In this document: positions 1 to 64,000 of the stretch, in pieces
How the letters are laid out: every line of letters begins with the position of its first letter
Position numbering within the stretch: position 1 is the first letter of the stretch
DNA from: a virus
Taxonomy: Duplodnaviria; Caudoviricetes
Length of the DNA: 64,000 bases
Strand: one strand, 5' to 3'
IMG/VR virus record: IMGVR_UViG_3300044471_000009
Coordinates: 1-64,000 of that record
Made by a program: the position numbers and the translations under genes
The notes under the pieces: generated by a model
Database searches by the model: none
What the model was told of the DNA's origin: nothing
Seen by the model: only the letters and a program-made list of their open reading frames with translations

Positions 1-66
1 CTCCGACCTATATCCGGTCGTGTCAAGCTAGTATCCCCATTTGACACGACCGGATATAGGTCGGAG
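1..66. repeat. Perfect 26-bp inverted repeat with 14-nt spacer
   Basis: 1-26 ctccgacctatatccggtcgtgtcaa is the exact reverse complement of 41-66; it may extend beyond the window start. Confidence 0.95.
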
Positions 67-254
67 ACAGGTGTGCCGGTTAATGTCTTCGACAACGAGG
101 GGGAATGCAAGGCGTATTATGCCAATCAATGCAGCGAGCTTTTGAGCGGCTTAGATGATTGGATTGGCAGTCAGATAAGCCGAGTTTCTGCAATCAAGGA
201 ATCTATTGCAAGAGAAATAAACAGCGCAAGTACAATCAATAAAGGAGATGTGAA

Positions 255-566
255 ATGAAAGAGACAGCACTGATCGCCGCCGTATTACTGCTGGCGTTCT
301 CGGCGTGGAGGCTTAACGACGGAATGAAAAGGATTGCAATGTCGAGAGAAATTTCTGGCGCAATCCAGTTGCTGGCCAGCGACCTAACAGTCATGGCTCC
401 AGAAACCGAGGAGGAGGTGATGAGCATGTTGCAGTGTAAGGACGACGTAACAGCAGCTTCACTGCGAAAGACAGCTCGATACAGGATAGAGACTGGCGAC
501 ACTCCCGAACAGGCATACCTGTGGACGTTGCGGCTATACATCAGTGCCGTGGAGGGAAGAAAATGA
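255..566 (+). CDS. Hypothetical protein with N-terminal hydrophobic segment
   Basis: ORF track; ATG overlaps the upstream stop (ATGA); part of a coupled small-gene chain. Confidence 0.65.
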   Translation: MKETALIAAVLLLAFSAWRLNDGMKRIAMSREISGAIQLLASDLTVMAPETEEEVMSMLQCKDDVTAASLRKTARYRIETGDTPEQAYLWTLRLYISAVEGRK

Positions 567-937
567 AAAGAAGTGAAGCTGTAGGATGCTTGCTCAAGAG
601 AGGCGAGGTCGTGCAATGGGGAAATCAGCACGATGACGGTGCGTATCACAAACTTGTCGAGCAAGGATTCTGCGAGCTTGACGGCGCGTTTTTCAAGGCC
701 ACCGCAGCCACACCCCTCGCCCTGCTCACTCCCACGCAGTTCCTCTGCGCCCAACAGCTTGCCGAGAGCGGCGAAATCGGGTTTAATGCCGTGCCAAAGG
801 CGCAGAAGGCGCACATGGACAAGCTGGTTGAAAACGGGTGGGCCTTGATGGACAAGCACGGCAGCGCATGGAAGGCAACCAAAAAACTGATCGAGGTGAT
901 TGACTGTTGGCGGAAGGCCAATGGAGGGTTGAAATGA
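563..937 (+). CDS. Hypothetical phage protein
   Basis: ATG at 563 behind GGAGGGAAG and overlapping the previous stop. Confidence 0.65.
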   Translation: MKRSEAVGCLLKRGEVVQWGNQHDDGAYHKLVEQGFCELDGAFFKATAATPLALLTPTQFLCAQQLAESGEIGFNAVPKAQKAHMDKLVENGWALMDKHGSAWKATKKLIEVIDCWRKANGGLK

Positions 938-1116
938 TTAACGATATCATCACATGGAAGTGCTTGCGCAAGATGTCCACAGCAGAGCTGCAAGATGTTG
1001 TCGGAATGATCGAGGAAGGTGAAGTTGACTATAATCAGCCGGGTTGGGAGGATGTTTACCCGACAAACGATGATATTTTGGAGTTCTGGCGCGAAGCAAA
1101 GGAGGGCAACCGATGA
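934..1116 (+). CDS. Small acidic hypothetical protein
   Basis: SD GGAGG; ATGA overlaps on both sides. Confidence 0.6.
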   Translation: MINDIITWKCLRKMSTAELQDVVGMIEEGEVDYNQPGWEDVYPTNDDILEFWREAKEGNR

Positions 1117-1619
1117 CAACCCAAAACTTCGCCGAGCTGCTCAGATCAGCTCGGTCGGCGGCAGACATCAAAGTTTCTGAGCTTGCCAAGCAGATAGGGA
1201 TTGACCGAAAACAGATATATCGCTACGAGAGGGGCGAAAAGGTGCCATACGATGACAGGCTGCTTGCAATCTGCGAAGCACTGGCCCTTGATGTCAATGC
1301 TGCTACAGCAGCAAGGGCCGTGTCGATTCAGCAGGACGCAAATAGAGGCAAGAGCAACGCAACTACCCGCTCAATTGCTGCTGCTTACGCGAGGTCATGC
1401 CGGAAGCAGCGGGAGCCTGTTCCAGTACAAAAGCACATTGGCTTTTGTACTTGTTTCGGTGTGAAATTCAGCTCAATATCCTCCCTGCTAAGGGCTTGCT
1501 TGGTACGGCAAGGGAAGGGCGAGAAGCGATGCCAGAGCTGCGAGGTGCTGTCAAGCTGCGGAAAGGATGAAGAGGCGTTGAGGGTGTGCAGCATAACCAT
1601 TATGGGAGACAAGTCATGA
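1113..1619 (+). CDS. XRE/Cro-family HTH regulator with Cys-rich C-terminus
   Basis: LRSARSAADIKVSELAKQIGIDRKQIYRYERGEKVP is a typical XRE HTH. Confidence 0.8.
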   Translation: MTTQNFAELLRSARSAADIKVSELAKQIGIDRKQIYRYERGEKVPYDDRLLAICEALALDVNAATAARAVSIQQDANRGKSNATTRSIAAAYARSCRKQREPVPVQKHIGFCTCFGVKFSSISSLLRACLVRQGKGEKRCQSCEVLSSCGKDEEALRVCSITIMGDKS

Positions 1620-1749
1620 CAAGGGAAGCGGCAGGAATTACACTCGTGAGAATGCAGGGCAAGTGGGTTTTGAAAGTTTTTTGGCATGGAGATGGAGGAT
1701 ACACGATAAGAGCAACTGATTTCAATGAACTCGTAAGGCTTTTTAAGGA

Positions 1750-1962
1750 TTGGCAGCTATGAAGATGATCTATCGCGGCACCCTGCCGGAAGAAAGAAGA
1801 TACGCAGGTACGTGCTTCAACTGCGGAAGCACGTATGAGGCTGCCGAGAAAGAGCTGCGCTACTGCCAGCCGCCTCCTGTTTCTGGTCAAGGCGAAGAGG
1901 GGAGGTATTGCGCCACCTGCGAAGTATGCAGCAAGACAATCTATTTCAGGATGATGCCATGA
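1750..1962 (+). CDS. Small zinc-ribbon protein
   Basis: CFNC...CEVC pairs. Confidence 0.6.
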   Translation: MAAMKMIYRGTLPEERRYAGTCFNCGSTYEAAEKELRYCQPPPVSGQGEEGRYCATCEVCSKTIYFRMMP

Positions 1963-2303
1963 AGAAAATCACAAAGATCATGCTTTTTTGCTTGCAATCT
2001 GCTTTTTCTTGTTTGATTCTTTCCGCGCTGCTTGACGGTAAGGTTGCGCAAGCGGCTGGGAATATCGGCTACGGAATAGCAATAATTCTCACGATTATGA
2101 AGGTGTTCATAATCACAGTTGGCCTCGCTGATGATGATTTAGCAGCGAGGCAATATAAAGATGTCGAGTGGCATGTAAGTGCTGTTTTACCTTATTTAAG
2201 CCTGCTTGCCTCTGGGTACTTTATTCTTGGCCCGATCTTTATATTCGTTGATGGATTCATGTTTTTCATTGCAAATCAGGTCAACAGCGAGGCGAAGCCA
2301 TGA
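1959..2303 (+). CDS. Membrane protein (about 3 TM segments)
   Basis: Long hydrophobic stretches; ATGA overlap with the upstream gene. Confidence 0.6.
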   Translation: MKKITKIMLFCLQSAFSCLILSALLDGKVAQAAGNIGYGIAIILTIMKVFIITVGLADDDLAARQYKDVEWHVSAVLPYLSLLASGYFILGPIFIFVDGFMFFIANQVNSEAKP

Positions 2304-2559
2304 AAACCGAAAAACCGCAAGCTGAAGGCATCCGGCAGGGATTGCAGGAGGCGTGGCTTTTACTCGATAAAGGAAGAGGCTATGCGGAACTGCAAGGATG
2401 GACAGCTTGTCAGTGAAATTGAGCTGAAGATTTGTATTGGCCCGCCAGTGCTTTAGATATGGCTTTGCCGCTCACCAATTAACCGCAACCTACTTTGTGG
2501 CTCATTGATTTGATTTCGTGAGCCACAGGATTTTGATTGACAGCCAAGGAAGATGGAAA

Positions 2560-3138
2560 ATGGGACTCGAACACTTCAAACGTTTCACCAGCACAGACAA
2601 GAGTTTTGTTCCGATGGTTTCGATATGGAACAAGGGGCAACTCTGGGTCGGCTCCGGGGCAGTGAATAAGTTCGATCTGGATCGCTTCACGCATGTCGTG
2701 TTTCTCTACGATGAAACGGCAAGAGAAATTGGGCTGCTTTTCAGAGGAAACGACAAGGAAGAAGGAACCATCAAACTCGGCAAACGCCAGACGGGAATAG
2801 TCGTAGGAGCCAAGAATTTTCTTGATTGCTTCAATATCGATTATTCGCAGACAAAACAGTACCTGATGCGTGTTGAGCAGGAGCCTGATTTGTTTGTCAT
2901 CAGCTTGGACAAAGGGAAAATCAGCACAAAAAGCAAAGGAGAGCCTGATGAGGCCGCGCCAGAGCGCAAGGCGGAAATCCTGAAGGTGGTGCGGGTGATG
3001 CGGAGAAAGCCGCGCAACGGCGGCAGGCCGTCCAGCTATCAGGCCATAGCCGACCGTCTCAACGCCGAAGGAATGCCGCCGCTCAAGGGCGGGGAATGGT
3101 CATGGCAAAAAGTGCGAGGATTTCTAAAGAGAGCTTGA
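2560..3138 (+). CDS. Hypothetical protein with C-terminal serine-recombinase-type DNA-binding ('Recombinase') helix region
   Basis: SYQAIADRLNAEGMPPLKGGEWSWQKV resembles the recombinase-domain motif; no catalytic resolvase domain. Confidence 0.6.
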   Translation: MGLEHFKRFTSTDKSFVPMVSIWNKGQLWVGSGAVNKFDLDRFTHVVFLYDETAREIGLLFRGNDKEEGTIKLGKRQTGIVVGAKNFLDCFNIDYSQTKQYLMRVEQEPDLFVISLDKGKISTKSKGEPDEAAPERKAEILKVVRVMRRKPRNGGRPSSYQAIADRLNAEGMPPLKGGEWSWQKVRGFLKRA

Positions 3139-3147
3139 ACGCGCCAT

Positions 3148-3184
3148 AGCCTACCGGAATTTGAGGTTTCGGTAGGCTTCTTTC
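3148..3184 (+). terminator. Intrinsic terminator ending the left + block
   Basis: agcctaccggaa/tttcggtaggct stem followed by a T-rich tail. Confidence 0.7.
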
Positions 3185-3295
3185 GCCCGATCATAGTCCT
3201 CTTTCGGCACCTTCTTTTGCTCCAGCTCGTTCGCCCTGATTATTTCAAGGAAACGGCGGGCGGCTTCACCTTTCAAAACGGGGGTGTCTTTGATT

Positions 3296-3598
3296 TTAGT
3301 TGCCATAGTGAATACCCCTGCTTGCCTCTAAATCGGCAAAATCAATGCGTCGCTGTTCTGCCTGCTCAAGTATGCGCTGCGCAATCTTGCAGGCCTGGCT
3401 GTAGTCAATGTTCGCTGGCCGCCCCGTCTCTTCGCAATACTCAAGGTACCGCTCCACAGCCTCCTTAAACGCTGTTTCCAGCTCTTCCAGTGATTCACCT
3501 TCGTAGGTTATCAAGTCACGGATAAAGGCAATCTGGCCGTGATAGCAGCCGTCCTCGAAGCTATATTCTGATGTTCCGGTGTATCCTTTATGTCTCAT
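3296..3598 (-). CDS. hicB: HicB-like antitoxin domain without C-terminal DNA-binding domain
   Basis: YHGQIAFIRDLITYEGESLEELETAFKEAVERYLEYCEETGR matches the HicB N-terminal domain; no hicA adjacent. Confidence 0.8.
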   Translation of the reverse strand: MRHKGYTGTSEYSFEDGCYHGQIAFIRDLITYEGESLEELETAFKEAVERYLEYCEETGRPANIDYSQACKIAQRILEQAEQRRIDFADLEASRGIHYGN

Positions 3599-3604
3599 TT
3601 GAAA

Positions 3605-4009
3605 TCATCTGTAATTCTTCGATAACGAGATTGCATCGAGAGCGGCAACGCCATTGAAAAAAACCTCGTCGTATCTCGGCGGAACAGGTGTTATCTTGCT
3701 CTTGTTCCGCTCCTTCTTCACTTCCATCCGTTCCCTGAATCGCTTCCGAAAAGCCTCGTACTTCAGCTCTTTGCGCAGGAATTTGATTTCTTCCGGCAGC
3801 AGCAGTGCTTTCCGGCTCCGGCATATTTCCAGACCAATCAGTTTATGCAGCTTCTCCGGGGCTGGAATGGCCGCGTATTCCTCGCCGCAGGAGCCGCAGC
3901 GGTATTGGGTGATGCCCAGCAAAAGCACGGGCAAACCGCATTCTGTGTATTCGTAGGGCTTGTCCTTGATGACCTCAAGAGCGTTGCCGCAAACATAGCA
4001 TTTTTCCAT
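3605..4009 (-). CDS. mqsA: MqsA/YgiT-type zinc-finger antitoxin-like protein, HTH truncated
   Basis: CYVCG...CGLPVLLLGITQYRCGSCGE Zn domain, then LLPEEIKFLRKEL (first HTH helix), after which similarity is lost. Confidence 0.75.
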   Translation of the reverse strand: MEKCYVCGNALEVIKDKPYEYTECGLPVLLLGITQYRCGSCGEEYAAIPAPEKLHKLIGLEICRSRKALLLPEEIKFLRKELKYEAFRKRFRERMEVKKERNKSKITPVPPRYDEVFFNGVAALDAISLSKNYR

Positions 4010-4054
4010 TGTGCCGCCTCAATTTTCAGGTTTCTATCTTTTTGTTTTTAATAA

Positions 4055-4094
4055 ATAAAAAAGCCTGCTTACCTTATCGATAAGGTAAGCAGGC
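4055..4094 (-). terminator. Intrinsic terminator (32-nt perfect palindrome plus U-tract)
   Basis: gcctgcttaccttatcgataaggtaagcaggc at 4063-4094, followed on - by TTTTTTATTT. Confidence 0.85.
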
Positions 4095-4157
4095 GCAGGA
4101 ATGCCCGCACGGTGTTGCGGCCAAGGCTACAACAGTTAGTCGGACACGACTGCCAGC

Positions 4158-4186
4158 ATTTTACCATGACACGCTATCTTTTGCAA
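4158..4186 (-). promoter_or_regulatory. Sigma70-type promoter
   Basis: TTGCAA-17 bp-TAAAAT with extended -10 TG. Confidence 0.7.
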
Positions 4187-4187
4187 A

Positions 4188-4219
4188 TAAAAAACCGAGC
4201 TAAACAAGCAGCCCGGTCG
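4188..4219 (-). terminator. Terminator of the tRNA cluster
   Basis: ACCGGGCT/AGCTCGGT stem followed by TTTTT on -. Confidence 0.65.
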
Positions 4220-4263
4220 CCTGCAACACAGGCATTAGTGAGACAGCCATGCTGATATGCTGC

Positions 4264-4335
4264 TTAGTCGCTGATGCAGGACTCGAACCTGCTGCCCTTT
4301 CGTATAGATATCGACAAGCACCGCGCCATCGGCGA
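4264..4335 (-). pseudogene. tRNA-like element (intact T-arm, degenerate D and anticodon arms)
   Basis: GCAGG-TTCGAGT-CCTGC T-arm and TCGCCGA/TCAGCGA acceptor-like stem; no CCA. Confidence 0.5.
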
Positions 4336-4341
4336 TAAATT

Positions 4342-4417
4342 TGGTGCTCCTGGAGGGATTTGAACCCCCAACCGTCCGGTTATGAGCCAGCGGCTCTGCC
4401 AGTTGAGCTACAGGAGC
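4342..4417 (-). tRNA. tRNA with CAU anticodon (elongator Met or Ile2)
   Basis: GCTCCTG/CAGGAGC acceptor, CT-CAT-AA loop, TTCAAAT T-loop, encoded CCA. Confidence 0.9.
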
Positions 4418-4418
4418 T

Positions 4419-4494
4419 TGGCGGCCCCGGAGAGAATCGAACTCCCAACCTACGCGATAGGAGCGCGATGCTCTATCCTTTGAGCTACGGGGCC
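4419..4494 (-). tRNA. tRNA-Arg(CCU)
   Basis: Canonical cloverleaf, CT-CCT-AT loop, encoded CCA. Confidence 0.9.
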
Positions 4495-4760
4495 GTGATT
4501 GACTTGTAGTGCATTGCCGGATCATATTCAGTTATCTGCGCAGGATCAACGCAATACCAATTCACAGTTTTGTGAGATTTTGACCACACAATTTCTAACT
4601 CTTCGTTATTGCGGCACTTAAACAGACCGCCCACTCTCCACATCATGCCACCGTACAACTTGGCATGATGCCGTATCCATGATTCTGCATGGCTCTTTTT
4701 GTTCCATGAGAGGCCATCAACAATAGAACCATCTTTTCTTTTCAATGAATATCGTGCCAT
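4485..4760 (-). CDS. Hypothetical protein inside the tRNA cluster
   Basis: ORF track; stop codon overlaps the 5' end of tRNA-Arg. Confidence 0.5.
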   Translation of the reverse strand: MARYSLKRKDGSIVDGLSWNKKSHAESWIRHHAKLYGGMMWRVGGLFKCRNNEELEIVWSKSHKTVNWYCVDPAQITEYDPAMHYKSITAP

Positions 4761-4817
4761 GATAATAGAAATTGCAGGCATTTCACCTGCCGGGCTGCTA
4801 TTTCAAGCCATGTTCAC

Positions 4818-4892
4818 TGGCGACCCGTGGCGGAATTGAACCGCCGTTTCTGCCTTGAAAGGGCAGCGTCTTTACCACTTGACGAACGGGCC
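4818..4892 (-). tRNA. tRNA-Glu(UUC)
   Basis: CTGCC-CTTTCAA-GGCAG anticodon arm, canonical D and T arms, CCA. Confidence 0.95.
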
Positions 4893-4896
4893 TTAA

Positions 4897-4966
4897 ATCT
4901 CTCCAGCCCGGAATTGAACCAGGTTCTTGCGCAAGGCAAACCATCGCTCTTTTGAGCTACTGGAGG
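4897..4966 (-). pseudogene. tRNA-like element (D-arm and T-arm, scrambled anticodon arm)
   Basis: CTCCAG/CTGGAG acceptor, GCTC-AAAA-GAGC D-arm, CCTGG-TTCAATT-CCGGG T-arm. Confidence 0.55.
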
Positions 4967-5181
4967 TGTTTTAAAGATACCAATCATCGGTGAGTGTAGC
5001 CGAAATTTATCTTCAAGCTTCCTCAATCCCACCATTAAAGAAGATAAAGACAACCCCCGCCTGGATTAGACCATCCGCCCGCCGCACTCGTATTAGTTTT
5101 ACTGGACGATGATTGATAAACTGCTTCAAGTAACCGGCTTTGGTGCGCAGTTCTGCGAGATGCGTTGCCGGTGTTATTCAT

Positions 5182-5264
5182 TGGCTGGCCCGGCAGGAAT
5201 CGAACCTGCGTTAGGGTGTTTGCTGATCAGTGGCCACCCCAGCCTTCCACTTGGCTACAGGCCA
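5182..5264 (-). ncRNA. tRNA-Gln-like RNA with a 16-nt anticodon loop
   Basis: TGGCCTG/CGGGCCA acceptor plus GCCA end, GCC-AAGTGGA-AGGC D-arm, GCAGG-TTCGATT-CCTGC T-arm; loop GCCACTGATCAGCAAA. Confidence 0.7.
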
Positions 5265-5272
5265 ATATTTCT

Positions 5273-5356
5273 CAAATTCGCCCCTCGGCAGGATTCCGCC
5301 TGCGCGTTTGTCGGACTGGCCGTCCGTGCCATTTGTCTCACTTGAGTTACCGCAAA
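5273..5356 (-). pseudogene. Highly degenerate tRNA-like element
   Basis: TA-ACTC-AAGT-GAG D-like arm, CGGAC/GTCCG hairpin, GCAGG-CGGAAT-CCTGC T-like arm. Confidence 0.3.
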
Positions 5357-5414
5357 GTTATTGCCTTGCGGACATATCATGCGGTATCGCAGCCGCACTC
5401 CCTTCGCGCCTGCA

Positions 5415-5525
5415 CTCGGCAAACGATCAGGAATCGAACCTGACCTACTTGGGGTGAATGACGAGACTTCAACTCGAACCTCTCAGGTTCACAGCATTGA
5501 TGCTCTACCATTGAGCTATTCCCGC
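5415..5525 (-). ncRNA. tRNA-like element with a hairpin inserted in the anticodon loop and a long variable region
   Basis: GCGGGAATAGCTCAATGGTAGAGCA 5' half; TCAAT/GTTGA stem around a 22-nt loop; TCAGG-TTCGATT-CCTGA T-arm. Confidence 0.5.
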
Positions 5526-5540
5526 AAACTCCATTGCTTT

Positions 5541-5831
5541 CTACCGAAAACCCCGCTTTCCTGTTATTTCATCAAGCATACGCTGCCGGTTTGCGTCGGC
5601 TTCGCTGCCACTGCCAGCTACAGCATTAAGCATGACAGGAATAACCAATATCAATGATTCAACAGGGAAGAGGCCATGATCAACAACCCCTTCGTCGTTG
5701 AGCCATTCACATTTGAAGTTGCCGTCTGGACGCTTCTCAATGGCCGTCACCTTCATCTCCGGGCCGCCAGATTTCAGTCTAACGGTATCGCCAACCTGAA
5801 CCGCAACCGGACCTTCTGTTTTAAAGATCAT
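5541..5831 (-). CDS. YodC/DUF2158-like small beta protein
   Basis: VGDTVRLKSGGPEMKVTAI...CEW motif. Confidence 0.8.
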   Translation of the reverse strand: MIFKTEGPVAVQVGDTVRLKSGGPEMKVTAIEKRPDGNFKCEWLNDEGVVDHGLFPVESLILVIPVMLNAVAGSGSEADANRQRMLDEITGKRGFR

Positions 5832-5868
5832 TTCCACGTTTGCTTTCCTCTTGACTTTAAACGCTAAT

Positions 5869-6072
5869 CTAAAGCGAATCAATGAAAGGCGCGACTACCA
5901 ACATGCAACACAGAAATTCACTCCCCAGGCACGTCCAGTCTTGGGTGAACCATACGTAGCTTGCGGCCTGACCTGCACTTGGAGTGAACAAGCCTTCAAT
6001 AGCCATATTCTGGCCACTGGCATTGAGCCTGACTACATCTCCAGCTTTCATCTCTGCTTCATTCAAAGCCAT
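5869..6072 (-). CDS. Second, divergent YodC/DUF2158-like protein
   Basis: MKAGDVVRLNASGQNMAI...VWF. Confidence 0.6.
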   Translation of the reverse strand: MALNEAEMKAGDVVRLNASGQNMAIEGLFTPSAGQAASYVWFTQDWTCLGSEFLCCMLVVAPFIDSL

Positions 6073-6113
6073 CGCTTTCCCTCTCGGAAAAGAGATATTT
6101 GCCAACTAAAAAA

Positions 6114-6199
6114 TGGCGGAGGAAGTAGGATTCGAACCCACGGTGCTTTCGCACAACGGTTTTCAAGACCGCCGCCTTCAACCGCTCGGCCATTCCTCC
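6114..6199 (-). tRNA. tRNA-Ser(UGA)
   Basis: Class II tRNA: GCGGT-CTTGAAA-ACCGT anticodon arm, long variable arm, CCA. Confidence 0.95.
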
Positions 6200-6518
6200 T
6201 GAAAAACGCGCTGCAACATGAATCAGGATACAGGAGCTGATTCATAATCACGTCTATCACACGTGTGCAGCGCAAAACTGTCAAACAAAAAAATTCCAGC
6301 ACTATGGCAAGATCATGCCTTGCTGTTGAATTCACCGCATTACCAGCGTCACTCGGAGCCTTGATAGGGACGGCCAGTTGTTCATGCTGACCCGACTTTC
6401 TGATTATGGAGCGTGTCTATCCACGCCGCAGAGTGTTGGAGCAAAATCTTCCCGACCGGCTTTATGGAGCCAGCTCCCAACTAAGGGCTGCGGCTCATGG
6501 AACCGCAGGGGATAGTAT

Positions 6519-6547
6519 CTTTTACCATTTCCAAAGCGGCCCGTCAA
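6519..6547 (-). promoter_or_regulatory. Sigma70-type promoter driving the leftward tRNA island
   Basis: TTGACG-17 bp-TAAAAG with extended TG; shares TGGTAAAA with the promoter at 4158-4186. Confidence 0.55.
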
Positions 6548-6581
6548 TGCTTTTTTAGCGTTGGAGCGGGAAATAAAAAGG

Positions 6582-6713
6582 ACAGGTATTGATACAGGTA
6601 ACTGTACAGGTACAGAGCAGGTACAAGACAGGTACGGATGATAAATATCAATAGCTTAGATGGTGTACCCGTACAGGTATAGAGCAGGTACAAGACAGGT
6701 AATTGTACAGGTA
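6582..6713. repeat. Nine (A/G)CAGGTA heptamers in two clusters at 11-12 bp spacing
   Basis: Copies start at 6582, 6594, 6606, 6617, 6628 and at 6673, 6684, 6695, 6707; 6604-6634 and 6671-6701 form a near-identical direct repeat. Confidence 0.9.
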
Positions 6714-7023
6714 ACTGGACACTACTATAGAAAGAGATATAAGAAAGAGATATAACCACCTTCCCCCTTTGTCCCCCAGAGGGGGAAGGCGATGGACTTA
6801 GAGAGCCTGACTCAGAGGATGATTTCGCCGAACCGGACGACTCTGAGGAAGACCGGCCCTTCTGATGCTCAAGAAAGCACGGAAAGGGGCATAGAATCAA
6901 TTTGCTCACCTTGGCTGGTATGGTTTTACGTTTAGAGCGAGAAAGCGATTTAAAGGCCATTTCTGACGTTTTTAAGGATTGGGCTGGAGTTGACGGGTGC
7001 TGATGGATAAAACGCATGGCTGT

Positions 7024-7180
7024 TTGCTTTTTGCTTTACAGGATGGGTAGAATCTGGTAAAGTGATTGTGACACCTTCTGGCCGGGGGTGCAAAACCTGA
7101 TAACCCCAGAACATCGAATCAAGCACCCAATCAGGTGTGTACCCGGCCAAGAGTACCGGTTCGATGTTTTGGGGTTTTTT
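7024..7180 (+). promoter_or_regulatory. Putative promoter plus branched leader terminator
   Basis: TTGCTT-18-TAGAAT (7024-7053); 17-bp stem 7102-7118/7160-7176 enclosing two small hairpins, then a U-tract. Confidence 0.6.
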
Positions 7181-7199
7181 ATTTTATGGAGGGATGGTT

Positions 7200-7970
7200 A
7201 TGAATTTCGAAGAGCTGAAGAACCTTAGAAGCTGCTTGATTGACTGCAACAAAATCGAAGAACTTGATGATATTTTTTTAAGCGCAATCAAGTCAGGCAG
7301 CAAGTTTTTATCCGACGCTCCATACGTCGGGACTAGCTGGAGAGAGATTGACGAATATGTGGTTCCTATTGGCGACTACTCGGCCTTCTTTGCGGATATA
7401 TCAAGCCACCAGGAGCTTGTTGACATTGTTAGAGAGATGGCAATTTCAAAAATTGCTCCTCGCTTGGAGCAGCAATTTTTATCTGGCTCCGATTCTTGCT
7501 ATGCGTTTACGTCAATGCTGAAAGCATCAACTGAACGTGAGCTTTGCGTCGAAAAACCAGAGATTGATTCTTCGCTATGCGTCAGTCATCTTGTAGAAAT
7601 ATCAGCCTCGGTTAATGGCAGGGTTGATTTCGTTGTAATGAGCAGTGATACGCTTGCAAAAACTGGATTTTCAATACCAGATGTCAGTGTTTTTGTAAAC
7701 GAATACGCAGGAGATTCCGTGTACGCCGGGCTGTGGCTTGACAGCACCTCCGCAGAAAACGGAGTCATAGTCACATGCCCAACAATCAGGGGTGTGACTA
7801 TGAAGTATAGCCGTAAAAAATACTCTCTACAGCGCGGAATATTAGGGCTTTCCGCTGATTCTGGAGCAGTCCTTTGCAAGGAAAAAGGGATCGGAACGGC
7901 CTTGTATGTTAAGGCATATTTAGGTTTTTTCGTCAAGGGCAGCGGTGTTTTCCGTATGGACGGATTCTGA
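7200..7970 (+). CDS. Divergent paralogue of the major capsid protein, outside the head module
   Basis: FVNEYAGDSVYAGLW...FRMDGF closely matches 21774-22478 (FENAFAGDSVYAGKW...FRMDGF) and aligns to the capsid gene (VDFYVASG, SMYAGVW, RLPGI). Confidence 0.75.
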   Translation: MNFEELKNLRSCLIDCNKIEELDDIFLSAIKSGSKFLSDAPYVGTSWREIDEYVVPIGDYSAFFADISSHQELVDIVREMAISKIAPRLEQQFLSGSDSCYAFTSMLKASTERELCVEKPEIDSSLCVSHLVEISASVNGRVDFVVMSSDTLAKTGFSIPDVSVFVNEYAGDSVYAGLWLDSTSAENGVIVTCPTIRGVTMKYSRKKYSLQRGILGLSADSGAVLCKEKGIGTALYVKAYLGFFVKGSGVFRMDGF

Positions 7971-8222
7971 GTCGGAGCCGCTGGGGGGCATGTCTATCGG
8001 GTGTGCGCTGCCAGCGAGGATTCACGTTTTTGGAGTTTTTTATTTGGAGGAAGCAATGCGCAAGCAGGAATTGAAAGAGACGCAGGGGAAGGCGTTAAGC
8101 AATGGGCAAGTTGACGACAGGCGAGTGGCCTGCATGAATCTGAAACGAACATGCAGCGGGCTGGTTGCTGGTAAGTGCAAGATGTCGAACGGAAGTTGTG
8201 TTTTTCAACAAGGATGGCAACG

Positions 8223-8528
8223 ATGAAAGAACTACCAAAATACCTCACAGTCAAGCAATCTGACGGCAGCGTTTGGGGTGTGCCGGTTGAGATGATTGCC
8301 CGCAACAGGGCCGAGTTCTACGCTTCAGAGTTTGACGGCGATGTTGAGCAGTCATTGCAAGAGGACACTTTGCCGCTTTTTCGAGATAACGGCAATTACG
8401 AGATTTCCAGTTGGGCGGTCGGGAATATGGACTGGGACGATTTTGATGGGCACCAAGTGCAGCTATCGCCACCGCAGCCGGTGGATTTTCAGGAAGGATG
8501 GTTGAGCGGCGAAAAGGGCTTGCGGTGA
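8223..8528 (+). CDS. Hypothetical phage protein
   Basis: ORF track; ATGA overlap with the upstream ORF. Confidence 0.7.
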   Translation: MKELPKYLTVKQSDGSVWGVPVEMIARNRAEFYASEFDGDVEQSLQEDTLPLFRDNGNYEISSWAVGNMDWDDFDGHQVQLSPPQPVDFQEGWLSGEKGLR

Positions 8529-8550
8529 ATCAGCGACACCTGGAATAGCG

Positions 8551-8778
8551 ATGAGCAAAATGGACAAGTCAAGCCGAAAGCAGCTATTTAACGACATGGT
8601 AACAGTAGGAATTGAGTTGCTTCCGTCAAGGATCAACAAGAGTCGCGTTGCTGAGGTTGTATCCGAAATGCTCCACAGCCGAGAAATAGAAGTCATTGCC
8701 GCAGCAGCGGTGGTTGGGCTGGCTATCGCTTCTGCTGTTGATAATGATAGCCTTGACACCTTGGCTGCAATGCTGTAA
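8551..8778 (+). CDS. Hypothetical protein
   Basis: ORF track; collinear in the operon. Confidence 0.5.
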   Translation: MSKMDKSSRKQLFNDMVTVGIELLPSRINKSRVAEVVSEMLHSREIEVIAAAAVVGLAIASAVDNDSLDTLAAML

Positions 8779-8904
8779 AATGCAGAAAATGGCTACTTGC
8801 AGGGCCAGAAATCTCAACAGGCACAACCCCGTCATCTACCACTCGTTGAGTGTGGCCTGCAAGCCTTGGATGCCGGGGTTGTGCTTTTTTTGTTGGAGAC
8901 AAAA

Positions 8905-9153
8905 ATGCACAGAGATAAGATCACGGTATGGGTAACTAAGTGGGCTTTGGAGTTAGGGAGGATAGACGAGATAGAGGCAGAGGTGTGCTGTGGAGGAATG
9001 GTTAACTGCGGATGGGTGCATGGATATCTTCATAGGGATGAATTTCAACGCACCCGCGAAGCAGCCGTTCTCCAGGCTGAAGAGATGCGGATGAAGGAAA
9101 TATCCTCATTGAAGAAGCAGCTTGATAAGCTGGAGAAGATGCGGTTTGAGTAG
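8905..9153 (+). CDS. Hypothetical phage protein with C-terminal coiled coil
   Basis: SD GGAG before ATG 8905. Confidence 0.65.
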   Translation: MHRDKITVWVTKWALELGRIDEIEAEVCCGGMVNCGWVHGYLHRDEFQRTREAAVLQAEEMRMKEISSLKKQLDKLEKMRFE

Positions 9154-9216
9154 GGACACTGCTTACGCAAGACTTGCCGGTCATCTGAAAAAGTTCATTA
9201 AGTGATGCTTTTTCGC

Positions 9217-9345
9217 TTGCTTTTCACCCTCGCAAGCGTTATAATGAACTGACCTTCTCACTGTAGTTTTGATTTGCACATATTCCCCTGCCGCCCAAAG
9301 GCAAAACCCGTGAGAAGGTTGCTTGAGGTCGGCAGGGGATTTTTT
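9217..9345 (+). promoter_or_regulatory. Promoter plus branched leader terminator
   Basis: TTGCTT-17-TATAAT (9217-9245); stem 9284-9293/9330-9339 enclosing two hairpins; U-tract 9340-9345. Confidence 0.7.
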
Positions 9346-9364
9346 ATTTAACAGAGGAAACAAA

Positions 9365-9961
9365 ATGATTGACAATCTGACAGTAGCACAGGAAGCCTTA
9401 CTGAATGAATACAGGGGCAAGGTGTTTGGATACGCCACAAGCACGGTGACGGACAAGCCGAAAGCTGAGGCTGCTGTGTTGCGGCTGACCGAGGGCGTTT
9501 TGGTTGAGCCGAGGATTCACTGGGCTTGCAGCCCCAAAGAGGCAGAAGAATTATTTTGCTCACTGCGGGGTTCTCTGCGGGATTATCTGTGCGATTCACA
9601 GATAGATTCACAGATAGATTCGCTATCGGATTCAATACGGTCGCTGCGTGATTCACTGTATGGTTCACTGCCTGGTTCACCGTGGTCAGAATGGGCTTCA
9701 CTGTCTGATTCGCTATGGCGTTCACTGCGGGGTTCGCGGTGGGATTCAATGCGAGGCTCCAGTTTTATCGCCTATTATCGCTTTTCAGAGATCGCTGGCA
9801 TAGTGAAATACGAAGAAACCGTATCTATGCACCTGAGATGCTACGAAGAGCTGAACGAGTCGTGCTTTGCAATGTACTCGCTTCCCGGCCACATAATCCT
9901 GCTTGAAAAGCCAAAGCTGGTTAAGGTTGACGACGGCAAGCTGATTGAAATCGAGTGGTGA
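9365..9961 (+). CDS. DUF6745-like protein with 4-aa (SLxD/G) repeats
   Basis: IHWACSP before a 12-nt tandem repeat tract, then Trp/Tyr-rich LLEKP C-terminus. Confidence 0.6.
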   Translation: MIDNLTVAQEALLNEYRGKVFGYATSTVTDKPKAEAAVLRLTEGVLVEPRIHWACSPKEAEELFCSLRGSLRDYLCDSQIDSQIDSLSDSIRSLRDSLYGSLPGSPWSEWASLSDSLWRSLRGSRWDSMRGSSFIAYYRFSEIAGIVKYEETVSMHLRCYEELNESCFAMYSLPGHIILLEKPKLVKVDDGKLIEIEW

Positions 9962-10056
9962 TGTCACTGCCGCCAACCTGCCGGTGCAGGCGTAACGTTC
10001 GGGCGGTTCGAGTCCGCAAGGCGGCTACCTTTTGAAAGCAGGATGGAGGATTGAAA

Positions 10057-10425
10057 ATGGAATCAGAAATGGTCAGACTGGAGCAAGATGGCAGAGTAAA
10101 AATGTTCCGGCTGAAGGATGGGTGTCTGTCTTTAGTCGAAGACGCAAACCCTGTAGTCGAGAGGTTTCTGTTGGGCGAGGACGGAATAGAAGACTTAATA
10201 CGATCAGCTCCGACGAAGGATGAATGCCGCAGGATAGACGTTCGCATGGACGGGGTGCTGTCGCCCGTTTACAGAATATACAGCAAGGCGGAGCATGAAT
10301 TCCTGCACGGCACCGCCTCTGACCCATACACCACCGCTTACTTCGAGATTGCTCAATTTTTTATCAAGAAAATAGGGCGTGAGAAGTACATGGAGATGCT
10401 TGCTGAAAAAGCAAAGGAGGATTGA
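10057..10425 (+). CDS. Hypothetical protein
   Basis: SD GGAGGA six nt before ATG. Confidence 0.65.
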   Translation: MESEMVRLEQDGRVKMFRLKDGCLSLVEDANPVVERFLLGEDGIEDLIRSAPTKDECRRIDVRMDGVLSPVYRIYSKAEHEFLHGTASDPYTTAYFEIAQFFIKKIGREKYMEMLAEKAKED

Positions 10426-10428
10426 AAA

Positions 10429-10632
10429 GTGGACCGTGACAAGAAGGGAATTGCTGTAACCGCTGCGCTGTCTTTAGCCTACACGCTCTCTGGCCTTGCA
10501 ATTATAGCGTACTGCTCCTCGTCGGGCGTGGCCTGCGGATTGACCTTGGTGTTGATTGGCAGCGACATTGATTTTACATTCAGGCTTGGCAATATTCAAA
10601 AGCTGTTTTCAGATAGAAGCAAGGAGGATTGA
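10429..10632 (+). CDS. Small membrane protein (2 TM)
   Basis: Hydrophobic segments; SD GGAGG. Confidence 0.55.
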   Translation: MDRDKKGIAVTAALSLAYTLSGLAIIAYCSSSGVACGLTLVLIGSDIDFTFRLGNIQKLFSDRSKED

Positions 10633-10634
10633 CG

Positions 10635-10871
10635 ATGCGCATTCAGTACGAACTCAGCGAAAAAGAAAATGCTGAGATAGAAAAAATGATGGAAGACACG
10701 GCTATTTCAACAAAGAGAGATTTGTTTAGTAATGCTCTAACTCTCTTTGAATGGGCTATCAAGGAGATTAAGAAAGGCCGTGTCATAGCTGCAATAGATG
10801 AGAAGACTGGCAAGCAAATAGAGCTGGCCATGCCTTCGCTTTCAAGGGTTGTAAAACAGGAGGGGGATTGA
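10635..10871 (+). CDS. Ribbon-helix-helix-like regulator
   Basis: MRIQYELSEKENAEIEKMM...KRDLFSNALTLFEW pattern. Confidence 0.6.
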   Translation: MRIQYELSEKENAEIEKMMEDTAISTKRDLFSNALTLFEWAIKEIKKGRVIAAIDEKTGKQIELAMPSLSRVVKQEGD

Positions 10872-10873
10872 CA

Positions 10874-11134
10874 ATGGACGTAAAATGCCCACGGTGCGAG
10901 GATGATTTTCAATTAGACAATCTTGGCGATTATGTTGTCAAGTGTCAAAAATGTGGCCTGCTTATAGAGGCATGTCATGATGACAGCTATGAGTATTTCG
11001 ACGGAGAATGTATGCAGCTTTGCTATGTATTCAGTGATATTCCAGCGGATTGCTGCAAGGCTTGCGAAAACCTAAATCTTGAATCTTGCGTTGGGGTTTG
11101 CAGGATGGATAGCGAAGTTCAACAGGATGGGTAA
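10874..11134 (+). CDS. Cys-rich zinc-finger protein
   Basis: CPRC, CQKC and CCKAC motifs. Confidence 0.55.
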   Translation: MDVKCPRCEDDFQLDNLGDYVVKCQKCGLLIEACHDDSYEYFDGECMQLCYVFSDIPADCCKACENLNLESCVGVCRMDSEVQQDG

Positions 11135-11135
11135 A

Positions 11136-11345
11136 ATGACCGTAGCTGAACTGATAAAGCAGCTTGAGAAGATGCCTCAGTCTATGCGCGTGATCCTTCT
11201 TCACTGCGAAGAAGGATATAATGATACTTATGGCGTAAGCGACGCTTTAATATCTAAGCAGGAAGGGTTTGGTGCTTACCGAGGGAGGCTTGGTGATGCA
11301 AAGCCTGAAGATACTGGGGCTGAAATTGCTTGCTTAATATCTTGA
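11136..11345 (+). CDS. Small phage protein (MTVAELIKQLEKMP type)
   Basis: Common phage N-terminal motif. Confidence 0.65.
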   Translation: MTVAELIKQLEKMPQSMRVILLHCEEGYNDTYGVSDALISKQEGFGAYRGRLGDAKPEDTGAEIACLIS

Positions 11346-11360
11346 CATGGAGGAAAAGGA

Positions 11361-11714
11361 ATGAGTGACCAAACACAAGGCGAACTGCTGAACGCCCGCC
11401 ATCCAATCCAGCCAGTGATAACAGATCAACGTGGAGCCTATCGCTTCAAGGCCAACGCCGTCGTTGCCTATCTTCTCGAATTTGCATCAAAGCGCGGGTG
11501 CAGCATGAACGACCTTGCGCGTGTCAATTTCGACAAGGATGATAGGCAGCAGTTTGCTCAGTTGATTGGCTACAGCCTTTCCGGGTATGGCGAGATTTCA
11601 TACGCAAGCGATGAGGTGCATGAAACGGCATTCATGATGATTGACGGGGAGATGAGCGAAGACAGGGCAAGGATTGCTTACCTTGAGCGGGAATTGTCTG
11701 TTTACAAGAAATAG
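11361..11714 (+). CDS. Hypothetical phage protein
   Basis: Strong SD GGAGG; ORF track. Confidence 0.7.
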   Translation: MSDQTQGELLNARHPIQPVITDQRGAYRFKANAVVAYLLEFASKRGCSMNDLARVNFDKDDRQQFAQLIGYSLSGYGEISYASDEVHETAFMMIDGEMSEDRARIAYLERELSVYKK

Positions 11715-11797
11715 CTGTCTGTGCTGCAAGATTTGTTCAGGGGGCCGGTGGCACGGCTGTATGAGGTTGAACCTGAAGATTTGCTGCCGGAGGAGGA

Positions 11798-12061
11798 ATG
11801 AGCGATCAAATTTTTGACAAAATTGAAGAGCTGAGAGCTGAGATTGAAAAGCTGTCGGCTTGCGCCAGAAGTAGCCATTATTACTGCGATGATAGCTGGT
11901 ATTCATGCCCAAAGGCTGAGGATGGATGCGCGAATGAGGAAGCTGGCGAGGATTGCAGATGCGGAGCCGACGAAATAAACGCAGAGGTAGCTGCGATTAA
12001 GGCAGGGTTGGATAGCAAGATGGATGAGCTGATTTCTGTGGTTATGCAGACTCCGATTTAA
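11798..12061 (+). CDS. Cys-rich hypothetical protein
   Basis: SD GGAGGAGG; HYYCDDSWYSCP. Confidence 0.65.
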   Translation: MSDQIFDKIEELRAEIEKLSACARSSHYYCDDSWYSCPKAEDGCANEEAGEDCRCGADEINAEVAAIKAGLDSKMDELISVVMQTPI

Positions 12062-12153
12062 ATAAGTAGCCGCATCACGATTTTCCGCTTTACAAATCAC
12101 CGCCCTCGATGTGTAGTGCATGAGAGCCACTTGCGAGGCGCATAAAATTCAGT

Positions 12154-12228
12154 AGGCATAGAACTGGGAGCTCCGCTTTACTGAGTGTGGGTCGCAAGCC
12201 TTGGCTTCCAGTTCTATGCCTTTTTTTT
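12154..12228 (+). terminator. Branched leader terminator directly upstream of the BRO gene
   Basis: aggcatagaactgg/ccagttctatgcct stem (extendable to 18 bp) with a structured loop and T8. Confidence 0.75.
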
Positions 12229-12245
12229 ATTTCAGGAGGTAGCAA

Positions 12246-13040
12246 ATGGTTGAGTTAACAGTAGTTCCGTTCAAGTTTGAGTCCCACGAAGTGCGCACTG
12301 TGATTGTTGACGGCGAGCCTGTTTGGGTGGCAAAGGATGTTTGCGAGGTGCTAGGGCTAACCAATGTAAAGATGGCGCTAGCCAAGGTAAACGAGAAACA
12401 CCTGAAGTCAATCCGATTGATATCAGGTGGTCAAACCCGCGAAATGCTTGCAATAGATGAGGCTGGTCTGTACCGCTTAATTCTTCGTTCCGACAAGCCG
12501 CAAGCCGAACCTTTCATGGAGTGGGTTACTTCAGAAGTCCTCCCCGCCATCCGTAAAACTGGCCAGTACGTCGCCCCGCAGCAGCCGAAACACGGCCAGC
12601 TTGCCCTTGTGCAGCAGGATTGGCAGGCAGCGGTTGAGATGGCGAAGATTGCAGGACTGACTGGAAACCAAGCTGTCCTTGCGGCTGACAAGCTAATGCG
12701 CAATATGACCGGAGTTAGTCCATTGGCGCAGCTTGAAACTACGCACCTTATCTGCGAAACGCAGGAGCGCAACCTAACTCCAACTGAAATTTCATCGCTT
12801 GACGAGATCAAAGGGCTGGCGAATACAGCGCAGAAGGTCAATGTGATGCTTGAGCAGATGGGCTTTCAGGCGGCAAGATATGCTGGCAAGCAGAAGGTGT
12901 GGGTGCTGGCTGATCCTGGCAGGCCATTTGCTGTACTGCTGGACACTAACAAGCATCACAATTGCGGAACGCCGGTGCAGCAACTCAAGTGGAAAGAGTC
13001 CGTGGTTAAGGAGATTGTGAAGTTTTTTCAGGGCCGTTAG
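12246..13040 (+). CDS. BRO-N domain antirepressor-like protein
   Basis: FKFESHEVRTVIVDGEPVWVAKDVCEVLG...IDEAGLYRLILRSDKPQAEPFMEWVTSEVLPAIRKTG. Confidence 0.92.
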   Translation: MVELTVVPFKFESHEVRTVIVDGEPVWVAKDVCEVLGLTNVKMALAKVNEKHLKSIRLISGGQTREMLAIDEAGLYRLILRSDKPQAEPFMEWVTSEVLPAIRKTGQYVAPQQPKHGQLALVQQDWQAAVEMAKIAGLTGNQAVLAADKLMRNMTGVSPLAQLETTHLICETQERNLTPTEISSLDEIKGLANTAQKVNVMLEQMGFQAARYAGKQKVWVLADPGRPFAVLLDTNKHHNCGTPVQQLKWKESVVKEIVKFFQGR

Positions 13041-13291
13041 CAAAGGCTAAAAAGCTGCTCCAGGCCATGCCATGTCGCCTGGAGCAGCGCACTGGAGACT
13101 GATATGAGAAATGCAATTGAAAGAATTGGAGCCGAAAGTCTTAGAGCAGCTTCAGCAGTAAAGAAGCTACGTGTTTCCCTTGACTTTGCTGCCAAAAGTG
13201 CCAAAGCATTCGCTGTGGCGTGGCTCGATGGCAAATGGGTTGCAACCGGAAGCAGCTCATCAAAACGGAAGATGGGAGCAGGAGGGAAGCG

Positions 13292-13507
13292 ATGAATAGC
13301 GCACCTTGGTGGCTCTTGCTCATGAGTGGCGCGGCAATCGAATCTGCCTGCAATATGCTGTGGTGTATCTGGTTCATCAGGATGGACTCGCTTACGCCAG
13401 GCATGTTTTCTTGGCTACTTGTCAGTGCCGTTGGTAATACTTGCGTGCTGGGCGTATCAGTCTGCGTTTGGAGCTATTTCGATACCAAAAGGAGGCACGG
13501 CAAGTGA
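13292..13507 (+). CDS. Small membrane protein
   Basis: Two hydrophobic segments; SD GGAGG. Confidence 0.5.
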   Translation: MNSAPWWLLLMSGAAIESACNMLWCIWFIRMDSLTPGMFSWLLVSAVGNTCVLGVSVCVWSYFDTKRRHGK

Positions 13508-13516
13508 CGAAACCTT

Positions 13517-13759
13517 TTGCGTGGGCAAAGAAGCGTAAAAATCCCTACACTGAGGCTGGGGGTAAAAATACTGGGCTGCGTAAGATGTGGCAAGCCAGCT
13601 CAGTATCAGTGGCAAATTTGCTCAGATGGAAATAACTATAGGCCGATATGCTTGGAGTGCGATATTGAGCTGAATAGGGCTGTTTTGGAGTTCGTTGGGC
13701 ATCCTGAGAGGGAGAGGCTGATGATTGAGTATGGGAAATTAAAAGGAGGTGAAAAATGA
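13517..13759 (+). CDS. Zinc-finger hypothetical protein
   Basis: CVRC...C...CLEC. Confidence 0.55.
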   Translation: MRGQRSVKIPTLRLGVKILGCVRCGKPAQYQWQICSDGNNYRPICLECDIELNRAVLEFVGHPERERLMIEYGKLKGGEK

Positions 13760-14253
13760 GCGATATTCAAGCAATTATCGAGTTGATCGAGAATGGCCAC
13801 CGCAATAGCGACCACGGGGACGGGCGGAGACAGATTAACGAGGCTGTGGCTATACTGAGAAAGATGCAGGAAGACAGCCACCTGCATTCAGGCCAAAGAT
13901 GGGAGCTGTCTCAGATTCTTGAGTGCGGGCCGCTGTATAGGGATATCGAGAAGGCGGTTAGGGAGATGAAGGAGGCGCAGAGAGAATGCTGGCTTACGAT
14001 AGACTCGGCACCAAAGGACGGAACAGAGGTCTTTCTCTGTTCAAGCGAAGAGTCTTTTCCGAGTGAATGCCTGTGTGGTGATGGATACGCTGAAGGCTTT
14101 TACGAAGGATTAGATGAAGATGGCGACGGTGATATATGGCTTGTTTATGACAGGAGGCCAGACGGAGACTTTTTTATTGTCAAACCTACTCACTGGATGC
14201 GCAAGGTTGCCAAGCCACCGTTCATCGCTGATCACCTTACAGAACCAGAATAA
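13756..14253 (+). CDS. DUF551-like domain protein
   Basis: WLTIDSAPKDGTEV...PTHWM. Confidence 0.75.
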   Translation: MSDIQAIIELIENGHRNSDHGDGRRQINEAVAILRKMQEDSHLHSGQRWELSQILECGPLYRDIEKAVREMKEAQRECWLTIDSAPKDGTEVFLCSSEESFPSECLCGDGYAEGFYEGLDEDGDGDIWLVYDRRPDGDFFIVKPTHWMRKVAKPPFIADHLTEPE

Positions 14254-14364
14254 ATTAAGTATAACCTTTATAGTCAAGGCCCGGCACTCTGCGCAAAAGG
14301 GTGTATCCCGTCACCACGTCGGGCCTGTTTTATTGACGGGAGAATTCAAATATGGGAGTGGATT

Positions 14365-15315
14365 ATGAGTGAGAAAGACGCAGCAGTATTAGACAAAAAG
14401 GCCGAGTTTGCCAATTGGATTATTGCCAATGATGGGAAATGCTCAATTACAGAGGTTTGTTGCGATGGAGGGCATGGACATTTCAAGGGGACTCGCTGTC
14501 CTATTCGCCGAAACGAGCCTTGTTGCCTAAGTAAAAAAGATAAACTTGCATACCTAAGCAAGTGGCTCAAAAACTACCACCAACAGAAAGCCGAGGCCGC
14601 TGAAGCAGAGAAGCGGAAGGCTGAAGCTGCCAAAAAGGAGGAGCAGGAAACCAAGCAGGAGCCAGCAAGAATCTGCGGAAACTGCAAGCATATTCATGAA
14701 GTTGAGAAGTCAGGAAATATGATTGCCCACTGCGATATGAAAAAAAACATGGTGCCGATTTCATTTGACCGCTGCCCTGATTTCGAGCCAAGAGCTACTG
14801 CCGATCAATCTGGCTCCTCTTCCAGCGAAGGCGGGGTGGATGCCGCTGCTTACGCTGAACGCATCACTCAGCTTGAAAAGGAGAATGCACGGCTTGCGGA
14901 AGAGGTTAGCGGATACAGGGGGGTAACAAGGCGAATATCAGAGATTTGTGAAGTTATTGTGATTGGCATTGATCAGGCTATAAAAGAGCGGGAAGAATTG
15001 CAAAATCAGCTCAACTTGGCGAAAGAGGATGCTTTGCGGCTCGGAAAAGAGAATGTCGATCTTTCGGCCAGATGCGAACGCCTCACGGAGCAGCGTAACA
15101 GGTTGTCCAATAGCCTTATTGAGGTGACGCGCAGGGTGAAAGAGGTTGAGCGGGAGAATGCCGCGTTATATGAGCGCATTTCTGCGATGTTAAGCGACCT
15201 GCTTTACTTTCAATGGAAAGCTGAGACTGGGCAGCCAATGCCGTTTAGCGTTCTCAATGACATCGAAGAGCGTTTAAAGCGCATTCGCCAGAGCTGGGTT
15301 TCTCGACTGAAATAA
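14365..15315 (+). CDS. Cys-rich plus coiled-coil hypothetical protein
   Basis: Two Cys clusters and long heptad repeats. Confidence 0.75.
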   Translation: MSEKDAAVLDKKAEFANWIIANDGKCSITEVCCDGGHGHFKGTRCPIRRNEPCCLSKKDKLAYLSKWLKNYHQQKAEAAEAEKRKAEAAKKEEQETKQEPARICGNCKHIHEVEKSGNMIAHCDMKKNMVPISFDRCPDFEPRATADQSGSSSSEGGVDAAAYAERITQLEKENARLAEEVSGYRGVTRRISEICEVIVIGIDQAIKEREELQNQLNLAKEDALRLGKENVDLSARCERLTEQRNRLSNSLIEVTRRVKEVERENAALYERISAMLSDLLYFQWKAETGQPMPFSVLNDIEERLKRIRQSWVSRLK

Positions 15316-15347
15316 CATTCCTGTAACTTTTCAACAGGAAACGACCG

Positions 15348-15372
15348 AAGCCGCCCAGCAAGCGGCTTTTTC
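15348..15372 (+). terminator. Intrinsic terminator before the modification/packaging operon
   Basis: aagccgc/gcggctt stem plus T-run. Confidence 0.7.
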
Positions 15373-15459
15373 TATTTCGTGTGTCGCATGGCTAAAAAAA
15401 AAATACATTTCTGTGATTTTTCCCTCGACAACCGGTCGTTTTGTTGCTATTTTACAAAT

Positions 15460-15957
15460 ATGGAAATCATACACAAGAAAGTTGCCGACCTGATACCTTA
15501 CGCCGGGAATCCGCGCAAGAACGACCACGCCGTTGCGCCTGCCGCTGCGATAATCAAGCGGTTTGGGTTTCGGGTTCCGTTGCTTATCAAGAGCGATGAC
15601 GAAGTTATAGACGGTCATTTGCGCCTGAAAGCTGCCGTTAAGCTGGGCTACGATGAGGTTCCTTGCATTATCGTAGATGACATGTCGGATAATGACATCC
15701 GTGCGTTGCGAATCAGTGTGAACAAGCTCGCAGAGAAGGCTGATTGGGATGATGAACTGCTGAAACTTGAACTTGATGAGCTGGAGCTGGCGGGGATTTC
15801 TCTCGAAGAAATCGGGTTTGAGGTTGGCGAGGCAGGCGAGTTGCCCATAGAAGACGAGAAAGCCAACTCGCCGGAAGATTTCAAGGAAGTTGATGAGGGT
15901 ATTGAGACCAATCATGAATGCCCGAAATGCGGGTATCGGTGGAGCGGCGGAAAGTGA
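15460..15957 (+). CDS. ParB/Srx N-terminal domain protein with C-terminal CPKC
   Basis: LIPYAGNPRKND...IKRFGFRVPLLI...VIDGHLRLKAA. Confidence 0.9.
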   Translation: MEIIHKKVADLIPYAGNPRKNDHAVAPAAAIIKRFGFRVPLLIKSDDEVIDGHLRLKAAVKLGYDEVPCIIVDDMSDNDIRALRISVNKLAEKADWDDELLKLELDELELAGISLEEIGFEVGEAGELPIEDEKANSPEDFKEVDEGIETNHECPKCGYRWSGGK

Positions 15958-15997
15958 AGCGCAAGTGTTGCTTAGGCTGTGATTTTTTCTTGTCTAA

Positions 15998-17299
15998 ATG
16001 ATAAGGATTGTGCGAAGCGGCACCGGGTTGCAGGCTCACGGGTCAAGAACAATCCTCCAGCCTTGCCCTACGATTATGGCCGGAGGATTGGGAGGCGGAA
16101 ACTGCTCTCAATACTGGCTGGAAGATGATGGAATGCAGATGCCGATAGAAAAAAATAATAAGCCTGAATACCGCGTTCTAAGCATGGATGAAATTCGCGC
16201 TTTGCCGTGGAACGGGTTCAATGCCGTCTCGACATTCAGTGGATGCGGCGGGTCGTCGACTGGCTACAGAATGGCCGGTTTTCGCGTCCTGTGGGCATCT
16301 GAGTTTATAGATGCAGCAAGGGATTCGTATCGGGCAAACAAGGCCGACTACACCATTCTTGACGGGCGCGATATTCGGCAGGTCACCGCCTCTGAAATCC
16401 TCTCAGCTATCAAAATGCAGCCGGGAGAACTTGACTTGTTCGACGGCAGCCCGCCTTGCGCATCGTTCTCAACCGCTGGAAAACGTGAGGCCGGATGGGG
16501 CAAGGTTAAGAAATATAGTGACAAGTCCCAGCGAACCGATGATTTATTTTTTGAATACGCAAGGCTGATCAAAGGGATTCAGCCTAAAACATTCGTTGCC
16601 GAGAACGTGAGCGGCCTTGTCAAGGGGACAGCAAAGGGATACTTCCTTGAAATACTGGCCGCGCTGAAGGCTTGCGGCTATAAGGTATCGTGCCGTGTTC
16701 TTGATGCTCAGTGGCTTGGAGTGCCGCAATCAAGGCAGCGAACCATCTTTGTTGGTGTTCGTGAAGACTTAGGCGTTGACCCGGCGCACCCGAAGCCGCT
16801 GCCGTATCGCTACAGTGTGCGTGATGCATTGCCGTGGATTGTAGCTGTTGGCGACAACGGGGGATTTGGAAAAGGGGCTATGCGTTCGGCTGAATCAGCA
16901 GCGTCGGCGACAATCGGAGCAAGCCCGCAAACAGGGAACGGCAAGTTCCCGCCTTCGCTGGTCGAGGCTGTGATTTATGACATTGGAGGCTCGTTTGCGT
17001 CGGCGCAGCCTATCACGAACGCCCCGTGTCCGACTGTGTGTTGCGAAACCTCGCAATCCCATTATCTTGTTCGTGGAAAAGGAGATAAAGATACTTTTAC
17101 AGCTCATGCGCCTGACGGGGTAGAACGCCGCAAATTCACCATCGCTGAACTCAAGCGCATTTGCGGCTTCCCGGATGATTTTATCCTGACTGGAACCTAC
17201 GCTCAGCAATGGGAGCGCCTTGGCCGTGCCGTCCCTCCTGTCATGATGTCACATATTGCGGCGACTGTTAGAGATGAGATGTTGAGGATGTTGAAGTGA
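15998..17299 (+). CDS. C5-cytosine DNA methyltransferase-fold enzyme with Arg in motif X (predicted carboxymethyltransferase)
   Basis: Motif I FSGCGG, IV GSPPCASFS, VI AENVSGL, VIII PQSRQR; motif X is LGRAVPP instead of GN[AS]V. Confidence 0.9.
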   Translation: MIRIVRSGTGLQAHGSRTILQPCPTIMAGGLGGGNCSQYWLEDDGMQMPIEKNNKPEYRVLSMDEIRALPWNGFNAVSTFSGCGGSSTGYRMAGFRVLWASEFIDAARDSYRANKADYTILDGRDIRQVTASEILSAIKMQPGELDLFDGSPPCASFSTAGKREAGWGKVKKYSDKSQRTDDLFFEYARLIKGIQPKTFVAENVSGLVKGTAKGYFLEILAALKACGYKVSCRVLDAQWLGVPQSRQRTIFVGVREDLGVDPAHPKPLPYRYSVRDALPWIVAVGDNGGFGKGAMRSAESAASATIGASPQTGNGKFPPSLVEAVIYDIGGSFASAQPITNAPCPTVCCETSQSHYLVRGKGDKDTFTAHAPDGVERRKFTIAELKRICGFPDDFILTGTYAQQWERLGRAVPPVMMSHIAATVRDEMLRMLK

Positions 17300-18108
17300 C
17301 ACTGGCGACTGATTTTAGAAATGTATTCGTTCGTGCGGTAGGTCAAGATGCCAAGCATTCTCTTTTTCTTTCTGGCGGAGTTGACAGCGCAACAATCCTT
17401 GCGGCGCAGCTTCACCTTGGAAACAAACCTGATTGCTACTCCTTTAGATTCGGAGATTATCCATCTGAAGACAATCTTGTGGCAAGACAGATGGCTGCTG
17501 CGTTTGGCCTTCGATATGTCGAGGTCGCTGTTCGTCGAACAGCGGAAGCTATGATTGCTGACGCAAAGGAAGCTATCGCGCTTGGTGGGAGTTATTTAAA
17601 AACACATGTTCATGTAGGAATCCCGTTTCTTTACCTCTGCCGGGCGTTAAAGGGTGATGGTGTAGATGCAGCTCTCTTTGGAATGGCGGCTGATGATCTA
17701 TGGGGGTCAGGAAGACACGCAAGAATTGCCGCATCAAGGGGGCCTGATGAATTTCGCAAATTTAGACTGAATAAAATAACCGACACATCGCAGTCAGATT
17801 TTTCTGTCCTACGTCTTGCATCCAGTCTTGGAATTTCTCTTTATGATCCATACAGAAACAATGATGTAATAAAGCTGATGCTTAATGCTGGTTTCAATGA
17901 AATGCACAAGCCGCGTGACAAAGCACTCGCGCTTTCTGCGTTTCCTGAGTTTTGGCAGCATGGCAAATGGTATCGTCCAAATAAATCACTGCAAGTTGTG
18001 TCTGGAATCCGTGCTGCACATGATACGCTGCTGAAAGACCCTGCTATCAATACCGGCAGGCATCGCGCCATAGTAGGTCTGTACCATAAGCTGGCGAATC
18101 ATCTATGA
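17296..18108 (+). CDS. Asparagine-synthetase-like ATP-dependent amide ligase (synthetase domain only)
   Basis: PP-loop LFLSGGVDS; LFGMAADDLWG (cf. GEGADELFGG); no Ntn glutaminase domain. Confidence 0.8.
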   Translation: MTLATDFRNVFVRAVGQDAKHSLFLSGGVDSATILAAQLHLGNKPDCYSFRFGDYPSEDNLVARQMAAAFGLRYVEVAVRRTAEAMIADAKEAIALGGSYLKTHVHVGIPFLYLCRALKGDGVDAALFGMAADDLWGSGRHARIAASRGPDEFRKFRLNKITDTSQSDFSVLRLASSLGISLYDPYRNNDVIKLMLNAGFNEMHKPRDKALALSAFPEFWQHGKWYRPNKSLQVVSGIRAAHDTLLKDPAINTGRHRAIVGLYHKLANHL

Positions 18109-18782
18109 ACGAGACAACCTTTAGCATCCCTGCCGACTGGACATTCAACCGCCCGGACATAGCAGCAGGGTTTGACAAGCATGTCCGGGAGCAGCTTCCT
18201 TGGTATGATTTAGCCACAGGAGCGGTTGCGCATATAGCCAGGCACTTCCTTCCTGAAAACGGGCTGATTTACGACATAGGGGCCAGCACCGGCAATATCG
18301 GGGAAGCGTTGGGAGACAGCATTGCAAGCCGCAATGCGCGTATGGTTGCCGTGGAGAAGTCTGCCGAGATGGTTGCCTGTTATCGCGGGCCGGGTGAATG
18401 CGTCGAGGCTGATGCGTTGACCTTTGATTTTCAGCCGTGCGACGTATGTGTCTGCTTTCTGGTTTTGATGTTTATTCCTGTCTCGGAGCGGGCCGCCTTG
18501 GTGGAAAAGCTCGTGAAGTCTGTCCGGCCCGGCGGCGCACTTATTATCTTCGATAAGACTGAATATCGGGGCGGCTACCTGTCAACCGTGATGCACAGGC
18601 TGACGATAGCAGGAAAAGTGGCTACAGGATGCGACCCTTCTCAGATAATCAGGAAGGAGTTGAGCCTGTCTGGGACACAGAGGCCGCTGTCTGTCGATTT
18701 CATTGAAGGATTTGACCCGAAAATGATTGAGGTTTTTCGTTTTGGTGAATTTGCTGGGTGGATTATAGAAAAACATGCCTGA
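18105..18782 (+). CDS. cmoA: CmoA-like carboxy-SAM synthase / class I SAM-binding protein
   Basis: WTFNRPDIAAGFDKHVREQLPWYD and IYDIGASTG resemble CmoA (WTFD..VA..F..M..RS.PGY, VYDLGCS.G); FLVLMF; PGGALIIFDK. Confidence 0.8.
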   Translation: MNETTFSIPADWTFNRPDIAAGFDKHVREQLPWYDLATGAVAHIARHFLPENGLIYDIGASTGNIGEALGDSIASRNARMVAVEKSAEMVACYRGPGECVEADALTFDFQPCDVCVCFLVLMFIPVSERAALVEKLVKSVRPGGALIIFDKTEYRGGYLSTVMHRLTIAGKVATGCDPSQIIRKELSLSGTQRPLSVDFIEGFDPKMIEVFRFGEFAGWIIEKHA

Positions 18783-19125
18783 ACTCATAACGCTTACAGA
18801 CAAGCAAATAGCTCAGATTGAGGCGTTGGCGCAGTATCTAACGCTTGAGCAGATAGCAGACCATCTTGGAATTTGCCGCAAAACTCTTTTGAACAAGAGA
18901 AATGAGCATCCTGAGATTGAAGCCAGTTACAGAAAGGGGAAAGCAAGGGCTATAGCGTTTACGTCCAAGAGCTTGATGAAAAACATTGCAGCCGGGAAAG
19001 AGGCGAGCATAATCTTTTTCTTGAAGACGCAGGCCGGATGGAAAGAGAACAAGGATACTGGCGATGACGATGACGATGCTCTTGAAAGACTGACAAGCGC
19101 ACAAGATGACGCGCTCGGCAATTGA
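18775..19125 (+). CDS. terS: Terminase small subunit
   Basis: N-terminal HTH (LEQIADHLGICRKTL), ASIIFFLKTQAGW; immediately before terL. Confidence 0.85.
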   Translation: MPELITLTDKQIAQIEALAQYLTLEQIADHLGICRKTLLNKRNEHPEIEASYRKGKARAIAFTSKSLMKNIAAGKEASIIFFLKTQAGWKENKDTGDDDDDALERLTSAQDDALGN

Positions 19126-20375
19126 TAAAATTTAGCGAAAAACAGATTGCCGTCATCCGGGAGATAGAGACAGGCCACCGTATCAATGCGCTTATAGGGC
19201 CAACGAGGTCTGGGAAGAGCCATATAGTAAACCACTTGCTTCCTCGGCGAGTCAGAGAGATGGACGGCAGGGCTGGCTTGCGAATGCTGATAGCGAAGAC
19301 ACTCGGAAGCGTTGAGAGCAACATCCTCATTCCATGCAGAGAGATGTTCGGCGTGAAGCGTGTCAGCAGGATGCGGATGCAGAGCGGCCTTATGGTTGCA
19401 CAAGTCTTTGGCAGGGATTTTGTCTGCATGGGCGGCGACAACATAAGGGCCGTTGACAAGTTACGCGGAAAAGCTGTATGTTATGCGTTGGGAGATGAAG
19501 TTGTAGAGTGGCCTGAAGAGCTTTGGGAGATGTTGAAGACACGTATGCCAAAAGCGTACTGCCGGGCAGACCTTACAGGGAATCCGCGAGGGCCACAGCA
19601 CTTTTTCAAAAAGTTCCTTGATAGGGCTAAAAACGAAGGGCTTGATGTCTATGCGCCTTCTTTCAGTATTGATGATAACCCTACGCTGACTGAAGATGAG
19701 AAAGAGCATCTTCGCAGGTCTTTAACAGGCCTGTGGTACAAGAGGCTAATACTTGGGCTTTGGGTGGCAGCAGAGGGCGCAGTCTATGACATGCTTGATG
19801 AGAATCACCATCATGTCCGCGGCCCGGCACCACGCTTCAGGAACTACTGCCTTGGCGTTGACTTTGGCCTGACACATCCTACAGCGGCTTGTCTGCTCGG
19901 ATGGGACAGGCCAACCGAGGTTTTTCAAGTAAGCGAGTGGGGATACAGCCGAAGGGAAGGTGAAGAAACGTGGACGGTGCAGCGGATTGAGCAGGGCATT
20001 TCCGGCTGGTTAAGTTCTCTTGGAATCACAGGAGAGATAGACACTTACCTTGACCCTTCAGCAGCAGCGTTTAAGGCTCAATTGCGGGCTGCTCAGGGCA
20101 AGATAAGCTACAGGCTTCTTGCGACTGATAACAGCCAAGCAGACGGCCTTCCGTTCATGCAAACGGCATTCACTGACAGACGGCTCAAGCTGTACATTGA
20201 TCATTGCAAGCGGACGTGGGAGCAGCTTTGCGGGCTGGCATGGGATGGCAAGGCGACTGAAAGAGGAAAAGATGCGGTTGTCAAGAATGATGACGACTGG
20301 CCTGATGCGCTGAGATATGCGTTTTACAGCAGATTTGGAAAGAAAATGGCCCGTGCAATGGATTTGAACTTATGA
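19122..20375 (+). CDS. terL: Terminase large subunit (PBSX-like)
   Basis: Walker A GPTRSGKS, Walker B ALGDEV, TGNP motif, nuclease GVDFG and DDWPDALRY. Confidence 0.95.
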   Translation: MIKFSEKQIAVIREIETGHRINALIGPTRSGKSHIVNHLLPRRVREMDGRAGLRMLIAKTLGSVESNILIPCREMFGVKRVSRMRMQSGLMVAQVFGRDFVCMGGDNIRAVDKLRGKAVCYALGDEVVEWPEELWEMLKTRMPKAYCRADLTGNPRGPQHFFKKFLDRAKNEGLDVYAPSFSIDDNPTLTEDEKEHLRRSLTGLWYKRLILGLWVAAEGAVYDMLDENHHHVRGPAPRFRNYCLGVDFGLTHPTAACLLGWDRPTEVFQVSEWGYSRREGEETWTVQRIEQGISGWLSSLGITGEIDTYLDPSAAAFKAQLRAAQGKISYRLLATDNSQADGLPFMQTAFTDRRLKLYIDHCKRTWEQLCGLAWDGKATERGKDAVVKNDDDWPDALRYAFYSRFGKKMARAMDLNL

Positions 20376-21793
20376 GCGAAGTCAACAGCAGCATCAAGTT
20401 TGCATCACCTGAAAGAGACGCTTGGCTTTCCAGCACACTTCTCTCAAGGTCTCTGTTTGCTGGCAGCGAGGCGATGCGGTCGCAGGGGACGTTGTTTCTG
20501 CCGCAAGGAGCTTCCGAATCTGATGCTGAATACAAACAGCGAAAGGATGACAGTTTTCTTATCCCGGCCTATAAAAAGGTTGTTCAACTCTTGGCTGGGC
20601 AGGCGTTCAAAACAGACGTTATTGTTGACGCTGACGGGGTGTTTAAAGAGATAGCAAAGCAGCCGTCAACAAATGACGATAGCCTTACAAATTTTTGCAA
20701 GAAGAGTTTCGAGAGAGACCTTGTTGATGGTTGCAATCATATTCTTGTTGATGCGCCAACCCCATCCGAAGAAGACCCTCCTGAAGGTCGCCGCCCCTTC
20801 TTTAGGTCTATATCTCCAGAATCAATATCTGCGGCAGTTTATGATCAAGGAAAACTTGTATGCCTTAAAATTGATGAGAAATTTGAAGAGAAAGAAGGAA
20901 GGTTTTCAAGCAAGCAGCTCAATCAATGGAGAGTCTTTGAGCTGGAATACATGGAAAGCGTCGCTGAAGACGGAACAATAACATACAGCTATGGGCAATG
21001 CAATTGGGAAGTTTGGAGGGAGAGCGGAAGCACTGAGAAACTTTTTGATTCGGGTTATCTTGACATTGATTATATTCCGATAGCATTGTTCAGCGGAGCA
21101 GTTTACGGCGAGCCTCTGCTTTCAGACCTTGCCGACCTGTGCGAATCTCACTGGCAAAGCAACTCAAAGCAGACATATATTATGTCTGCGGCAAGAACTC
21201 CTATTCTCTTCACGAAAAACTTGGAGTTTGAAAAGGAAGTTGATGCCGACGGGAACGAGAAGCCTACCTTCAGGGCATCTTCGAGAAGGTTCCTGATCGG
21301 CGGAGAAGGTTCCGATGCAAAATGGGTAGAAATACAGGGCGGCTCTATAGACGCAGGGTTTAAGCATCTTGAGAAGATCGAGAATGCTATGGAATCATAC
21401 GGCGTAAACCTTTTCTACCGCCCAGAGCAGACAGCCACAGCAAAAGGGATAGATTCAGCAGCATCATACTCCACGCTCGAATCGTGGGCGTTGATCAAGC
21501 AGACTCAGATACAGACTGCGTTTGAGATTGCTGGTGACTTGCTTGGAGTGCCATTCCCGGAAGACGCAGTGCATGTGCAGCGTGAATACCTCGGATGGGC
21601 GCAATCCGCTGAGGTTAGAGCAATGCTGGCAATGCTACTGTCTGGCAACGCAATATCGCCAGAAACAGCATTTAATGCAGCAAAAAGATATGTCCAGCCT
21701 ATCGAGAACGAAGACTGGAAAGATGAAAGCAAAAGGATAGAGAAGCAACAACTAAGTAAAACTTCGGAGGAAGTTGATGAGCAATCTAATTGA
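20372..21793 (+). CDS. Portal protein (DUF4055-like)
   Basis: Follows terL; FLPQ..ESD.EY..R motif; 473 aa. Confidence 0.85.
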   Translation: MSEVNSSIKFASPERDAWLSSTLLSRSLFAGSEAMRSQGTLFLPQGASESDAEYKQRKDDSFLIPAYKKVVQLLAGQAFKTDVIVDADGVFKEIAKQPSTNDDSLTNFCKKSFERDLVDGCNHILVDAPTPSEEDPPEGRRPFFRSISPESISAAVYDQGKLVCLKIDEKFEEKEGRFSSKQLNQWRVFELEYMESVAEDGTITYSYGQCNWEVWRESGSTEKLFDSGYLDIDYIPIALFSGAVYGEPLLSDLADLCESHWQSNSKQTYIMSAARTPILFTKNLEFEKEVDADGNEKPTFRASSRRFLIGGEGSDAKWVEIQGGSIDAGFKHLEKIENAMESYGVNLFYRPEQTATAKGIDSAASYSTLESWALIKQTQIQTAFEIAGDLLGVPFPEDAVHVQREYLGWAQSAEVRAMLAMLLSGNAISPETAFNAAKRYVQPIENEDWKDESKRIEKQQLSKTSEEVDEQSN

Positions 21794-22478
21794 GTGCGTA
21801 AGCGGAAGAATTGATGAGCTGAACGGAAAATTCAAAGACATCATTTTGTCGTCAAGGGATATGTTCGATGGGATTCCGTTCGTGCCATTGGAGCGCGAGG
21901 CTGCCAGCAGAAAATGCACCACTATTATCAAGGATATTGAATTCAAGCGTGGCTATTCGTTAGATTATGATACATTCTTGACATTCTTTAACGATGCTGC
22001 CCACAGCGTTGCCAGTTGTATCCAACGCGGAATTGCTACCGGAAGTGGATTTGCGCCAGATATGAACTCATTTCAGTCGATATGCGAAGAAAACCAGCTC
22101 ATGGTTCAGAAGCCGCATAGCAAGGCAAAAGCGCGTAGCTGCATCAATTACCTTGTTTCTGATGTTGTCGACGCGGACTTTATAGTCGCAAACAAGAGAA
22201 AGCTGCGTGACGCTGGATTTTCAACCCCGTCGGTGGATAACCGGCAGTATGTATGCGGTGCCGAGGTGTTTGAAAATGCTTTTGCGGGAGACTCTGTTTA
22301 CGCCGGAAAGTGGGCCAAAGACGGCAAAGATGGATTGGCTATCATCTATCCAAAGGATACCATGACATGCGTTGAGCTACTTGAACCGGAAAGCGAAGAG
22401 CCGGTAGTGAGATTGAAGATGTATCTAAACCTCGCCATGTTTGGCGAGAACAATATTTTCCGCATGGACGGATTTTAA
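21774..22478 (+). CDS. Shorter paralogue of the major capsid protein
   Basis: AAHSVASCIQRGIATGSGFAPDMNSFQSICEENQ aligns to capsid KAKSVGRKIRTGIAVGSGVVPEMNSMHTLCDASQ; C-terminal strands also align. Confidence 0.8.
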   Translation: MMSNLIECVSGRIDELNGKFKDIILSSRDMFDGIPFVPLEREAASRKCTTIIKDIEFKRGYSLDYDTFLTFFNDAAHSVASCIQRGIATGSGFAPDMNSFQSICEENQLMVQKPHSKAKARSCINYLVSDVVDADFIVANKRKLRDAGFSTPSVDNRQYVCGAEVFENAFAGDSVYAGKWAKDGKDGLAIIYPKDTMTCVELLEPESEEPVVRLKMYLNLAMFGENNIFRMDGF

Positions 22479-22493
22479 GCCAAGGAGGAAGTA

Positions 22494-23258
22494 ATGGCGA
22501 CGTACAAAGTGAGTGAAGACGGAAGCAAGGTTTTTGCTGTGACTGATAACGGGGACGAACAAGAGCTTCACGACCCTCTGGCCCTGAAAGCAGCCTATGA
22601 TAAGTCAGAGGCAGACAGGAAAGCCCTGAAAGACGAGGCCGCAACGTACAGGAAGGGCAAGGCCGAGGTCAACAGTCAGCTCGAAGCTATCAAGTCTGCA
22701 CTTGGAGACCGTAAAATTGAGGATGCTGTAGCTGCCCTTGAGTCTGTTTCTCAGCTGTCAGATAAGCATCAGCTTGACCTGTCAAAGGCCACAAACTCTT
22801 TGAAAGAGCAACATGCCAAGGCGTTGACGGCCATTGAGCAGGCCAAAAACGAGGAGATTAAAAAGGCCAAAGAAGAGGCTGATGAGTATCGCAAGAAACA
22901 TGCTTATGTCTTGCATAACAACCGCGTTGTCAACTCACAAGTGCTGGCGAAGACAAGGTACAGCGACAGCATCGGGCGAAATGACGCTTACAGCAAGTTT
23001 GAAAAGCACTTCCGCGAAGATGGAACTTACGTTGACCACAACGGCGTTCAAATCATGTCGATAAAGCGTCCGGGCCAGCCAGCGGACTTTGATGAAGCTA
23101 TATCCGAAATAATCAACGCGCACCCTGAAGCTGATTACATTTGGACGAAACCTGAAGCAAGGGGTTCTGGTGGACATTCGGCTTCAGGCGGTGTGCATTC
23201 ATCGAAAAGAACCTCTCAAGAAAATATCAAAGCAGGTCTTTCCAACCTGAGAAAATAA
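22494..23258 (+). CDS. Capsid scaffolding protein
   Basis: Coiled coil, GSGG near the C-terminus, position before the capsid gene. Confidence 0.8.
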   Translation: MATYKVSEDGSKVFAVTDNGDEQELHDPLALKAAYDKSEADRKALKDEAATYRKGKAEVNSQLEAIKSALGDRKIEDAVAALESVSQLSDKHQLDLSKATNSLKEQHAKALTAIEQAKNEEIKKAKEEADEYRKKHAYVLHNNRVVNSQVLAKTRYSDSIGRNDAYSKFEKHFREDGTYVDHNGVQIMSIKRPGQPADFDEAISEIINAHPEADYIWTKPEARGSGGHSASGGVHSSKRTSQENIKAGLSNLRK

Positions 23259-23262
23259 TTTC

Positions 23263-23459
23263 TTGACATGGCGAATAAATAGTTGTATCCTGTATTTTAG
23301 GATATACCAGTTCACGGGCAGGTGTCTTTGAACTGAAAAAATAGTGAGCCGGAAAACGTTCTAAGGCAGGAGTCAAGGAGCGGGTTGTTCGGCGTTTCGC
23401 AGGTGCGGCACTATCACGATATGCTTAATTGCATTTCTGTGATAGTGCCGTTTTTTTTT
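23263..23459 (+). promoter_or_regulatory. Promoter plus structured leader ending in a terminator before the capsid gene
   Basis: TTGACA-17-TATCCT (23263-23291); stem 23406-23417/23439-23450 plus T9. Confidence 0.7.
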
Positions 23460-23482
23460 GCTCAAAAAAACAAGGTGAAAAC

Positions 23483-24424
23483 ATGGCATCAATGACTCTT
23501 GCCGAGTTTATCAAACGCAGCCGCGATTCCCTGATTACCGGCATCGCACAGGACATCTACACAACCGACCCGATGTATGACTACATCCCTTGGATTCCTT
23601 ATATCGGTTCCGGGGCTACATACAATCGAGAGACGGTCATGGGTGATTCTCAGTACGCCACCTATGGCACAGCAATCACTGCAAAGGCCACCTCTACTGT
23701 AACTCCGGTTCTTTATCGGGGCATTACTGTTGTTGGAGACGCTGAAATCAACAAGCAGCAGGTTGCTGAAAGCGGCGGAGATGGCGGTGACTTGATCGTT
23801 TCCGAAGTGTCATCAAAGGCAAAATCTGTCGGACGTAAAATACGCACTGGAATTGCCGTAGGCTCTGGTGTTGTGCCAGAGATGAACTCTATGCATACGC
23901 TCTGTGATGCAAGTCAATATGCCACTTCAGTAGCGGGTGGAGCTGCGCTGTCTTTCGAGCGAATGGATGAGCTGGCAAATCTTGTGAAGTCCAAAGATGG
24001 TTTTGTGGACTTCTACGTTGCAAGCGGCCGCGAGATGCGAAAGATCAGATCATTGTATCGCGCTCTTGGCGGTGTCCCCATGATTGATGTGCAGCTCGGA
24101 GACAGAACGTATAAAGTGCTTGAGTTTAACGGCGTTCCGATCTTCCAGAATGACTATCTGTCAACCACTGAAACCGACAGCGGCGCAGCCCTTGTCGGCG
24201 GAACTCAGTCTTCGATGTATGCCGGAGTCTGGGATGACGGAAGTCAGAAAATCGGGGCCGCGTTGATTTACCCTGCCGCAACAGACAGCATGGGCATTAA
24301 TGTCGAGCAAATCGGCTCGAAAGAAGGATATGACGAGGAAGTTTACCGTGTTAAGTTTTACGGAAACTTCGCGTTGTTCAATCGTCGCGGACTCGCTCGT
24401 TTGCCGGGCATTTCAGGAGTGTAA
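23483..24424 (+). CDS. Major capsid protein (HK97-like fold)
   Basis: MTLAE...YNRE N-arm/E-loop pattern, FNGVPIFQND, RVKFYGNFALFN...ARL; position after the scaffold. Confidence 0.9.
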   Translation: MASMTLAEFIKRSRDSLITGIAQDIYTTDPMYDYIPWIPYIGSGATYNRETVMGDSQYATYGTAITAKATSTVTPVLYRGITVVGDAEINKQQVAESGGDGGDLIVSEVSSKAKSVGRKIRTGIAVGSGVVPEMNSMHTLCDASQYATSVAGGAALSFERMDELANLVKSKDGFVDFYVASGREMRKIRSLYRALGGVPMIDVQLGDRTYKVLEFNGVPIFQNDYLSTTETDSGAALVGGTQSSMYAGVWDDGSQKIGAALIYPAATDSMGINVEQIGSKEGYDEEVYRVKFYGNFALFNRRGLARLPGISGV

Positions 24425-24426
24425 TT

Positions 24427-24720
24427 ATGGCTGAAAATACCGAAACACGCCGGACAGCCGGTAATGTTGAAACCATTGCATCTGCTGTGAAAGCAGCTTC
24501 CGATGCAGAAAATACTGTAAAGCTGTATTCCGATTGCTACGTTGGGGAGTCCATGACTCAGCACTATCTTTACGGAATCAAGGCAACGCTGACCAAAGAG
24601 GGATTTCCTTGCATTGACGCTCCACCGTCTTTGGTTAAGGCTAATAAGGATCGCAACTACCCACTGCTTGATGATTCTGGCTATGAGAAGCTGCTTGAGC
24701 GCATTGCCAAGGCCAGATAA
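24427..24720 (+). CDS. Hypothetical head-associated protein
   Basis: ORF track; position. Confidence 0.6.
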   Translation: MAENTETRRTAGNVETIASAVKAASDAENTVKLYSDCYVGESMTQHYLYGIKATLTKEGFPCIDAPPSLVKANKDRNYPLLDDSGYEKLLERIAKAR

Positions 24721-24966
24721 ATGAGCGCAGCGGAGATTGAAACGATGGCTAAAAAAGGAGCTGACAAAAAGATGGTTCTGCTCAAGCCTATCGTGATTCC
24801 AGCGGGAACAGTTTTTAGCAAGGCTCCCGTGAGAAGCGAGCGCATTGGCGATGGGCATTACAGTCATGTGTTCGGGCTTTCACCTAATACATCAGGTGAA
24901 ATATGCTATTTCCTTGGTGAGGAAGATTTCCAACTGAAAGAGTTTTTCGCTGAGGTGAAAGGGTAA
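24721..24966 (+). CDS. Hypothetical protein
   Basis: ORF track; abuts both neighbours. Confidence 0.55.
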   Translation: MSAAEIETMAKKGADKKMVLLKPIVIPAGTVFSKAPVRSERIGDGHYSHVFGLSPNTSGEICYFLGEEDFQLKEFFAEVKG

Positions 24967-25460
24967 TGAGCCTCACTCCCGGCACCGACACCTACTGCAC
25001 TCGTGAATGGGCCGATGCTTATCATGCCGAGCGTCCATCAGCGGAGCAGTGGAATAGCATCGGAGCCGGGCTTTCAGCACCTTCCGTAGAGCGCGAAAAA
25101 TGGCTCAGAGCGGCGTTTGACGACATAAACGCCTTGCAGTACGCAGAGTGGCCAGAACCGACTGGCGGGTATCCTATGTGTGTTTTGAAGGCTCAGGCTG
25201 AGTTCGCGCTTGAGCTGTATTTGCAGTCGTCCGGTATTGGGATCGCAGCCCAGGTGCAAATCAAAAGCCTCGGCGAAGATGAGAAAGCCGAGTTCTTTGA
25301 CAGTAGATCGACTGCGGAGAAGTCAGCGGTTTTGTCAGCAGGCGTTGACCGTCTGCTTGCCAGCGGCGGATGCGTTGGCAAATTCAAGGTTTCTGGGGCA
25401 GACGGCGGAATAGCTCCGCCGTCAATCTCTGTATCGTCGGTTGGATACGTTATATTTTAG
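24966..25460 (+). CDS. Head-tail adaptor (DnaT-like family)
   Basis: TDTYCTREWADAYHAER...KAQAEFAL pattern. Confidence 0.7.
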   Translation: MSLTPGTDTYCTREWADAYHAERPSAEQWNSIGAGLSAPSVEREKWLRAAFDDINALQYAEWPEPTGGYPMCVLKAQAEFALELYLQSSGIGIAAQVQIKSLGEDEKAEFFDSRSTAEKSAVLSAGVDRLLASGGCVGKFKVSGADGGIAPPSISVSSVGYVIF

Positions 25461-25480
25461 TTTTCTTTGGAGGAAAACAG

Positions 25481-26092
25481 ATGAAGTTCACGGTTTTAGG
25501 TGTATCTACGGTTAACAAGGATAAGGCAGCGGCAGGAGCCAAGGTTATGTTTGGCGATGCAGAGTTTACTATTCTTCCGCATTCTGAGTGCAAGGAATTT
25601 AAAGAGGCTGGATTGACACAGAGTTTTATCCATGCCGAAGAGATCACTAAGTATAAGAAGGAAAAGGAAGTAGCCAAAAACAAGAAACCAGCAGACGAAA
25701 AAGAGATTGCTCGGCTGGTCGCGCTGGAAGCAAAAATTGAAGAAGAGCGAATAGTCCGCACTGTACCGCTGCTGATTAAGGATTGGAAGATTGAAGAGAA
25801 GTCTGGCGAAATGTCAGCCAAGTTGATCGCTCGCCTCGCGATGGTCATGCCGGATGCAGTGACCGGAGAGGTCGGCAGCAGGGTTGCAAAATACAGCCGC
25901 GAGGCAGCCGCAGCTTTTTGCGCAGATCGGGAGCTGCGTGTTTCTCTCGCTACGCCAGATGGCTCTGAGATGTCTTTTGCTTTTCACGAATGGGTTGGAA
26001 TTGCAGCAGGCGACGAAGCGCGGCTGGCTGTCCGCGACGAAATCAACACTGAAGCCTTGGTCGCAAAGTTCGGCCCTTTGGGGTCGAAGTAG
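25481..26092 (+). CDS. Probable tail assembly chaperone (gpG-like)
   Basis: LIKDWKI motif; slippery heptamer C CCT TTG just before the stop. Confidence 0.6.
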   Translation: MKFTVLGVSTVNKDKAAAGAKVMFGDAEFTILPHSECKEFKEAGLTQSFIHAEEITKYKKEKEVAKNKKPADEKEIARLVALEAKIEEERIVRTVPLLIKDWKIEEKSGEMSAKLIARLAMVMPDAVTGEVGSRVAKYSREAAAAFCADRELRVSLATPDGSEMSFAFHEWVGIAAGDEARLAVRDEINTEALVAKFGPLGSK

Positions 26093-26490
26093 CCCGCGCC
26101 GATGTCTGGTATCGCAAAACAGAGAGCTTGCGTAACAGCGATTCATTCTGGCGGATGGTTGACCGTCCGCCGCATGACGAAAGACATGCTCTGCTGATAG
26201 ATACAGTAAACGAGTGGAAAGAAAATATTTTCGGCACACTCTGGAAGTATTTGGGCGAATACAAGCAGTATCCAGATTGGCTGCGCAGAGGGATTGTAGC
26301 GGCATATATAGCTTTTCGTGACGAAGCGCAGCGGATAAACAGGGTTGAATATGTCGAGGACGCAAGGGGCGGTAAAGCTGAGGTTGACGCAATGGACAAG
26401 TGGATTTGCAAGCATTATCCTTCCGGCTTTGATGAAAAGAATTGCGGATTCGCCGAATTCTCCCGCCTGCTTGATGAATACCCCGTATGA
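26074..26490 (+). CDS. gpGT-like -1 frameshift extension
   Basis: The -1 frame is open from CCCTTTG (26074-26080) through the ORF called at 26128-26490. Confidence 0.6.
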   Translation, partial: PFGVEVARADVWYRKTESLRNSDSFWRMVDRPPHDERHALLIDTVNEWKENIFGTLWKYLGEYKQYPDWLRRGIVAAYIAFRDEAQRINRVEYVEDARGGKAEVDAMDKWICKHYPSGFDEKNCGFAEFSRLLDEYPV

Positions 26491-27518
26491 ATCAGGCGCA
26501 AAGAAAACGGCTCGCAGCGTTTGCCTCGCGGAAAGCGATTGGACAAACCCGCAGCCTGCTGTATGTCGAAGGGCAGTCTATAGAGATACCTACGGGCAGG
26601 TTAAGCTCGAAAACCGTCCTCAAGGCAATTAGGTCATGGACAGTAGATGCGTACCGGAAACCAGCGAAAAGGGAATCTGACAAAAATGTTAGACTTGCAG
26701 ACCATGACGCGGTTTTTGTATGGCAAGGTTTTGATCAGTTTGGTGTCAGAGCTGCGCTGCCGGTGCGCGATGCTTTCCTTATTGACGGCGGCAGAGGTGA
26801 AATCTGGCAAATCACTCATGTCAAGCCGATTGAAACGTTTGATGCGTTATACACCGTCACTTGCAAGCCTTTTTTCAACCTTGAGCTGTCGAATTCTTAT
26901 GAAACTGAAGCGTCTGCTGGCATTGGAATATCGGCATCAGCAAGTTTCAGCGTCACTGACCTCATCTTCATCCGCCCGCCAGCCAGCCATGCCAGCGTTG
27001 ATCTCAGCGCGGACTGGCAAACCGTTCCCTTTTCTGTTTTTGGCCCCCCGCCCGCGCTGCAAGGCGACGTGCGAACCGCTTGCATTTCCTCCGTGCAGGC
27101 GGTGGGGGCATCTTGCATCGAATTTGAATTACAGCGCAGCGTTGAACCGGAGGGCGGCAAGGTCTGGGAGCGCGTGGAGTCTGGCTTTGCTCAAATCAAC
27201 GGGTGGGGATATTGCCGCATGGTCTGGAGCGATGAGCCTCCACGGATTGCTCAGGGCGACTTGCTCAGGTACAAGGTCAGGGCAAGGCTTGTTTCAGGGT
27301 ATGCGAGGATTTTCAATCCAGAGTTTACCATCAAGGTTGAGATGATAGTTCAGATTACACCGATAAGGATTAGAGATATTGATCTTCCTGCATCTGCCGA
27401 CCTTAAAGGTGTTTTGCGATATAGAGAAGATAAGGACGGAGCTAAGTCGCAGACGCAGCAATGCGTCAAGAATTCTGATGGTGAATATGTCTGGGTTGAC
27501 ATATTCTTTTTTGAATAA
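26487..27518 (+). CDS. Virion structural protein (unassigned)
   Basis: 343-aa beta-rich ORF in the structural operon. Confidence 0.6.
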   Translation: MNQAQRKRLAAFASRKAIGQTRSLLYVEGQSIEIPTGRLSSKTVLKAIRSWTVDAYRKPAKRESDKNVRLADHDAVFVWQGFDQFGVRAALPVRDAFLIDGGRGEIWQITHVKPIETFDALYTVTCKPFFNLELSNSYETEASAGIGISASASFSVTDLIFIRPPASHASVDLSADWQTVPFSVFGPPPALQGDVRTACISSVQAVGASCIEFELQRSVEPEGGKVWERVESGFAQINGWGYCRMVWSDEPPRIAQGDLLRYKVRARLVSGYARIFNPEFTIKVEMIVQITPIRIRDIDLPASADLKGVLRYREDKDGAKSQTQQCVKNSDGEYVWVDIFFFE

Positions 27519-27535
27519 CAAAAATGAGTTAAATA

Positions 27536-27997
27536 ATGGCAAAGATTCATTCAGCGGATAAGTTTCTAACTCTGAACGCAAACCGTGACATCGCGGCCCT
27601 TGGCGAAGCGCTCTACGCTGTCAATGGCATCGTCGCCTGCGACGGAAGCGGCGTACTCAGCGCAAGCAGCGGTGTGGCAGGATTTGATACGTCTGCTTTA
27701 CACACTAACACTGGCTCCGAGATTTCCGCGCTGACCGCAAAGACTGCTCCAGTTGGCGCAGATATGCTGGTGATCGAGGACAGTGAAGACACTAACGCAA
27801 AGAAAAAACTAACGATTACTGCGCTTTCCGGCTTGCTCAACTCGATAGGTGAAAATACAGACGCTGCATCAGCGTCTAACGTATGGACGCTCCGTCGGTC
27901 AACGACTGCAACAACCGCAAGCCTTGACGTGTGTATGCCAACAGGCGCGTCCACTTACGCTTGGACAAGCATCGTAACCCAAGACTGGACAGCGTAA
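27536..27997 (+). CDS. Tail-fibre-related small protein
   Basis: ISALTAKTAPVGADMLVIEDSED...KKL anchor-like motif. Confidence 0.55.
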   Translation: MAKIHSADKFLTLNANRDIAALGEALYAVNGIVACDGSGVLSASSGVAGFDTSALHTNTGSEISALTAKTAPVGADMLVIEDSEDTNAKKKLTITALSGLLNSIGENTDAASASNVWTLRRSTTATTASLDVCMPTGASTYAWTSIVTQDWTA

Positions 27998-28047
27998 CAT
28001 TCAACAGCCTGCTCGTTATTATGAAGAGCAGGCTTAGGAGATGAAAC

Positions 28048-29802
28048 ATGGCAGAAATAATTGATGCAGATTTTATAAAGCAAAGGCTTTCAGGAGTATC
28101 ACCTGAGCATTGCATTAGAAAATCAGACTTGACAAAAGAATCAGCTTCAGATGCAGAATCAACATCATATATATCTCCTGCCTCTGTTTTTGTCAAAGAG
28201 ACTGGCAGGACATATATTTTCGACCCTGCCAGCACTGCCGCCCGCGACGGCAGGAGCGTCTTGACTCCTGCGGGCGGCGGGCGGCTACTGGCGACAAAAA
28301 CAGGCAGCGATGACGTTGAAATCCCGAAGATTGGCACACCTGACCACCAGAGTTTGACGCAATCCCTGCAAGTTGGGTTGTCAACTGGGGCTTGTAATGG
28401 CAACCTTGTAACAGACGCAGGTAGTGGTGCAATCAATATCGCTTCCGGCGAAGGTATGATCAGGGTTGCCAATTCATCCGATTCTGAAATTTTTGCGTTT
28501 CGATGGCCAGCGGTCAATGGCGTTACAATACCGCTGAATAGCGCAAGATACGTCGGCGTTGAGTACAATAGTGGCAGCCCGCAGGCTGTTGTAAGAACTA
28601 CAAATAACTGGAACGGACAGACTGAATTTCAGGCCGCTACGGTAGTGAATGAAGGTGGAACTCTACATATTCTAAATAATCCGCAGGAAACGTGCGATGG
28701 TGTCCAGAAGATATTCCATAGGCTAATCGAAACACAGCCTTTTCAGTTCGCCGAGAGGCTTGGCGGCGGCAGATTTTCCGAAGTAGGGACAAGGAACTTA
28801 TCCATGTCTCCATGTGAATTTTATGATGGATTGAATGAATTTCCAATCACAATAAAGAACACGAGCACTGGCGACACTTTTGACGCTTACTACGGCAGCT
28901 TTACAAAGATTGCGGCTCAAACGCAATGGGATAACCAAAATTATGATAACGCAGGAACATTGACAGCGTTATCTGCAAACAGATATGGAGTGCATTGGCT
29001 CTATATCGAGATGGATGATTCATTCGCGCTTGTTTACGGACAAGGAAATTACACTACAATTTCAGACGCTGAGGCTGCTCTTCCTCCTGCATCATTGCCG
29101 CTTCGCCTATCACTCGGATCGAGGCTTGCCGCAAAGCTGATATTCCAGAAAGGCGCAGCTTCGGCAATCCAGATTGAGAGTGCGTTTGATACGCAGTTCC
29201 AGAGCGGGATGCCTGCGTCCCATAGCGACTTGACCAACATCCTCGGCAACGGCCCCTACCACCTTAGCGAAGCCGAGCGCGACGTAGTTGCTCTGTATCG
29301 AGGCAGCGGCACGACATCAAGCCGCAACGCGCTGACAGGGCTTGCAGTAGGCCAGACTTGGTACAACACAGACAGGTCAACGGTAGAGACGTATAATGGT
29401 ACTGTATGGCTCTCGCCCGGCGTTTGTCAAATGACAAACCGCGCAGCGGTGGCGTTGACTGAAGGAATGACAGTAAAGCTCAACGAGAGCTTTAGCTCTG
29501 CCGTAACGCGCAGCACTGAGTTTAACGAGCCGATCTTCGGGATTGTCGTTGACGGCGGCTCGGATGGCGCAGAAGTCACTGTCACTGTTAGCGGTGTTTG
29601 GAACGTACTGGTATTAGGCTCTGCTGTTGTAGGGGTTGGTGACTGGCTCGCGACGCACAGCACTGATGGCATTAGCTATGTGGCATATACGGGTCCTTAT
29701 CCAGCAAACACAGCGCATTCTCAAGCACTCGTCGCTTCATCCGCAGGAGGAAACAGGCTTGTCAAAGCGATGGTCGGCATTAGTCAGCATCACGAGGCGT
29801 AA
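28048..29802 (+). CDS. Tail fibre/spike-like protein with C-terminal beta-clip-like domain
   Basis: Gly/Thr/Ser-rich beta sequence; IFGIVV...VTVTVSG...VGDWL C-terminus. Confidence 0.65.
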   Translation: MAEIIDADFIKQRLSGVSPEHCIRKSDLTKESASDAESTSYISPASVFVKETGRTYIFDPASTAARDGRSVLTPAGGGRLLATKTGSDDVEIPKIGTPDHQSLTQSLQVGLSTGACNGNLVTDAGSGAINIASGEGMIRVANSSDSEIFAFRWPAVNGVTIPLNSARYVGVEYNSGSPQAVVRTTNNWNGQTEFQAATVVNEGGTLHILNNPQETCDGVQKIFHRLIETQPFQFAERLGGGRFSEVGTRNLSMSPCEFYDGLNEFPITIKNTSTGDTFDAYYGSFTKIAAQTQWDNQNYDNAGTLTALSANRYGVHWLYIEMDDSFALVYGQGNYTTISDAEAALPPASLPLRLSLGSRLAAKLIFQKGAASAIQIESAFDTQFQSGMPASHSDLTNILGNGPYHLSEAERDVVALYRGSGTTSSRNALTGLAVGQTWYNTDRSTVETYNGTVWLSPGVCQMTNRAAVALTEGMTVKLNESFSSAVTRSTEFNEPIFGIVVDGGSDGAEVTVTVSGVWNVLVLGSAVVGVGDWLATHSTDGISYVAYTGPYPANTAHSQALVASSAGGNRLVKAMVGISQHHEA

Positions 29803-29868
29803 ACAAAACGATGGCCTTATAAAATCTGTTTGAAATCATGCCCTATATAATCCCAAACACCACAGCAG

Positions 29869-29881
29869 CCCCCCCCCCCCC
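29869..29881. repeat. C13 homopolymer
   Basis: Direct count; no comparable G/C run seen elsewhere in the window. Confidence 0.9.
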
Positions 29882-29925
29882 AGACCGTTTCCGCCGCCCC
29901 CTCGCTGGGGCGGCATGGTGAAAAG

Positions 29926-30165
29926 ATGGAAAAATCGAGAAAAAGAGAAGCATTTGAAGCGATTGCGTTGGTGGCTTGGACAATGTTTTTCGGCGGCGCG
30001 GGCATTGTTTTGGAGCGTTATCATACCAACGGAGAGTTGGCCACCGCAGCCGCAGCACTGTCTGTCGTCAAGAGCGAGGCTGAGATCAGCAAAATCGACC
30101 TTGTCGCCGCGCAGGAAGGGCGTGAGGCCGCAAGGTGGCGGATGATGGAATCGGAGCAGCTCTGA
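29926..30165 (+). CDS. Small single-TM protein (possible holin/spanin-like)
   Basis: AIALVAWTMFFGGAGIVL TM segment; SD GGTGA. Confidence 0.45.
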   Translation: MEKSRKREAFEAIALVAWTMFFGGAGIVLERYHTNGELATAAAALSVVKSEAEISKIDLVAAQEGREAARWRMMESEQL

Positions 30166-30191
30166 TTTTCAATGAAAAAACGAGGAAATAA

Positions 30192-31259
30192 ATGTCATTC
30201 ATAGTTCGACCGCTTTCAACACCTGCCCCGCAGGTTGTCACTGGAACATATTCCGTGCTTTCAGGCTCCGATGTAATTATCGAGGCCACGGGAAATGCAA
30301 CAGGTAAACTCAAACTGAAATACAACTTCAGTTTTGCGTGTCCAGCCGCCGAATCAGGTGCTGTGATGTGCAAGCTACAATACAGCTTGCAACCTTCTGG
30401 CCTTGCGGCGAGCTGGCAGACGTTATCAACAGCTAACTGCCCTGTTAAAATAACAGCAGGCCAACCTTTTCGTGCCGATATTGGCGGGCCGCATACGCTT
30501 CTAAGCGGCATTCCCGCTGGATATGAGCTGCAATACCGAGTAATGATCGCGCTTGGAGCTGACAGCGGCCCGGTTACGGTTTATGACAGTTCATCGTCTC
30601 CATCGTTTCACATTGACGTTGCGCAGGGAGAAAGCAACATCGGCGTGATCAAGATTTACGCCCTCACTGCCGTAGGCGTATCTGCCGAAGCATGGGGTGG
30701 CGTGGCTATTTTAATGAAAGCCGATGCAGCGGTAGGGGTTTCCGCTGAAGCGTTTGGTGGCGTGGCAACCTTGACGAGAGCTGATGCCGCGGTTGGTATT
30801 TCCGCTGAGGTTTTCACAGACCATACTGACCCGATCAGAATCAAGCCGCCGCAGGTCACGGAGCCTGTCGTTCAGGCTCTTAAAGCTGATTGGAAGGCTA
30901 TTAGCGGGACAACTATCTTGATTGAGGAAAGGGTTGCTGGGTGGCTTCCTCATTACGCTGCGCTCTCGTTTCATGTGCCATGCAAAGCAACAGGGACAAG
31001 CGGAGGCGAAGCAGATTTCAAGGTTATGCGCTCGGTTGACGATGGCGCGTGGGTTGATGTTATTCTGGCTGTTGATTCTTGGAGCGGTACCGAGGGGGTA
31101 GCGGTGCTTGAGTGGACGATAGACCAGACAGCAGGAATCGCAGCAAACACATCTGTGCGTTATCGCTTGTACGGAAGATTTGCAGCGGCAGGACATGAGG
31201 TGGAAGTCAACAGCACCGGGAAGCCCGGCGCAACATACAAACCGGACTTTGAGGTATAA
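30192..31259 (+). CDS. Virion structural protein (beta-sandwich repeats)
   Basis: Internal repeat AVGVSAEAxGGVA; position. Confidence 0.65.
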   Translation: MSFIVRPLSTPAPQVVTGTYSVLSGSDVIIEATGNATGKLKLKYNFSFACPAAESGAVMCKLQYSLQPSGLAASWQTLSTANCPVKITAGQPFRADIGGPHTLLSGIPAGYELQYRVMIALGADSGPVTVYDSSSSPSFHIDVAQGESNIGVIKIYALTAVGVSAEAWGGVAILMKADAAVGVSAEAFGGVATLTRADAAVGISAEVFTDHTDPIRIKPPQVTEPVVQALKADWKAISGTTILIEERVAGWLPHYAALSFHVPCKATGTSGGEADFKVMRSVDDGAWVDVILAVDSWSGTEGVAVLEWTIDQTAGIAANTSVRYRLYGRFAAAGHEVEVNSTGKPGATYKPDFEV

Positions 31260-31261
31260 AA

Positions 31262-32899
31262 ATGGCTACAAGGAACCAGTCAGACGCAATCCGTCAAGAG
31301 CTTAACGGAACTTGGCAGCAGATCAGCGGCGCGTTCAACTTCTCATACACTTCGATTGCAGGATTTCCAAGGCTGCTGCTGCATCACGGCGGCTGGCTGC
31401 GTGTGCTTGCTGCTTCCGGTTCAATTCTTTGGCTGAAGCCGGAATATCAAGTTGACGGCGGAACATGGGCTGACTCCGGCTCTGGCCCTGATGGACTTAA
31501 GCTGACATTCCCTGACGGCAAAGATGGTCTTGTTCCTTTGCAATGCAATCGCCCGTGCTTCCCGACAGCTTATCCAGCCGGAACAGTGATCAATACGCGA
31601 GTAATGGCAAAATGCAGCGGATCTGTTGTTCTGTGTGACAGTCTGCTTGTTCCGCAGGCCGAAGCTGTCAAAACGTGGATGCAAAGCGATTCCTATCAAT
31701 GGAACGAGGCTGAGGATGACCCTGCTGGATTGGCAATCCTAAAAATAGGCTCTCCTGCGGGAACCGGGGCTGCATGGACTGCATCAAATACTAACGTTCA
31801 GCTTGTTCCTTTATCTGGAAACAGATTCGCATGGCACAGCAGGAATTCTGATGTTGGAAGGACAAAGACTGATACAGTTGTCGGGCAGGTTGATTCAGCA
31901 GGCGGCTTCTCTTTCGGAGCTATTTCAGTCCAAGACAACCACGCATCGTCATCATTGTCTTCAAATACCTACTGCGTAGTTCCAATTGGGAACGGTAAGT
32001 TTGCAAGATACAGGACAAATCCAACGTCTTTTGATATCTACGACTGTGGGTCGTCAGGACTCGTTCCAAGCCTTGCGGCTACGGCGCAAGGGTCTGTTTC
32101 GACTTTAAGCTATGGCTGCAAAGACTCTTTAATGTGTGACGAATCGCATTTAGCTTTATTGCCTGACTACTTAGGGTCATTCCCTGGTTACTATAACGTT
32201 CTGTATATATATAGCATCAATAACGTGTCGAATGCTGTTGGGGCTGAATTTGTAACCAATAGCATTTGGAGCGATACTGGACGTGTACTTTATGGAACTC
32301 CTGCTCCTTTCGCAGGATGTAGCGCGAGTGGCGGCTTTCTTGTGTCAGGAGCGACGGCTGTTAATGGGGCAAGTGTTGAGATGTCTATATCTTATGTAAA
32401 CAAGACATCAGGCTCCGCAAGTAAGTTTACGTGTGCAGACGCGACTGGAAAGCCAATCGCAATTCATTGTCAACCAGACGGTAAGTTTGCGATTGCTTAT
32501 ATAATCCCAACAGGAGCAGTAAGGGTTCGCTGTGGGGTTCTCGCTGGATCGTCAATAACATTTGGCGGATATTTTGATTATGCAGATGGGTCAATTTTAA
32601 TGACCGACTCGTTTCACGAAGCAAGTATCAAATCTGACAACGCAGGTGAATTTGTTTTATGCTTACAGGACAGAACGAGCAATACAACTCAATGTATTGC
32701 GTTTAGCACTGATGGTTCAACCGTTTCTTGCGCAGATACAACAGGAATATCTTACACTAAAGGTTCTGTTGTTATGACGCTAATTAGCACCGGGTTCGCT
32801 GGCAAATATGTCTTTGGAAATTACGGCGCATCTGGAAGTACAGATTTTCCAGATGCAAGCGAGCGTTATACGTCAATGATAGAAGTAGCTGATTTATAA
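31262..32899 (+). CDS. Virion structural protein, possible beta-propeller receptor-binding module
   Basis: 545 aa, Ser/Gly/Thr-rich with repeated short beta blades. Confidence 0.6.
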   Translation: MATRNQSDAIRQELNGTWQQISGAFNFSYTSIAGFPRLLLHHGGWLRVLAASGSILWLKPEYQVDGGTWADSGSGPDGLKLTFPDGKDGLVPLQCNRPCFPTAYPAGTVINTRVMAKCSGSVVLCDSLLVPQAEAVKTWMQSDSYQWNEAEDDPAGLAILKIGSPAGTGAAWTASNTNVQLVPLSGNRFAWHSRNSDVGRTKTDTVVGQVDSAGGFSFGAISVQDNHASSSLSSNTYCVVPIGNGKFARYRTNPTSFDIYDCGSSGLVPSLAATAQGSVSTLSYGCKDSLMCDESHLALLPDYLGSFPGYYNVLYIYSINNVSNAVGAEFVTNSIWSDTGRVLYGTPAPFAGCSASGGFLVSGATAVNGASVEMSISYVNKTSGSASKFTCADATGKPIAIHCQPDGKFAIAYIIPTGAVRVRCGVLAGSSITFGGYFDYADGSILMTDSFHEASIKSDNAGEFVLCLQDRTSNTTQCIAFSTDGSTVSCADTTGISYTKGSVVMTLISTGFAGKYVFGNYGASGSTDFPDASERYTSMIEVADL

Positions 32900-33294
32900 T
32901 GAGCAACTTCACAGACTTCCTCCTGTCCGCCGCAGATTCAGCGGAAAAGCATGTGGCCGAAGTGCATCAAGCTGGAGCAATGGCCGGGCATCAAGCTGTT
33001 GTTGACAGCAGCAGGGTATGGTCGGGCCACATGCGCGGCGGGCATAAGATGACCATAGGCGAACCGCCTTCCGGGTCAAACCCCCGTCCGGCAGGGGCGC
33101 AGAAGGGTGAGTTCGGATACCCTGATCTGCCTGTTGACGTTATTGAGCAAATCAAGGCTGGCGACACATCAACGACGTACACAAACGTGCCGTATGCGCC
33201 GGGCTGGGAAGTGAAGCAGCCGATGTATGAGCCAGGGAGGATTGCCGCTGAAGATGCGATAGAACGGAAAATGAAGGAGGGAGCGTATGAGTGA
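32899..33294 (+). CDS. Neck protein (HK97 gp10-like)
   Basis: VVDSSRVWSGHMRGG...YTNVPYA; position before the tail terminator. Confidence 0.65.
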   Translation: MSNFTDFLLSAADSAEKHVAEVHQAGAMAGHQAVVDSSRVWSGHMRGGHKMTIGEPPSGSNPRPAGAQKGEFGYPDLPVDVIEQIKAGDTSTTYTNVPYAPGWEVKQPMYEPGRIAAEDAIERKMKEGAYE

Positions 33295-33706
33295 CTTCGA
33301 GCTGATTGAAGACGCGGCTATAAAAGCTGCAAAGGAGCTGCTGGCTGGCTGGCCGACAGGTGAGGTTCCGATTAAATGGAAAAACGAGCTTGATTGGCAA
33401 AGCGGGAGTGCGAGATGCAGGGAAAGCGGCGTTCCGTGGATAGAAGCTGAGAACATTCAGGCCACAGCAACGCAGGCTGCAATTTACTCAAGCAAGCAGT
33501 CTGCAAAAGGATTCGTCAGGTTCGCTATCAATGTGCAACATGGAACAGGAGACGGCGTATTGAGAACGATAATGAATGACTTTAACAAGAGGTTCGTCGG
33601 CAAGGCTGTTGGAAACATATATTTCCTTACATCTCACCCGCGACCATCTGAAAGCGAAGCTGAGTATTTTGTCAAGAATTTTGACGTGAACTACGAATAC
33701 ATTTAA
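33287..33706 (+). CDS. Tail terminator-like protein
   Basis: About 140 aa, directly before the tail tube gene. Confidence 0.6.
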   Translation: MSDFELIEDAAIKAAKELLAGWPTGEVPIKWKNELDWQSGSARCRESGVPWIEAENIQATATQAAIYSSKQSAKGFVRFAINVQHGTGDGVLRTIMNDFNKRFVGKAVGNIYFLTSHPRPSESEAEYFVKNFDVNYEYI

Positions 33707-33716
33707 GGAGACGGCT

Positions 33717-35303
33717 ATGGCTGTTGCGGTAACAAGGGGCGCGAATACCAAGATATATTTCGCAAAAATGGAGCCGGGCGACCCGTATGATGTCGTACCG
33801 GCAGGCAAGCAGTTCGTCTTTTGCAGCACGGGAACTGCCGAAGCGTTCACGCTGGACGCGAAGCCAATACTGACAGAAAGTAAACGGCAGGCTAAGGACG
33901 GCGGAAAGGGCGTTGCATCTGTGTCTGGCTGGACACGTGAAGGCTCGTGGACGCTTGATTTTGCGCCATATTCAATTGCCGAGGATTGGATTTGGCAGTC
34001 GGTATTCCGTATGGGCAAGAAGCTGGTAAACATTACAGGGGCTGTCTATACGGCGGCAACAGGCACGATCAGCTTTGCGGCGGCATCCGAAAAACCAGTC
34101 GTAGCCGAAGCTCAGTCTGTTAATTTCCAGTCGGCAAGCGTTGCATGGCACGGGATTCCACGAATCATGGTGCCGACCGCTACTATCAACGTTTACAAGC
34201 TGTATCCGGCTCCGGCTGCTGACTACACTTTCATTGCCGGAACTCCAGTTCCATCGCTGATTCAGGGTGGAGTGCAATATCTTAACGCAAGTATGATCGA
34301 CCCGTTTGAGATTGTGTCTGAAAAATGGAGAGAGAAAGCAGGCGTTGCAGGCACAAGCATTGAAGGTGCCGTTATTGACAAAACGGCTGGCACTATTGAC
34401 TTCACTGGGGTTGACGACGCAGCCCGTCCTTGGGGTATTCGCAATTACAGGCCATACTGGATAAATGGAGCTGCAATCACAGTTGGCCCGCCTGCAACAA
34501 ACAATAATGGGTATTATTACCTGACAGAGACAGCTACGGCTGGCATTTACACAATGTCCCCGCCGCCACAGGCCAATGAAACTCTGCCTGCAACAGCTAA
34601 GCTGCATGGAGATGTTTTTGCCGACCTTCAAACACCATTCGAGATGTACGTCATGGTTCACGACGAAAATCTCAATGTTAGGAAATACTTGACCGGTGTG
34701 CAGGTTGTGTCTGTTGACCTCAAGAAAGCTCTGAAAACCACAGAGCCAATGGCGTTTAACTACCGCTGGACTTACGAAATCACCAAGGAGAACGGAGACA
34801 CCTTCGGTGAGGTGCTGATCGGCAAGGAGAAAGAGTATGAAGCATTTGTGACCGGCTTTGACCCGCTCGATTCGACACGCCGCAGTGATGGAATGCTTGT
34901 TATTAACAGCGGAGACAGCACTGCAAGCTGCACACTGATCAGCTTCGGCGTTACAGTGACAAGAACCATTGAAGAGGATAACGCGATTTACAAAGAGGCC
35001 GCTTGCGGATACAGCGACACTGACATTGCGGCTGCGGTTGCGCTTGAGGCTCGAAGGAGTGATTTGCTTTGGGAAACATGGATGGAAGAAAGAACCAAAG
35101 TTCCAATCCTCTGCACAACACGCAACATGCCTGGCGACAGTATATTCTACGGCATCTCTTTGCCGCAGGTGTCCACAAACGGCGCAGACACTCCAATTAA
35201 GATCGGAGCTTGCACAACCACAGTCACCGCTGTGGGTGAATGCGTTGAGCCGACCAACATTCGCTGCGAGCTGCATCGCGTTCGCGGGTACGTCCCGGCA
35301 TAA
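33717..35303 (+). CDS. Major tail tube protein with inserted decoration domain
   Basis: AVTRGANTKIYF N-terminus; tube-like C-terminal half; precedes the tape measure. Confidence 0.75.
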   Translation: MAVAVTRGANTKIYFAKMEPGDPYDVVPAGKQFVFCSTGTAEAFTLDAKPILTESKRQAKDGGKGVASVSGWTREGSWTLDFAPYSIAEDWIWQSVFRMGKKLVNITGAVYTAATGTISFAAASEKPVVAEAQSVNFQSASVAWHGIPRIMVPTATINVYKLYPAPAADYTFIAGTPVPSLIQGGVQYLNASMIDPFEIVSEKWREKAGVAGTSIEGAVIDKTAGTIDFTGVDDAARPWGIRNYRPYWINGAAITVGPPATNNNGYYYLTETATAGIYTMSPPPQANETLPATAKLHGDVFADLQTPFEMYVMVHDENLNVRKYLTGVQVVSVDLKKALKTTEPMAFNYRWTYEITKENGDTFGEVLIGKEKEYEAFVTGFDPLDSTRRSDGMLVINSGDSTASCTLISFGVTVTRTIEEDNAIYKEAACGYSDTDIAAAVALEARRSDLLWETWMEERTKVPILCTTRNMPGDSIFYGISLPQVSTNGADTPIKIGACTTTVTAVGECVEPTNIRCELHRVRGYVPA

Positions 35304-35305
35304 GC

Positions 35306-38300
35306 ATGGAAGCACTCCGCCTTATAGTCCAAAGCGACCCGACAGGCGAACTGGCGAAATTCCGCCGTTCTCTTTCAGAAACTGTCAAGCCTGTTCAACT
35401 GCTTGAGGGGTCGCTCCATCTTGTCAATGCGGAGTTAGGAACGCTCACTGGAAGGCTGGCGGCATCCGCTGCCGCGGTGTCTTCCAGTGGCCTTTCTGCT
35501 CTCTCTGGAATCGCCAAGGACTCTGCCGACGCGATTTTGAAACAAGCGCAGGCAGAGCGGGAGCTGGCACAGGCGGCAAGAGAGAGCGAAGCGGCAAGAA
35601 AGCTGTCGTTGGCCGCTGATAAAGAGGCTTCCGCTGCGGTCGTTGAGCATCAGCGGGCAGTTCAGGCTGATCTTGCGTCGAGCCGTGAAGCCGTCAAACT
35701 AACAAAAGATAGAGCAGATGCGGCAAGGGCGGAAATATCTCTGCAAAGGGAAGCGGCTGCGCAGCTCAGGGATAAATACAAGGACGAAATAGCTGCGGCA
35801 AACGCAGCAAAGGCTAAATCTTCCGCAGAGAAAGAAGGGTACGCAGCAGCACGTGAACTGGCGGCTGCTGAGAGAGAATTGGCCACCGCTGAGAAAGAAC
35901 GGGCTGCGGCGGCTAGTATTTTGAAACTTGCTGAAGGTCAGTTGTTGCAAGATCAGGCAAACGCAAGATCAATCAACGACAAAACAAAAATACTTGAAGA
36001 AACGGAAGCAATCAAAGCTAAAACCAAGGCAGAGATAGACCTGAAGAATGCTCAAGCAAAAATAGATGACACTGCAAAGAAAACCGACATATCAAATGAG
36101 ATAGCCCAGTTACAGGCAAAAAAAGACTTAGAAGTGCAGGAGCAACTCGCTCTGGTTGCGATCAATCTTGAGAGGGAGAGGGCGATTCAGCTTGTTGCGC
36201 AAGAGAAGGCAGCTACGGCTGGCATTATCAGGGTTACGGACGCTGCCGCTATCAAGGAGGAGGCGGCAGCGAAAATAGAAAGTGCAAGAGCTGCCGAAGA
36301 AGAAGCAAAGAAGGATGAGCTTGCGGCCACGGCTAAAGATCGTCTTGCAATAAGTGCAAACAAGGCAGCGAAAAGCCAGCTCGATCTTGAGCAGGCTGCA
36401 ATTAGGCTGAATAAGGCAAAAGAGCAGGAAGCCGCCCGTGCTGCAAAGCAGTTGACAGATGCGGACAGATTTGTCCAGTCTCTTGACAAGGAAATACTTT
36501 CGCTACGCAACCAGATAGCTGTAATTGATCTCGGAGAGGCTGGATTCAAGCGGTATGAGGCTGCTGTTTCAGGCGCAGGCTCGGCGGCTGAGTCGCAAAT
36601 AAATGAATGGGAGAAGCTGAAAAACAAGCTGCAAGAACTGAAACAAGCACAGGAAGATCAAGCAAGAAAATTAGCCGAGGAAAAATCTGCCCGTGATGGA
36701 CTGCTGTCTGGTATCCGGCAAGAAATTACTGCACTGAACGAGGAAAAGATAGCTGTTGAGCAAGGCGCAGCAGCTCTGTTGACACACAAGGCCGCTGCTC
36801 TTGGGTTGACTAATGAAGTGAAGCCGCTGGCCGCAGAGCTGTTGCAGCTTCAGCAGGCTTTGAAACAATCTCAAGCCGACAAGGCTGCCCGTGACTATCA
36901 AGCCTTCGCCGCAGCCATGCCAGTAGCGGCAGAAGGTGTAAAAAAGGTTGAGGCTGAGCTTGCTGGTATAGCTGGCAAAGCAGATAAAGGCGGCGCAGCT
37001 TTGAGTAGAATGGTCATTGCAAAACAGTCAATGGAGCTGCTGCGGCTTGAAGCTGTATCGCTTGAAAAACAGCTTGAGTTGTTACCAAAAGGCTCCAATG
37101 AGGCGCGGGCTGCATTGACGCGACTGGCGCAGATTGAGCTGGCCAGCGGAAAGCTGTCTGGCGAGATCAGCAAGATTAGCAATTCACTGTCTGGCGTAAA
37201 GGAGCAAAAAAGCGGGATTGACGGCGTTTCGCAAAGTATCTCTCAGCTTGTTTCTGGCGTTGGAATGCTTGTTTCTGCTGTTGGCGGGCTGTCAATTTTC
37301 AAGAAAGGAATAGGAGAAGCGTTTGAATTTAACAAAACGATAGAGTCCTCGCAGATAGGTGTCGCCGCTCTGATCAGAACTTTCGACAAGTCATTGCCGG
37401 AAGGTGCCGATAGGATGGCTAAGTCAATGAAAATGGCAAGCGAGGTTCAGGGCCAGCTTCAGATTGAAAACATGAAGACCATAGCCACTTACGATCAGCT
37501 ACTAAGAGCATTTCAAGAGGGTGCTGGCCCCGCTCTTGCCGCAGGATTCTCCACTGATCAAGTTGTAAAATTCTCCTCTGCGATTGCAAAAACAGCAGGT
37601 GTTTTGCGGCAGCCTCTTGACCAGATTGGGCAAGAAATGCGGACAATAATGGAAGGAGTTATTGACAAAAACGCACGTATCGGGAAAACGCTTAAACTTA
37701 CAAACGAAACAATAAAAGAATGGCAGGCCCAGGGGCCAGACTTTTTCTTTGCAAAGTTAATGAACGCGATGAAAGAGTTCGCGTTAGCTGGCGAAGGAAT
37801 GGCTAACTCTTTTGAAGGTGCTTTTTCAAACTTGAAGGATATTGTCCAGAAAGCACTTGGAGAAGGGCTTGAAGGTGTTTTCTCTGGAACAACGCAAGGC
37901 ATTATAAAACTTCAGAAAGCACTGGTTACTATAGATGAGAAAACGGCAGAATTCAAATTCAAAGACGAAATAACAAATGCGCTCAGGGAAGTTGATGCTG
38001 AAATATCAGGCTTCATATCGTCGATAACAGCTCAAGATTTGTCTGGATACATAAAGACTGCCGCAAACACAGGCAAGGCCGTCCTTGAATCTCTGGTCGA
38101 GATCGGAAAGGCGGGGAAATTCATCGTTGACAACCTTGGCCCGGCATTCCCGGTGCTTGCAAAAGCTGGATTCTGGATAGCTACCATAGGTGGCCCTGCG
38201 CTTACGGCGGCTGGAAGTCTTGGCATATTCAAGCTGGCGCTGAAAGGCTTTGGCAAGGAAGGCGCAAAAGAGGCTGCGGAAGAGACTGCAAAACTTGGAA

Positions 38301-41248
38301 TATCTTTTTCTAGCCTATTGACAAAATCATTTACTCTAAAAGAAGCCATCGGAGGAATCAAGGAGTCTGTCACCTCAGTTGCAGCTTCTATGGTTGCAGG
38401 CGCAGGAAGAGCTTCGGAGTTGGCACTTGCTTACGGGTCATCTGCTATCGGGCTTGGAATCTTTGCAGCTGGAGCTTATGCAGTCATTGACGCATCAGAA
38501 AAGATGCTGAAGGCCCAAGATGAAGAACTTGCCGCCCAGAAACGTAATAGCGACATGCACAGTAAAGAGGTATCCAATTATGAAAAAATAAAGCAAGAAA
38601 CAGGCATTGTAGTAAGTAATTACAAGGACATGCAATCTGAGTTTAAAAAATATGGAGTAACCATTGATAGCGTATCAGGAAAGTATGTAACTGCCGCAAA
38701 AGCAACCGAGCTTTCTGCCCAACGAGAAAGGGAAGCTGTAGAGAAAACAGAGCAGGCTCACAAGGATAATCAAAAAGTAATAGATGAATACAAGCAAGGC
38801 AAGATCAGGCTGTTTGAAATCGGCACTGAAATAAACAAAACAAAGGAGATTGTCAAGGCCTTCGGTCCGTCAACTGACATTGGAAGGGCAGCTCTTGAGA
38901 AATTCACACAGCTTGATTTCGAGAAAGGAAAACTTGGAGATAGCCTTAAAAAAACAGAGGAGAAACTTGAAAAAGCTGGAATAACATCAGAAGAAATGGC
39001 GAGATACGCAGAGCAGGCTGGGCTTTCGGCGGAAGCAGCCTCCACCGGCGTTTCCAGCCTCGGCAAGAGCGCGTCCGAAGTGTCCGCCGCAGGTGTGAAC
39101 AATCTAAATACCGGTCTCGATCAAACAAAAATTAAGGCTGGCGAAGCGAATTCAGCTCTCGCCAGCATGGCGGGTGCAAAAACACCTTCTGCCCCCACCG
39201 GCGGAGCGGTAGTATTTGCCGGGACTGCCGACATTGACATTGAGCCGTACAGGAGAAAGGCGGATGAGTTGCGATCAATGGCGGCTTCACTTGATGAAGC
39301 TATTTCAGGGAAGTCAAATGTAACATCTTCTGAGTTTAGCGCATTGGTTGGTCAGTTATCTGAGGTGCAGCGGGAGTATAAAAAAGCCCAAGCTGAACTT
39401 GAAAAACAGCAGGGTCTTAATAGTCTCAACGGGAAGTTAAGAGAGACGCGCTCTGAGTTATCGCAAACCCGCCAAGTTTTATCCGATGGCAAGCTGGTGA
39501 TAGATTTTGACCCCACTGCCACATCTGCACTGCAAGGGCAGGTGCAGGCATTAAATGATGCCAAGCTCGCTGCCGGGGCTATGGGCGAAGGTTTTGAGTA
39601 CGCCAACGGCGTTTTGGTAAACGCCAGCCCCGCCGCTCAGGCTGCAAAGTCAGCATACGACAGCCTGCGTGACAGCAGCGGCAACATCAAAACTGAATGG
39701 AAAGAGATTGGTGGGGTCTGGAAAGAAGTGCTTCCAAACGGAAAAGTCCTGCTCGATGAAGTTGATGCCAAAGCGAAAGCCAGCCTTAGCTCTGCTGGGC
39801 AGCTTGGCCCGGCGATTTCCGAAGGCATGAACGGGGCTGCCGGAGCTATCAAGGGGGCCACGGAAGAGGCGGACAAGCTGGCATCCGCTGCCGGTTCAGC
39901 TAAGTTTGACGAGCTTATATCTTCGATGGCTGGGCTTGATCAGGTGCGTGAAAAGATAAAGCTTACCGAAACGCAAGCCAAGCTGCTTGGCATCGAAACG
40001 GCGGCTGGCAAGCAGAAAATGATGGAGATGTTCAGCCTGCAAGGCGCAGAGACAGTATTGCAGGACAAGGTCAAGGAGCTGCATGATGGAATCTATAATG
40101 CAGGAAAAGAAGCCGAAGATGCCGCAAAAAAGATCAAGAGCCTTGGCGAGGAAGTAAAGCAAGCTGCCGGTAATTTTAATCAGCTTGAATCGCTTAAAGG
40201 ATTTGGCAATATTGTTTCAGGGCTGAAGGAGGGGGCAGCTTCGGTGGCAAACAGTGCCGCTGAAGCAAGCATCACAAAGCTGACGCAGACGATGGCTGTA
40301 TCCAAAGCCCTCAAGGACGAAATTAGCAGCCTTGAGAAATACATCGAAGCGGTAGGCCCGGCCTCAGCAGAAGGACAGGCAGCCCTTGCTAAACTGATAA
40401 CAGCGCAAGGGCTTGAGAGCGAAGCGCAGAGGAAAGTTTCCGAGCTTAAAGCAGAGGTAGAGTCTCTTGCAACTGTCATCAGTTCAACAGCAGACTTGAA
40501 GCTGCTGTCAGCCGCAGAAGGAACGAAAGACATCATGAGCCAGATTAACAGCGAGGTTTCCGCGATAGCTGGCAGCATCTCTGATTCTTCGGTTGAAAAA
40601 CTTGCATCAGCTATGTCCGTGGCGGATGCGCTTAAAAAACAAGTCGATTCGCTGAAAAAATACATAGATGATGTAGGGGCATCATCGGAAGAAGGAAGGA
40701 AGGCTCTGAAGCAGCTCCTTGAGGCTGAAGGAGCGAGCGATATTGCGCAAAAGAAACTTGAGGCGTTGCGTAATGAGGCGAAAGGGTTTACCGAGGAAGT
40801 TAATAAGATAAAAGAGTTTGGAAAAATAGAAACTGGAACATTTACTTCCACCTCAAAATCTCCGCAGTCTATGTCGGACGCTGAACTCGACAAGACGATA
40901 GAGTCAAATTTAGCAATAAAACGAGTACTTGAGTCTCAAGATAACGTTTCCGCTAAATTAGTTGGCCCGCAGGGGGACGCTTACGCAGATGAAAAGTTCA
41001 AAAGATTAATGGATAAACTGATTGCACGCACAGAAGAATCGACAAGGCTCATGCGGCGAGGCACCACAGCAACTGCATCTGCTGGCGGAACTGAATCCGG
41101 CAGAGCGTCGACAACTGCATCTACGACAGCAGGGCAACAGGTCTCTGTGCAGCCTGCGCAGGTGACAAATATTACATATAACAACTACGCCGTGCCTGTG
41201 GACGCACGGACAGAAAAGCAAAGCAATAGGCGGAGGGCGCAGGCGTGA
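35306..41248 (+). CDS. Tape measure protein (1980 aa)
   Basis: Ala/Glu/Lys-rich helical sequence; MANSFEGAFSNLKD tape-measure motif. Confidence 0.95.
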   Translation: MEALRLIVQSDPTGELAKFRRSLSETVKPVQLLEGSLHLVNAELGTLTGRLAASAAAVSSSGLSALSGIAKDSADAILKQAQAERELAQAARESEAARKLSLAADKEASAAVVEHQRAVQADLASSREAVKLTKDRADAARAEISLQREAAAQLRDKYKDEIAAANAAKAKSSAEKEGYAAARELAAAERELATAEKERAAAASILKLAEGQLLQDQANARSINDKTKILEETEAIKAKTKAEIDLKNAQAKIDDTAKKTDISNEIAQLQAKKDLEVQEQLALVAINLERERAIQLVAQEKAATAGIIRVTDAAAIKEEAAAKIESARAAEEEAKKDELAATAKDRLAISANKAAKSQLDLEQAAIRLNKAKEQEAARAAKQLTDADRFVQSLDKEILSLRNQIAVIDLGEAGFKRYEAAVSGAGSAAESQINEWEKLKNKLQELKQAQEDQARKLAEEKSARDGLLSGIRQEITALNEEKIAVEQGAAALLTHKAAALGLTNEVKPLAAELLQLQQALKQSQADKAARDYQAFAAAMPVAAEGVKKVEAELAGIAGKADKGGAALSRMVIAKQSMELLRLEAVSLEKQLELLPKGSNEARAALTRLAQIELASGKLSGEISKISNSLSGVKEQKSGIDGVSQSISQLVSGVGMLVSAVGGLSIFKKGIGEAFEFNKTIESSQIGVAALIRTFDKSLPEGADRMAKSMKMASEVQGQLQIENMKTIATYDQLLRAFQEGAGPALAAGFSTDQVVKFSSAIAKTAGVLRQPLDQIGQEMRTIMEGVIDKNARIGKTLKLTNETIKEWQAQGPDFFFAKLMNAMKEFALAGEGMANSFEGAFSNLKDIVQKALGEGLEGVFSGTTQGIIKLQKALVTIDEKTAEFKFKDEITNALREVDAEISGFISSITAQDLSGYIKTAANTGKAVLESLVEIGKAGKFIVDNLGPAFPVLAKAGFWIATIGGPALTAAGSLGIFKLALKGFGKEGAKEAAEETAKLGISFSSLLTKSFTLKEAIGGIKESVTSVAASMVAGAGRASELALAYGSSAIGLGIFAAGAYAVIDASEKMLKAQDEELAAQKRNSDMHSKEVSNYEKIKQETGIVVSNYKDMQSEFKKYGVTIDSVSGKYVTAAKATELSAQREREAVEKTEQAHKDNQKVIDEYKQGKIRLFEIGTEINKTKEIVKAFGPSTDIGRAALEKFTQLDFEKGKLGDSLKKTEEKLEKAGITSEEMARYAEQAGLSAEAASTGVSSLGKSASEVSAAGVNNLNTGLDQTKIKAGEANSALASMAGAKTPSAPTGGAVVFAGTADIDIEPYRRKADELRSMAASLDEAISGKSNVTSSEFSALVGQLSEVQREYKKAQAELEKQQGLNSLNGKLRETRSELSQTRQVLSDGKLVIDFDPTATSALQGQVQALNDAKLAAGAMGEGFEYANGVLVNASPAAQAAKSAYDSLRDSSGNIKTEWKEIGGVWKEVLPNGKVLLDEVDAKAKASLSSAGQLGPAISEGMNGAAGAIKGATEEADKLASAAGSAKFDELISSMAGLDQVREKIKLTETQAKLLGIETAAGKQKMMEMFSLQGAETVLQDKVKELHDGIYNAGKEAEDAAKKIKSLGEEVKQAAGNFNQLESLKGFGNIVSGLKEGAASVANSAAEASITKLTQTMAVSKALKDEISSLEKYIEAVGPASAEGQAALAKLITAQGLESEAQRKVSELKAEVESLATVISSTADLKLLSAAEGTKDIMSQINSEVSAIAGSISDSSVEKLASAMSVADALKKQVDSLKKYIDDVGASSEEGRKALKQLLEAEGASDIAQKKLEALRNEAKGFTEEVNKIKEFGKIETGTFTSTSKSPQSMSDAELDKTIESNLAIKRVLESQDNVSAKLVGPQGDAYADEKFKRLMDKLIARTEESTRLMRRGTTATASAGGTESGRASTTASTTAGQQVSVQPAQVTNITYNNYAVPVDARTEKQSNRRRAQA

Positions 41249-41652
41249 GCATTCTTGAGAAAGACGGGTACGTAGTTGATCTTGGAACTGAAGATTTTGA
41301 TTCCGGCAGCCCTGATATTGCTATGGTTCAAACTATCCAATACACATCAGGAGCGAACCGTACAGCAAGCGACACGCATACCGTGACATGGCCTAAATCC
41401 TACACAAGATATGAGGTGAAATTCAGCGAGATAACGGCAGCTCAGTTCGCAGCATTTAAGTACCTATTTGAAACGCTTACAATTGGATATAAAAACACAT
41501 GCAATTACACCGACGATGAAGGTGTCACGCTGGCAATAAGAATAGACGGAACGCCGGATGTGAAGCATCTTGGCAAGAGGATTGTTGCTGGCGGAGTTGG
41601 CCTTGTAAACACATATTCGCTTTCCTTTTGGAGAGAGACCTATAATCCATGA
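41245..41652 (+). CDS. Distal tail protein-like
   Basis: About 135 aa directly after the tape measure. Confidence 0.6.
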   Translation: MSILEKDGYVVDLGTEDFDSGSPDIAMVQTIQYTSGANRTASDTHTVTWPKSYTRYEVKFSEITAAQFAAFKYLFETLTIGYKNTCNYTDDEGVTLAIRIDGTPDVKHLGKRIVAGGVGLVNTYSLSFWRETYNP

Positions 41653-44585
41653 GAAACCTGCCTTCAGATTTCATAGCTGCGGTCAACGCCGACGACGCTC
41701 CTGTTTCGATGCTCGTTTTAAAACTGGAAAGCGGGGATGTCAAGTTTTCAGACGGTCTTTATGGCGAAGGGCTGCCATACATCGAAAACATCAGCGAAGA
41801 GCAGGACGGCGGCAGCTTTGAAAACTACTTGAGCAGGGGAAACCTTGAAACATGCAAGCTATCTGTAACGCTGATTTATTCCGACCTGTCTCGATCAACC
41901 ATCCATAGCGTAATATCTGAGCTGCAATCAATGTCAGCAGATAATTTACGATGTAGGGCCGAATTGTGGAAGAAATTTGTTGACATAGATGGGAACGACA
42001 CATGCGCTCCCCTGCTTTGGAATGTGTATGCTGTACAGGACAATTCTGAAAATTTTGCTTGCCGCGAAGATCAAATGCTTTTTCCGCTTGAGCTGATCAC
42101 GCTTCCAGGCAGCGAAAATCAGAAACTTTCGATCACGAACGACCCGGAAAAATCTTACGATTATGTAATAGGCAAAGCTGAAGGGCTGTCGTTGCAGTTG
42201 ATGGAAGAAGAATCAAGCAAGTGGACAGAGCTGATCGGCGACGAAGACGGCAACGAGGTTACGGCGGAATACACGGGCTTGATCAGAGTTAAGGATGCGT
42301 CAAAACTGCGTTTAGGCTACCATTTGATCAATGGGGAGTACGTTTATCTGTCGAGGGCCAGTGCGGGCTATATGCGCCTTTCACAACGCGGAAGCAGTCT
42401 TACTGAGCCGCAAAAACACAGCAGTGGCAGCAGAATATTCCCGTCTGGCGCGGTATTTAAATACGCGGTTTGCTTGCCAGTGGGAAGTTTCGACAAGCTG
42501 CGCACAAGCAACGAGATAGACGTTTATGATGATGACGGGGACGGCAACACTACTGAGTACCGCGATCTCTACAGCGGAGGAAACGAAGATTTAAGGCCAG
42601 GCTTAAATCCAGCTCAAATATGGTTTGATGACAGGATGCCGTTCCTGTGGAAAGATCAGGAAAACCAGATTGACGATAAGGTTTTTTATGGAACATTTTC
42701 TGGGTTCAGCGACGCAACTATGGTTGAATATTCTATTGATGTTAATGTAGAAAATGGAAAACCAAGGATAAAAATACCATTCCAGGCTTTCAGTCTTCCT
42801 TCAACAGATATATGGTACAGGGACACAACAATCCCCGTACCGGCCATGCCCAGTGAAAGCTCTTATGGTGCAAGTCAGAATATAATTGACAACACTGGAT
42901 ATTTCAGTGTTTCACAACAGACTGGCGAGTACGACGGAACCGATTACGAAGGGTGCAGCTTGACATCGACTGCGTACCGCGAGTTTAGGATTAACGGTAC
43001 TTGCCCTGCTGGAGAAATCGGGTGGACAATTGCCGCCCCAGATTTGCCTGAAGATGAAGGTTTTTTTGCATACGCTCCTCCTCACTATTGGGCGATAGTG
43101 CTGCAATCCGTTGTAACATCAAATATGGATTTCAGTATAAGGATAAGCCAAGTAGATCAATATGGAAACGAGGGGACGATTCTGTCTTCGACATTCCTTG
43201 GAAAGGTTTTAGGAGGAGAGTTCGTACATACTTGCAACTACACAAACAGCAACGTACTTTCCGGTTTTAACATAAATTCATACAACAGAAGGATAAAAAT
43301 AGCCCTAACATGCCTCGACAAGGGCGCAGACAGTAATTCTTACGCATTTGTCAGGATTGGTGGGAGAAGCGCATATTCAGACAAGATACACTATGGAATG
43401 GCTATGTTTTGGAGATATTATGACAATGCTCCATCAGCGTGGCTGTCAAGCATATTCGGAAAAAACCTTAGCAGTCGAGGTGTTTTTATCTCGGCCAAGG
43501 CTAAAATAAAAGGTAAAATAAAAAATACCAATGACTTCTCGACAGGAACGCTGAAAATTTTAGATGGAGCTACGGAAAAATATTCAACGTCTGTAACGGA
43601 CGGGTCTGAAATAGATACGACCATAGAGCTTTCCGCTGCAACATGGGGAGACCTGTCAAGCACAACTGTAAAAGTTGTCATGCAGCTTGACTACCTTGGA
43701 AAAGTAGAGGGCGATGCGTGGAAGGGCGTTCCGAGAATAGCTGGCGAGGCTGGATTCGACTTCGACGGCGGAATCCAATGGCTCTTGACATACACAAGCA
43801 CCACGCTTGACGGCTTGCAAGTAAACTACGCAGATACGCTTTATGTTGACGCTGTTTCAACGCGCGGGGCAGACTGGACACCTGCGCGGGCTGTGCAATA
43901 TCTTGCCGCTGATCACACTTCATGGGCCGGATTGATTGACACAGACAGCTTTGGCGCAAGGCACGATGAATTCGCTGCCGCTGGGCATTTCCTCAACGGC
44001 ACTATCTCTGGCAGTTCAGGCTCTCAGGATGCGATAAGGACTGTTCTCAAAGAAGGATTGGCTGGTTTGAATTACCCGCTCGGCAAAATAACGATGTACT
44101 CATACTTGACCGATCTTGCGACTACCGTGCCAGCTAAATCGCTGATGAGTGTCGTGCGGCCTGACCGTGAGTCGTTCCCGAATCGCGGATTCATGCCGTC
44201 AGCAAACGAAATGCGATCTAACCGTATGTTTTTTCGATGGAACAAGAACTTGTCAACCGGAAAATATGACGGAAATGTAATAAAATCAGACGGGACGGTG
44301 TTTCTAAATGACCAAGTTGTAACCTTTGAACTTGTAAAATCTGACACAATTGGAAATTCCGTTGCAAATTTCTTGTGGAATTTGTGGAAATATGGTTATA
44401 TTATACAAGATTGTGAGTATCCGGCGGTGGCTTTGGCGATTGAGAAGCATGACATGATCACGAGTTTTTCAATGTCTGATGATGACGAAACAAAGAACTT
44501 CATCGCAGTTTCGTGTTCTCAAACGCATGAGTCGGCAAAGGCGAGGCGCGGGCTTTCCGCTAAAATAATAATGATCAAGAGGTGA
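41649..44585 (+). CDS. Tail tip/baseplate hub protein with large central insertion
   Basis: MRNLPSDFIAAVNA N-terminus; 978 aa; position. Confidence 0.75.
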   Translation: MRNLPSDFIAAVNADDAPVSMLVLKLESGDVKFSDGLYGEGLPYIENISEEQDGGSFENYLSRGNLETCKLSVTLIYSDLSRSTIHSVISELQSMSADNLRCRAELWKKFVDIDGNDTCAPLLWNVYAVQDNSENFACREDQMLFPLELITLPGSENQKLSITNDPEKSYDYVIGKAEGLSLQLMEEESSKWTELIGDEDGNEVTAEYTGLIRVKDASKLRLGYHLINGEYVYLSRASAGYMRLSQRGSSLTEPQKHSSGSRIFPSGAVFKYAVCLPVGSFDKLRTSNEIDVYDDDGDGNTTEYRDLYSGGNEDLRPGLNPAQIWFDDRMPFLWKDQENQIDDKVFYGTFSGFSDATMVEYSIDVNVENGKPRIKIPFQAFSLPSTDIWYRDTTIPVPAMPSESSYGASQNIIDNTGYFSVSQQTGEYDGTDYEGCSLTSTAYREFRINGTCPAGEIGWTIAAPDLPEDEGFFAYAPPHYWAIVLQSVVTSNMDFSIRISQVDQYGNEGTILSSTFLGKVLGGEFVHTCNYTNSNVLSGFNINSYNRRIKIALTCLDKGADSNSYAFVRIGGRSAYSDKIHYGMAMFWRYYDNAPSAWLSSIFGKNLSSRGVFISAKAKIKGKIKNTNDFSTGTLKILDGATEKYSTSVTDGSEIDTTIELSAATWGDLSSTTVKVVMQLDYLGKVEGDAWKGVPRIAGEAGFDFDGGIQWLLTYTSTTLDGLQVNYADTLYVDAVSTRGADWTPARAVQYLAADHTSWAGLIDTDSFGARHDEFAAAGHFLNGTISGSSGSQDAIRTVLKEGLAGLNYPLGKITMYSYLTDLATTVPAKSLMSVVRPDRESFPNRGFMPSANEMRSNRMFFRWNKNLSTGKYDGNVIKSDGTVFLNDQVVTFELVKSDTIGNSVANFLWNLWKYGYIIQDCEYPAVALAIEKHDMITSFSMSDDDETKNFIAVSCSQTHESAKARRGLSAKIIMIKR

Positions 44586-44588
44586 TAG

Positions 44589-44813
44589 ATGAGTACAGAG
44601 ACGCAAAAAGGTTCTATCAAAATGGCGGCAGGCCACGAAGGTGTTGGTCGTGGGGGAAGCCAGATTGAGATCGCTCCGGGTGTTTTCGGGGACATCGAAG
44701 AGCTGAAAAGATCGGTAGAAGCGGCAGAGGCAACGGGGGCGAGAGCTATCTTTTTCCCTGAAGCTGAAGCCAAGGTATCATTCACAATGCCTAACGGCGA
44801 GAGGGTAGAATAA
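44589..44813 (+). CDS. Hypothetical protein
   Basis: SD GAGGTG; ORF track. Confidence 0.5.
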   Translation: MSTETQKGSIKMAAGHEGVGRGGSQIEIAPGVFGDIEELKRSVEAAEATGARAIFFPEAEAKVSFTMPNGERVE

Positions 44814-44814
44814 C

Positions 44815-45231
44815 ATGCCAGTTTCAACAGGAGTTGTCCTTGATTTTGAGCTTGCAAAAGCAATGATTAGGGGCGAATTTAACGGGTTCAACAAAATGGA
44901 ATTCGGAACCTCTGACGCTGCGGTTGCGTTTACATCTCCGCAAGTAATTCAGGGTGCCGCTCCAGCGGGGTATCCGACCATCAACATTAACCCGGCACCG
45001 CTTGACATTGCTTCAGATATTGACGGTTGGCCCGGAGTTGAGTATTCTGGAATTGACACGACAACAATTACGGCAGACCCGATTGACATGAAAGAGACGG
45101 TGTTCTCTAATACTGGAGCTGCAACAAGGCACAATGCAAGAGCCTTGTTTGCTTTGTACAATATTCCCGCCGGGGCAAGCGGGCTTGCAGGTGCTATTCG
45201 GCTCTATGGGCGCGGGATCGCTCTCCCGTAG
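44815..45231 (+). CDS. Putative tail tip component
   Basis: ORF track; position. Confidence 0.55.
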   Translation: MPVSTGVVLDFELAKAMIRGEFNGFNKMEFGTSDAAVAFTSPQVIQGAAPAGYPTININPAPLDIASDIDGWPGVEYSGIDTTTITADPIDMKETVFSNTGAATRHNARALFALYNIPAGASGLAGAIRLYGRGIALP

Positions 45232-45285
45232 TCAAGAAAATAAAACATCCAGCTCTGAAACATGAGTTGGAAAGGAGGATTTGAA

Positions 45286-45666
45286 ATGCTTAATGAAGCG
45301 GTTAAAAAGCTAAAAGCGTGGATTGTACGTGAAAATGTCGATTCTTTTACTCTCTTGCTGTCGAAATATTCTAGAGAGATTGATGATTTAGCAATCTCTC
45401 TAGAATCAAGAATCAAGCAGCTCGAAGCTGCTGAGAAGTCGCGTAAAGACGCGCTCGAATCAATGGTTTCCATCGAAGGGGTTGAGGTAGATACATTGGT
45501 ATGCGATGACTGCGTTTCGATGCGGCTTGAGATGAATGCGCTGCGGAGTGCTGCTGACGAAATGAAAGCACGGCTTGATGCTCTTGAGACTGCCGGGAAG
45601 GGCGGCGTAGATTACAAACCAAAGCGCGGGAGGAGAAAAAGCGATGCGAAAGAACTGGTTGCCTGA
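45286..45666 (+). CDS. Coiled-coil hypothetical protein
   Basis: SD AGGAGG. Confidence 0.6.
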   Translation: MLNEAVKKLKAWIVRENVDSFTLLLSKYSREIDDLAISLESRIKQLEAAEKSRKDALESMVSIEGVEVDTLVCDDCVSMRLEMNALRSAADEMKARLDALETAGKGGVDYKPKRGRRKSDAKELVA

Positions 45667-46498
45667 AATTGCTGCGCTGCTTGCCGTTGCTGCCATTGCT
45701 GGCCTTGCTGTAAACTACACAAACAGCAGCGATGTTGAGTCAGCGCAAAGCAGAGAGGCTGCCTGCGTTTCAGGCGCAAGGTCGATGCAGATAGAGCTTG
45801 ATCAGGCCAAGAAAAGCCTTCAGGTCGTTAGTGAAGAGAAAGTCGCAGCAGAGCACAGGTTGATCGAAGCGGAAAGCCACACGCTGGAGCTGAAAAGACA
45901 GCTCGACGACATGCAGGCTGTAAAAGATACGCTCGGTGAAATAGTTGACGCAGTGAAGAAAAGCAACAAAAAGGCCAAGGCTCAAAAGTTGCTGCCTTCA
46001 ACTCGCCCTGTCCCGCAGCATGAGAAAGCAGTGCCAATTCCAGCCGAGCCTGAACCGGAAAAGGAAGGCGAGACAACGGCTGCTGGTTATGCAGAAAGAA
46101 TGGTTGAGTCTCTGAACAAGGTGCGCAGGGAGCACCTTGTGGGGCCGGTCACGTGGTCAAACGAACTCTCTGAAGCGGCAGGCGTGTGGGGACGGGAGCT
46201 GATCAAGAATGGCTGCACTTTGAAGCATGACCCAGCAACGAAGCATGGAGAGAATCTGGCAAAGGGTCGCAGCACACCTGAAGCTGCGGTAGCGGCGTGG
46301 GCTGAAGAAGAAAAGGACTATGACTACAGCAGCAACACCTGCGCCGATGGCAAGGTTTGCGGTCACTACACGCAGGTTGTCTGGGAAAACACTACCGAGG
46401 TGGGCTGCCAGCAGTATGATTGCCCCACCGACAAGCAGCCGGTGCTTGTATGTAGGTTTTTTCCTGCTGGTAATTTCATTGGCGAAAAACCTTACTGA
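45644..46498 (+). CDS. TM plus coiled coil plus CAP (SCP/PR-1) domain protein
   Basis: LNKVRREH, KHGENLA, CGHYTQVVWENTTEVGC and VCRFFPAGN are CAP/PR-1 signatures. Confidence 0.9.
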   Translation: MRKNWLPEIAALLAVAAIAGLAVNYTNSSDVESAQSREAACVSGARSMQIELDQAKKSLQVVSEEKVAAEHRLIEAESHTLELKRQLDDMQAVKDTLGEIVDAVKKSNKKAKAQKLLPSTRPVPQHEKAVPIPAEPEPEKEGETTAAGYAERMVESLNKVRREHLVGPVTWSNELSEAAGVWGRELIKNGCTLKHDPATKHGENLAKGRSTPEAAVAAWAEEEKDYDYSSNTCADGKVCGHYTQVVWENTTEVGCQQYDCPTDKQPVLVCRFFPAGNFIGEKPY

Positions 46499-46507
46499 AG
46501 GATAAAT

Positions 46508-47038
46508 ATGCTTATTGATAAGATGTATGGTCAAGAACGGATTGAAAGTATCCGAAAATATCTTGATTACCTTGAAAATCACTTGGAAAATGTCCGTCTT
46601 GCATTTGATCAAGTTAGCAAGGCTTGCAGTGAAATGTGGTGGATTAAGGATGATGTATCTTGGCATACGTTGCGTCAAGACGTGTGTGAGCACGACATAT
46701 CTAAATTCAGTGCTGATGAATTTATTCAGTACGTAGAGGCATTCTATCCAGACAGGCATGTGGATGAACAAAAAGCCAGGGCATCCCTTGCTGCTGCGTG
46801 GGAGCATCACAAGGCCAACAATCTCCATCATCACGAATCAGCAACTTGCGATCTTGACCTTGTCCATATGGTAATCGACTGGACAGCGATGGGGTATAAA
46901 TTCGGAGACACAGCCGAGCTTTTCTATCGTAAACACGCAGCAGAGATGAATTTTAGTGATGCACAGGTGGATTTCTTGAATGAAATTTTCACCTGTATCG
47001 CAAAGCGCACAGCAGAGATGACTAAAGTGAAGGATTGA
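46508..47038 (+). CDS. DUF5662-like His-rich protein
   Basis: HDISKFS...WEHHKANNLHHHE...HMVIDW. Confidence 0.7.
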   Translation: MLIDKMYGQERIESIRKYLDYLENHLENVRLAFDQVSKACSEMWWIKDDVSWHTLRQDVCEHDISKFSADEFIQYVEAFYPDRHVDEQKARASLAAAWEHHKANNLHHHESATCDLDLVHMVIDWTAMGYKFGDTAELFYRKHAAEMNFSDAQVDFLNEIFTCIAKRTAEMTKVKD

Positions 47039-47042
47039 GACC

Positions 47043-47246
47043 GTGAAGGAATTAGTTGATAAACTGCTTGCCGAGCAGGATGAATTGATCGGAAAGACGA
47101 AAAAGCTGAAGTCTTTTATCGGCACTGATGTTTACGAAAAAACGCTTTCTGGTAAGCATAAAATCCTGCTGCGTAAACAGCTTGAAGCAATGCTTGCCTA
47201 TCGAGATGTACTTGACGAAAGAATCGAAGACCTGGAGGGGTTATGA
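47043..47246 (+). CDS. Small helical phage protein (crAss001_48-like)
   Basis: KLKSFI...LLRKQLEAMLAYRDVLDERI. Confidence 0.65.
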   Translation: MKELVDKLLAEQDELIGKTKKLKSFIGTDVYEKTLSGKHKILLRKQLEAMLAYRDVLDERIEDLEGL

Positions 47247-47698
47247 AACGTATCAAGAGTGCAGGTTGTCTGCAAATCGGTATAGCCTTGGCAGTCGTGC
47301 TGCTTCTCTCTGCCTGCGCTGCTGAAAAACGTGCGCCGCAAAACCACACGCTGCCTGACGACACGGTGTATATTGCGGAAAGCAAGGTTGCCGAGATGAA
47401 AATAACCGCCCCGGCAGAGTTAGGGTTCATGGTGAAAGGTGCCTGTGCTGGGGCTGCCTGCGGATTACTTGCTCAGGTTGAAGTCAAGCCTGTTCCTGCT
47501 GTTGCTCAATGCTCCTTTCCTGCCGACAAGCCCGCACCTGAACCTGCTGTTGATCGACAGGCCGGAGCTACGCCCGCTGCTGATGGTAACGATAACGTGG
47601 ACAATGTGAAGCAGGAAGAGAAGGAGTCCTCTCCCGTCGGGGCCTATCGGCAACCGGCCCATCGAGCAGTGCCGGAATATGAAAGGCGTAATAAATGA
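47243..47698 (+). CDS. Lipoprotein (possible o-spanin-like)
   Basis: Lipobox LSAC after a signal peptide; Pro-rich. Confidence 0.6.
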   Translation: MKRIKSAGCLQIGIALAVVLLLSACAAEKRAPQNHTLPDDTVYIAESKVAEMKITAPAELGFMVKGACAGAACGLLAQVEVKPVPAVAQCSFPADKPAPEPAVDRQAGATPAADGNDNVDNVKQEEKESSPVGAYRQPAHRAVPEYERRNK

Positions 47699-48372
47699 AG
47701 GCAATCGCCCTCCTGCTCATCCTCTTCACCCCTTGCGCGGCATCAGCTTACCCTTCTCTGGCGGTTACTGATGCCGCGCTTGCTTATGGGCAGGGCAGGG
47801 GAGAGGGAGCAGCAGACAGGGGATTTGTTGAAGCAGTTGAAGCTATGTCCGCAACTCTGGCTGTAGAATGTTACAAAGATGACAAGATTTGCGCTGAATA
47901 CGTTTCAAATGTCATCCTATGGCGAAGACTCTTGGCATCCGATACAGCAGGAGTGGAGTTTTCAGTTCGACAGATAGTTGAAACGCCAATGCAGTTCAGT
48001 GGCCTGAAGCTGTCACCATTACTGCGTGACCCTGTTGAAATGGCTGTAAGGATGGCCTTTTTCCGCTCGATTGCTGCCGATGCGATAAATGGAGGGCTTG
48101 ATGGAAAATACCCGCCTATGACGCATTATGCCCGCAAAGAAGCGATGCCTAAAACTGCATGGGGCAGGGCCGCGTTGAAGAAAGAAAAGCTCATCCATTT
48201 ACGGGACGGTCACGTTTTTGTTGTAGGGCCATTGCCTTTCCGTCAGCCAAAGGGTGCGAGTGATGCAAACAAGCTACTAAGCTGGAACAGGTGCATAGAG
48301 CTTAACGGCGATCTGATGGCGGAAATGTTTCCGTCGTGTCAGTCGAAGACATGCAGGATAGCGACGAGGTGA
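47695..48372 (+). CDS. SleB/Hydrolase_2-like cell-wall hydrolase (endolysin candidate) with signal peptide
   Basis: TLAVECY (putative catalytic Glu), V..VILWRR, QFS, THY, HVF; cleavable signal ending ASA. Confidence 0.65.
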   Translation: MKAIALLLILFTPCAASAYPSLAVTDAALAYGQGRGEGAADRGFVEAVEAMSATLAVECYKDDKICAEYVSNVILWRRLLASDTAGVEFSVRQIVETPMQFSGLKLSPLLRDPVEMAVRMAFFRSIAADAINGGLDGKYPPMTHYARKEAMPKTAWGRAALKKEKLIHLRDGHVFVVGPLPFRQPKGASDANKLLSWNRCIELNGDLMAEMFPSCQSKTCRIATR

Positions 48373-48600
48373 TACAGCTTCCAATTAACAAGTAGCCAGA
48401 AGCCGTCCACTGTCGAAACTCTTTATTCCACACCCATGATTGGTATGGATATTTAAAATCCCATTCCTTTATCTTTGCTTTCATTTCTTCTTCTGAATCA
48501 AAGAAAATAAAAGGGCTTCTGGCTCCAGCGTCAAGCCTGAGAGTCAATCCGGCTACCATCAATTCCCTCCTTCAATATACGGCACCAGCTCTTCTTTTGA

Positions 48601-48891
48601 TTAATCATTACCAGAGCCTTCCAGAACCCCCGCATTTTGCATCATATCTCTTGCTATAGCTGATGCGAAATCTTCAGTGCATGTATCTATCTCTTGTTTC
48701 ATTCTTTTATAGCTTGGTATCATCAGGCAAACCTGAATCCTGCATTGCGACTTAACTAAGCGAGGGAAAGAATCCCAAGTGAATCCTTCGCCTCTATATT
48801 TTACGTTAATCATAGATGAAAAAAAACTACTTACAGTTGCGTAGCAAATAAGCTGTATCTTTATCCGCATGTTTTGAGATAACATCTTCAT
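48601..48891 (-). CDS. Hypothetical protein
   Basis: ORF track; coupled to the upstream gene. Confidence 0.5.
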   Translation of the reverse strand: MKMLSQNMRIKIQLICYATVSSFFSSMINVKYRGEGFTWDSFPRLVKSQCRIQVCLMIPSYKRMKQEIDTCTEDFASAIARDMMQNAGVLEGSGND

Positions 48892-49361
48892 TGTTCTCTC
48901 CCTTGCATTGTGGCCTCAATGTACGGCATCAACTCTTCCCTAAATTCACCTGCAAACTTCCCGGCCAAACACATCTCAGCAGCAGCCTTCGCCTCTACCA
49001 ACATTCCAGCATTGTGCGCAAGGTGAGCTGCGCTGCGGTACAGGATTGACGTAGTTGGCTCAAGTTCTTCGCGGATTTGGTCTGCATGGTCAGCAGCCCT
49101 AATTTCTGCTTCGTAGCTTCTCTGAAAAAGACGCTTTAGGTATTCTCCGTCATCCTTGTCAATTTCACTATCTTTGCTTTTCATGCTGAAGGCTATTTCA
49201 GCCGTATCCACAGCCTTGTCATGCAGAAAATAAACGTACTCAGCAAGGTCTTCTTCGCTTATGAATGGCATTCTATTCTCCTTCGCAATATTTATCGTAT
49301 GCTTCCTGCCCATCTTCTTCCAGTAGAGCGGCAGCCTCTTCTCCTCCTGTCTCTCTGACAA
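48888..49361 (-). CDS. Helical hypothetical protein
   Basis: EPTTSILYRSAAHLA TPR-like helix pair. Confidence 0.65.
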   Translation of the reverse strand: MSERQEEKRLPLYWKKMGRKHTINIAKENRMPFISEEDLAEYVYFLHDKAVDTAEIAFSMKSKDSEIDKDDGEYLKRLFQRSYEAEIRAADHADQIREELEPTTSILYRSAAHLAHNAGMLVEAKAAAEMCLAGKFAGEFREELMPYIEATMQGREQ

Positions 49362-49453
49362 TATCCCACAACGCAGAAGAATAGTCGTGGCTATCGGCGA
49401 AATAGATAGCGGATACTGCTGCCTTCAATACTTTGCTGCACTTTTCGCACATT

Positions 49454-49789
49454 TTATTCTCCTCTTGATTGCGGTAATCTCTGCTCAAGCCCAATAAAAA
49501 CAGACACCTTGTTCGGAATTGCAAGCCGTATTTTTTCGCATATCCACGCCGGAATTACGTGCCACTTTTTCTTTGTTATGATAGCGTAGTTTAGATCAGG
49601 ATGATAATACCCATATCCGTAAAATAAGCCTGCGCAACAGCGGCTTGAATTCAGAAAGCTATGGTCTTTATACCAAACTTCAGAACCTATGATTTCCTTT
49701 ACCGTGGCTGGAACTGTAGACTTTTTATTTATTAACCTTCCGTAAAAGCAGGTAACATAAACTTTATCGCCAGCTTTAATCTTAATCAT
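49454..49789 (-). CDS. Hypothetical protein
   Basis: ORF track. Confidence 0.5.
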   Translation of the reverse strand: MIKIKAGDKVYVTCFYGRLINKKSTVPATVKEIIGSEVWYKDHSFLNSSRCCAGLFYGYGYYHPDLNYAIITKKKWHVIPAWICEKIRLAIPNKVSVFIGLEQRLPQSRGE

Positions 49790-50291
49790 GTTTTATTTTC
49801 CTTGCGTAATCGCTTGCAATAGCAGGAATGCAAAACCCATCAGGAGGCAAAGCGTCAACAGGTATGCTGTTAAAATCTAACTCAGCTACGAATGAAACCT
49901 TTCCGCTTATATTTATGTCATACACATGCACATTCCCAACATTCAAGCATTCGCGTAACGGAAGATTGCCTTCAGCCAACTGAACCGCTCTGCTTTCGGA
50001 TATAGGGACATAAAGATACCTTTCGTTGCCACCGTCTTCGTAGTAAATGAAATAGTTTAGATACAAGTCGTTTCCGATTGTAGAAATAAAAAGCAGCGGA
50101 AAGTCATACTCCATTAATGTTAGGAATCTCTGCCCGACACTGAAAACGCTTGGGTCTTTTTCCGTGTAATCTTTCCAGTTGAAAACCATAGCGATTCCTA
50201 AATTTTTAGTTGTCAAGATAAATAGCTTGCAAGGCTGAAAAATGCCGGTACTTTCCCGGCTGTCAGCATTTTCATCGCCTATCGCTGGCAT
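49782..50291 (-). CDS. DUF6575-like protein
   Basis: LMEYDFPLLF...YLYVPISESR...GNLPLRECL. Confidence 0.6.
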   Translation of the reverse strand: MPAIGDENADSRESTGIFQPCKLFILTTKNLGIAMVFNWKDYTEKDPSVFSVGQRFLTLMEYDFPLLFISTIGNDLYLNYFIYYEDGGNERYLYVPISESRAVQLAEGNLPLRECLNVGNVHVYDINISGKVSFVAELDFNSIPVDALPPDGFCIPAIASDYARKIKHD

Positions 50292-50944
50292 CTCCCCGAT
50301 TTCGCCCGTCTGCCATCCGCGCCATCCATTTAGGCGATGGACTCCTTGCAGCTTATTGTAATATGGTCGCTACTCACCATTTTGCGCCTTACATGCACCC
50401 GACCTTTTCTGGTAGCGCAGCGGGTTGTTTTTTTTGTTCTAACAAAAACGGCTTGCCTAATTTTTTTATGCCGGTGCGCCGCAACACCGGCCCGGTGCCT
50501 AACCGGAATCCCGATCAACCATCAAGATCGGGCGAGAACACACAGGCAGGCAGCATCAGGCATCACTGTGATGAAGCAAAAAAAACGATCAGGCAGGGTT
50601 TTAACCTGCACGGCAACATTTAACTTCCTGTCAATTCAGGCGCGTACATTCAAGGCTTTTTTAAAAGCATACGCCTTGCTTGCTCCAAGTCCAAGCAAGG
50701 GTTGCTGTCATGTCGTTGCCACGTAACCCACAAACATGCGTCTATCTATTCCGCCACTGATCGAGAACCCTTAAAACAAACTAATAAAATATCTAACCGC
50801 CACTGTCCATGCCCACGGAGGAAAGCAGAAGGCCAAGACCCATCCCCACCCATGCGACAATGCTGTTCCAAAAATCCATAATACAACCAGCAGTGCCGTT
50901 AGTGGGGAGTTTGTGTTTACTGTAAAACCTACCTGCTTCATAGT

Positions 50945-51229
50945 TTACCCCCTTGCGCATCCGTAGAACAAATCAACTTCCGCTTGCTTCGTGAAATCAT
51001 ACCGCCCCAAAACCTGCTCTGGAACCTTTTCAACCTTGTATTCACTGATGTATCTGCGGGCGATAGCGTTGTAGCACATATTTTTCAAGCTGCCGGTCAA
51101 TGCTCCGCGCAGCACCTCCTGAAGCCTCTCTTCAGCGTCGGCCTCAGACTTGGCAATAAGGCGGCACCAGAAATCTTTTTCACCGTCTTTCTTGATTATA
51201 TCACATTGATACCACTCGAATTCGTCCAT
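50945..51229 (-). CDS. Hypothetical protein
   Basis: ORF track. Confidence 0.55.
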   Translation of the reverse strand: MDEFEWYQCDIIKKDGEKDFWCRLIAKSEADAEERLQEVLRGALTGSLKNMCYNAIARRYISEYKVEKVPEQVLGRYDFTKQAEVDLFYGCARG

Positions 51230-51256
51230 GATTCACCCATCTCGATGTTAATATTC

Positions 51257-51293
51257 AAAAAAAACCGCTGATTTGCCAGGCGGGTTCAGCGGT
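51257..51293 (-). terminator. Intrinsic terminator
   Basis: ACCGCTGA/TCAGCGGT stem plus T8 on -. Confidence 0.7.
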
Positions 51294-51309
51294 AAACCTT
51301 TGCAGGCCC

Positions 51310-51732
51310 TCACGCAACTGGCGTAGGGTCAACTTCAACTATGGCATCTCCATCTTCCCAGTTGCACCATGAACACTGCCCACTTGAAACGTTCGGGCCA
51401 TAGTTTTCCTTCTGGCAAGCTGGACATCTAACGAGGAACAAATTTCCCTTGCCGTCTCTGAAATTTGGCTCCTTCACGTCATATCTTTTCTGTTTTTCGG
51501 CTGCCATCACTTGAAGCAGCCTGTCCATTCCCTCCTCAAGCCGCTCGACTTCTTCTTTCATCGACTCAAGCCGTCCTAATAGCCATTCAACGCGACTGCT
51601 GGGGCGATTACTGAAGTTGTAATCTTTCGACTTAGACAGGTTATCCGGCAAAAGCTCTCTGAGTCGACCAAACTCTTGTTGCAAATCAATTGTAGTCACA
51701 TCCCATCCCTTGCTAAAAATCCCATTCAACAT
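51310..51732 (-). CDS. Coiled-coil plus zinc-ribbon protein (true start probably an internal GTG)
   Basis: CPAC...CSWC. Confidence 0.6.
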   Translation of the reverse strand: MLNGIFSKGWDVTTIDLQQEFGRLRELLPDNLSKSKDYNFSNRPSSRVEWLLGRLESMKEEVERLEEGMDRLLQVMAAEKQKRYDVKEPNFRDGKGNLFLVRCPACQKENYGPNVSSGQCSWCNWEDGDAIVEVDPTPVA

Positions 51733-51868
51733 GCAGGCCGTTCGCTACTCCGGCTTGACGGTTTCCCTATCTCTCTTACCCTCGGCCTTTATAGTCGTGG
51801 TGCGCACTAAAAGAAGCCGACTATTTGCCCGCGTGTCTGCTTTCCACGCCGCTGCATGTTGAATGGGA
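51720..51868. mobile_element. MITE-like 149-bp element
   Basis: 17-bp perfect TIRs (tcccattcaacatgcag) flanked by AAAAA on both sides; hairpin-rich interior; intergenic. Confidence 0.55.
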
Positions 51869-51873
51869 AAAAA

Positions 51874-52107
51874 TTACTCGATTCTTTTTTTGCACCACGA
51901 TCTAAATGCAGCTGTAGTGCAATTTCCCTCGTATCCGACAGGATACGGGCCTCTCTTTTTCGCTGTCAATTTATATCTAAGACAATCTTCATTTTCTTGG
52001 CTATCATATAGCTTGAACTCAGGCCCAATCCCTATCACCTCCCGCTCTCCTCCTTTTTCGTCTGAATAAACACCTCCGACCTCAATCTTGAAATCTTTTT
52101 TCTTCAT
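51874..52107 (-). CDS. Hypothetical protein
   Basis: SD GGAG before MKKKDFKIEV. Confidence 0.6.
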   Translation of the reverse strand: MKKKDFKIEVGGVYSDEKGGEREVIGIGPEFKLYDSQENEDCLRYKLTAKKRGPYPVGYEGNCTTAAFRSWCKKRIE

Positions 52108-52416
52108 GGTTAATCTCCAAAAAACAGGGCCGCAAACTTTATACCATCTTTCACCGGGGAAGGCTTGACGGCAGGCTTGCGGCCCTGCGAGTTTATTTTC
52201 TTTTTTTGTCGCCTTCCCCAAGGTTCTTTTACCACTATACAGCCTATCCTGCCCGCTGTCAACAGCTAATCGTCATACTCCCAAGAAAAATTCAGCCAGA
52301 TGAAAAGCCATGCAAAGTAGCCGAACTGCTTGCTGAAAACTGGGCGTTTCTGCCATTTGGCGAGTGGCATGAGCCTGACCTTGAACGACAAGCCTATCTT
52401 GCGCCGCTTTTGCGTT

Positions 52417-53502
52417 TCATTCATTTCCAAACACCTCCGGCCACCGCTTTGCAAACTCTTCCCGCAGCGGAATCATCACTTCGCGCATGGATGGCTCTGC
52501 CGCCTTTGAGCAGCGCAGCTTGAAGATGTGTCGCCACTGCTCTAAATTGGCGTAAATAATGAGTTCCGTCTTGCAAGAATTGGGCAGCACGGTACGGGCT
52601 TCCTGTGGGCTTGCGCCGTAACCTATCATTGTCAGGTACGCTTTCTCAGTCGACCTGCACTGGTTATACCATGCCCAATACCTCTCTGTATATGTATCTT
52701 CTTGATTCAAATGCCTCCACTGCGGACAATCTTTGGCAAAATTGTACTCTTCTTTCTTAGTGTCGCAGGGCCTTTCGACGCATAGGTTACATGGCTGCGA
52801 GGATTCAGGAAGAAACGCACTCGGCCTAATAAAAGTTACTTCATTGCCGAATTTCCCAGAGGCATAATTGCAGTAACGTTGTGAGGTTTGCAATATAGCC
52901 ATAGCTCTGTGGCGACAAATCTCGTGGCTTATTGCGCGATTTACAATGAACTTGACCGCGATGTGGCGGTGCTTGGCCAGCAAGTCCGCAGGCAGCCGCT
53001 CCACCTCTTCCAGAGGCACTTTGCGGACAGTTATGCTGGACATGATCAATTTGCATTCCAGCGTGATGTCATCAAAGAAATACGGGTGTTGCTTGCGGAG
53101 CAGTGCGCAGGCAGCCAAAACTACGCCGCACTGCTCCGGGTCACCGATTAACATCTCTCGCCATGCCCGGATGCTGCCAGTAATCAGCATCCGAACCCTG
53201 TCCGCGCCAGACGACCTATCTTCATTTGGCGTAACTTTAGAAAGCTGAAGATATTTAGGAATCGTTTCGAGAAAATCGAAATAATCCCAAGAGTCACAAT
53301 TGACCTCCAGTGTCACAACGCCCATTTCTAAAACCGAATTGTGGCCGCTTTTAATCGCCTTCTCGACAAACGGCAAGGCCGACTCCGGCGTGATGCGGTC
53401 TTCGCTCTTGTAGCAGATGCGCCCGCAATGCTCGATGCGAACGGGAAGGCTCTGCTGGTCGAGATGGTCAAGAATTTCAAAGGATGCAGGAACTATCTTC
53501 AT
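52417..53502 (-). CDS. thyX: FAD-dependent thymidylate synthase
   Basis: EHCGRICYKSE, GHNSVLE, RHR-x7-S (RHRAMAILQTSQRY), EARTVLPN. Confidence 0.95.
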   Translation of the reverse strand: MKIVPASFEILDHLDQQSLPVRIEHCGRICYKSEDRITPESALPFVEKAIKSGHNSVLEMGVVTLEVNCDSWDYFDFLETIPKYLQLSKVTPNEDRSSGADRVRMLITGSIRAWREMLIGDPEQCGVVLAACALLRKQHPYFFDDITLECKLIMSSITVRKVPLEEVERLPADLLAKHRHIAVKFIVNRAISHEICRHRAMAILQTSQRYCNYASGKFGNEVTFIRPSAFLPESSQPCNLCVERPCDTKKEEYNFAKDCPQWRHLNQEDTYTERYWAWYNQCRSTEKAYLTMIGYGASPQEARTVLPNSCKTELIIYANLEQWRHIFKLRCSKAAEPSMREVMIPLREEFAKRWPEVFGNE

Positions 53503-53831
53503 TTTTTCTCTCCTTCGTTGAGTTCGTTTTCCAAAAGACTGCTATACCCAGCAATGTCGTGCCAATGATCTACGTGGTCTTGGTTTCCGCTCAACACCCT
53601 TCCGATCTTATGGACAATCATCTCCAATGCTTCCTTTTGCTGATCAGACAGCATCTCCCAGTTTTTCGATTCACGCATAGCTTTTTTCAATGCCTGTGCG
53701 CATTTGGCATGGTCTTTGAACAAGCCGTGCGTGGCAGCTCTTTCCCTCAGGGTGTCCTTAACTGATTGCATGTCCTTCTCCATGTATATTTTTTCGCATT
53801 TTCTATGCATATCACCATGACGCGCATACAA
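53499..53831 (-). CDS. DUF6378-like protein
   Basis: LRERAATHG...KIGRVLSG...DHWHDIAGY. Confidence 0.8.
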   Translation of the reverse strand: MYARHGDMHRKCEKIYMEKDMQSVKDTLRERAATHGLFKDHAKCAQALKKAMRESKNWEMLSDQQKEALEMIVHKIGRVLSGNQDHVDHWHDIAGYSSLLENELNEGEKK

Positions 53832-53840
53832 ATTGCCATT

Positions 53841-54188
53841 TTACCACCATCTGCAATGAAAGCCGACTCCAACTATCCACACCACACCGGCAGCAAGGAT
53901 AGCCCAGCCTGCCAGTCTGCACAGAAACCGCTCCCTCTGTGCCTGCTTGTCAACCACGTCCTTGACGCACCTTGAGCAAAGATCGTCCTTACTTAAAGCC
54001 TCGAAATATCCCAGCGGCCCGCTGCATTTTGTGCAGCGTAAATCCGAATCGACCGATGAAGCAAAGTGCGCTTTACAAGCAAGTGCTCCCTGGCCGCGTA
54101 TGTCGCCTGACCATACGCACTTCCTTTTCTTCATTCCTGCTGTCGGGCCGTTTACGCATTGGCCGCAAGTTATTCTTTCTTCGCTCAT
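53841..54188 (-). CDS. Cys-rich protein with C-terminal TM
   Basis: CGQC, CTKC and CSRC; hydrophobic tail. Confidence 0.55.
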   Translation of the reverse strand: MSEERITCGQCVNGPTAGMKKRKCVWSGDIRGQGALACKAHFASSVDSDLRCTKCSGPLGYFEALSKDDLCSRCVKDVVDKQAQRERFLCRLAGWAILAAGVVWIVGVGFHCRWW

Positions 54189-54491
54189 CGCTTATTCTCC
54201 TTCATCTTTGCTCCTGCCTTAAAACCATATCCAGAAAAACACAGATACAATGCACCCAAAAAAAGAAAGCGCGTTTATAGCATCCAATGCAAGCGGAGGC
54301 TTGCCGCTGTATTGCGAGCCTGCAATTCCAGACCAAACCCATACAGTAAAAAAAGAGAGTATCAACTTGGTATTCAAATCCATTTCACGGCTCCTGTTTT
54401 ATCCATTCCCGGCACGGCCCATCCGCGCCGGGTGCTGATTAACATCTGGCTGCTCATGGGGCGGCGGACTTTCACCGCCGCAGCCTACGCC

Positions 54492-55112
54492 CTATTTCTT
54501 CTCGAATCCATCGCACTCTTGATACTCAGGCTGGTAGCCGCAGGTCGAATATTGCCTTCCGCACTCTGAGCAGATTTCCGGCTGCTCATCTCCTTTCGGC
54601 TCTTCGCCCAGAGCGGTCAAATCTTCCCGCACGTCACGCCATTCCTGTTCCGTTTCGCGCCCTACGCACTCGCCATCATTTTCAGGTGAATGGACGCAGG
54701 TTGCATGGCTGTTTATGCAGCCGTTACAGCATTCCGGCTCGTTGCGTTCACCTTTGGTTGCAACCAGCTTCGGCTCCCACGCATCGCGCCTGCTACTAAT
54801 TGGGTCAACCAGATCAACATGCGCCGGGCCGAACATCTTTGCAACCAGCTCTTGAGTTCCGCCTGTGCCAACGGCATCCTGCTTTGCAGTCGGCAGGTAC
54901 AGCTTTTGGCAGGCTGTTTTAAGCAGCACTTCACGCCCTTCCTTCTCGTGCAGCGCTGAAGCCAGCTCACATACCATAGCTGCCGCACGCAACGCACCGG
55001 CTGCCGTGTATAGCTCGTCTGGGTGGCAGCCTAATCTATCAGGGAATACGCCAGCAAGTACGTCCGTAGCAAGTTTCACCTGCGAAACAGTCAGTCCGAA
55101 CTTCTCTTTCAC
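54492..55112 (-). CDS. Hypothetical protein with Cys-rich repeats
   Basis: Two PExCxxC motifs. Confidence 0.6.
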   Translation of the reverse strand: MKEKFGLTVSQVKLATDVLAGVFPDRLGCHPDELYTAAGALRAAAMVCELASALHEKEGREVLLKTACQKLYLPTAKQDAVGTGGTQELVAKMFGPAHVDLVDPISSRRDAWEPKLVATKGERNEPECCNGCINSHATCVHSPENDGECVGRETEQEWRDVREDLTALGEEPKGDEQPEICSECGRQYSTCGYQPEYQECDGFEKK

Positions 55113-55387
55113 TTTCCGCCTCCGTTCACAGCTTTCTTGAGCGGCTGAAATGCACGGAACTTGACAGCTTTCGTGGACGGAATGTCCATCGTTTCGCCAG
55201 TTTTCGGATTGCGTCCTTTTCTCGCAGCTCTCGTTGTCACGCTGAGCTTGCCAATACCATGAAAGGTAATATCACGCCCATTCGCCAATGTCTCAGTCAT
55301 CTCGGCAAGCAATGCCCTATATGCTGCCTCAGCCATTTTCTTGCTTCCAACCACTTCTTCCAGCTTGTTAATCAATACGCTCTTCAT
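55109..55387 (-). CDS. hup: HU/IHF-family DNA-binding protein
   Basis: ITFHGIGKLSV..RAARKGRNPKTGETMDIP. Confidence 0.95.
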   Translation of the reverse strand: MKSVLINKLEEVVGSKKMAEAAYRALLAEMTETLANGRDITFHGIGKLSVTTRAARKGRNPKTGETMDIPSTKAVKFRAFQPLKKAVNGGGK

Positions 55388-55610
55388 TTCACTTCCTCCA
55401 AAAAATTAGCGCGTCATGCGCATTTTTAGTAGCTTGCACTACCAGTTTCACCACCAAACCTCAATCATACCACTCCCCCACATCGCTTCGATGGCCAGCT
55501 TGCCTTGCTCTTCTTCTGTCAAGGTCTTCCATTCTTCAACAGAGCATATCTCAAACTCGCACTCGCTTCCCACCCGGTCGGTTTTTACTGTCCCCATGAC
55601 CACGCCATCT

Positions 55611-55898
55611 TCAACCTTCATTTATTACCTCCTTTCCCTTGCCGTCTCCGGCTATGCAGACTTCATCCTGCATTTTAATTAACTTTGCCTGCTGCTCCCT
55701 TCGCCACTGATCAAGAGCTAAACTGACTGCTCCACTTACAGTCATTCCAAGACTTTTGGCAATTTCTGTAAATGGCACGCGCAGGCTTCTCTTGGCTTGT
55801 ATAGTCCAGCGATCAGGCTCTTCTCTGGCTGTTTTCGGCTTGACTGGTTTTTTTTTTGTTGCCATAATCTCCCTAGTTTCTGTTTTCCGCCGTGTCAA
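55611..55898 (-). CDS. Small RHH-like regulator
   Basis: FTEIAKSLGMTVSGAVSLAL. Confidence 0.5.
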   Translation of the reverse strand: MTRRKTETREIMATKKKPVKPKTAREEPDRWTIQAKRSLRVPFTEIAKSLGMTVSGAVSLALDQWRREQQAKLIKMQDEVCIAGDGKGKEVINEG

Positions 55899-55930
55899 AG
55901 CAACACGGCGGTGATTTCTTTGGTTACTTC

Positions 55931-56344
55931 CTACATCTCGCCGATCATCTTTCGCAGTTCATCCAGCGAAAGATTCATGAGAGTCTCGCCCTCTTTCTGG
56001 TCAAGAATACCTTGCATCTGCTGTTTCTTTGCTGCTTTTTCACAGCGCGATTGCTCTTCCTTCTGCTCGGCCAATCGCACATTGATGATGCGCTTTACGA
56101 TTTCAAATCGCAGCGAATCCTCCGGCTCCACAGCAGCTTTATCGGCATTGACAAAGCTAATTTGAACATCATCTCTCAGTTTGACATGCAGTGCTTTTGC
56201 GATGTCGTCAAGATTGACCTTGCCGTTACTGCTGGTTAGCGGCAGTCTCCACAGGTCTGTGACATTCAGCAGTCCTTTAGTGGTCTCGAACATCAGATTT
56301 AAACGACTTGCTTTCTCGAACATTTGATCAGACATGACTTTCAT
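55931..56344 (-). CDS. Phage protein, partner of the 674-aa gene
   Basis: FEKASRLNLMFETTKGLLNVTDLWRLPL; C-terminal helical hairpin. Confidence 0.75.
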   Translation of the reverse strand: MKVMSDQMFEKASRLNLMFETTKGLLNVTDLWRLPLTSSNGKVNLDDIAKALHVKLRDDVQISFVNADKAAVEPEDSLRFEIVKRIINVRLAEQKEEQSRCEKAAKKQQMQGILDQKEGETLMNLSLDELRKMIGEM

Positions 56345-56356
56345 TACTCCTGTTGA

Positions 56357-58381
56357 TTAGATATTAACCTGCAAAGTGCGAGTGAATGCACCGGTTACAC
56401 GAACTAAAACGCTGCTGCGCTGAGTCAGTGAAAACCCAAGGCCGCTTAATTGCTCATCAGATTTTCCAGTCTTCACTTTTGCGCCGACCATCTCAAGCAC
56501 CTTTCTGTGCGGCGTTAAAGACTCTTTCAGGAACTCGTTGTAAAACCCCCGCGCCTCTCCTTCGTTGATACATCCGTTCAGCATGAAGAACACATGCTTG
56601 TTACCTATGCCGCTCTCGCCCCAGTAATTCGGCGAGTACATGATAGCATCAACTCTTGCGTACTGCATAGTCTTCAAGCCCCAAGCATCCTTTGAAGCTG
56701 TAGTTGATGGCAGTTTTGGCTCAACGGTTACAAACCCACCTTTAATATGCAGAACTGCCACTTCTACGCTCTCGTTACTCCGCAAACCCTTATCATAAGC
56801 AAAGCTATGCACAATACCGCCAACCTCTATCTCCACTTCAAAACCGATACCATCCGAACGACGATTATAGTTGTTTACGGAGAGACGGTAAGCACCATCT
56901 CGCATAGTTTTGATATTCTCGTAGAAGATGTTCTCAACCGGATGTGGGCGCGGGCCATCTGCTCCGTTTGCATCCACATCCAACATCCCTCCGTTGCCCG
57001 AAAGCTGGCGGCGGCAACGCCAATAAACTGTACAGCCAGTTGGCTCTTGCATGTGGAGATCAAGATCATCAGAGTATTCCCATGCCAACCGGCAGCAAAC
57101 CTCGCCAGTAACGTTGCCCCCTGCTGCCTTTACCCGCTCTTTGATTGAGTCTGCGAAGTTGCCGTTGTATGACCAACTAAAGGCGTTGCCCCATTTAAAC
57201 ATCAGCTCCGTTGTGGGATCACTTGGCGCAACCAGAGATACAAGATTGTTGAGGTGCTTATTTTCTACCAGCACCTCAACCGTTGATGCCGTTGGAATGA
57301 CCTTAGTGATAAACTCATCAATTCCGATCTGCTCAACATTTGAGGAGACCTTGGCTTTCTTGGCTGAATCATTGATCAGGGAGTCAAACACGTCATGGTT
57401 GATAACCTTCTTTATTGACCGATCAGCGAACAGAATTTCATTCACGCTGATGTCACCCAGCGTCGCGTACCGTCGCTCAAGCGCAGATGTCATGCCAAGC
57501 TCTGCAATCTTCTCCTTCGCTGCGGCAATCATCTTTGGTGTGACTAAGGCTGTTGGGCGTTTGTAATTCGCTGGAGCCACCACTTGCTCGTAAGCCCGTA
57601 CAGCTTGATCGATCTCTTTACCATCGCTCAAGTCAATAAGCAGCGTCCCAATTGCGGTATTGCGAATGCGCAATATAGAGCCGCTGGTCTTCAGTTTTGG
57701 ATGCGCAGAATACCATATCGCTAATTCCCGTTGGCTATCCGACAGCTCAATAAACCAATTCTTGCAAGTCAGAAAAGCATTCAACGCAAATTTATGCTCT
57801 TCTCCGCGATACAGCGAGTTCTGAGCAATCAGCTCAAGCACGGTCTCTACTGATTCAAGAGACAGTTCATTCAGGCTGCGCTTGAACACGTCGAAATCTG
57901 CGCGTGTCTGGCTTAACATGGAGCCTGCGTCACGAATAACGCATGAAGCTGGAATGTTCACATGGAAATGATAATAAGTATGAACACCATCTACAAGCTG
58001 CTCGAAAGACTTCTCTTGTCCAGCTACCGGCTGGTCGTGAGTGAAAATATTTGCAATTGCTTTGCTTTTCACGTAAGCGGAAAGCGCATCGGCAACAGCT
58101 TGATATTCGTCATCAACGCGAATATCCCAGATGCTTTGCAGCTTGTAGCCTTCTTCGTCTTTGATGATAGCGACGGCATTCCCGACAGCACGAATGAAAC
58201 CCTTACAGCAAGAGCAGTCATGCTCAGTCCGCTCGCGGTAAATTGGATTGGTTCCAGCAGGAAACGCTCCGAGGTAAGTTTCAATGATGCCATCTCGGTC
58301 GGTGCCGGTGCGGAACATTGGGTACTGCTGCATGTCTGCAAACTGCTTTGCAACTGCTCTGGAAAACTTCTGGAAATTCAT
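56357..58381 (-). CDS. 674-aa phage protein with HxCxCC motif and YfaP/DUF2135-like domain
   Basis: HDCSCCKGFIR; RLAWEYSDDLDLHMQEP...LDVDAN...VENIF. Confidence 0.8.
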   Translation of the reverse strand: MNFQKFSRAVAKQFADMQQYPMFRTGTDRDGIIETYLGAFPAGTNPIYRERTEHDCSCCKGFIRAVGNAVAIIKDEEGYKLQSIWDIRVDDEYQAVADALSAYVKSKAIANIFTHDQPVAGQEKSFEQLVDGVHTYYHFHVNIPASCVIRDAGSMLSQTRADFDVFKRSLNELSLESVETVLELIAQNSLYRGEEHKFALNAFLTCKNWFIELSDSQRELAIWYSAHPKLKTSGSILRIRNTAIGTLLIDLSDGKEIDQAVRAYEQVVAPANYKRPTALVTPKMIAAAKEKIAELGMTSALERRYATLGDISVNEILFADRSIKKVINHDVFDSLINDSAKKAKVSSNVEQIGIDEFITKVIPTASTVEVLVENKHLNNLVSLVAPSDPTTELMFKWGNAFSWSYNGNFADSIKERVKAAGGNVTGEVCCRLAWEYSDDLDLHMQEPTGCTVYWRCRRQLSGNGGMLDVDANGADGPRPHPVENIFYENIKTMRDGAYRLSVNNYNRRSDGIGFEVEIEVGGIVHSFAYDKGLRSNESVEVAVLHIKGGFVTVEPKLPSTTASKDAWGLKTMQYARVDAIMYSPNYWGESGIGNKHVFFMLNGCINEGEARGFYNEFLKESLTPHRKVLEMVGAKVKTGKSDEQLSGLGFSLTQRSSVLVRVTGAFTRTLQVNI

Positions 58382-58447
58382 GGTTGCTCTCTCTGGTTTG
58401 ATTTTGCTATCTGCGGCCTTGATGCCGATTTATTTTCAACTGAAATG

Positions 58448-58476
58448 AATATACCCTCTTTCCGAAACGCTGTAAA
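58448..58476 (-). promoter_or_regulatory. Sigma70-type promoter for the 674-aa gene
   Basis: TTTACA-17-TATATT. Confidence 0.6.
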
Positions 58477-58483
58477 CAATTAT

Positions 58484-60406
58484 TTAAGTTTTTTTAAAGA
58501 AAAGTTTACTCGCATTGCAACCGCTTGAAACTCCGTTGATTTGCACACGCTTTGGCGCAGAAATAACCAGCTCCCGCGCCGCTCTCGTGACCGCAACATA
58601 TCCAAGCCGATACAGCTCTTGCATCCCGGCTTGATCTTCATCGCCACGCGGCCAAATACCTTCAACCGCGCCGATCAGGAAGACGTATTTATATTCCAAG
58701 CCCTTAACTGAATGGACAGTTGAAACGACAACTTTTTCGGCAGCCTCTTCTTCGCTCGCTGAATGCTCAAGGCTGATCGCGTCAAGAAAAGCGGTCAGCG
58801 AATCATATCTGCCTGCCGCTTCGCAAAGCTGCTCAAGGTCTTTGATGCGCCTATCCGCAGCATCGTACCGGTTTGCTGCAATCAGCTTGAGCCATTCTGC
58901 CGCAGCACGCACTATCTCCTGCACTAACTGCCTATCATCATCTGCGACTAAAAACATCTCTATTAACGCAGAAACAAGGGCTTCTCCGATATGTTTATTC
59001 TCACCTTTCGGCTCATATCTGCATATTCCAAACCATCCAGATTTAACTTCTTTTTGCAATGACTCTGAATACTGAGTAAATGCAGATATTACCTTTTCCG
59101 TCCCTTTCGTCCCGTCTCCAAGTCCACACTTTGCAGGGATAGAAAATACCCTGCGCCACGCCGCAATATCCCCGGCATCTGCTATGCGCACCCTCACAAA
59201 CGCCGCGAGGTCTTTTACGCATTGCATTTTAGCTAACTGCATACCGCCGAGTTTGATAAAGCCTATCCGCCGCTCGGAAAGCCGCATTTCGACATGCCTC
59301 GAATACACCCCGCTTTTTGACATGACGCAAATTTGCTCCGGGTCAACGCCGCTACCGATCAAATCTGAAATTCTACGAACAACCTGCTCTGCTTCATCTT
59401 CGTCGCTCCATGGCCTCCAATATTCCGGCTCTTTGCCTGATGTGCCGGAGCGCAGGCTCTTTGGCCTGCCGACCCCGGCATGAACTGAAAGCTCATTGGC
59501 GAGCGCAAGAATCTGATCGGTGGAGCGGTAGTTTTGATCGAGGGTGAACAGCAACGCGCCGGGGAACATCTTGCTGAAGTTGATGATCGAGCTGACCTCC
59601 GCCCCTCGAAACGCATAGATGCTTTGGCACGGGTCGCCCACCGCGTAAATCATTGCGCCCATTCCAGCCAAGGCAAGCAAGATATCTGTCTGCGTCTGAT
59701 TAACGTCCTGATACTCATCAACCAGCACACGCGCCGGTATTTCATCAGCTTTCAGCAATCCAGACCGCAGCAGCAACAGCAGGAAGTCCAGTAAATCATC
59801 AAAATCAAGCTCGCCAGTTTCGCGCTTCCCTGCCCGATACTGCTCCGCCACGGCTTCAGCAATCTCGGCGCATTTCTTGGCAACTATCTGGCCGACTGGA
59901 ACACGGCGATTTGCTGATGCTGAAATCGCCTCTTGCAGCTTATTCGCTGTCGGCAGCTCTGCCGCCTCGTCTTCCGGCAGTGTTTTGACAATTTTCTTGA
60001 TGCGGGAAACAGCTTCCGATGTGTCAATAATTCCGCGCATTTCCGGCATCCACGCTGCCGCCGCTGTTTCTTCCGCGATCAGCTCTGCGCCGGAATCAAC
60101 CTTGGCCTTCAGCGTGACGGCAGCTTGCCGAATGAGCCGTGCTGCGAGCGAATGGAATGTTCCTGCCGCTCCAACCTTGTTTGCAAGCGGATGCTGGCTG
60201 GAAGCCCGCTTAACCATATCTCCGCCAGCAAGGTTGGTAAAAGTCAAGAGCCAAATCTTTCCCGGCTCAATTCCGCTGTCGAGCAGACGGACAAGCCGGG
60301 CCGCGATGACAGAAGTCTTGCCTGTGCCTGCGCCTGAATCGACAAGGGCGTGGCGATTCATGGAGCATGAGACCGCTGCGAGCTGCTCGGCGTTAAGGTT
60401 GTACAT
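58484..60406 (-). CDS. uvrD: UvrD/REP (SF1A) helicase
   Basis: SGAGTGKT, LTFTNLA, TFHSL, VDEYQD, VGDPCQSIYAFRGA, NYRST, TVHSVKGLE, VAVTRA. Confidence 0.97.
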   Translation of the reverse strand: MYNLNAEQLAAVSCSMNRHALVDSGAGTGKTSVIAARLVRLLDSGIEPGKIWLLTFTNLAGGDMVKRASSQHPLANKVGAAGTFHSLAARLIRQAAVTLKAKVDSGAELIAEETAAAAWMPEMRGIIDTSEAVSRIKKIVKTLPEDEAAELPTANKLQEAISASANRRVPVGQIVAKKCAEIAEAVAEQYRAGKRETGELDFDDLLDFLLLLLRSGLLKADEIPARVLVDEYQDVNQTQTDILLALAGMGAMIYAVGDPCQSIYAFRGAEVSSIINFSKMFPGALLFTLDQNYRSTDQILALANELSVHAGVGRPKSLRSGTSGKEPEYWRPWSDEDEAEQVVRRISDLIGSGVDPEQICVMSKSGVYSRHVEMRLSERRIGFIKLGGMQLAKMQCVKDLAAFVRVRIADAGDIAAWRRVFSIPAKCGLGDGTKGTEKVISAFTQYSESLQKEVKSGWFGICRYEPKGENKHIGEALVSALIEMFLVADDDRQLVQEIVRAAAEWLKLIAANRYDAADRRIKDLEQLCEAAGRYDSLTAFLDAISLEHSASEEEAAEKVVVSTVHSVKGLEYKYVFLIGAVEGIWPRGDEDQAGMQELYRLGYVAVTRAARELVISAPKRVQINGVSSGCNASKLFFKKT

Positions 60407-60998
60407 TTTGATTCACGGCAAGGCTTTCGACGTAGCGTTTTGCATCCGTGTCGCTGTTAGATTCATGCCATCCCAATTCAACTTCGGCTTTATATCTTGC
60501 CAATATTGCATCGTGCTTGCAATCGCCACGATATAAATACAAATGCTTTGATTTTATCATTATAGTTGCCCTCCATAGTGTTCTGTCTTTATGAACTCCT
60601 GTTATTCCAGACTTATTTGTATTCATCCTCCTCCTGTTCCTTGCGTTATACATGCTATTAACGCTGCGCAAATTTAACCACCTATTATCAGTTCTATCTC
60701 TGTTGATATGATCAATCTCGTCAGGGATTATCCCTGTCATATATAGAAACGAAAGCCTATGTGCCGCATACTCAACATAATCTATTGTTATTTTTATATA
60801 CCCACCGCCGCCCTTGTTTTCACATCCAGCAACGCAACCGGTGATAGCACGCCTCCTTGACTCTCTCCATGTAAAAAACCCGGTATCAGGATTGTATTCA
60901 AGCAATTCCTTCAGCCTCTCCTGCGTTAATCCTGTGTTCATTTCTGCTCTCCAGTTGCCCATCCATTCGACCGGGCTGTGTTTTTTCCGGGCCGCCAA
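60393..60998 (-). CDS. HNH homing endonuclease (HNH_3 plus AP2-like)
   Basis: AAHRL...IDHINRDRTDNRWLNLR...SGITGV. Confidence 0.9.
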   Translation of the reverse strand: MAARKKHSPVEWMGNWRAEMNTGLTQERLKELLEYNPDTGFFTWRESRRRAITGCVAGCENKGGGGYIKITIDYVEYAAHRLSFLYMTGIIPDEIDHINRDRTDNRWLNLRSVNSMYNARNRRRMNTNKSGITGVHKDRTLWRATIMIKSKHLYLYRGDCKHDAILARYKAEVELGWHESNSDTDAKRYVESLAVNQNVQP

Positions 60999-61039
60999 AT
61001 GCGGCCCGGCATCGCTATGCTCTCCTCTCGACCAGCAGC

Positions 61040-61342
61040 TTAACCAGCTTGATTCATTCGACTTTCAAGCCTTTTCAGCTTGTTTAGCCGCCACCTTGCA
61101 ACCTCCTCCTCTATGTCAAGATGCAAAATCATTTGCTCAAGCATTATCTGCACATCTGCAATTTCTTCTGCTATTTCCCTCCCCCTGTCTCTGCCCTGAA
61201 AGAAATGCCGTGCCAGTTCTGCGGCCAGCTCGCCCATTTCGCCCATGCACTGAGCTGCTTGGTTCTTGACTCCGTAATGCTCGACAGCTTGTAGTAGGAT
61301 TTTTTTAGTCCACAGCCTTCTCGTTGTCATCCATATCTCCAT
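61040..61342 (-). CDS. MazG-like NTP pyrophosphohydrolase
   Basis: GEMGEL...EEIADVQIMLEQM. Confidence 0.8.
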   Translation of the reverse strand: MEIWMTTRRLWTKKILLQAVEHYGVKNQAAQCMGEMGELAAELARHFFQGRDRGREIAEEIADVQIMLEQMILHLDIEEEVARWRLNKLKRLESRMNQAG

Positions 61343-61567
61343 TGGTTAGCTTTTCCTTGAGTGGGCAGTCTTTTTCGCCGAGAAGACCGTCAATAAAACA
61401 CTTCATTCGCGGGTGCCTACAGAACTCATTGCTGACAAGACCAATGAAATTGCGTTGCGCCTTGTGGCCGCCGTATTGACATGTGCCAGTTGCTGATTTG
61501 GAGCACGGATAAATCTTCATCGCCATCGCCTCGCCTCCTGATTGTTTCGTAACACCCTCTAAAACGC

Positions 61568-61774
61568 TCATATTGCCGCCTCCTTTGCGTCCATTTCCTC
61601 GATAGCCTTCCGGTACATTATCTCCCCGCGCTGCGCTTTTTGCAGCGTTTCTGCGCAAAACAGATGCCACTCCTTGTTTGGTTCTGAAGCAATCGCAAGG
61701 ACAGCGCGGGGAATGATCAATTCAGACAGGGCGCGGAGTGCTTGTTTAGTGGCTTTCATATCTGCACCCACCAT
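61568..61774 (-). CDS. Hypothetical protein
   Basis: ORF track; coupled to neighbours. Confidence 0.45.
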   Translation of the reverse strand: MVGADMKATKQALRALSELIIPRAVLAIASEPNKEWHLFCAETLQKAQRGEIMYRKAIEEMDAKEAAI

Positions 61775-62436
61775 CTTCCGCCGTGGCCCGGATAATCAAG
61801 GCATCTCCACGCTGTTCCTGTTGGCTTGTGAATCCCAGCCATTTCCCTGTGCCAGTGACCGAAAAACCACTGTTTAGGTTTGAATTTGATGAGCATCTGT
61901 TCAAGGGCAAAACGGTTTCCGTCGTTTATCTTCTCGAAAGTGCCATCAACTCCAAAGCAATTCGGGCAGGTATGACTGATAACAATATCAATCTTGCATT
62001 CGAGGTTAAAACATCTCTCGAATTCCGCTTGAGAAATATTTTCCTCTGAAAACCAATCATGTCCAGCAGTCCGCATGTTCTTGTCAACTGATGCCGCGCC
62101 GCCAAAGAAAAGGACATTTCTTCCGTCCGGCAAAGCCAAGACACTCCCCCTTGAAGCGTGAAACACATTGCCGTACATCCGATGAATCATTCCGTCCTGA
62201 ATCAAAACAGGATGCTGCTCATGGTTGCCATCGCAGAAATAAACACTGGAGATTCCAGTTTTCAATCCTTTGTGCGCCCACTTCTTTTGCAGCCCGTAAA
62301 GCACTGGCCTTTTCGTCTCAAGCGCAGGCCACCACCCAAAGTCACCGCATTGCAAAATGATTTTAGGCCGCTTGCTTGCAATCAATGCGTTCAGCTTTCC
62401 CCAGTCGCCGTGTAAATCTCCAATTGCGATAATCAT
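61756..62436 (-). CDS. Calcineurin-like metallophosphoesterase
   Basis: GDLHG, CGDFG, DGNHE, SH, GHWH. Confidence 0.92.
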   Translation of the reverse strand: MIIAIGDLHGDWGKLNALIASKRPKIILQCGDFGWWPALETKRPVLYGLQKKWAHKGLKTGISSVYFCDGNHEQHPVLIQDGMIHRMYGNVFHASRGSVLALPDGRNVLFFGGAASVDKNMRTAGHDWFSEENISQAEFERCFNLECKIDIVISHTCPNCFGVDGTFEKINDGNRFALEQMLIKFKPKQWFFGHWHREMAGIHKPTGTAWRCLDYPGHGGRWWVQI

Positions 62437-62440
62437 GTCT

Positions 62441-63742
62441 TCACCAAGGCCCAAAAATTGTTCTTTCATGATAGAAGGTTGCAAATACAGTTCCGGTAGG
62501 CCCGTCCTTCTGCTTTGCGACTATTATTTCAGTCCTGCGTTTTTCTATGTCATCGGTTATATTTTTGTTATAAACAGAATCCCTGTAAAGAAAGAGAATA
62601 ACGCTTGCATCCTGCTCTATCTGTCCGCTCTCCCTCAGATCAGACATATTCGGACGCTTGTCAACCCTTTCCTCTACCTTGCGACTTAACTGCGAAAGAG
62701 CTATAACGCAAACGCCAAGCTCTTTCGCAAGAATCTGTAAGCCTCTGCTTACCTCGCTCACTTCCTCATATCTATTTTTTGACTTTTCGGTTGACGCAAG
62801 CTGCAAATAGTCAACAAATAGTATGTCAAGCCCGTGTTTGTCTTTTAACATCCTTGCCCTGCTCTTTATCTGCTCTATGGAAAGACCAGGGGTTTCGTCT
62901 ATCCATATTTTTTTATTTGCAGATTCCATGCAAGCCTTATCTATCTCGCCGCTCTTGCCATGTACCCGCCCAGCTCTCAAGTCATGCAGTCCAATGCCGG
63001 ACAAGCTGGCCAGCACCCTTGTAGCTAAACTTACAGCCGTTGTTTCAAGGGAAAAGAAACCAACCTTCCCTCCAGATGCCAAGGCCATTGTCATTGCCAA
63101 GGCGGTCTTCCCTATGCTCGGTCTCGCCGCAAGGATAACAAGTGATCCCGGAACAAGCCCTGATGTCATTTTATCGAGAACCGGAATGCCGGACGGAAGC
63201 CCAATAATTCCGCTTGGATTTTTAGATGCCTCTAAAATACGTTCCTTGGCATCAATAGACGCATCTCCGAGCGTAACCCAACTGGATACCGTCCCCGTGG
63301 AAAGAATGCGCCTAATGTCATTCTCGTGCTGCTGACAAGCATCGTGGTCTCCAGCCATGATGCGATGGTATGTTGAGGCGCATTTTTCGGCTATTGCCCG
63401 CGAAACCGCTTTCTCCCGGATAATCCCAGCATGATGCACCAACATTCCCGTGAACGGAATAACATCGGTAAGTTGCGTCACATATACAACCCCGCCAGCC
63501 TTTTCCAGCTTTCCGTGATCTCTCAGCCAGTCAGTTACGGAAACTAAATCATGCGGGCGATTACTCCGCGAGAGAGCTATTGCCGCCTCAAAGATTAGCT
63601 TATGGCGGTCTGAATAGAAATCTTCCGCTGCAAGCAGCCCCTCTATTTTGCTCATTGCCTTGTCATTAATCAGCAACGTTCCAAGAAGCGTCGCCTCGGC
63701 CTGAAAGTTATTAGGCTTGGCATCTTTACTGTTGTTCATCAT
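62441..63742 (-). CDS. dnaB: Replicative DNA helicase
   Basis: AARPSIGKT, FSLE, VDYLQL, LSQLSR, DLRESGQIEQDA, KQKDG. Confidence 0.97.
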   Translation of the reverse strand: MMNNSKDAKPNNFQAEATLLGTLLINDKAMSKIEGLLAAEDFYSDRHKLIFEAAIALSRSNRPHDLVSVTDWLRDHGKLEKAGGVVYVTQLTDVIPFTGMLVHHAGIIREKAVSRAIAEKCASTYHRIMAGDHDACQQHENDIRRILSTGTVSSWVTLGDASIDAKERILEASKNPSGIIGLPSGIPVLDKMTSGLVPGSLVILAARPSIGKTALAMTMALASGGKVGFFSLETTAVSLATRVLASLSGIGLHDLRAGRVHGKSGEIDKACMESANKKIWIDETPGLSIEQIKSRARMLKDKHGLDILFVDYLQLASTEKSKNRYEEVSEVSRGLQILAKELGVCVIALSQLSRKVEERVDKRPNMSDLRESGQIEQDASVILFLYRDSVYNKNITDDIEKRRTEIIVAKQKDGPTGTVFATFYHERTIFGPW

Positions 63743-64000
63743 TTTCTCCGTTTTCTGTTGAAATAATCCCGAATGCTGTTGTCCCTATAGGGCATGTCCT
63801 TGGCGGCGCTACTGCACCATGAGGTGCGCCAAACAATGACTTTTGCACCCCCCCCTGGCTGTACTTGCCTTCCAGAACCTTTGCCATGTTGGTCTGGTTT
63901 ATCAGCCAGTCAATGTCAGCCATAAACCTCTTCCCTCCTGAAGACGGCTCAACTTCTCCCATCAGCCAAGGACATTTCTTTACTGTTTTGAAATACTCCT
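63726..64000 (-). CDS. C-terminus of a phage replication initiator (truncated by the window edge)
   Basis: ADIDWLINQTNMAKVLEGKY resembles initiator C-termini; directly upstream of dnaB. Confidence 0.65.
   Translation of the reverse strand, partial: EYFKTVKKCPWLMGEVEPSSGGKRFMADIDWLINQTNMAKVLEGKYSQGGVQKSLFGAPHGAVAPPRTCPIGTTAFGIISTENGENDEQQ

What the first reader, a model, noticed from the sequence alone, without database searches (positions are those of the whole stretch)
3296..4009. Two toxin-less antitoxin mimics that keep the toxin-binding domain and lose the DNA-binding domain
Seen: adjacent MqsA-like (Zn-finger intact, HTH stops after helix 1) and HicB-like (N-domain intact, RHH/HTH replaced) genes, with no mqsR or hicA between or beside them. 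Established: the MqsA Zn domain binds MqsR and the HicB N-domain binds HicA; both toxins are RNases, and orphan phage antitoxins such as T4 Dmd neutralise host toxins. Inference: this is an anti-TA counter-defence cassette. The same loss in two unrelated families, next to a tRNA island, suggests selection rather than decay.
Basis: partly seen in the sequence, partly recalled or inferred. Interest (0 to 1): 0.72.

Follow-up and report, generated by a model that had tools for sequence, protein, structure and literature searches.

The report
Phage operon of three toxin-less antitoxins
An uncultured phage carries three adjacent genes copied from bacterial antitoxins but no toxin gene, one nearly identical to the toxin-binding half of a Desulfobulbales-type antitoxin, so it probably disarms host suicide toxins; this is untested.

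Summary
Window 3151-4009 (minus strand) is a tightly coupled three-gene operon.

- ORF A (4009..3605, 134 aa) has the zinc-ribbon domain of an MqsA/YgiT-family antitoxin. It is 97% identical in DNA, and 82/82 in protein, to full-length antitoxin genes on metagenome contigs. Homology stops exactly before HTH helix 2. The HTH is replaced by a small 'PRYDEVF' module that also occurs as a stand-alone phage protein.
- ORF B (3598..3296, 100 aa) is a HicB N-domain with a degenerate or truncated RHH.
That gene sits directly upstream of an AtaT/KacT/TacT-like GNAT toxin.

The cognate toxin of ORF A's relatives is a DUF4258 (BECR RNase-like) protein, not MqsR. The 90-kb record holds no HicA, MqsR or DUF4258 family match and no relative of the two host partner proteins of ORF C.

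The four nucleotide changes assigned to the phage lineage in the captured domain are all synonymous. The HTH-less form recurs on three other contigs.

The best reading is an anti-toxin counter-defence cassette, a known kind in a new variant; neutralisation is untested. HicB proteins without a DNA-binding domain are common, which weakens the 'same loss twice' argument. This scan has noted orphan MqsA and HicB domains in other phages before.

The parts
3605..4009 (-). ORF A, 134 aa: a chimera of an MqsA/YgiT-type zinc-ribbon domain and a PRYDEVF tail, with no HTH
   Evidence: ORF list. TIGR03830 positions 1-80/127, E 2.6e-8. Homologues. AF2 model pLDDT 76, with the zinc ribbon at 86-91. The top Foldseek hits are MqsA 3gn5/3ga8/3hi2, but weak: E 0.03-0.09; VIA Z 3.8-3.9.
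3764..4020 (-). Captured module: RBS plus codons 1-82 (zinc ribbon, linker helix, HTH helix 1)
   Evidence: blastn gives 97.3% identity over 257 nt to L003 and 91.8% to L004, with sharp breaks at both ends. Against L003 there are 7 synonymous and 0 non-synonymous differences. The domain is 82/82 identical to the full-length proteins P0004 and P0007.
3608..3763 (-). Tail module, codons 83-134: a basic helix plus the PPRYDEVFFNG motif, in place of the HTH
   Evidence: phmmer against 1.84 billion representatives found 13 hits: stand-alone 54-90 aa proteins, a doubled form, and fusions. It is a stand-alone ORF of about 50-60 aa in most of 8 diverse IMG/VR phage loci and part of a longer ORF in three. 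The AF2 model is helical with low confidence, pLDDT 52-70.
3296..3598 (-). ORF B, 100 aa: HicB N-domain (about residues 1-63) plus a 35-aa helical remnant of the RHH
   Evidence: phrog_9151 E 4.4e-23, positions 5-71/119. tblastn hits phage HicBs over residues 1-60. AF2 gives beta-beta-beta-alpha plus a long helix, pLDDT 70. 6g1c_B (HicB N-domain) matches with probability 0.96, rmsd 2.1 A over 58 columns, though Foldseek E is 0.42. The tail aligns with RHH helix 1. The start codon lies 6 nt after ORF A's stop codon.
3151..3306 (-). ORF C, 51 aa: orphan homologue of a small host gene that precedes a GNAT toxin or a membrane protein
   Evidence: 23 homologues. 81-87% identity in 7 of 301 Desulfobulbales genomes. 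In the host loci it overlaps the start of a 179-aa GNAT gene or precedes a 241-247 aa membrane-protein gene. It overlaps the end of ORF B by 11 nt.
4063..4094 (-). Perfect 32-nt palindromic terminator-like hairpin, 53 nt upstream of ORF A's start codon
   Evidence: Terminator scan: 14 pairs followed by a T-run. Self-match on the opposite strand. The fold of 4155..4005 has z -5.05. No Rfam family matches.
4158..4187 (-). Sigma-70-like promoter match (TTGCAA-17-TG-TAAAAT) between the tRNA terminator and the hairpin
   Evidence: Consensus scan, 9 of 12 positions. This is a consensus match only.
4342..6199 (-). tRNA island upstream on the same strand (Met-CAT, Arg-CCT, Glu-TTC, Ser-ACT, Ser-TGA)
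   Evidence: ARAGORN.

Best explanation
ORFs A, B and C form one operon that supplies the infected cell with toxin-binding parts of three host-type antitoxins, without any toxin and without DNA-binding domains. When infection lowers the level of the host's own antitoxins, the phage copies would keep the released toxins bound, so abortive infection fails.

Shown:
- The gene architecture and the absence of detectable toxin genes in the record.
- ORF A's domain is protein-identical to full-length antitoxins of DUF4258-MqsA pairs.
- There are sharp recombination boundaries at the domain border.
- ORF C and ORF B have homologues in Desulfobulbales TA-like operons.

Inferred:
- ORF A binds DUF4258 toxins through the zinc domain, as E. 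coli MqsA-N binds MqsR.
- ORF B binds HicA-type toxins.
- ORF C binds an AtaT/TacT-like GNAT toxin.
- The host systems act as defence.
- Losing the HTH makes a pure toxin sponge that neither dimerises through the HTH nor binds the host operator.

The role of the PRYDEVF tail is unknown.
For: 1. ORF A codons 1-82 plus the RBS are 97.3% identical in nucleotides to L003 and 91.8% to L004. Homology ends abruptly at ...FLRKEL, before HTH helix 2.
2. Nearly all full-length relatives whose flanks I inspected (metagenome contigs and Desulfobulbia MAGs) have a gene of about 100 aa directly upstream. The five I scanned match DUF4258 at E 1e-8 to 1e-11. L031 is an exception with none, and in L003 the toxin gene lies convergent downstream.
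3. Phage versus L003 shows 7 synonymous and 0 non-synonymous changes (58 synonymous and 188 non-synonymous sites). Four of these map to the phage lineage when L004 and L005 are used as outgroups.
4. Four HTH-less forms (window, P0001, P0002, P0094) share the same junction. They keep 81-82 of 82 N-domain residues, while their tails are only 47-82% identical.
5. All 33 of 301 Desulfobulbales genomes with this family have open frames of 176-205 aa, apart from one broken copy. None has the HTH-less form.
6. ORF C homologues (81-87% identity) directly precede a GNAT whose best PDB matches are AtaT, KacT and TacT.
7. ORF B's N-domain is 55-61% identical to host HicBs. The four host loci I resolved have hicA directly upstream. 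L036 shows a Pfam-confirmed hicA-hicB pair.
8. No toxin homologue was found in the 90-kb record.
9. The genes are packed: 6 nt between A and B, and an 11-nt overlap between B and C.
10. MqsA-N alone binds MqsR, and it was co-expressed with MqsR in the toxicity assay of Fig. 4A; the HTH mediates DNA binding and dimerisation (PMC2791442). The HicB N-domain neutralises HicA (PMC11594946).
Against: - No binding or rescue data exist, and no complex model could be run.
- DUF4258 toxins are uncharacterised (PMC11980606). None of the host modules matches PADLOC defence models, apart from generic HTH hits, so a defence role is assumed.
- ORF B has no near-identical host source, and HicBs without a DNA-binding domain are common.
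- ORF C's antitoxin role rests on gene position only. It has no Pfam, NCBIfam or PDB match.
- The record is rated 78% complete, so a toxin could lie in missing sequence.
- Co-occurrence of A, B and C on other contigs is inferred from equal contig lengths, not read from DNA.
- The structural match of ORF A to MqsA-N is weak (E 0.03; Z 3.9).
Confidence: 0.6

Rival explanations
1. The targets are toxins of competing mobile elements (satellites, integrative elements, plasmids, prophages) rather than chromosomal host defence. On this reading the cassette is an anti-addiction or anti-satellite device.
For: The two closest sources of the captured domain (L003 at 97%, L004 at 92%) lie next to an AAA_25 RepA-like/helicase-type gene (E 5.9e-6, just under the Pfam cut-off). 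Such genes are typical of small mobile elements. The near-identical copies occur only on metagenome contigs; the best species-representative genome reaches 79%.
Against: The contigs are short (1.7 and 4.4 kb), and I did not find an integrase, att site or satellite hallmark. Mechanistically this is the same toxin sponge, so it is a variant of the main reading rather than an alternative.
Confidence: 0.15
2. The genes are remnants of TA modules once carried by the phage. The toxins were lost and the antitoxin pieces are drifting, with no present function.
For: Phages do carry complete hicAB modules (L036). ORF B's C-terminus looks like a degraded RHH. B-type relatives end at several different points: 66-81, 96-100 and 151 aa.
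Against: All three frames are intact and translationally coupled. The 4 phage-lineage changes in the captured domain are all synonymous; the chance under neutrality is about 0.236^4 = 0.003. The same in-frame junction is kept in four forms with diverged tails. The homology block starts at the RBS, so no toxin gene or promoter came in with it.
Confidence: 0.12
3. The proteins do something other than toxin neutralisation. The PRYDEVF module may be the working part of ORF A, with the zinc ribbon as an accessory. HicB-N-like and ORF C-like proteins may bind RNA or other host factors.
For: The PRYDEVF module is widespread as a stand-alone phage ORF in replication, lysis and tail contexts that have no TA link. 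HicB N-domains have a partial RNase H-like fold, and ORF B's model also hits dsRBD-like folds. ORF C has no known domain.
Against: This does not explain why the zinc domain is kept protein-identical to a full-length TA-type antitoxin. It also does not explain why three antitoxin relatives sit in one operon.
Confidence: 0.13

Closest known systems
E. coli MqsA N-terminal domain (MqsA-N, residues 1-76; PDB 3GA8, and 3HI2 in complex with MqsR)
   Same: A CxxC...CxxC zinc ribbon followed by a long helix. This domain alone binds the toxin, while the HTH domain does DNA binding and dimerisation (PMC2791442). The profile of ORF A's family hits 3gn5 at E 9.6e-8.
   Different: About 25% identity. The partner toxin here is DUF4258, not MqsR. 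The natural phage protein lacks the HTH and carries an unrelated tail.
Phage orphan antitoxins and antitoxin mimics: AdfN (DarG1-like NADAR, T4-like phages, PMC11825919), the antitoxin mimic of PMC11481870 against DarTG, and T4 Dmd
   Same: A phage-encoded, toxin-less relative or mimic of a host antitoxin used to defeat a TA-type defence. The concept is established by experiment for those cases.
   Different: Those act on type IV (enzymatic) or RnlA/LsoA systems. Here there are three type II-style binding domains in one operon, one of them a recent domain-precise capture fused to a phage module. No function has been tested.
Pseudo-ToxI of phage PhiTE (PMC3475682)
   Same: A phage carries an antitoxin mimic that lets it escape a TA-based abortive-infection system (abstract).
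   Different: That antitoxin is an RNA (type III).
HicB antitoxins with an RHH domain (PF05534; B. pseudomallei HicB, PDB 6G1C for the N-domain)
   Same: ORF B's N-domain is homologous (55-61% to host HicBs; phrog_9151 E 4e-23). The HicB N-domain is the part that masks the HicA active site (PMC11594946).
   Different: There is no hicA gene, and the RHH is truncated or degenerate. Close relatives stop right after the N-domain.
GNAT-toxin TA pairs (AtaRT, KacAT, TacAT)
   Same: Host homologues of ORF C sit directly upstream of, and overlap, a GNAT that is most similar to AtaT, KacT and TacT. The order is antitoxin first, then toxin.
   Different: ORF C (51 aa) has no DUF1778/RHH signature. The same small protein also pairs with a membrane protein in two host loci. 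Its antitoxin activity is inferred from position only.

Membership tests
MqsA/YgiT antitoxin family (TIGR03830, PF15731) | N-terminal CxxC...CxxC zinc-ribbon domain | tested here: met
   C4, C7, C38 and C41 are invariant. TIGR03831 scores 19.1 bits (cut-off 20.2) and TIGR03830 is E 2.6e-8. The domain is 82/82 identical to P0004 and P0007, which carry PF15731 plus PF01381.
MqsA/YgiT antitoxin family (TIGR03830, PF15731) | C-terminal HTH-XRE DNA-binding and dimerisation domain | tested here: not met
   The profile match stops at 80/127 and scores 33.7 bits against a cut-off of 61.8. DNA homology to full-length genes ends at codon 82. Residues 83-134 belong to a different module.
MqsA/YgiT antitoxin family (TIGR03830, PF15731) | Adjacent cognate toxin gene (toxin first, then antitoxin) | tested here: not met
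   Upstream of ORF A are a terminator hairpin and tRNA genes. There is no MqsR or DUF4258 match in the record.
HicB antitoxin family (PF05534 / phrog_9151) | N-terminal partial RNase H-like, HicA-binding domain | tested here: met
   phrog_9151 E 4.4e-23. 55-61% identity to host HicBs. 6g1c_B matches with probability 0.96, rmsd 2.1 A over 58 columns, though Foldseek E is 0.42.
HicB antitoxin family (PF05534 / phrog_9151) | C-terminal RHH or HTH DNA-binding domain | tested here: inconclusive
   No Pfam HicB or RHH hit. The tail aligns with RHH helix 1 but lacks the FNVR strand and most of helix 2. AF2 gives one long helix at pLDDT 57-65.
HicB antitoxin family (PF05534 / phrog_9151) | Adjacent hicA toxin gene | tested here: not met
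   No PF07927 match at E<=10 in the record. The upstream gene is ORF A.
Antitoxins of GNAT (TacT/AtaT/KacT-type) toxins | Homologue located directly upstream of a GNAT toxin in cellular genomes | tested here: met
   In L039, L040, L041 and L044 a 54-aa homologue overlaps a 179-aa GNAT gene by 8 nt. The GNAT hits AtaT, KacT and TacT structures at E 1e-6 to 2e-5.
Antitoxins of GNAT (TacT/AtaT/KacT-type) toxins | RHH/DUF1778 (TacA-like) domain | tested here: not met
   ORF C and its host homologue have no Pfam or NCBIfam hit. The family profile has no PDB sequence hit.
Phage orphan-antitoxin counter-defence genes | Phage-encoded, homologous to a host antitoxin, no toxin in the phage | tested here: met
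   The record has phage hallmark genes. Homology is shown. Toxin searches were empty.
Phage orphan-antitoxin counter-defence genes | Neutralises the host toxin and restores phage growth on a TA-bearing host | not testable with these tools
   This needs co-expression or infection assays.

The most novel reading that the evidence does not exclude
The PRYDEVF module may be a phage 'acceptor' scaffold onto which toxin-binding domains of whatever antitoxin the local host uses are recombined. Examples are the zinc domain alone (window, P0001, P0002, P0094), the zinc domain plus HTH (P0003), and a Panacea-like domain (P0060). The module itself would add a general function, such as stabilisation against host proteases or oligomerisation. 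That would be a plug-and-play system for pirating antitoxins. It would explain why the captured domain is 99-100% identical across forms whose tails differ by half.
Probability: 0.15. Interest if true: 0.85.

Novelty: new variant of a known kind. Interest (0 to 1): 0.62.

Why it matters
Phage antitoxin mimics are proven for only a few systems, and their origins are usually obscure. Here the source gene, the exact recombination boundaries and the candidate toxin can all be read from sequence. That gives three concrete toxin/anti-toxin pairs to test in E. coli.

It would also give a first functional handle on two things:
- DUF4258 toxins, which a 2025 survey describes as undescribed in the literature (PMC11980606).
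- The widespread PRYDEVF family of small phage proteins.

The cassette also points to a Desulfobulbales host (Desulfopila, Desulfocapsaceae, Electrothrix/cable-bacteria relatives) for an uncultured 90-kb phage.

All three presumed targets act on translation, so this may be one translation-protection locus:
- HicA is an RNase (PMC11594946).
- DUF4258 is placed in the colicin-like BECR ribonuclease branch by a 2026 preprint.
- AtaT/TacT-type GNATs acetylate charged tRNA (my own knowledge, not checked here).
- The cassette abuts the phage tRNA island.

That last reading is an inference.

Tried and rejected
- Frameshift explanation for the lost HTH: rejected. DNA homology to full-length genes stops completely at codon 82 in every frame, and the other frame over 3588-3824 shows nothing HTH-like by eye.
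- ORF C as a split-off RHH of HicB: rejected (hhalign probability 0.1).
- PRYDEVF tail as PAD1 of PanA antitoxins: rejected, because PAD1 is N-terminal (PMC8832971).
- The Panacea assignment of P0060 is weak (PF13274 E 0.021, below cut-off), so I treat it only as a lead.
- Phage databases: blastn and tblastn of the region and of ORF A found nothing. IMG/VR scans for ORF A and for the portal protein found no relatives.
- ESM Atlas for ORF C: only unnamed clusters scoring below 0.9.
- PADLOC: no defence-model hits for the phage proteins or the host toxins.
- Rfam on the leader 3950-4350: nothing credible.
- ORF C was not found in five MAGs that hold ORF A relatives.
The 68,205-, 91,909- and 12,627-bp contigs that carry the HTH-less forms could therefore not be read, and gene adjacency there is inferred from matching contig lengths only.
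- Both structure-prediction jobs went on monomers, so no toxin-antitoxin complex was modelled.

Full report
**What is there**

The window is the first 64 kb of an 89,967-bp IMG/VR virus record. It has a terminase, a portal, a DnaB-type helicase and a DNA methyltransferase. Three minus-strand ORFs lie between a convergent plus-strand gene (2518-3138) and a run of five minus-strand tRNA genes (4342-6199):
- ORF A, 4009..3605, 134 aa.
- ORF B, 3598..3296, 100 aa.
- ORF C, 3306..3151, 51 aa.

ORF A's stop codon and ORF B's start codon are 6 nt apart. ORFs B and C overlap by 11 nt. The three genes therefore read as one translationally coupled operon. Upstream are a sigma-70-like promoter match (4187..4158) and a perfect 32-nt palindromic terminator-like hairpin (4094..4063).

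**ORF A**

Profile searches match only the first two thirds of the MqsA/YgiT family: TIGR03830 positions 1-80 of 127, and PF15731 positions 2-83 of 131.

A search of 5.8 billion proteins found 47 relatives. Nearly all of them are full-length proteins of 128-197 aa that carry both the MqsA and HTH Pfam domains. They match ORF A only over residues 1-86, at up to 97% identity. One of them is a protein named from Candidatus Electrothrix marina (84%).

At the DNA level, window 4020..3764 is 97.3% identical to metagenome contig L003 and 91.8% to L004. Homology begins 11 nt before the ATG, so it includes the GAGG ribosome-binding site. It ends abruptly after ...FLRKEL, which is HTH helix 1.

Over codons 1-82 the phage and L003 differ at 7 sites, all of them synonymous (58 synonymous and 188 non-synonymous sites). 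With L004 and L005 as outgroups, four of the changes fall on the phage lineage. The chance that four neutral changes are all synonymous is about 0.003. The captured domain has therefore stayed under purifying selection.

**The toxin**

Nearly all full-length relatives whose flanks I inspected, on metagenome contigs and in Desulfobulbia MAGs (Desulfopila, Desulfocapsaceae), have a gene of about 100 aa directly upstream. The five I scanned belong to DUF4258 (PF14076, E 1e-8 to 1e-11). L031 has no such gene. In L003 the DUF4258 gene is convergent, downstream of the antitoxin. The cognate toxin is thus a DUF4258 BECR-fold protein, not MqsR.

A 2025 survey lists DUF4258 as a TA toxin family with nothing known about it. 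It also records 17 DUF4258-MqsA fusions (PMC11980606). [quoted passage not shown]

Of 301 sampled Desulfobulbales genomes, 33 carry this antitoxin family (best identity 79%). Apart from one broken copy, all have open frames of 176-205 aa. None has the HTH-less form.

**The tail**

Residues 83-134 are not a frameshifted HTH. They form a separate module: a basic helix followed by PPRYDEVF[FY]xGVxxLD.

An exhaustive phmmer search over 1.84 billion representatives found this module in several settings:
- as stand-alone proteins of 54-90 aa;
- doubled, in P0059;
- after a weakly Panacea-like domain, in P0060 (Pfam E 0.02 only);
- after a complete zinc-plus-HTH antitoxin, in P0003.

It is a stand-alone ORF of about 50-60 aa in most of eight diverse IMG/VR phage loci, and part of a longer ORF in three. 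The neighbourhoods are varied.

Four HTH-less forms share exactly the same junction: the window, P0001 (127 aa, 68-kb contig), P0002 (138 aa, 92-kb contig) and P0094 (150 aa, 12.6-kb contig). They keep 81-82 of 82 N-domain residues, while their tails are only 47-82% identical. That contrast suggests either a recent sweep or re-capture of the domain, or very unequal constraint. I could not tell which without the DNA.

**ORF B**

The N-domain (about residues 1-63) is a clear HicB N-domain:
- phrog_9151, E 4.4e-23.
- 55% identity to the mEp234 and HK106 HicB proteins.
- 55-61% identity to HicBs found in 111 of 301 Desulfobulbales genomes.

In the four host loci I resolved, hicB is a 152-183 aa gene (N-domain plus RHH) with an 84-87 aa hicA directly upstream. 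In locus L036 a hicA-hicB pair was confirmed by Pfam.

ORF B's last 35 residues align with RHH helix 1 but lack the DNA-reading strand and most of helix 2. AF2 gives one long, low-confidence helix there. The N-domain superposes on B. pseudomallei HicB-N (6g1c_B, probability 0.96, rmsd 2.1 A over 58 columns, Foldseek E 0.42).

The closest relatives are mostly N-domain-only proteins of 66-81 aa, including one on the 68-kb contig. The HicAB review states that HicBs without a DNA-binding domain are common (PMC11594946). This truncation is therefore less telling than ORF A's.

**ORF C**

It has no Pfam, NCBIfam or PDB match. It does have 23 close homologues, including proteins named from Electrothrix sp. 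EH2 and Desulfobulbus sp. TB.

Seven of 301 Desulfobulbales genomes carry it; six hold near-full-length copies at 76-87% identity and one only a short, weak match. In four host loci the 54-aa homologue overlaps the start of a 179-aa GNAT gene. The best solved relatives of that GNAT are the TA toxins AtaT, KacT and TacT. In two other loci the homologue precedes a 241-247 aa membrane protein.

By its position, ORF C is an antitoxin homologue. The phage-type copies (49-51 aa, ending ...NLKFR) lack the host C-terminal VVCSxxG extension. ORF C is not a split-off RHH of HicB (hhalign probability 0.1).

**No toxins in the phage**

Family searches for HicA, MqsR and DUF4258 found nothing at E<=10 in the whole record. 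Protein searches with the host DUF4258, GNAT and membrane partner found nothing at E<=1. CheckV rates the record 78% complete, so this is strong evidence but not absolute.

**Mechanism**

The best-supported reading is an anti-toxin cassette: three toxin-binding modules made by the phage to keep host toxins bound during infection.

This borrows from experiment in two places. MqsA-N alone binds MqsR, and the two were co-expressed in the toxicity assay, while the HTH does DNA binding and dimerisation (PMC2791442). The HicB N-domain masks the HicA active site. Orphan phage antitoxins are proven for DarTG and other systems (PMC11825919, PMC11481870).

Every binding step for these particular proteins is inferred, as is the defence role of the host modules. 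PADLOC has no model for them.

The rival readings, all less likely, are:
- targets carried on competing mobile elements (L003 and L004 lie next to an AAA_25 helicase-type gene);
- non-functional remnants;
- a function centred on the PRYDEVF module.

**Novelty and score**

The kind is known, and this scan has noted orphan MqsA and HicB domains in other phages. What is new here:
- the directly identifiable source gene, at 97% nucleotide identity;
- the domain-precise replacement of the HTH by a phage module;
- the DUF4258 target;
- the third orphan gene in the operon.

I rate it a new variant of a known kind, interest 0.62.

**Limits**

No complex prediction was possible. The structural match of ORF A to MqsA-N is weak (E 0.03; Z 3.9), so family assignment rests on sequence.

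Noticed in passing
window 4055-4220: On the minus strand, a tRNA-cluster terminator (4218..4193) is followed by a sigma-70-like promoter match (4187..4158) and then a perfect 32-nt palindromic hairpin with a T-run (4094..4063), which ends 53 nt before ORF A's start codon. This could be a leader or attenuator that controls the cassette, or a small RNA. No Rfam family matches; the fold z-score is -5.
   Followed up: partly
window 3151-4009; loci L029-L035 and L037-L044: All host-side relatives of ORFs A, B and C point to Desulfobulbales (Desulfopila, Desulfocapsaceae, Electrothrix, Desulfobulbus) as the host group.
   Followed up: partly
L066-L073 (IMG/VR); P0058-P0068: A family of small phage proteins (about 50-60 aa) with an invariant P-R-Y-D...G motif (PPRYDEVF[FY]xGVxxLD). 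It is found in diverse phages next to replication, lysis or tail genes. The module is doubled in P0059 and fused to other domains in P0060, P0061 and P0003. Its function is unknown.
   Followed up: partly
L037:1369-2430 and L038:728-1716: The same small ORF C-type protein that precedes a GNAT toxin in four host loci precedes an unannotated 241-247 aa membrane protein in two others. This may be one antitoxin type paired with two unrelated effectors.
   Followed up: no
L027:87-1481: A host-type locus in which the DUF4258 toxin gene is intact, but the MqsA-type antitoxin is cut after about 22 codons by a gene I read as a transposase (296 aa; not run against Pfam). This raises the question of how the toxin is tolerated there.
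   Followed up: no
L003:111-993: The closest full-length relative of ORF A (97% nucleotide identity) has its DUF4258 toxin gene convergent and overlapping its 3' end, instead of upstream. An AAA_25-like helicase gene lies beyond it. The arrangement is unusual and may belong to a small mobile element.
   Followed up: no
window 5182-5264: ARAGORN calls a tRNA-Ser with anticodon ACT. An unmodified A34 is unusual in bacterial-type tRNAs.
   Followed up: no

Follow-up and report, generated by a model that had tools for sequence, protein, structure and literature searches.

Carboxymethylation of DNA cytosine and its further amidation were described for the Synechococcus phage S-B43, in which CmoA provides carboxy-SAM (Cx-SAM), CmoX uses it to form 5-carboxymethylcytosine (5cxmC), and CmoY converts this base to its glycine amide (Yang et al., Nat Commun 2025; PMC12783734; December 2025). 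The same work surveyed sequence collections, IMG/VR included, and mined 5,615 CmoX, 4,257 CmoA and 2,251 ligases, together with 1,660 ParBc-domain partners whose role was called unknown there. R350 of the S-B43 transferase, SpCmoX, occupies the position of HhaI N304 and binds the Cx-SAM carboxylate; with this Arg the enzyme takes Cx-SAM alone, and its R350N mutant is dead (PMC12783734). As cited in that paper, M.MpeI N374K, in which a basic residue replaces the Asn of motif X, also uses Cx-SAM (Wang and Kohli 2021). This CpG-specific variant is engineered and carries Lys, whereas the transferase analyzed here is natural and carries Arg. In the E. coli tRNA cmo5U pathway, a CmoA-family enzyme makes Cx-SAM, as we predict for the present phage. 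There, however, the acceptor is tRNA ho5U via CmoB, while our locus lacks CmoB and would have DNA cytosine C5 as its acceptor.

Like S-B43, the phage studied here encodes a CmoA homologue, a transferase of C5-methyltransferase fold with SPPC and the carboxylate-binding Arg, and a glutaminase-less ligase (270/271 aa), in adjacent genes with overlapping ends and without CmoB. The gene order differs, being CmoA-CmoY-CmoX in S-B43 and ParB-CmoX-CmoY-CmoA here, and the S-B43 locus, as read, contains no ParB partner. Outside the CmoX core the identity is low (ligase 27–28%, CmoA about 22%). The genomic setting is also different: here the terminase genes follow the cassette in a phage with a genome of at least about 90 kb, and in S-B43, a T4-like cyanophage, the cassette is part of the replication region.

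Two cultured phages come closer in gene arrangement. Streptomyces phage TurkishDelight has the closest CmoX of a cultured phage (56.7% identity), and its gp122-125 follow the same order: ParB-like, CmoX, ligase, CmoA-like. Its ligase, however, has 466 aa and an N-terminal glutamine amidotransferase domain that is missing here. Such a domain characterizes the second-largest ligase cluster in PMC12783734, for which glutamine-derived ammonia was predicted. The temperate Moraxella phage Mcat8 shares the ParB-like protein (hhalign 100%), CmoX (45%) and the CmoA-like protein (46%), and its cassette, as in our phage, directly precedes terS, terL and portal. In contrast to our phage, Mcat8 has no ligase and presumably makes plain 5cxmC.

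The core chemistry at this locus is therefore already published and the system has been mined at scale; the locus is a further case of it. A preliminary description of this DNA had mentioned a report of a similar natural gene set in a cyanophage, which indeed exists (PMC12783734). It had also suggested that the lineage might be novel. This holds only in that the source is an uncultured sediment/wastewater phage, and does not extend to the core system.

Organization of the locus

The window, i.e., the whole stretch of 64,000 nucleotides analyzed here, belongs to a record of about 90 kb (about 78% complete) of an uncultured tailed phage from sediment/wastewater. IMG/VR, the source of this contig, is also among the sources mined in PMC12783734. 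Four contiguous genes at 15460–18782, all on the plus strand, encode a ParB-like protein, a C5-cytosine transferase, a glutaminase-less Asn-synthetase-like ligase and a CmoA-like protein (Table 1). The title of the preliminary description lists the genes in an order other than that on the DNA. Its observation of four adjacent genes, the last three with overlapping start and stop codons, is confirmed by direct reading of the letters at the junctions, GTGA at 17296–17299 between transferase and ligase and ATGA at 18105–18108 between ligase and CmoA-like gene. Between the ParB-like gene and the transferase ORF lie 40 nt. An 8-nt overlap carries the chain from the CmoA-like gene into the small-terminase-like gene.

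Table 1. Features of the cassette and its surroundings (positions in the window).
Feature	Position	Strand	Remarks
Terminator-like hairpin and T-run	15347-15369	+	Closes upstream unit; consensus match only, no commoner than in shuffles
Promoter-like site	15425-15453		5' of cassette; consensus match only, no commoner than in shuffles
ParB-like protein	15460-15957	+	165 aa; ParB_N/Srx-type N-domain, DGHLR motif
CmoX-type DNA cytosine C5-carboxymethyltransferase (predicted)	15998-17299	+	433-aa ORF
CmoX target-recognition region	16843-17128	+	About residues 282-377
CmoY-type amide ligase (predicted; ATP-dependent, AMP-forming)	17296-18108	+	270 aa; PP-loop SGGVDS
CmoA-like carboxy-SAM synthase (predicted; class I methyltransferase fold)	18105-18782	+	225 aa
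HTH small-terminase-like gene	18775-19125	+	Chained by overlapping stops/starts
Large terminase	19122-20375	+	Chained by overlapping stops/starts
Portal	20372-21793	+	Chained by overlapping stops/starts

The 90-kb record contains no CmoB, and Cx-SAM thus has no tRNA-modifying user there. Neither chorismate mutase nor AdoMet_dc was found in the record, which is a weak negative as the record is only 78% complete. No cultured phage was matched by megablast with 20 kb of the window. For TerL, the best matches came from Streptomyces phages, but 35% identity is too little to name a host.

The predicted CmoX-type transferase

The transferase matched PF00145 over residues 74–423 (E 3.5e-52). Its top match among solved structures was SpCmoX (8YF3, E 4.2e-64), with M.HaeIII reaching only 7.8e-24. 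The public gene call is shorter than the ORF, with 407 aa from ATG 16076, the probable start. DGSPPCASFS aligns with DGSPPCSAFS of SpCmoX, in which SPPC (S95–C98) bears the catalytic Cys, and the cytosine-contacting Glu (AENVSGL) and Arg (PQSRQR) are present and aligned as well. The protein also has a GWGK-x-K-YSD insertion. In motif X, ERLGR(410)AVPP aligns with ERVGR(350)MVPP of SpCmoX where M.HaeIII has GN. The Arg variant claimed in the preliminary description is hence borne out, Arg410 being aligned with R350 of SpCmoX and with the Asn of M.HaeIII. GSPPC and this Arg recur in nine out of 10 transferases that were aligned from loci with a CmoA gene, and the position is an Arg in 118 of the 120 nearest homologues.

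By blastn, the window and the phage L006 are 92–94% identical in the flanks of the target-recognition region, whereas the region itself has no match to L006 5404–5833. Judged from this alignment, the recognition cassette is swapped relative to the closest relative, the roughly 92%-identical L006, which has unrelated sequence in its place. The region cannot be aligned with SpCmoX either, and the GC specificity of SpCmoX is therefore not transferable to our enzyme.

The CmoA-like protein

TIGR00740 (CmoA) was the top NCBIfam match of the CmoA-like protein (E 7e-17), at 61.9 bits and thus under the equivalog cut-off of 193.3. The validated SpCmoA, with 115.6 bits, likewise stays under it; phage CmoA enzymes are thus not delimited by this cut-off. 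The window protein has diverged even further, with about 22% identity both to E. coli CmoA and to SpCmoA. Searched against the PDB as a single sequence, it found the CmoA structures 4GEK, 4IWN and 1IM8 with E values from 1e-14 to 2e-10, followed by the next match at 1e-4. With a profile of its clade, these three were found at 5e-36 to 1e-33 (4GEK 4.9e-36, positions 8–217 of 219). The next methyltransferase followed at 9e-14, 20 orders of magnitude worse and with a partial match. The three CmoA structures were also the top folds for the AF2 model (pLDDT 95.7; TM about 0.8). In the fold search, CysG/BelI-type methyltransferases were nearly level with CmoA, and the separation is made by the sequence profile only. 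K184 is present in all five phage CmoAs compared, and E. coli CmoA has a Lys at the aligned position. The Arg next to this conserved Lys in the E. coli enzyme was dropped as a criterion, since Glu is found there in the window protein and in the active SpCmoA alike.

The predicted amide ligase

The ligase matched PF00733 (E 8.5e-16), with an intact PP-loop and without a glutaminase (GATase) domain. Its AF2 model (pLDDT 97) was most similar to the synthetase domains of AsnB (1CT9), beta-lactam synthetase and carbapenam synthetase (TMq 0.70–0.80). The profile of its clade aligned over full length with SpCmoY (hhalign 100%, E 9.2e-42, 246 columns, 27% identity). Taken by itself, the ligase is 27–28% identical to SpCmoY, and the tblastn match (E 2e-16) is far weaker than the threshold of 1e-56 that defines clusters in the ligase network of PMC12783734. 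The conserved C-terminal motif differs too, reading AFPEFW..G.WYR..SGIR.HD in the window clade and AFEDEF..AVK..SNID.FE in SpCmoY; R227, R239 and H242 of WYR..SGIR.HD, nearly invariant in the clade, are replaced in SpCmoY. In view of this low identity, the missing link at 1e-56 and the different motif, glycine is not to be assumed as the amine.

Members of the ligase clade were clustered with a C5-methyltransferase and a CmoA-like gene in all eight contexts read, with shuffled gene order. Additional enzymes adjoin the ligase in relatives, namely an AdoMet_dc-family pyruvoyl decarboxylase (L048, 64.5 bits) and a SET-domain protein (L010); in L049, a 204-aa protein of no assigned family lies beside it. 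The phage collection searched held no cultured representative of the clade (best match 28% identity), and no relative turned up when viral contigs were pattern-scanned with the ligase sequence alone. A 13-row ligase alignment searched against genome representatives yielded one full-length relative, on a Microbacterium MAG contig (32%). The remaining hits belonged to ordinary PP-loop enzymes, and no host could be inferred from this search.

The ParB-like protein

The ORF of the ParB-like gene opens at GTG 15379, and homologues of 165–170 aa favour a start at ATG 15460. The protein matched PF02195 with E 5e-4 and 20.4 bits, below the Pfam gathering score of 26.3, and phrog_620, annotated 'ParB-like partition protein', with E 5.8e-46. 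It has more than 1,662 homologues, most of them with a precomputed PF02195 match. Within its 165 aa there are neither HTH nor dimerisation domains, and from its sequence we class it as ParB-like rather than as a partition ParB. The C-terminus consists of an acidic tail, PEDFKEVDE (residues 138–146), and a terminal H-x-CPKCG knuckle.

The gene lies directly upstream of CmoX in the window and in TurkishDelight, PaBG, Mcat8, L006, L053 and one ENA contig. Two sampled homologues (59% and 50% identity) are encoded directly 5' of C5-methyltransferase and CmoA-like genes, and in L050 methyltransferase and ParB are fused. The novelty that the preliminary description had sought in this partner is mostly pre-empted by the 1,660 ParBc neighbours already reported in PMC12783734.

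A model of the ParB-CmoX complex, built on alignments made in this analysis, scored 0.62 (runs 0.51–0.66), with 0.00 for the best control. Of solved complexes, 58 of 80 attained this mark, as did 2 of 110 mismatched pairs. Contact agreement was at least 42% and the partner pLDDT at least 67. The model speaks for the ParB tail docking on CmoX without proving it.

Discussion

From homology and gene context, on which all pathway steps are based, the locus is probably a late-expressed, post-replicative cytosine hypermodification cassette of CmoA-CmoX-CmoY type. The CmoA-like enzyme would convert SAM and host prephenate to Cx-SAM. The Cys of GSPPC in the transferase would then attack C6 of the target cytosine and the carboxymethyl group would pass to C5, giving 5cxmC, while motif X Arg410 would hold the carboxylate of the cofactor. 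The glutaminase-less PP-loop ligase is predicted to adenylate the 5cxmC carboxylate and to couple an amine, which is glycine in S-B43. The small ParB-like protein is probably a DNA-binding accessory that would dock on CmoX by the acidic tail at its C-terminus. Translational chaining of the cassette to terS, terL and portal makes modification of the DNA around the time of packaging probable. The route from Cx-SAM via 5-carboxymethylcytosine to an amide, as outlined in the preliminary description, is thereby supported, with three enzymes homologous to the validated S-B43 set and the diagnostic features present.

The Pfam DNA_methylase fold would suit an ordinary 5-methylcytosine methyltransferase with unrelated neighbours, and the close relatives P0195 and P0228, with canonical Gly-Asn in motif X, indicate that the clade can hold either residue. 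The window enzyme, however, has Arg and not Asn, the residue with which SpCmoX takes Cx-SAM alone and whose exchange for Asn is lethal to its activity, and a CmoA-like gene is conserved as neighbour; we give this reading hardly any weight. CmoM methyl-esterifies the carboxymethyl group on tRNA, and the CmoA-like protein might be an ordinary methyltransferase, for instance of this kind, with CmoX fed by Cx-SAM from host CmoA. Its divergence, its score below the NCBIfam cut-off and the near-equal fold matches of C-methyltransferases would agree with such a role, and E. coli CmoA alone satisfied SpCmoX in vivo (PMC12783734). Against this stand the full-length CmoA profile match, 20 orders of magnitude ahead of others, and the validated SpCmoA, which is below the cut-off too. 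A chorismate mutase gene, a supplier of prephenate, lies directly 3' of the CmoA-like gene in the same gene set of L050, a CmoX-CmoA fusion protein exists (P0376), and the two enzymes are paired in thousands of phages (PMC12783734). We hence regard an ordinary methyltransferase at this place as highly improbable. It also appears very unlikely that 5cxmC is the final mark and that the Asn-synthetase-like protein works on a non-DNA target, be it a nucleotide, a metabolite or a protein. Many CmoX-CmoA cassettes without ligase (Mcat8, L053) suggest that 5cxmC can stand alone. The window ligase, however, overlaps each neighbour by 4 nt, its association with C5-methyltransferase and CmoA-like genes was kept in 8/8 contexts despite rearrangement, and over its full length it is homologous to an enzyme shown to work on 5cxmC in DNA.

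A variant of the CmoA-CmoX-CmoY pathway, and compatible with it, is that the ligase couples an amine other than glycine. This could be ammonia, giving 5-carbamoylmethylcytosine, another amino acid, a polyamine or a decarboxylated amino acid, and we consider it a serious possibility, if somewhat short of an even chance. With SpCmoY the ligase clade shares only 27% identity, R227, R239 and H242 being replaced there, and the AdoMet_dc-like, SET and 204-aa protein genes adjoining the ligase in relatives point in the same direction, as do several ligase clusters with different pocket residues and unidentified amines in PMC12783734. On the other hand, several smaller clusters in that work keep the glycine-carboxylate-binding residues, the window phage is without the extra enzymes of its relatives, and its ligase equals the glycine ligase in architecture and length. 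With a non-glycine amine, the cytosine derivative of this phage clade would be one so far undescribed. Slightly less probable, though still plausible, is a reading in which the ligase clade adds a non-glycine amine to 5cxmC, giving an undescribed base, and the ParB-like protein is a true CmoX subunit, which docks by its PEDFKEVD tail and loads the transferase on DNA before packaging.

To the published system, this analysis adds the ParB-CmoX docking model, the swapped recognition cassette, and the extra genes and fusion found in relatives. With its four genes, the locus is a compact representative of a ligase clade that differs from SpCmoY, and it could be expressed in E. coli, itself a Cx-SAM maker. 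Docking of the ParB tail on CmoX provides a testable model for the role of the ParBc partners left open in PMC12783734. The window phage and L006 form a natural, near-identical pair in which CmoX differs only in its recognition cassette, and thus a ready-made test of target specificity. The pair could also serve any effort to place carboxymethyl handles at selected DNA motifs. The likely gain for the phage, by analogy with the published system, in which 5cxmC blocks HhaI in vitro (PMC12783734), is that its DNA escapes restriction by the host or other defences that target DNA.

Results

Cassette layout and phage setting

The four-gene set noted in the preliminary description is real, and both the genes and their overlaps can be read directly from the sequence, with junctions GTGA at 17296-17299 and ATGA at 18105-18108. 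The gene order implied by its title was wrong; the actual one is ParB-like protein, transferase, ligase and CmoA-like protein. The ParB-like reading frame opens with GTG at 15379, and more than 1,600 homologues (165-170 aa) align from ATG 15460. In the public annotation the CmoX-type protein begins at ATG 16076 and is 407 aa long. Immediately 5' of the ParB-like gene are sequences resembling a terminator hairpin and a promoter (consensus matches only). At the other end, the CmoA-like gene overlaps an HTH small-terminase-like gene by 8 nt, followed by terL and portal, and cassette expression would thus be coupled to that of the packaging genes.

Features of the window, with positions and strands
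Feature	Position	Strand	Length
ParB-like protein	15460-15957	+	165 aa
C5 DNA_methylase-fold protein (CmoX-type)	15998-17299	+	433 aa (ORF)
Asn_synthase PP-loop protein (CmoY-type)	17296-18108	+	270 aa
Class I methyltransferase-fold protein (CmoA-like)	18105-18782	+	225 aa
tRNA cluster	4342-6199	-	
ThyX-type thymidylate synthase	52417-53502	-	361 aa

The IMG/VR record is linear, has 89,967 bp and is estimated to be 78% complete; the window is its first 64 kb, with a GC content of about 49%. In the rightward arm, BRO-like and other early genes precede the cassette, which is followed by terminase, portal, head and tail genes. The leftward arm, from about 48 kb, carries ThyX, a UvrD-like helicase, DnaB and other replication genes. 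The ThyX-type gene of this arm has a Thy1 match that is split in two stretches. The tRNA cluster comprises Met-CAT, Arg-CCT, Glu-TTC and Ser-TGA as well as an unusual Ser-like gene with anticodon ACT. Among cultured phages we found no DNA-level match, and the large terminase shares only about 35% identity with its Streptomyces phage counterparts. Near-identical DNA occurs in sediment, wastewater and aquatic metagenome runs of several studies (shares of at least 0.23 counted).

Discussion

The window cassette is a further example of an already published system. Yang et al. (Nat Commun, December 2025; PMC12783734) demonstrated the pathway in Synechococcus phage S-B43, which is the cyanophage precedent mentioned in the preliminary description. 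The CmoA of this phage produces carboxy-SAM (Cx-SAM), with which the C5-MTase homologue CmoX generates 5-carboxymethylcytosine (5cxmC) at GC sites, and CmoY, an Asn-synthetase homologue devoid of a glutaminase domain, ligates glycine onto the carboxymethyl group (PMC12783734). In the crystal structure of S-B43 CmoX (SpCmoX; 8YF3) the cofactor carboxylate is held by Arg350, equivalent to Asn304 of HhaI; Cx-SAM is the sole cofactor accepted by the wild type, and the R350N mutant is inactive (PMC12783734). Mining IMG/VR v4, UniProt and MGnify, the same authors counted 5,615 CmoX proteins with SPPC and R350, 4,257 CmoA proteins, 2,251 ligases in several clusters, with the amines of some not known, and 1,660 ParBc neighbours whose role is not known (PMC12783734).

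The enzymes of the window match this CmoA-CmoX-CmoY route (PMC12783734), and the preliminary description had deduced the pathway correctly. From homology and gene context, on which all steps rest, the CmoA-like enzyme would form Cx-SAM, the CmoX-type transferase would use it to write 5cxmC in DNA, and the CmoY-type ligase would convert 5cxmC to an amide, glycine not being assumed. We regard this sequence of reactions as probable.

SpCmoX is the best solved match of the window transferase (E 4.2e-64), followed by M.HaeIII (7.8e-24). GSPPC, ENV and QSRQR are all present, and in motif X the window ERLGR(410)AVPP aligns to SpCmoX ERVGR(350)MVPP, where M.HaeIII has Gly-Asn. The same motifs are found in nine of ten transferases aligned from other loci with a CmoA-like gene, and a GWGK-x-K-YSD insertion after the catalytic loop is common to these proteins. 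Among the 120 nearest database homologues, all contain GSPPC and 118 the arginine; the remaining two (P0195 and P0228, 62% and 50% identical to the window CmoX) have the canonical asparagine in ERLGN-SVPP. These two may have switched naturally between Cx-SAM and SAM as cofactor inside the clade. That the window transferase itself is a plain 5mC enzyme, as its DNA_methylase fold might suggest, is very improbable given its motif X arginine.

An ordinary methyltransferase is an unlikely alternative reading of the CmoA-like protein. It scores 61.9 bits on TIGR00740, well below the 193.3-bit cut-off, and CysG/BelI-type enzymes come close behind the CmoA structures in the fold match of its AF2 model (pLDDT 95.7; nearest 4GEK, 4IWN and 1IM8, TM about 0.8). 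Biochemically validated SpCmoA, however, also remains under the cut-off with 115.6 bits, so that this value does not define phage CmoA enzymes. CmoA is the top match in both NCBIfam and the PDB, and a 72-member clade profile aligns over the full length with the E. coli and Haemophilus CmoA structures (E 4.9e-36 to 1e-33), whereas the next methyltransferase reaches 9e-14 over the Rossmann core only. A Cx-SAM role is further supported by three observations of gene context. In the related locus L050 (5882-6720), a CmoA-like gene is directly followed by one for a type II chorismate mutase (78 aa, PF01817, 37.3 bits), which would be a phage-encoded supply of prephenate for Cx-SAM synthesis. The metagenomic protein P0376 (559 aa) is a putative fusion of a C5 DNA_methylase domain (22-345) with a CmoA-like domain (343-558). 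Finally, a search of the record found no CmoB gene, and it holds only one C5-MTase gene. We thus give the ordinary methyltransferase very little credence.

The ligase contains the SGGVDS PP-loop, and its modelled fold (pLDDT 97) resembles the synthetase domains of AsnB, beta-lactam synthetase and carbapenam synthetase; unlike the homologue of phage TurkishDelight, it carries no N-terminal glutaminase domain. Against SpCmoY, a 42-member clade profile gives an alignment of 246 columns (hhalign 100%, E 9e-42) with only 27% identity. Pairwise, window ligase and SpCmoY reach E = 2e-16, far weaker than the 1e-56 threshold of the published ligase network (PMC12783734). The C-terminal motif differs too, AFPEFW..G.WYR..LQVVSGIR.HDTLL being nearly invariant in the clade where SpCmoY has AFEDEF..AVK..LQLGSNID.FETLL. 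An amine other than glycine is hence a serious possibility, if somewhat short of an even chance. A ligase acting off DNA, by comparison, is hardly to be expected: in all eight clade contexts read, its gene clusters with a C5-MTase and a CmoA-like gene, even as gene order is shuffled. Some relatives carry an extra gene next to the ligase, namely a SET-domain protein in L010 (5579-6013, 144 aa) and a 204-aa protein of no known type in L049 (5983-6597). In L048 an AdoMet_dc-family pyruvoyl decarboxylase gene (5867-6202; 111 aa, 64.5 bits) lies between ligase and CmoA, and its product may provide or trim the amine. None of the three gene types is present in the window phage.

The ParB-like protein belongs to a family of 165-170-aa phage proteins (phrog_620, E 6e-46; more than 1,662 homologues) that combine a ParB_N-type core with an acidic tail and have an invariant CPxCG at the end. 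It is encoded directly 5' of CmoX in the window, the related loci L006 and L053, phages TurkishDelight, PaBG and Mcat8, and one ENA contig; the Mcat8 and window proteins match at an hhalign probability of 100%. When CmoX (407 aa) and the ParB-like protein were modelled as a complex, the score was 0.62 (three runs, 0.51-0.66) versus 0.00 for the best control, with contact agreement of at least 42% and partner pLDDT of at least 67. Of 80 solved complexes, 58 attain this mark, as do 2 of 110 mismatched pairs; these counts hold only roughly because custom alignments were used. Confident contacts join ParB 133-150 to CmoX 182-213 and 238-247 (407-aa numbering; +26 for the 433-aa ORF). On the ParB side, P138, F141, E143, I/V144 and D145 are the residues that the family most often has at these positions; the modelled CmoX face consists of one helix, one edge strand and a conserved segment, HPKPLPYRYS. 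The model supports rather than proves binding of the ParB-like protein to CmoX, for which it would probably be a partner in docking or loading. The C5-MTase of L050 (545 aa), which is devoid of the GR motif X, carries a fused ParB-like domain at its C-terminus.

With at least 6,383 proteins matching it at E 1e-30 or better, the transferase belongs to a very large family. One homologue (P0176, 66% identity) comes from a Verrucosispora sp. TAA-831 contig of 7.0 Mb; actinobacterial chromosomes hence harbour the system too, here presumably in a prophage. In L006, the closest relative, which comes from a 68-kb JGI contig, DNA either side of the transferase is 92-94% identical to the window, but window 16843-17128 (286 bp) and L006 5404-5833 (430 bp) share no similarity. 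Outside this target-recognition stretch, the CmoX proteins of window and L006 hardly differ. Since the recognition region does not align with SpCmoX either, the GC specificity of the latter cannot be transferred to the window enzyme. The pattern points to a natural exchange of specificity cassettes, which probably changes the modified motif.

Follow-up and report, generated by a model that had tools for sequence, protein, structure and literature searches.

The window analysed here is a stretch of 64,000 nucleotides (positions 1 to 64,000 of IMG/VR record IMGVR_UViG_3300044471_000009) from an uncultivated tailed phage, whose 90-kb record is estimated to be 78% complete. The window is wholly phage in content, carrying five tRNA genes (including tRNA-Ser(UGA) at 6114–6199) and genes for DnaB, a UvrD-like helicase, ThyX and tail proteins. 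A megablast search with the locus described below, run on isolated phages and on E. coli genomes, returned no match. At this locus, a ParB-like gene, a putative DNA-modification cluster and the packaging genes follow one another on the same strand:

15379–15957, + strand: ParB-N-like protein with a C-terminal CxxC element, ParBc partner, putative start (Pfam ParB_N, E = 5e-4, below the gathering score)
15998–17299, + strand: putative CmoX-type DNA cytosine C5-carboxymethyltransferase, 433 aa (PF00145 and 8YF3 matches)
16448–16459, + strand: motif IV of the transferase, SPPC (S151 P152 P153 C154), with the catalytic Cys154 (aligns to S95–C98 of SpCmoX)
16601–16609, + strand: motif VI, ENV (E202–V204, Glu202), invariant in alignments
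16843–17128, + strand: target-recognition cassette, about residues 282–377, exchanged relative to a near-identical phage, L128 (DNA comparison)
17219–17239, + strand: motif X, LGRAVPP, with Arg410 (17225–17227) in place of the canonical Asn (alignment to SpCmoX Arg350)
17296–18108, + strand: putative CmoY-like ATP-dependent amide ligase, 270 aa (Pfam Asn_synthase, E = 8.5e-16)
18105–18782, + strand: candidate CmoA-like Cx-SAM synthase, 225 aa (TIGR00740, 4GEK and SpCmoA matches)
18775–21793, + strand: packaging genes, comprising an HTH/small-terminase-like gene (18775–19125), the large terminase (19122–20375) and the portal gene (20372–21793) (Pfam HTH_17, Terminase_6N and DUF4055)

Neighbouring ORFs overlap by 4 or 8 nt all the way from the transferase gene to that of the portal (17296 through 20372). 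The ParB-N-like protein upstream holds a DGHLRLKAA box, and a ParB-like ORF lies directly 5′ of the transferase gene in most of 80 related loci. Besides 15998, the internal ATGs at 16130 and 16136 are candidate starts for translation of the 433-aa ORF; residue numbers below count from 15998.

A family of enzymes of this kind has been described by Yang et al. (Nat Commun 2025, PMC12783734). CmoX, a C5-methyltransferase homologue of Synechococcus phage S-B43 (SpCmoX), makes 5-carboxymethylcytosine from carboxy-SAM (Cx-SAM), which the phage CmoA makes from SAM and prephenate. Wild-type SpCmoX accepts Cx-SAM and does not accept SAM, and in the crystal structure 8YF3 the residue that replaces Asn304 of M.HhaI, Arg350, directly touches the carboxymethyl group of Cx-SAM. 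CmoY, an adjoining Asn-synthetase homologue in S-B43, ligates glycine to the new carboxylate. Mining of IMG/VR and other sets yielded 5,615 sequences with SPPC and the Arg, many with CmoA, ligase and ParBc neighbours; the CmoA/CmoX/CmoY/ParBc gene set is thus already described there, with no role assigned to ParBc (PMC12783734). The same paper cites an engineered enzyme, M.MpeI N374K (Wang and Kohli 2021), in which, as cited there, replacement of the motif X Asn by a basic residue led to use of Cx-SAM and formation of 5-carboxymethylcytosine.

Residues 74–423 of the window transferase match Pfam PF00145 (C-5 DNA methylase; E = 3.5e-52). Its best PDB sequence match by phmmer is 8YF3 (E = 4.2e-64), with M.HaeIII far behind (E = 8e-24), and it is 41% identical to SpCmoX overall. 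A sequence-only reading of this DNA had reported intact catalytic PC and ENV motifs, which is correct; motif I (FSGCGG, F80) and motif VIII (QSRQR, R246) are intact as well. Motif X departs from the canonical GN(A/S)V, which is absent: the segment ctt ggc cgt gcc gtc cct cct encodes L408 G409 R410 A411 V412 P413 P414, in which the CGT codon at 17225–17227 specifies Arg410. The reading had placed this Arg at the conserved motif X Asn, naming misalignment as one way in which it might be wrong. Two alignments bear the placement out: in that with HaeIII, Arg410 stands opposite the Asn of GNAV, and in an ungapped phmmer block (query 376–430, 8YF3 chain 316–370) it falls on Arg350. Moreover, the Cx-SAM contacts F25, E47, F48, D69, C98 and R350 of SpCmoX correspond in the phmmer alignment to F80, E102, F103, D125, C154 and R410. 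The proposal that the Arg pairs with the carboxylate of Cx-SAM is likewise supported, by homology, by the Arg350 contact in the SpCmoX structure (PMC12783734).

We also built an AlphaFold model of the transferase on 52 relatives. Throughout the catalytic core its pLDDT exceeds 90, and 8YF3 is the structure that it resembles most closely in fold. Confidence is low over the N-terminal 45 residues (1–45), and pLDDT falls below 50 in residues 310–373. The N-terminal extension (PCPTIMAGG...YWLE, then YRVLSMDEIRALPWNGF) was considered as an internal duplicate of the end of the recognition domain plus motif IX; BLASTP gave a 5-residue match only (E = 0.056), which lends the idea no support.

The CmoA-like gene to which the reading had pointed lies two genes downstream of the transferase. 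Its top NCBIfam family is CmoA (TIGR00740, E = 7e-17), at 61.9 bits, below the 193.3-bit cutoff; other phage CmoA homologues also score under this cutoff, including that of Pseudomonas phage PaBG (125 bits). In the PDB it matches E. coli CmoA best (4GEK, E = 1.3e-14). With SpCmoA, whose activity has been assayed, it shares 22% identity (E = 9e-15), and with the homologue of Moraxella phage Mcat8 46%. The gene arrangement recurs in isolated phages. Streptomyces phage TurkishDelight has the order ParB–CmoX–CmoY–CmoA as in the window, genes of all four types cluster in PaBG too, and Mcat8 has CmoX–CmoA followed by terminase genes. The sequence and neighbourhood features that mark a CmoX enzyme are all present, namely the PF00145 fold, SPPC, an Arg at the SpCmoX R350 position, the remaining contacts and a CmoA homologue nearby. 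Judged by these features, the transferase is a member of the published CmoX family and lies within a complete CmoA/CmoX/CmoY/ParB cluster, and it very probably carboxymethylates cytosine using Cx-SAM.

The reading had further proposed to check whether Arg or Lys at this site tracks with cmoA neighbours across phages. We scored motif X in each of 102 distinct viral contigs (the best 80 of 541 IMG/VR relatives plus relatives of two non-Arg variants) and sought a cmoA-like gene within 6 kb. Arg occupies the position in 93 of the 102 contigs; together with the invariance of Arg410 among the 52 aligned relatives, this indicates that Arg410 is no chance variant. A cmoA-like gene is found within 6 kb in 90 of the 93, and the three Arg contigs in which it is missing are fragments, estimated to be 17–35% complete. 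The converse prospect, that GRAV enzymes would commonly lack a cmoA neighbour, is not what these contigs show. The nine non-Arg contigs (seven Asn, one Leu, one Cys) have no cmoA within 6 kb (0/9). One Asn variant has no match to the CmoA family anywhere in its complete 70-kb genome with terminal repeats, and in the Leu variant the order is ParB–transferase–terminase, with the cmoA slot missing. Natural members of the family that have lost both the Arg and cmoA exist. The association is strong in raw counts (Fisher P = 1e-10 over 102 contigs) and rests on few independent events, because the non-Arg variants need only three changes on the tree, only one of them on well-supported branches; phylogenetically independent contrasts of Arg with cmoA number one to three, too few for significance in a sign test.

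Loci found independently, by starting from the ligase, lead to the same enzyme type: all ten of their transferases carry SPPC and GR(A/S/M)VPP. The Arg is present in Erwinia jumbo phages as well, with cmoA 16 kb away. The reading had called this single residue diagnostic, which holds in one direction. As a positive marker the Arg performs well; it is not necessary, since the Staphylococcus phages SPbeta-like and vB-SscS-F1 encode, beside cmoA, a C5 transferase with Gly here (VVGGVI), and in vB-SscS-F1 an Asn-synthase-like gene lies between cmoA and the Gly-type transferase. Arg is thus not the only residue found in cmoA-linked enzymes, and C5 transferases of the Gly type would escape searches that require it.

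The part of the transferase expected to choose the target has been exchanged. In L128, a 68-kb JGI contig, the transferase is identical to that of the window over residues 1–281 bar two substitutions and near-identical from residue 376 to the end; residues 282–375 are unrelated between the two, and L128 encodes a protein longer by 48 residues. The nucleotide sequences of the two loci match at 93.6% over 15310–16842 and at 91.8% over 17129–19078, with no similarity between. We considered whether the window recognition domain might be a frameshifted version of that of L128 and ruled this out, as the DNA is unrelated over 16843–17128; unrelated DNA between near-identical flanks (92–94%) marks the difference as a cassette exchange. 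The L128 cassette is of the consensus type. That of the window is 38–45% identical over about 80 residues to the recognition domains of three other relatives (L013, L008 and L022) and keeps the PCPT motif, and the canonical PSPTITA..GG block before motif IX is degenerate in the window transferase. From these sequences, the window phage and L128 probably modify different sequence motifs.

The state of this cassette raises the question of whether the cluster is a decaying relic, its transferase crippled by a poorly structured replacement. The low-confidence stretch at residues 310–373, the degenerate block before motif IX and the consensus-type cassette of L128 would all fit such decay. However, the frame is open, the swap is clean with no frameshift, the cassette has relatives in other recognition domains and retains PCPT, and the catalytic and cofactor residues are all intact; we regard decay as very unlikely. 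A slimmer chance still attaches to the transferase being an ordinary 5-methylcytosine methyltransferase in which the Asn-to-Arg change is tolerated and the class I methyltransferase-like gene nearby encodes no Cx-SAM synthase. Every methyl-transfer motif is indeed intact, and the CmoA-like protein does score below the curated CmoA cutoff. Yet SpCmoX has this Arg too and, as the wild-type enzyme, does not accept SAM (PMC12783734), cmoA accompanies the Arg in nearly all contigs sampled and is absent wherever the Arg is replaced, and 5-methylcytosine would offer the Asn-synthetase-like ligase no substrate.

The CmoA-like gene might instead act mainly on translation, boosting cmo5U synthesis in host tRNA (or, for example, in the phage tRNA-Ser(UGA)), with its adjacency to the DNA transferase incidental. 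In bacteria, CmoA feeds CmoB, and tRNA-Ser(UGA) is among the five tRNA genes in the window. Against this, no CmoB was found in the 90-kb record, the cmoA-like gene is part of the run of overlapping genes that includes the ligase and transferase genes, and tight linkage to Arg-type transferases recurs in many unrelated phages, which makes this the least probable of the three alternatives. Cytosine carboxymethylation from Cx-SAM thus remains the reading that we prefer.

On that reading, the cluster would act in three steps. The phage CmoA-like enzyme would convert SAM and prephenate to carboxy-SAM, a step assigned by homology; some relatives carry DAHP synthase or chorismate mutase genes beside cmoA, which fits a supply of prephenate. 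CmoX would then flip out the target cytosine, Cys154 would attack C6 and the carboxymethyl group of carboxy-SAM would pass to C5, with a salt bridge from Arg410 to the extra carboxylate of the cofactor favouring carboxy-SAM over SAM. This role of Arg410 is inferred from what was shown for SpCmoX and from residue-for-residue conservation, and the target sequence would be set by the exchangeable recognition cassette. Finally, the ligase would adenylate the carboxylate of 5-carboxymethylcytosine and join an amine to it, giving an amide-hypermodified cytosine, by a chemistry modelled on that of SpCmoY. Translational chaining links the modification genes to those for the terminase and portal, which suggests a late, post-replicative modification of packaged DNA, and the modification presumably protects the DNA from host restriction.

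Which amine the last step would use depends on the ligase. Like SpCmoY, the window protein is about 270 aa long, has an Asn-synthetase domain with a PP-loop of the SGGxDS type (LSGGVDS at residues 25–31) and no glutaminase domain, and is encoded next to CmoX and CmoA; the two are 28% identical (E = 9e-24). In other CmoX loci, the short ligases have 31–36% identity to SpCmoY, with the motifs KT.FEC..P, N.P..K and H.NLQLGDS.I in common, whereas the window ligase reaches only 21–29% identity to any of these proteins and is without the shared motifs. It belongs to another subfamily, represented by 44 proteins (23–90% identity) in a large protein collection. In 43 of the 44, the pattern KTHVQC..PFLYL ... 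HKP.QK ... FPEFW..G.WYR.N.SLQVVSGIR..HDTLL is shared, KTHVQC..PFLYL and FPEFW..G.WYR.N.SLQVVSGIR replacing the KT.FEC..P and H.NLQLGDS.I of SpCmoY; the exception, P0049, is the weakest and is of the SpCmoY type. At the site where its clade has QC, the window ligase carries HV. On the tree, the SpCmoY-type and window-type clades stand apart with 100% SH-aLRT support on both sides, and the window ligase is not in the SpCmoY clade. SpCmoY is the only ligase to have been assayed, and the final base in the window phage may differ from its glycine amide. Searches with the ligase added little: its sequence found no match in the PDB, a pattern search of viral contigs with the ligase alone found none, and a metagenome scan with the ligase alignment, using a generic PP-loop pattern only, yielded no new contexts.

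Gene context gives a hint of the amine. Among about 20 distinct contexts of the window-type ligase clade, nearly all have a C5 transferase and a CmoA-like gene adjoining, and in three there are polyamine genes inside the cluster: an S-adenosylmethionine decarboxylase (L125/L126), a spermidine-synthase-like gene (L132), and a decarboxylase–spermidine synthase fusion with a second decarboxylase (L145). The ligases of these three contexts are scattered in a 97%-supported subclade that includes the window ligase, which indicates at least two origins. Neither the SAM decarboxylase nor the spermidine synthase families occur in about 37–38 other CmoX records (roughly 3/20 against 0/38, one-sided P of about 0.04, a post hoc value uncorrected for relatedness), and PMC12783734 makes no mention of polyamines. 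Tentatively, the amine that the window-ligase clade joins to 5-carboxymethylcytosine might be a polyamine or derived from one (putrescine, spermidine or an aminopropyl amine), and not glycine, a possibility that we hold to be less than even. As the window contains no polyamine genes, the amine would come from the host pool. If the idea is right, the anionic carboxymethyl handle would become a cationic side chain on cytosine; a polyamine-amide cytosine is, to our knowledge, a DNA base not yet described.

For the field, the motif X residue itself adds nothing new, as the idea of the sequence-only reading was published in December 2025 (PMC12783734) and is no longer novel. From raw sequence, a single codon had correctly predicted a change of cofactor, and hence a non-canonical base, matching a mechanism since proven by crystallography. 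What goes beyond PMC12783734 is the distinct ligase clade, with its gene-context hints at polyamines, and the near-identical relative with a different target-recognition cassette. The window phage and L128, differing in this cassette, form a natural experiment on the target specificity of a carboxymethyltransferase.

Set against known systems, the window transferase shares its fold and catalytic cysteine mechanism with the canonical C5 methyltransferases (M.HaeIII, M.HhaI, Dcm and DNMT1), which are its next-best PDB matches. In those enzymes, which use SAM as cofactor, motif X reads GN(A/S)V, whereas that of the window enzyme reads GRAV. The Lys of M.MpeI N374K was engineered into a CpG methylase in the laboratory; the window enzyme is natural and carries Arg. 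The CmoA-like protein has the class I methyltransferase fold in common with E. coli CmoA (4GEK) and SpCmoA, at only about 22–25% identity; it scores below the curated CmoA cutoff and has no CmoB partner. The closest likeness is to SpCmoX: the C5-methyltransferase fold, SPPC, ENV, QxRxR, the motif X Arg and all the named Cx-SAM contacts are common to both, and CmoA-like and Asn-synthetase-like ligase genes adjoin both. The window protein differs in having a 50–70-residue N-terminal extension and a different recognition domain, and its target therefore need not be GC. Its locus also has a ParB-like gene upstream and a ligase partner from another clade, and the cluster adjoins packaging genes in a non-cyanophage genome, whereas the SpCmoX cluster adjoins replication genes.

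Among relatives of the window's predicted CmoX-type cytosine C5-carboxymethyltransferase, the following CmoX-clade members, numbered by locus with positions in that locus, lack Arg at motif X:

L057:976–2004, L083:266–1198, L064:5719–7437, L107, L112 and L117, non-Arg transferases

In all of these CmoX-clade members the Arg site is occupied by Leu, Cys or Asn, and cmoA, the candidate Cx-SAM synthase gene, has been lost. The Glu four residues upstream of the Arg site is also replaced in the Leu and Cys variants and in some Asn variants, where ERxGR becomes ARLGL, ARLGC, ARCGN or GMLGN. A further type of C5 transferase is encoded by two Staphylococcus phages:

L087:6690–7688, Gly-type C5 transferase (SPbeta-like phage)
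L088:7497–8504, Gly-type C5 transferase (phage vB-SscS-F1)

Here the motif X position is Gly (VVGGVI), neither Arg nor Asn, and GSPC replaces SPPC. In both phages cmoA adjoins the transferase gene, and vB-SscS-F1 also has an Asn-synthase-like neighbour. A search that requires Arg would overlook these cmoA-linked enzymes.

Erwinia phage pEa_SNUABM_2 encodes an Arg-type CmoX-like gene (L086:4983–7112, 710 amino acids) that is split by an intein-like insert directly after the catalytic cysteine of SPPC. A distance of 16 kb separates this gene from the phage's cmoA homologue. The situation is similar in about 30 jumbo phages of Erwinia and Dickeya. In Gordonia phage Evaa (L089:702–3952), a ParB-fused methyltransferase is found near a cmoA-like gene; this protein is without the C5 PC motif and could be a candidate non-C5 carboxymethyltransferase.

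The window's putative amide ligase (17296–18108) groups outside the clade of SpCmoY, the glycine ligase of Synechococcus phage S-B43, and falls in a clade of its own. Three loci with ligases of this clade hold polyamine genes (SAM decarboxylase and/or spermidine synthase) within the modification cluster:

L125:5867–6202, L132:3333–4031 and L145:6852–8352, polyamine genes

In two related clusters, cmoA-like genes are adjoined by a DAHP synthase gene in one case and a chorismate mutase gene in the other, an arrangement that fits a phage-encoded prephenate boost feeding Cx-SAM synthesis:

L134:6793–7497 and L131:5484–5720, DAHP synthase/chorismate mutase genes beside cmoA-like genes

L134 also has a DegT-family aminotransferase gene immediately 3′ of the ligase gene.

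Elsewhere, the window carries:

4342–6199, minus strand, five clustered tRNA genes: Met(CAT), Arg(CCT), Glu(TTC), Ser(ACT) and Ser(TGA)
52417–53502, minus strand, ThyX-type thymidylate synthase

The latter lies in a leftward replication arm alongside DnaB, a UvrD-like helicase and a metallophosphatase.

DNA comparison with L128, a 68-kb contig of a near-identical phage, revealed unrelated target-recognition cassettes (window 16843–17128; L128:3404–3833) between flanks that are 92–94% identical. The L128 cassette is longer than that of the window, in an otherwise near-identical transferase. The difference is a recent swap, which has probably altered target specificity.

The putative N-terminal extension of the transferase (15998–16129) has no predicted structure, and no clear ribosome-binding site was found at 15998. 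It holds the motif PCPTIMAGG...YWLE, and several relatives have comparable motifs ahead of motif I; the window's motif resembles the TL-type loop in the recognition domains of C5-methylases.

Follow-up and report, generated by a model that had tools for sequence, protein, structure and literature searches.

The closest described system is that of Synechococcus phage S-B43, in which CmoA makes carboxy-SAM (Cx-SAM), CmoX produces 5-carboxymethylcytosine (5cxmC), and SpCmoY (UniProt A0A514ABJ0), a synthetase-only protein of 271 aa, ligates glycine to 5cxmC in double-stranded DNA in an ATP-dependent reaction (Yang et al., Nat Commun 2025, PMC12783734). According to the same authors, many CmoX contigs also carry a ParBc protein, and a second large cluster of CmoY-like proteins (that of A0A7T0Q3R0) bears a glutaminase domain, with glutamine-derived ammonia as the predicted amine; glycine is the sole amine shown for any member of the ligase family (PMC12783734). 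The ligase gene evaluated here is a further example of this CmoA-CmoX-CmoY system, published in December 2025, and it comes from an uncultured phage; the ligase belongs to a large clade distinct from that of SpCmoY.

The window, a stretch of 64,000 nucleotides (positions 1 to 64,000 of IMG/VR record IMGVR_UViG_3300044471_000009), was taken from an 89,967-bp uncultured phage contig that is about 78% complete. Within it, a cassette in the order ParB-CmoX-CmoY-CmoA lies immediately 5' of the terminase genes, with the following features:

15379..15957, + strand: ParB-N (ParBc) domain protein that opens the cassette (phrog_620 ParB-like, 5.8e-46; Pfam ParB_N weak, 5e-4).
15998..17299, + strand: CmoX-type DNA cytosine-C5 carboxymethyltransferase candidate, 433 aa (Pfam DNA_methylase, 3.5e-52).
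17296..18108, + strand: predicted CmoY-type ATP-dependent (AMP-forming) amide ligase, 270 aa (homology, fold and context).
17371..17388, + strand: PP-loop SGGVDS of the ligase (ATP pyrophosphatase motif), residues 26-31, aligned with AsnB SGGLDS.
17680..17706, + strand: GMAADDLWG of the ligase, residues 129-137, counterpart of the AsnB SGEGSDEVFG segment.
17905..17985, + strand: HKPRDK (residues 204-209) to WYRPNK (residues 225-230) of the ligase, conserved C-terminal family motifs.
18105..18782, + strand: CmoA-like carboxy-SAM synthase candidate, 225 aa (TIGR00740 CmoA, 7e-17; phrog_4752, 2.6e-50).

The cassette is translationally coupled, as the stop of CmoX is overlapped by the GTG start of the ligase (GTGA) and the stop of the ligase by the ATG of the CmoA-like gene (ATGA).

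Evaluating the ligase for its domain content, we found a Pfam Asn_synthase match (E 8.5e-16, 59 bits vs a cutoff of 21) that covers the start of the synthetase domain only, and a family profile that aligned to E. coli AsnB residues 207-451 (E 3.4e-15). Foldseek placed an AlphaFold2 model (pLDDT 96.9, pTM 0.93) closest to AsnB, human ASNS, beta-lactam synthetase and CarA, in each case to the synthetase domain, at a query TM of up to 0.81 (AsnB, 1CT9). The protein is the synthetase half of asparagine synthetase B only, as the initial annotation had proposed: its N-terminus is the start of the synthetase domain, the gene upstream is the C5-methyltransferase, and Pfam GATase_7 (glutaminase) had zero matches across the 89,967-bp record. 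The best 150 relatives are nearly all of 255-300 aa, and with a dN/dS of 0.13 against a 90%-identical copy in another phage contig (L040) the gene is under purifying selection.

All four motifs picked out in the initial annotation (SGGVDS, GMAADDLWG, HKPRDK and WYRPNK) were located at the residues listed above, and each has a counterpart in AsnB or across the family. In SGGVDS the S, G, G, D and S are invariant and the V nearly so among 35 relatives, with 94-99% conservation across 170 relatives, while profile alignment to 1CT9 places G129, M130, D133 and G137 at AsnB G347, E348, D351 and G355, so that the Glu348 position is Met in the window's ligase and is Ile in SpCmoY. Lys209, invariant in 170 relatives, aligned with AsnB Lys429, and the Arg227 position, occupied by R or K in almost every relative, aligned at AsnB Arg447, two residues before Lys449; we take these AsnB residues (Lys429, Arg447/Lys449) to be catalytic. 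The C-terminus had been described as basic and its motifs as compatible with DNA binding, of which the first part stands (pI of the protein about 9.5; 11 K/R vs 5 D/E in the last 70 aa), whereas HKPRDK and WYRPNK turned out to be conserved family motifs with the consensus HKPxQK and WYR, and not a tail specialised for DNA binding.

The two partner genes were assessed against solved structures and family models. The CmoX candidate, 37% identical to SpCmoX, found its best solved structure in SpCmoX itself (8YF3, E 4.2e-64, vs 7.8e-24 for M.HaeIII) and carries SPPC at nt 16448-16459 and LGRAVPP at nt 17219-17239, in which Arg410 aligned to SpCmoX Arg350, the Arg that replaces the motif-X Asn at the Cx-SAM carboxylate-binding position. 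For the CmoA-like protein, which is 22% identical to SpCmoA, the three best solved structures were all CmoA (4GEK at 1.3e-14, 4IWN and 1IM8), with the next matches at 1e-4, and its TIGR00740 score of 61.9 bits is below the NCBIfam equivalog cutoff of 193 bits.

From what was computed here (the identity of the domain and its fold, the make-up of the cassette, the signature residues of CmoX, sequence conservation and purifying selection) we infer the chemistry of the cassette, in which the ligase is very probably a CmoY-type amide ligase and the final enzyme of a phage DNA hypermodification pathway. By homology to S-B43, the CmoA-like enzyme would convert SAM and prephenate to carboxy-SAM, and the Arg-variant C5-methyltransferase CmoX would then place a carboxymethyl group on C5 of cytosines in the phage double-stranded DNA. 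The ligase would use ATP and its PP-loop to turn the 5-carboxymethyl group on the DNA base into an acyl-adenylate, which a free amine would attack to give an amide. Because there is no glutaminase, that amine would be a small metabolite drawn from solution. The idea, already present in the initial annotation, of a glutaminase-less AsnB-like ligase acting on carboxymethyl-C DNA with an amine other than ammonia derived from glutamine thus agrees with the published biochemistry of SpCmoY and with the gene context. As to the amine, glycine or another small alpha-amino acid is our tentative assignment, a di-/polyamine or basic amino acid, with a free amino group left over, is a doubtful one, free ammonia is improbable, and something else would account for the rest.

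The recurrence of the cassette was evaluated in about 25 different loci that encode a relative of the ligase, nearly all of which have CmoX (ER[LIVM]GR[AMS]VPP) and CmoA within 5 kb; a scan of metagenome_contigs added almost no new loci. Sister loci L004, L006, L016, L017, L040, L041, L042 and L153 likewise have a ParBc protein, the L040 contig has the same gene order as the window, and L153 encodes a natural in-frame CmoY-CmoX fusion (P0078) that sits between ParB and CmoA, before a terminase. Among cultured phages we found no close relative of the ligase, the best matches (Yersinia phage fHe-Yen9-02, PaBG, Erwinia jumbo phages and S-B43) being 25-28% identical, and matches to cultured phages at the DNA level were confined to short methyltransferase segments. 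Likewise, 185,579 cellular species genomes held no close relative, only weak PP-loop matches to AsnB-like genes at E 1e-8 or worse.

BLASTP of the ligase against SpCmoY gave 28% identity over 240 residues (E 9e-24), and tblastn with the ligase matched S-B43 at 2e-16; the proteins are of near-equal length (271 vs 270 aa), can be aligned end to end, and have in common the PP-loop, D59, D89, K102-T-H, R157, K209, Q233 and N252. The ligase has the lone AsnB-type synthetase domain, the homology to SpCmoY and the CmoX and CmoA neighbours expected of a CmoY-type protein; gene order differs (ParB-X-Y-A before the terminase in the window vs A-Y-X in S-B43). In the tree, however, SpCmoY belongs to a different clade, from which the window's ligase is separated by a 100%-supported split. 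Residues invariant or near-invariant in the SpCmoY clade (E102, K143, D147, H224, R251 and R253) are not conserved in the window's ligase, where K143, H224, R251 and R253 have no counterpart, and the clade of the window has a conserved set of its own (Q106, R239, H242, Y263 and W225/Y226), with D in place of R239, F in place of H242 and A/C in place of Y263 on the SpCmoY side. Position 106, which is E102 in SpCmoY, is Gln in 92/95 members of the window's clade and His in the window's ligase, and S167 stands opposite SpCmoY G161. Several of these clade-differing residues lie at counterparts of the AsnB active site (R324, D384 and R387) or in the stretch that directly follows the conserved Lys and Arg. 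The invariant residues in which the two clades differ are close to the active site and the lid.

It is possible that the ligase is a functional equivalent of SpCmoY, with glycine as its amine and 5-glycylcarboxymethylcytosine, a base already described, as its product. Such an assignment is consistent with glycine being the one amine with published precedent, with the agreement in length, domain and many invariant residues set out above, and with the phage having no amine-supplying gene of its own, which fits an abundant host metabolite. The 100%-supported split argues against it, as does the loss of SpCmoY-clade residues in favour of a separate set partly at AsnB active-site counterparts; because of that split and those differing clade-invariant residues, homology to SpCmoY is no basis for assigning the amine. 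A glycine amide would moreover offer no substrate to the products of the accessory genes in sister loci, described next. The earlier suggestion that the final base is an undescribed amide has been reduced to one possibility, because the CmoA-CmoX-CmoY system has since been published with glycine, and it is still a live one because the ligase is not a member of the SpCmoY clade and has other residues at clade-invariant positions.

Those accessory genes, located inside the cassettes of sister loci from the window's clade, are of kinds that form or alter aliphatic primary amines. An AdoMet_dc gene immediately precedes CmoA in L006/L007; an AdoMet_dc-spermidine synthase fusion and a second AdoMet_dc lie between CmoY and CmoA in L016/L045; a spermidine-synthase-like gene lies between CmoX and CmoY in L042; a SET-domain gene occupies the same interval in L008; and P0071 is a SET-CmoY fusion protein 36% identical to the window's ligase. 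No such polyamine or SET genes were seen in the SpCmoY-clade loci L001, L020, L021 and L023. An apparent AdoMet_dc-CmoA fusion in L016 was rejected, since its two matches are in different reading frames and are therefore adjacent genes.

SAM decarboxylase, spermidine synthase and SET genes within or fused to sister cassettes hint at an amine that carries a free amino group, so that the ligase might use a diamine or polyamine (putrescine, spermidine) or lysine/ornithine and produce a cationic, undescribed cytosine amide that is elaborated in some sister phages. We regard this as less than likely. The genes in question occur in only about 5 of some 18 loci of the clade, and AdoMet_dc, Spermine_synth and CM_2 are all absent from the window's own record; the contrast in accessory genes with the SpCmoY clade lacks statistical significance; the ligases linked to polyamine genes branch in scattered places in the tree, none as a sister of the window's ligase; and the accessory enzymes are all SAM-related and might cluster with CmoA and CmoX through SAM metabolism. 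Among the best 80 viral AdoMet_dc loci, none had CmoX, CmoY or CmoA within 5 kb, and AdoMet_dc is therefore common among phages independently of the cassette. When the spermidine-synthase-like protein of L042 served as the query of a scan, there were no matches, and a paper on polyamines in the virosphere (PMC9992855) makes no mention of DNA modification or asparagine synthase. With equal reserve, we propose for the uncultured clade as a whole that its ligases may attach a free-amino amine, not glycine, and that sister phages may elaborate it through the cassette-embedded spermidine-synthase-like, SAM-decarboxylase-like and SET enzymes.

Free ammonia, one of the options raised in the initial annotation, would give 5-carbamoylmethylcytosine. 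AsnB-type synthetase domains can work with free ammonia, and five loci (L024 and L026-L029) have long CmoY ORFs of 430-475 aa that may belong to the glutaminase-fused cluster, for which ammonia use has been predicted (PMC12783734). Against ammonia, phages wanting it appear to retain the glutaminase domain; the characterised glutaminase-less member takes glycine, not ammonia (PMC12783734), and free NH3 is scarce at physiological pH. Ammonia is accordingly an improbable amine for the window's ligase.

Two described enzyme families were considered and rejected for the ligase. Glutamine-hydrolysing asparagine synthetase B (TIGR01536/PRK09431) scored below its cutoffs (36.7 vs 267.1 and 29.2 vs 499 bits) and the protein has no glutaminase domain, while the match to QueC (7-cyano-7-deazaguanine synthase, 7-deazaguanine) was restricted to the PP-loop at residues 24-80 (Pfam 18.5 vs 22 bits; TIGR00364 19.9 vs 150 bits). 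That the ligase does not act on DNA at all, being instead an AsnB-like auxiliary metabolic enzyme or a tRNA PP-loop enzyme with CmoA feeding the host CmoB for tRNA-Ser(UGA), could draw on the five tRNA genes of the phage, tRNA-Ser(UGA) among them, and on the weak PP-loop-only matches to QueC, but is highly improbable given scores far below both family cutoffs, replacement in the ligase of AsnB E348, D384 and R387 (which we take to be aspartate-site residues), tight recurrent linkage to an Arg-variant DNA methyltransferase including one in-frame fusion, no CmoB found in the 89,967-bp record, and no close relative among the cellular genomes.

Taken as a CmoY-type ligase of DNA, the protein extends the CmoA-CmoX-CmoY system to a further uncultured phage lineage and shows that a tailed phage of medium size (at least 90 kb) carries the cassette, linked to its packaging genes. 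It also represents a large clade distinct from the sole characterised enzyme, from which could come a natural DNA base not described before and a new ligase specificity that would serve the labelling of DNA by enzymes.

Set against other known systems, the ligase shares its fold over its whole length with AsnB (1CT9; TIGR01536), beta-lactam synthetase and carbapenam synthetase, and with AsnB also the PP-loop and the conserved Lys (K209 = K429), from which acyl-adenylate chemistry would follow. It differs from AsnB in the N-terminal class-II glutaminase that AsnB has and it does not, in having M130, S167 and S170 at E348, D384 and R387, in a T103-H104-x-H106 loop where AsnB has T321-T322-x-R324, and probably in the acyl substrate, which is aspartate for AsnB and would be a DNA base here. 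The glutaminase-fused CmoY-like ligases resemble it in their synthetase domain and in their CmoX/CmoA context, and differ in keeping an N-terminal class-II glutaminase, which is found neither in the window's protein nor elsewhere in the record. Thymidine hypermodification in phages (alpha-putrescinylthymine, N-alpha-glycinylthymidine) installs an amine or amino acid post-replicatively on a C5 handle of a pyrimidine (PMC12783734, Discussion), as the present cassette would. Its enzymes are unrelated, however, and its handle is a hydroxymethyl (5-hmdU) activated by pyrophosphorylation, as opposed to a carboxymethyl that would be adenylated and joined as an amide. In both kinds of system the modification presumably serves restriction evasion.

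Evaluating the 270-aa product of window 17296-18108, we interpret it as very probably a CmoY-type DNA 5-carboxymethylcytosine (5cxmC) amide ligase in a complete ParB-CmoX-CmoY-CmoA cassette. The initial annotation had proposed a synthetase-only relative of asparagine synthetase that lacks a glutaminase, and had quoted four motifs, all of which we recovered:

17296-18108 (+): CmoY-type ligase ORF, 270 aa, GTG start (ORF call)
ligase residues 26-31: SGGVDS motif, the PP-loop (motif check)
ligase residues 129-137: GMAADDLWG motif (motif check)
ligase residues 204-209: HKPRDK motif (motif check)
ligase residues 225-230: WYRPNK motif (motif check)

Domain, alignment and structural evidence bore out this proposal. 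Pfam assigned the product to Asn_synthase (E 8.5e-16), with a QueC match that stayed below threshold and was confined to the PP-loop, and against the NCBIfam AsnB equivalogs it scored far under cutoff (36.7 vs 267 bits). A profile of 35 ligase relatives aligned to AsnB residues 207-451, the synthetase domain (E 3.4e-15; E. coli AsnB, 1CT9 chain numbering), and the very confident AlphaFold2 model (pLDDT 96.9) had as its top structural matches the synthetase domains of AsnB (query TM 0.81), human ASNS, beta-lactam synthetase and carbapenam synthetase. As for the glutaminase, the N-terminus of the protein is the start of the synthetase domain, a DNA methyltransferase gene lies directly upstream, and GATase_7 was absent when the whole 89,967-bp virus record was searched; in a search of 1.84 billion representatives, the 150 top-ranked relatives almost all measure 255-300 aa. 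L040, a 68-kb metagenome contig, carries a 90%-identical copy; between the two genes dN/dS is 0.13, and the ligase gene is therefore real and under selection.

Four genes running in one direction, with the ligase in third place, directly precede those for the small and large terminase, and the last three of the four overlap start to stop (GTGA between CmoX and CmoY, ATGA between CmoY and CmoA). The other cassette members are:

15379-15957 (+): ParB-N protein, first cassette gene
15998-17299 (+): C5 DNA methyltransferase, CmoX-type candidate (8YF3 match, SPPC, Arg410)
18105-18782 (+): CmoA-like protein, methyltransferase fold (solved-structure matches)

The best solved relative of the CmoX candidate was SpCmoX of Synechococcus phage S-B43 (8YF3; E 4.2e-64, 37% identity), forty orders of magnitude ahead of ordinary methyltransferases. 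The candidate carries the SPPC motif and, in LGRAVPP, an Arg410 that replaces the Asn of ordinary enzymes and aligns with Arg350, through which SpCmoX contacts the carboxy-SAM carboxyl group (PMC12783734). For the CmoA-like protein, the only good solved relatives were the three CmoA structures; CmoB was not found in the virus record (89,967 bp). A small-terminase-like HTH gene begins 8 nt before the CmoA stop (window 18775-18782), which links the modification cassette directly to packaging; three other ligase-encoding loci (L040, L006 and L153) keep the same order.

Extending this view, we gathered ~25 distinct loci encoding ligase relatives, with a CmoA-like gene at most 5 kb from the relative in nearly all, a C5-methyltransferase with SPPC and ER[LIVM]GR[AMS]VPP in most, and ParB in about half. 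Close relatives were found neither in the cultured phages searched nor in 185,579 cellular species genomes. In P0078, a relative with 34% identity to the window's ligase, CmoY and CmoX are fused in frame (646 aa called; SGGVDS, SPPCASFS and ERIGRAVPP), and the fusion is flanked by ParB and CmoA ahead of terminase, the same layout as in the window:

L153:894-2834 (frame open from 714): P0078 fusion, on a single Logan contig and possibly an assembly or indel artefact

If real, it would physically tie the ligase to the DNA-modifying enzyme. Three loci (L009:5484-5720, L010:6460-6696, L011:6460-6696) encode a 78-aa chorismate mutase (CM_2) directly after CmoA, which fits prephenate supply for carboxy-SAM synthesis, and the methyltransferase that accompanies their ligase is longer (545-554 aa) and GFPC-type, not the SPPC type. 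At L025:4995-5333, a ~110-aa ligase fragment (39% identical to residues 80-176) has a ParB on one side and a CmoX on the other, both close relatives of the window's; it is possibly a decayed CmoY, which would leave plain 5cxmC.

Comparison with AsnB argues, at the level of aligned residues, against asparagine synthesis by the ligase, since at the aspartate site E348, D384 and R387 are replaced by M130, S167 and S170, and the AsnB loop T321-T322-x-R324 by T103-H104-x-H106. The C-terminal motifs have the family consensus HKPxQK and FPEFW..G.WYR in the alignment of relatives, such that K209, invariant in 170 relatives, corresponds to AsnB Lys429, and R227, R or K in almost all, to AsnB Arg447, two residues ahead of Lys449. 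In AsnB and beta-lactam synthetase, these lysines serve ATP/PPi binding and transition-state stabilisation. The basic C-terminus had been considered compatible with DNA binding, and the protein is indeed basic (pI ~9.5), but HKPRDK and WYRPNK, being family-wide and matching the AsnB Lys429/Lys449 region with this role, are evidence of a working adenylating site and not of a dedicated DNA-binding tail.

Elsewhere in the phage genome, we identified:

52417-53502 (-): ThyX-type thymidylate synthase, 361 aa, two matched stretches, leftward arm
58484-60406 (-): UvrD-type helicase, leftward arm
62441-63742 (-): DnaB-type helicase, leftward arm

These genes give the phage replication and dTMP functions of its own. 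Of the five tRNA genes at window 4342-6199 (-), four are Met-CAT, Arg-CCT, Glu-TTC and Ser-TGA. The fifth is a Ser gene whose ACT anticodon is unusual; in bacteria, A34 anticodons besides Arg-ACG are rare. Outside the window, the same virus record holds a radical SAM gene with no match to a specific family (L150:5183-6136, -) and a PAPS-reductase/DUF3440 gene that precedes one for a second ParB-N-like protein (L151:1140-2381, + and 2366-3022, +). The latter two resemble IbrA/IbrB or DndC-like pairs and may be a second DNA-modification module.

In S-B43, carboxy-SAM is made by CmoA, CmoX forms 5cxmC at GC sites in dsDNA, and CmoY, with ATP, ligates glycine onto 5cxmC to give 5-glycylcarboxymethylcytosine, which is present in native phage DNA (Yang et al., Nat Commun 2025, PMC12783734). 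Our maximum-likelihood tree of 103 ligase relatives revealed a 100%-supported split between an SpCmoY clade (8 rows) and a large clade (95 rows) that includes the window's ligase, its 90% twin P0001, and P0045. On this phylogeny the window's ligase belongs to a clade apart from SpCmoY, the one characterised enzyme, and carrying over 'glycine' to it by homology is not justified, though glycine may still be its amine. Near-invariant residues are Q106 (92/95), S167, S170, F219, W225, Y226, R239 (99% basic), H242 (97%) and Y263 (98%) in the large clade, and E102 (all), G161, K143, K/R145, D147 (all), H224 (all), R251 and R253 in the SpCmoY clade. The window's ligase itself has His at residue 106 (nt 17611-17613), where most of its clade, including the 90%-identical twin, has Gln and the SpCmoY clade Glu. 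AsnB R324, which lies in the substrate loop, corresponds to position 106/102, and AsnB D384 to position 167/161, whose beta-lactam synthetase equivalent we assume to be E382. Residues 228-245, which come after the conserved Lys and Arg, presumably close over the active site, by analogy with the AsnB family.

Accessory genes at sister loci of the large clade offer a lead on the amine:

L006:4834-5202 (L006/L007): AdoMet_dc gene directly before CmoA; locus ligase 44% identical to the window's
L016:5852-6997 and 6999-7352 (L016/L045): AdoMet_dc-spermidine synthase fusion and second AdoMet_dc, between CmoY and CmoA
L042:3333-4031: spermidine-synthase-like gene between CmoX and CmoY
L008:3579-4013: SET-domain methyltransferase gene between CmoX and CmoY
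L152:396-1634: P0071, N-terminal SET fused to CmoY, 36% identical to the window's ligase

In three independent loci (L006, L016, L042) the cassette contains polyamine-type genes, and a SET domain is linked to the ligase twice, as a separate gene and as the P0071 fusion. The available portions of Yang et al. 2025 (PMC12783734) and of the 2023 polyamine-virosphere paper (PMC9992855) make no mention of cassette-embedded polyamine genes, which may hint that 5cxmC is joined to polyamines as an amide. An amine that is a di-/polyamine, or lysine or ornithine, would leave on the 5cxmC amide a free amino group for accessory enzymes, where a glycine amide offers none, and the sister-locus cassettes hold genes making or modifying aliphatic primary amines. 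We nevertheless regard this as a rather doubtful reading, a lead and not a finding: these amine-related genes are all missing from the window's record, numbers are small, the accessory-linked ligases are scattered over the tree, all accessory enzymes are SAM-related such that clustering could follow from SAM alone, and phages commonly carry AdoMet_dc, usually away from CmoX, CmoY and CmoA (our viral-locus scan; PMC9992855).

Returning to the CmoY-type ligase itself, SpCmoY as encoded in the S-B43 record (271 aa vs 270 aa) aligns with it end to end (28% identity, E 9e-24). Given this homology and the published biochemistry, the chemistry on carboxymethyl-C DNA that the initial annotation proposed was deduced correctly but is no longer new (PMC12783734). 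The same work counts 5,615 CmoX, 4,257 CmoA, 2,251 ligase and 1,660 ParBc candidates on phage contigs, and describes several ligase similarity clusters, one glutaminase-fused (ammonia) and others with 'distinct active site residues' (PMC12783734). The CmoA-CmoX-CmoY system is already known, and the window's gene adds one member to it.
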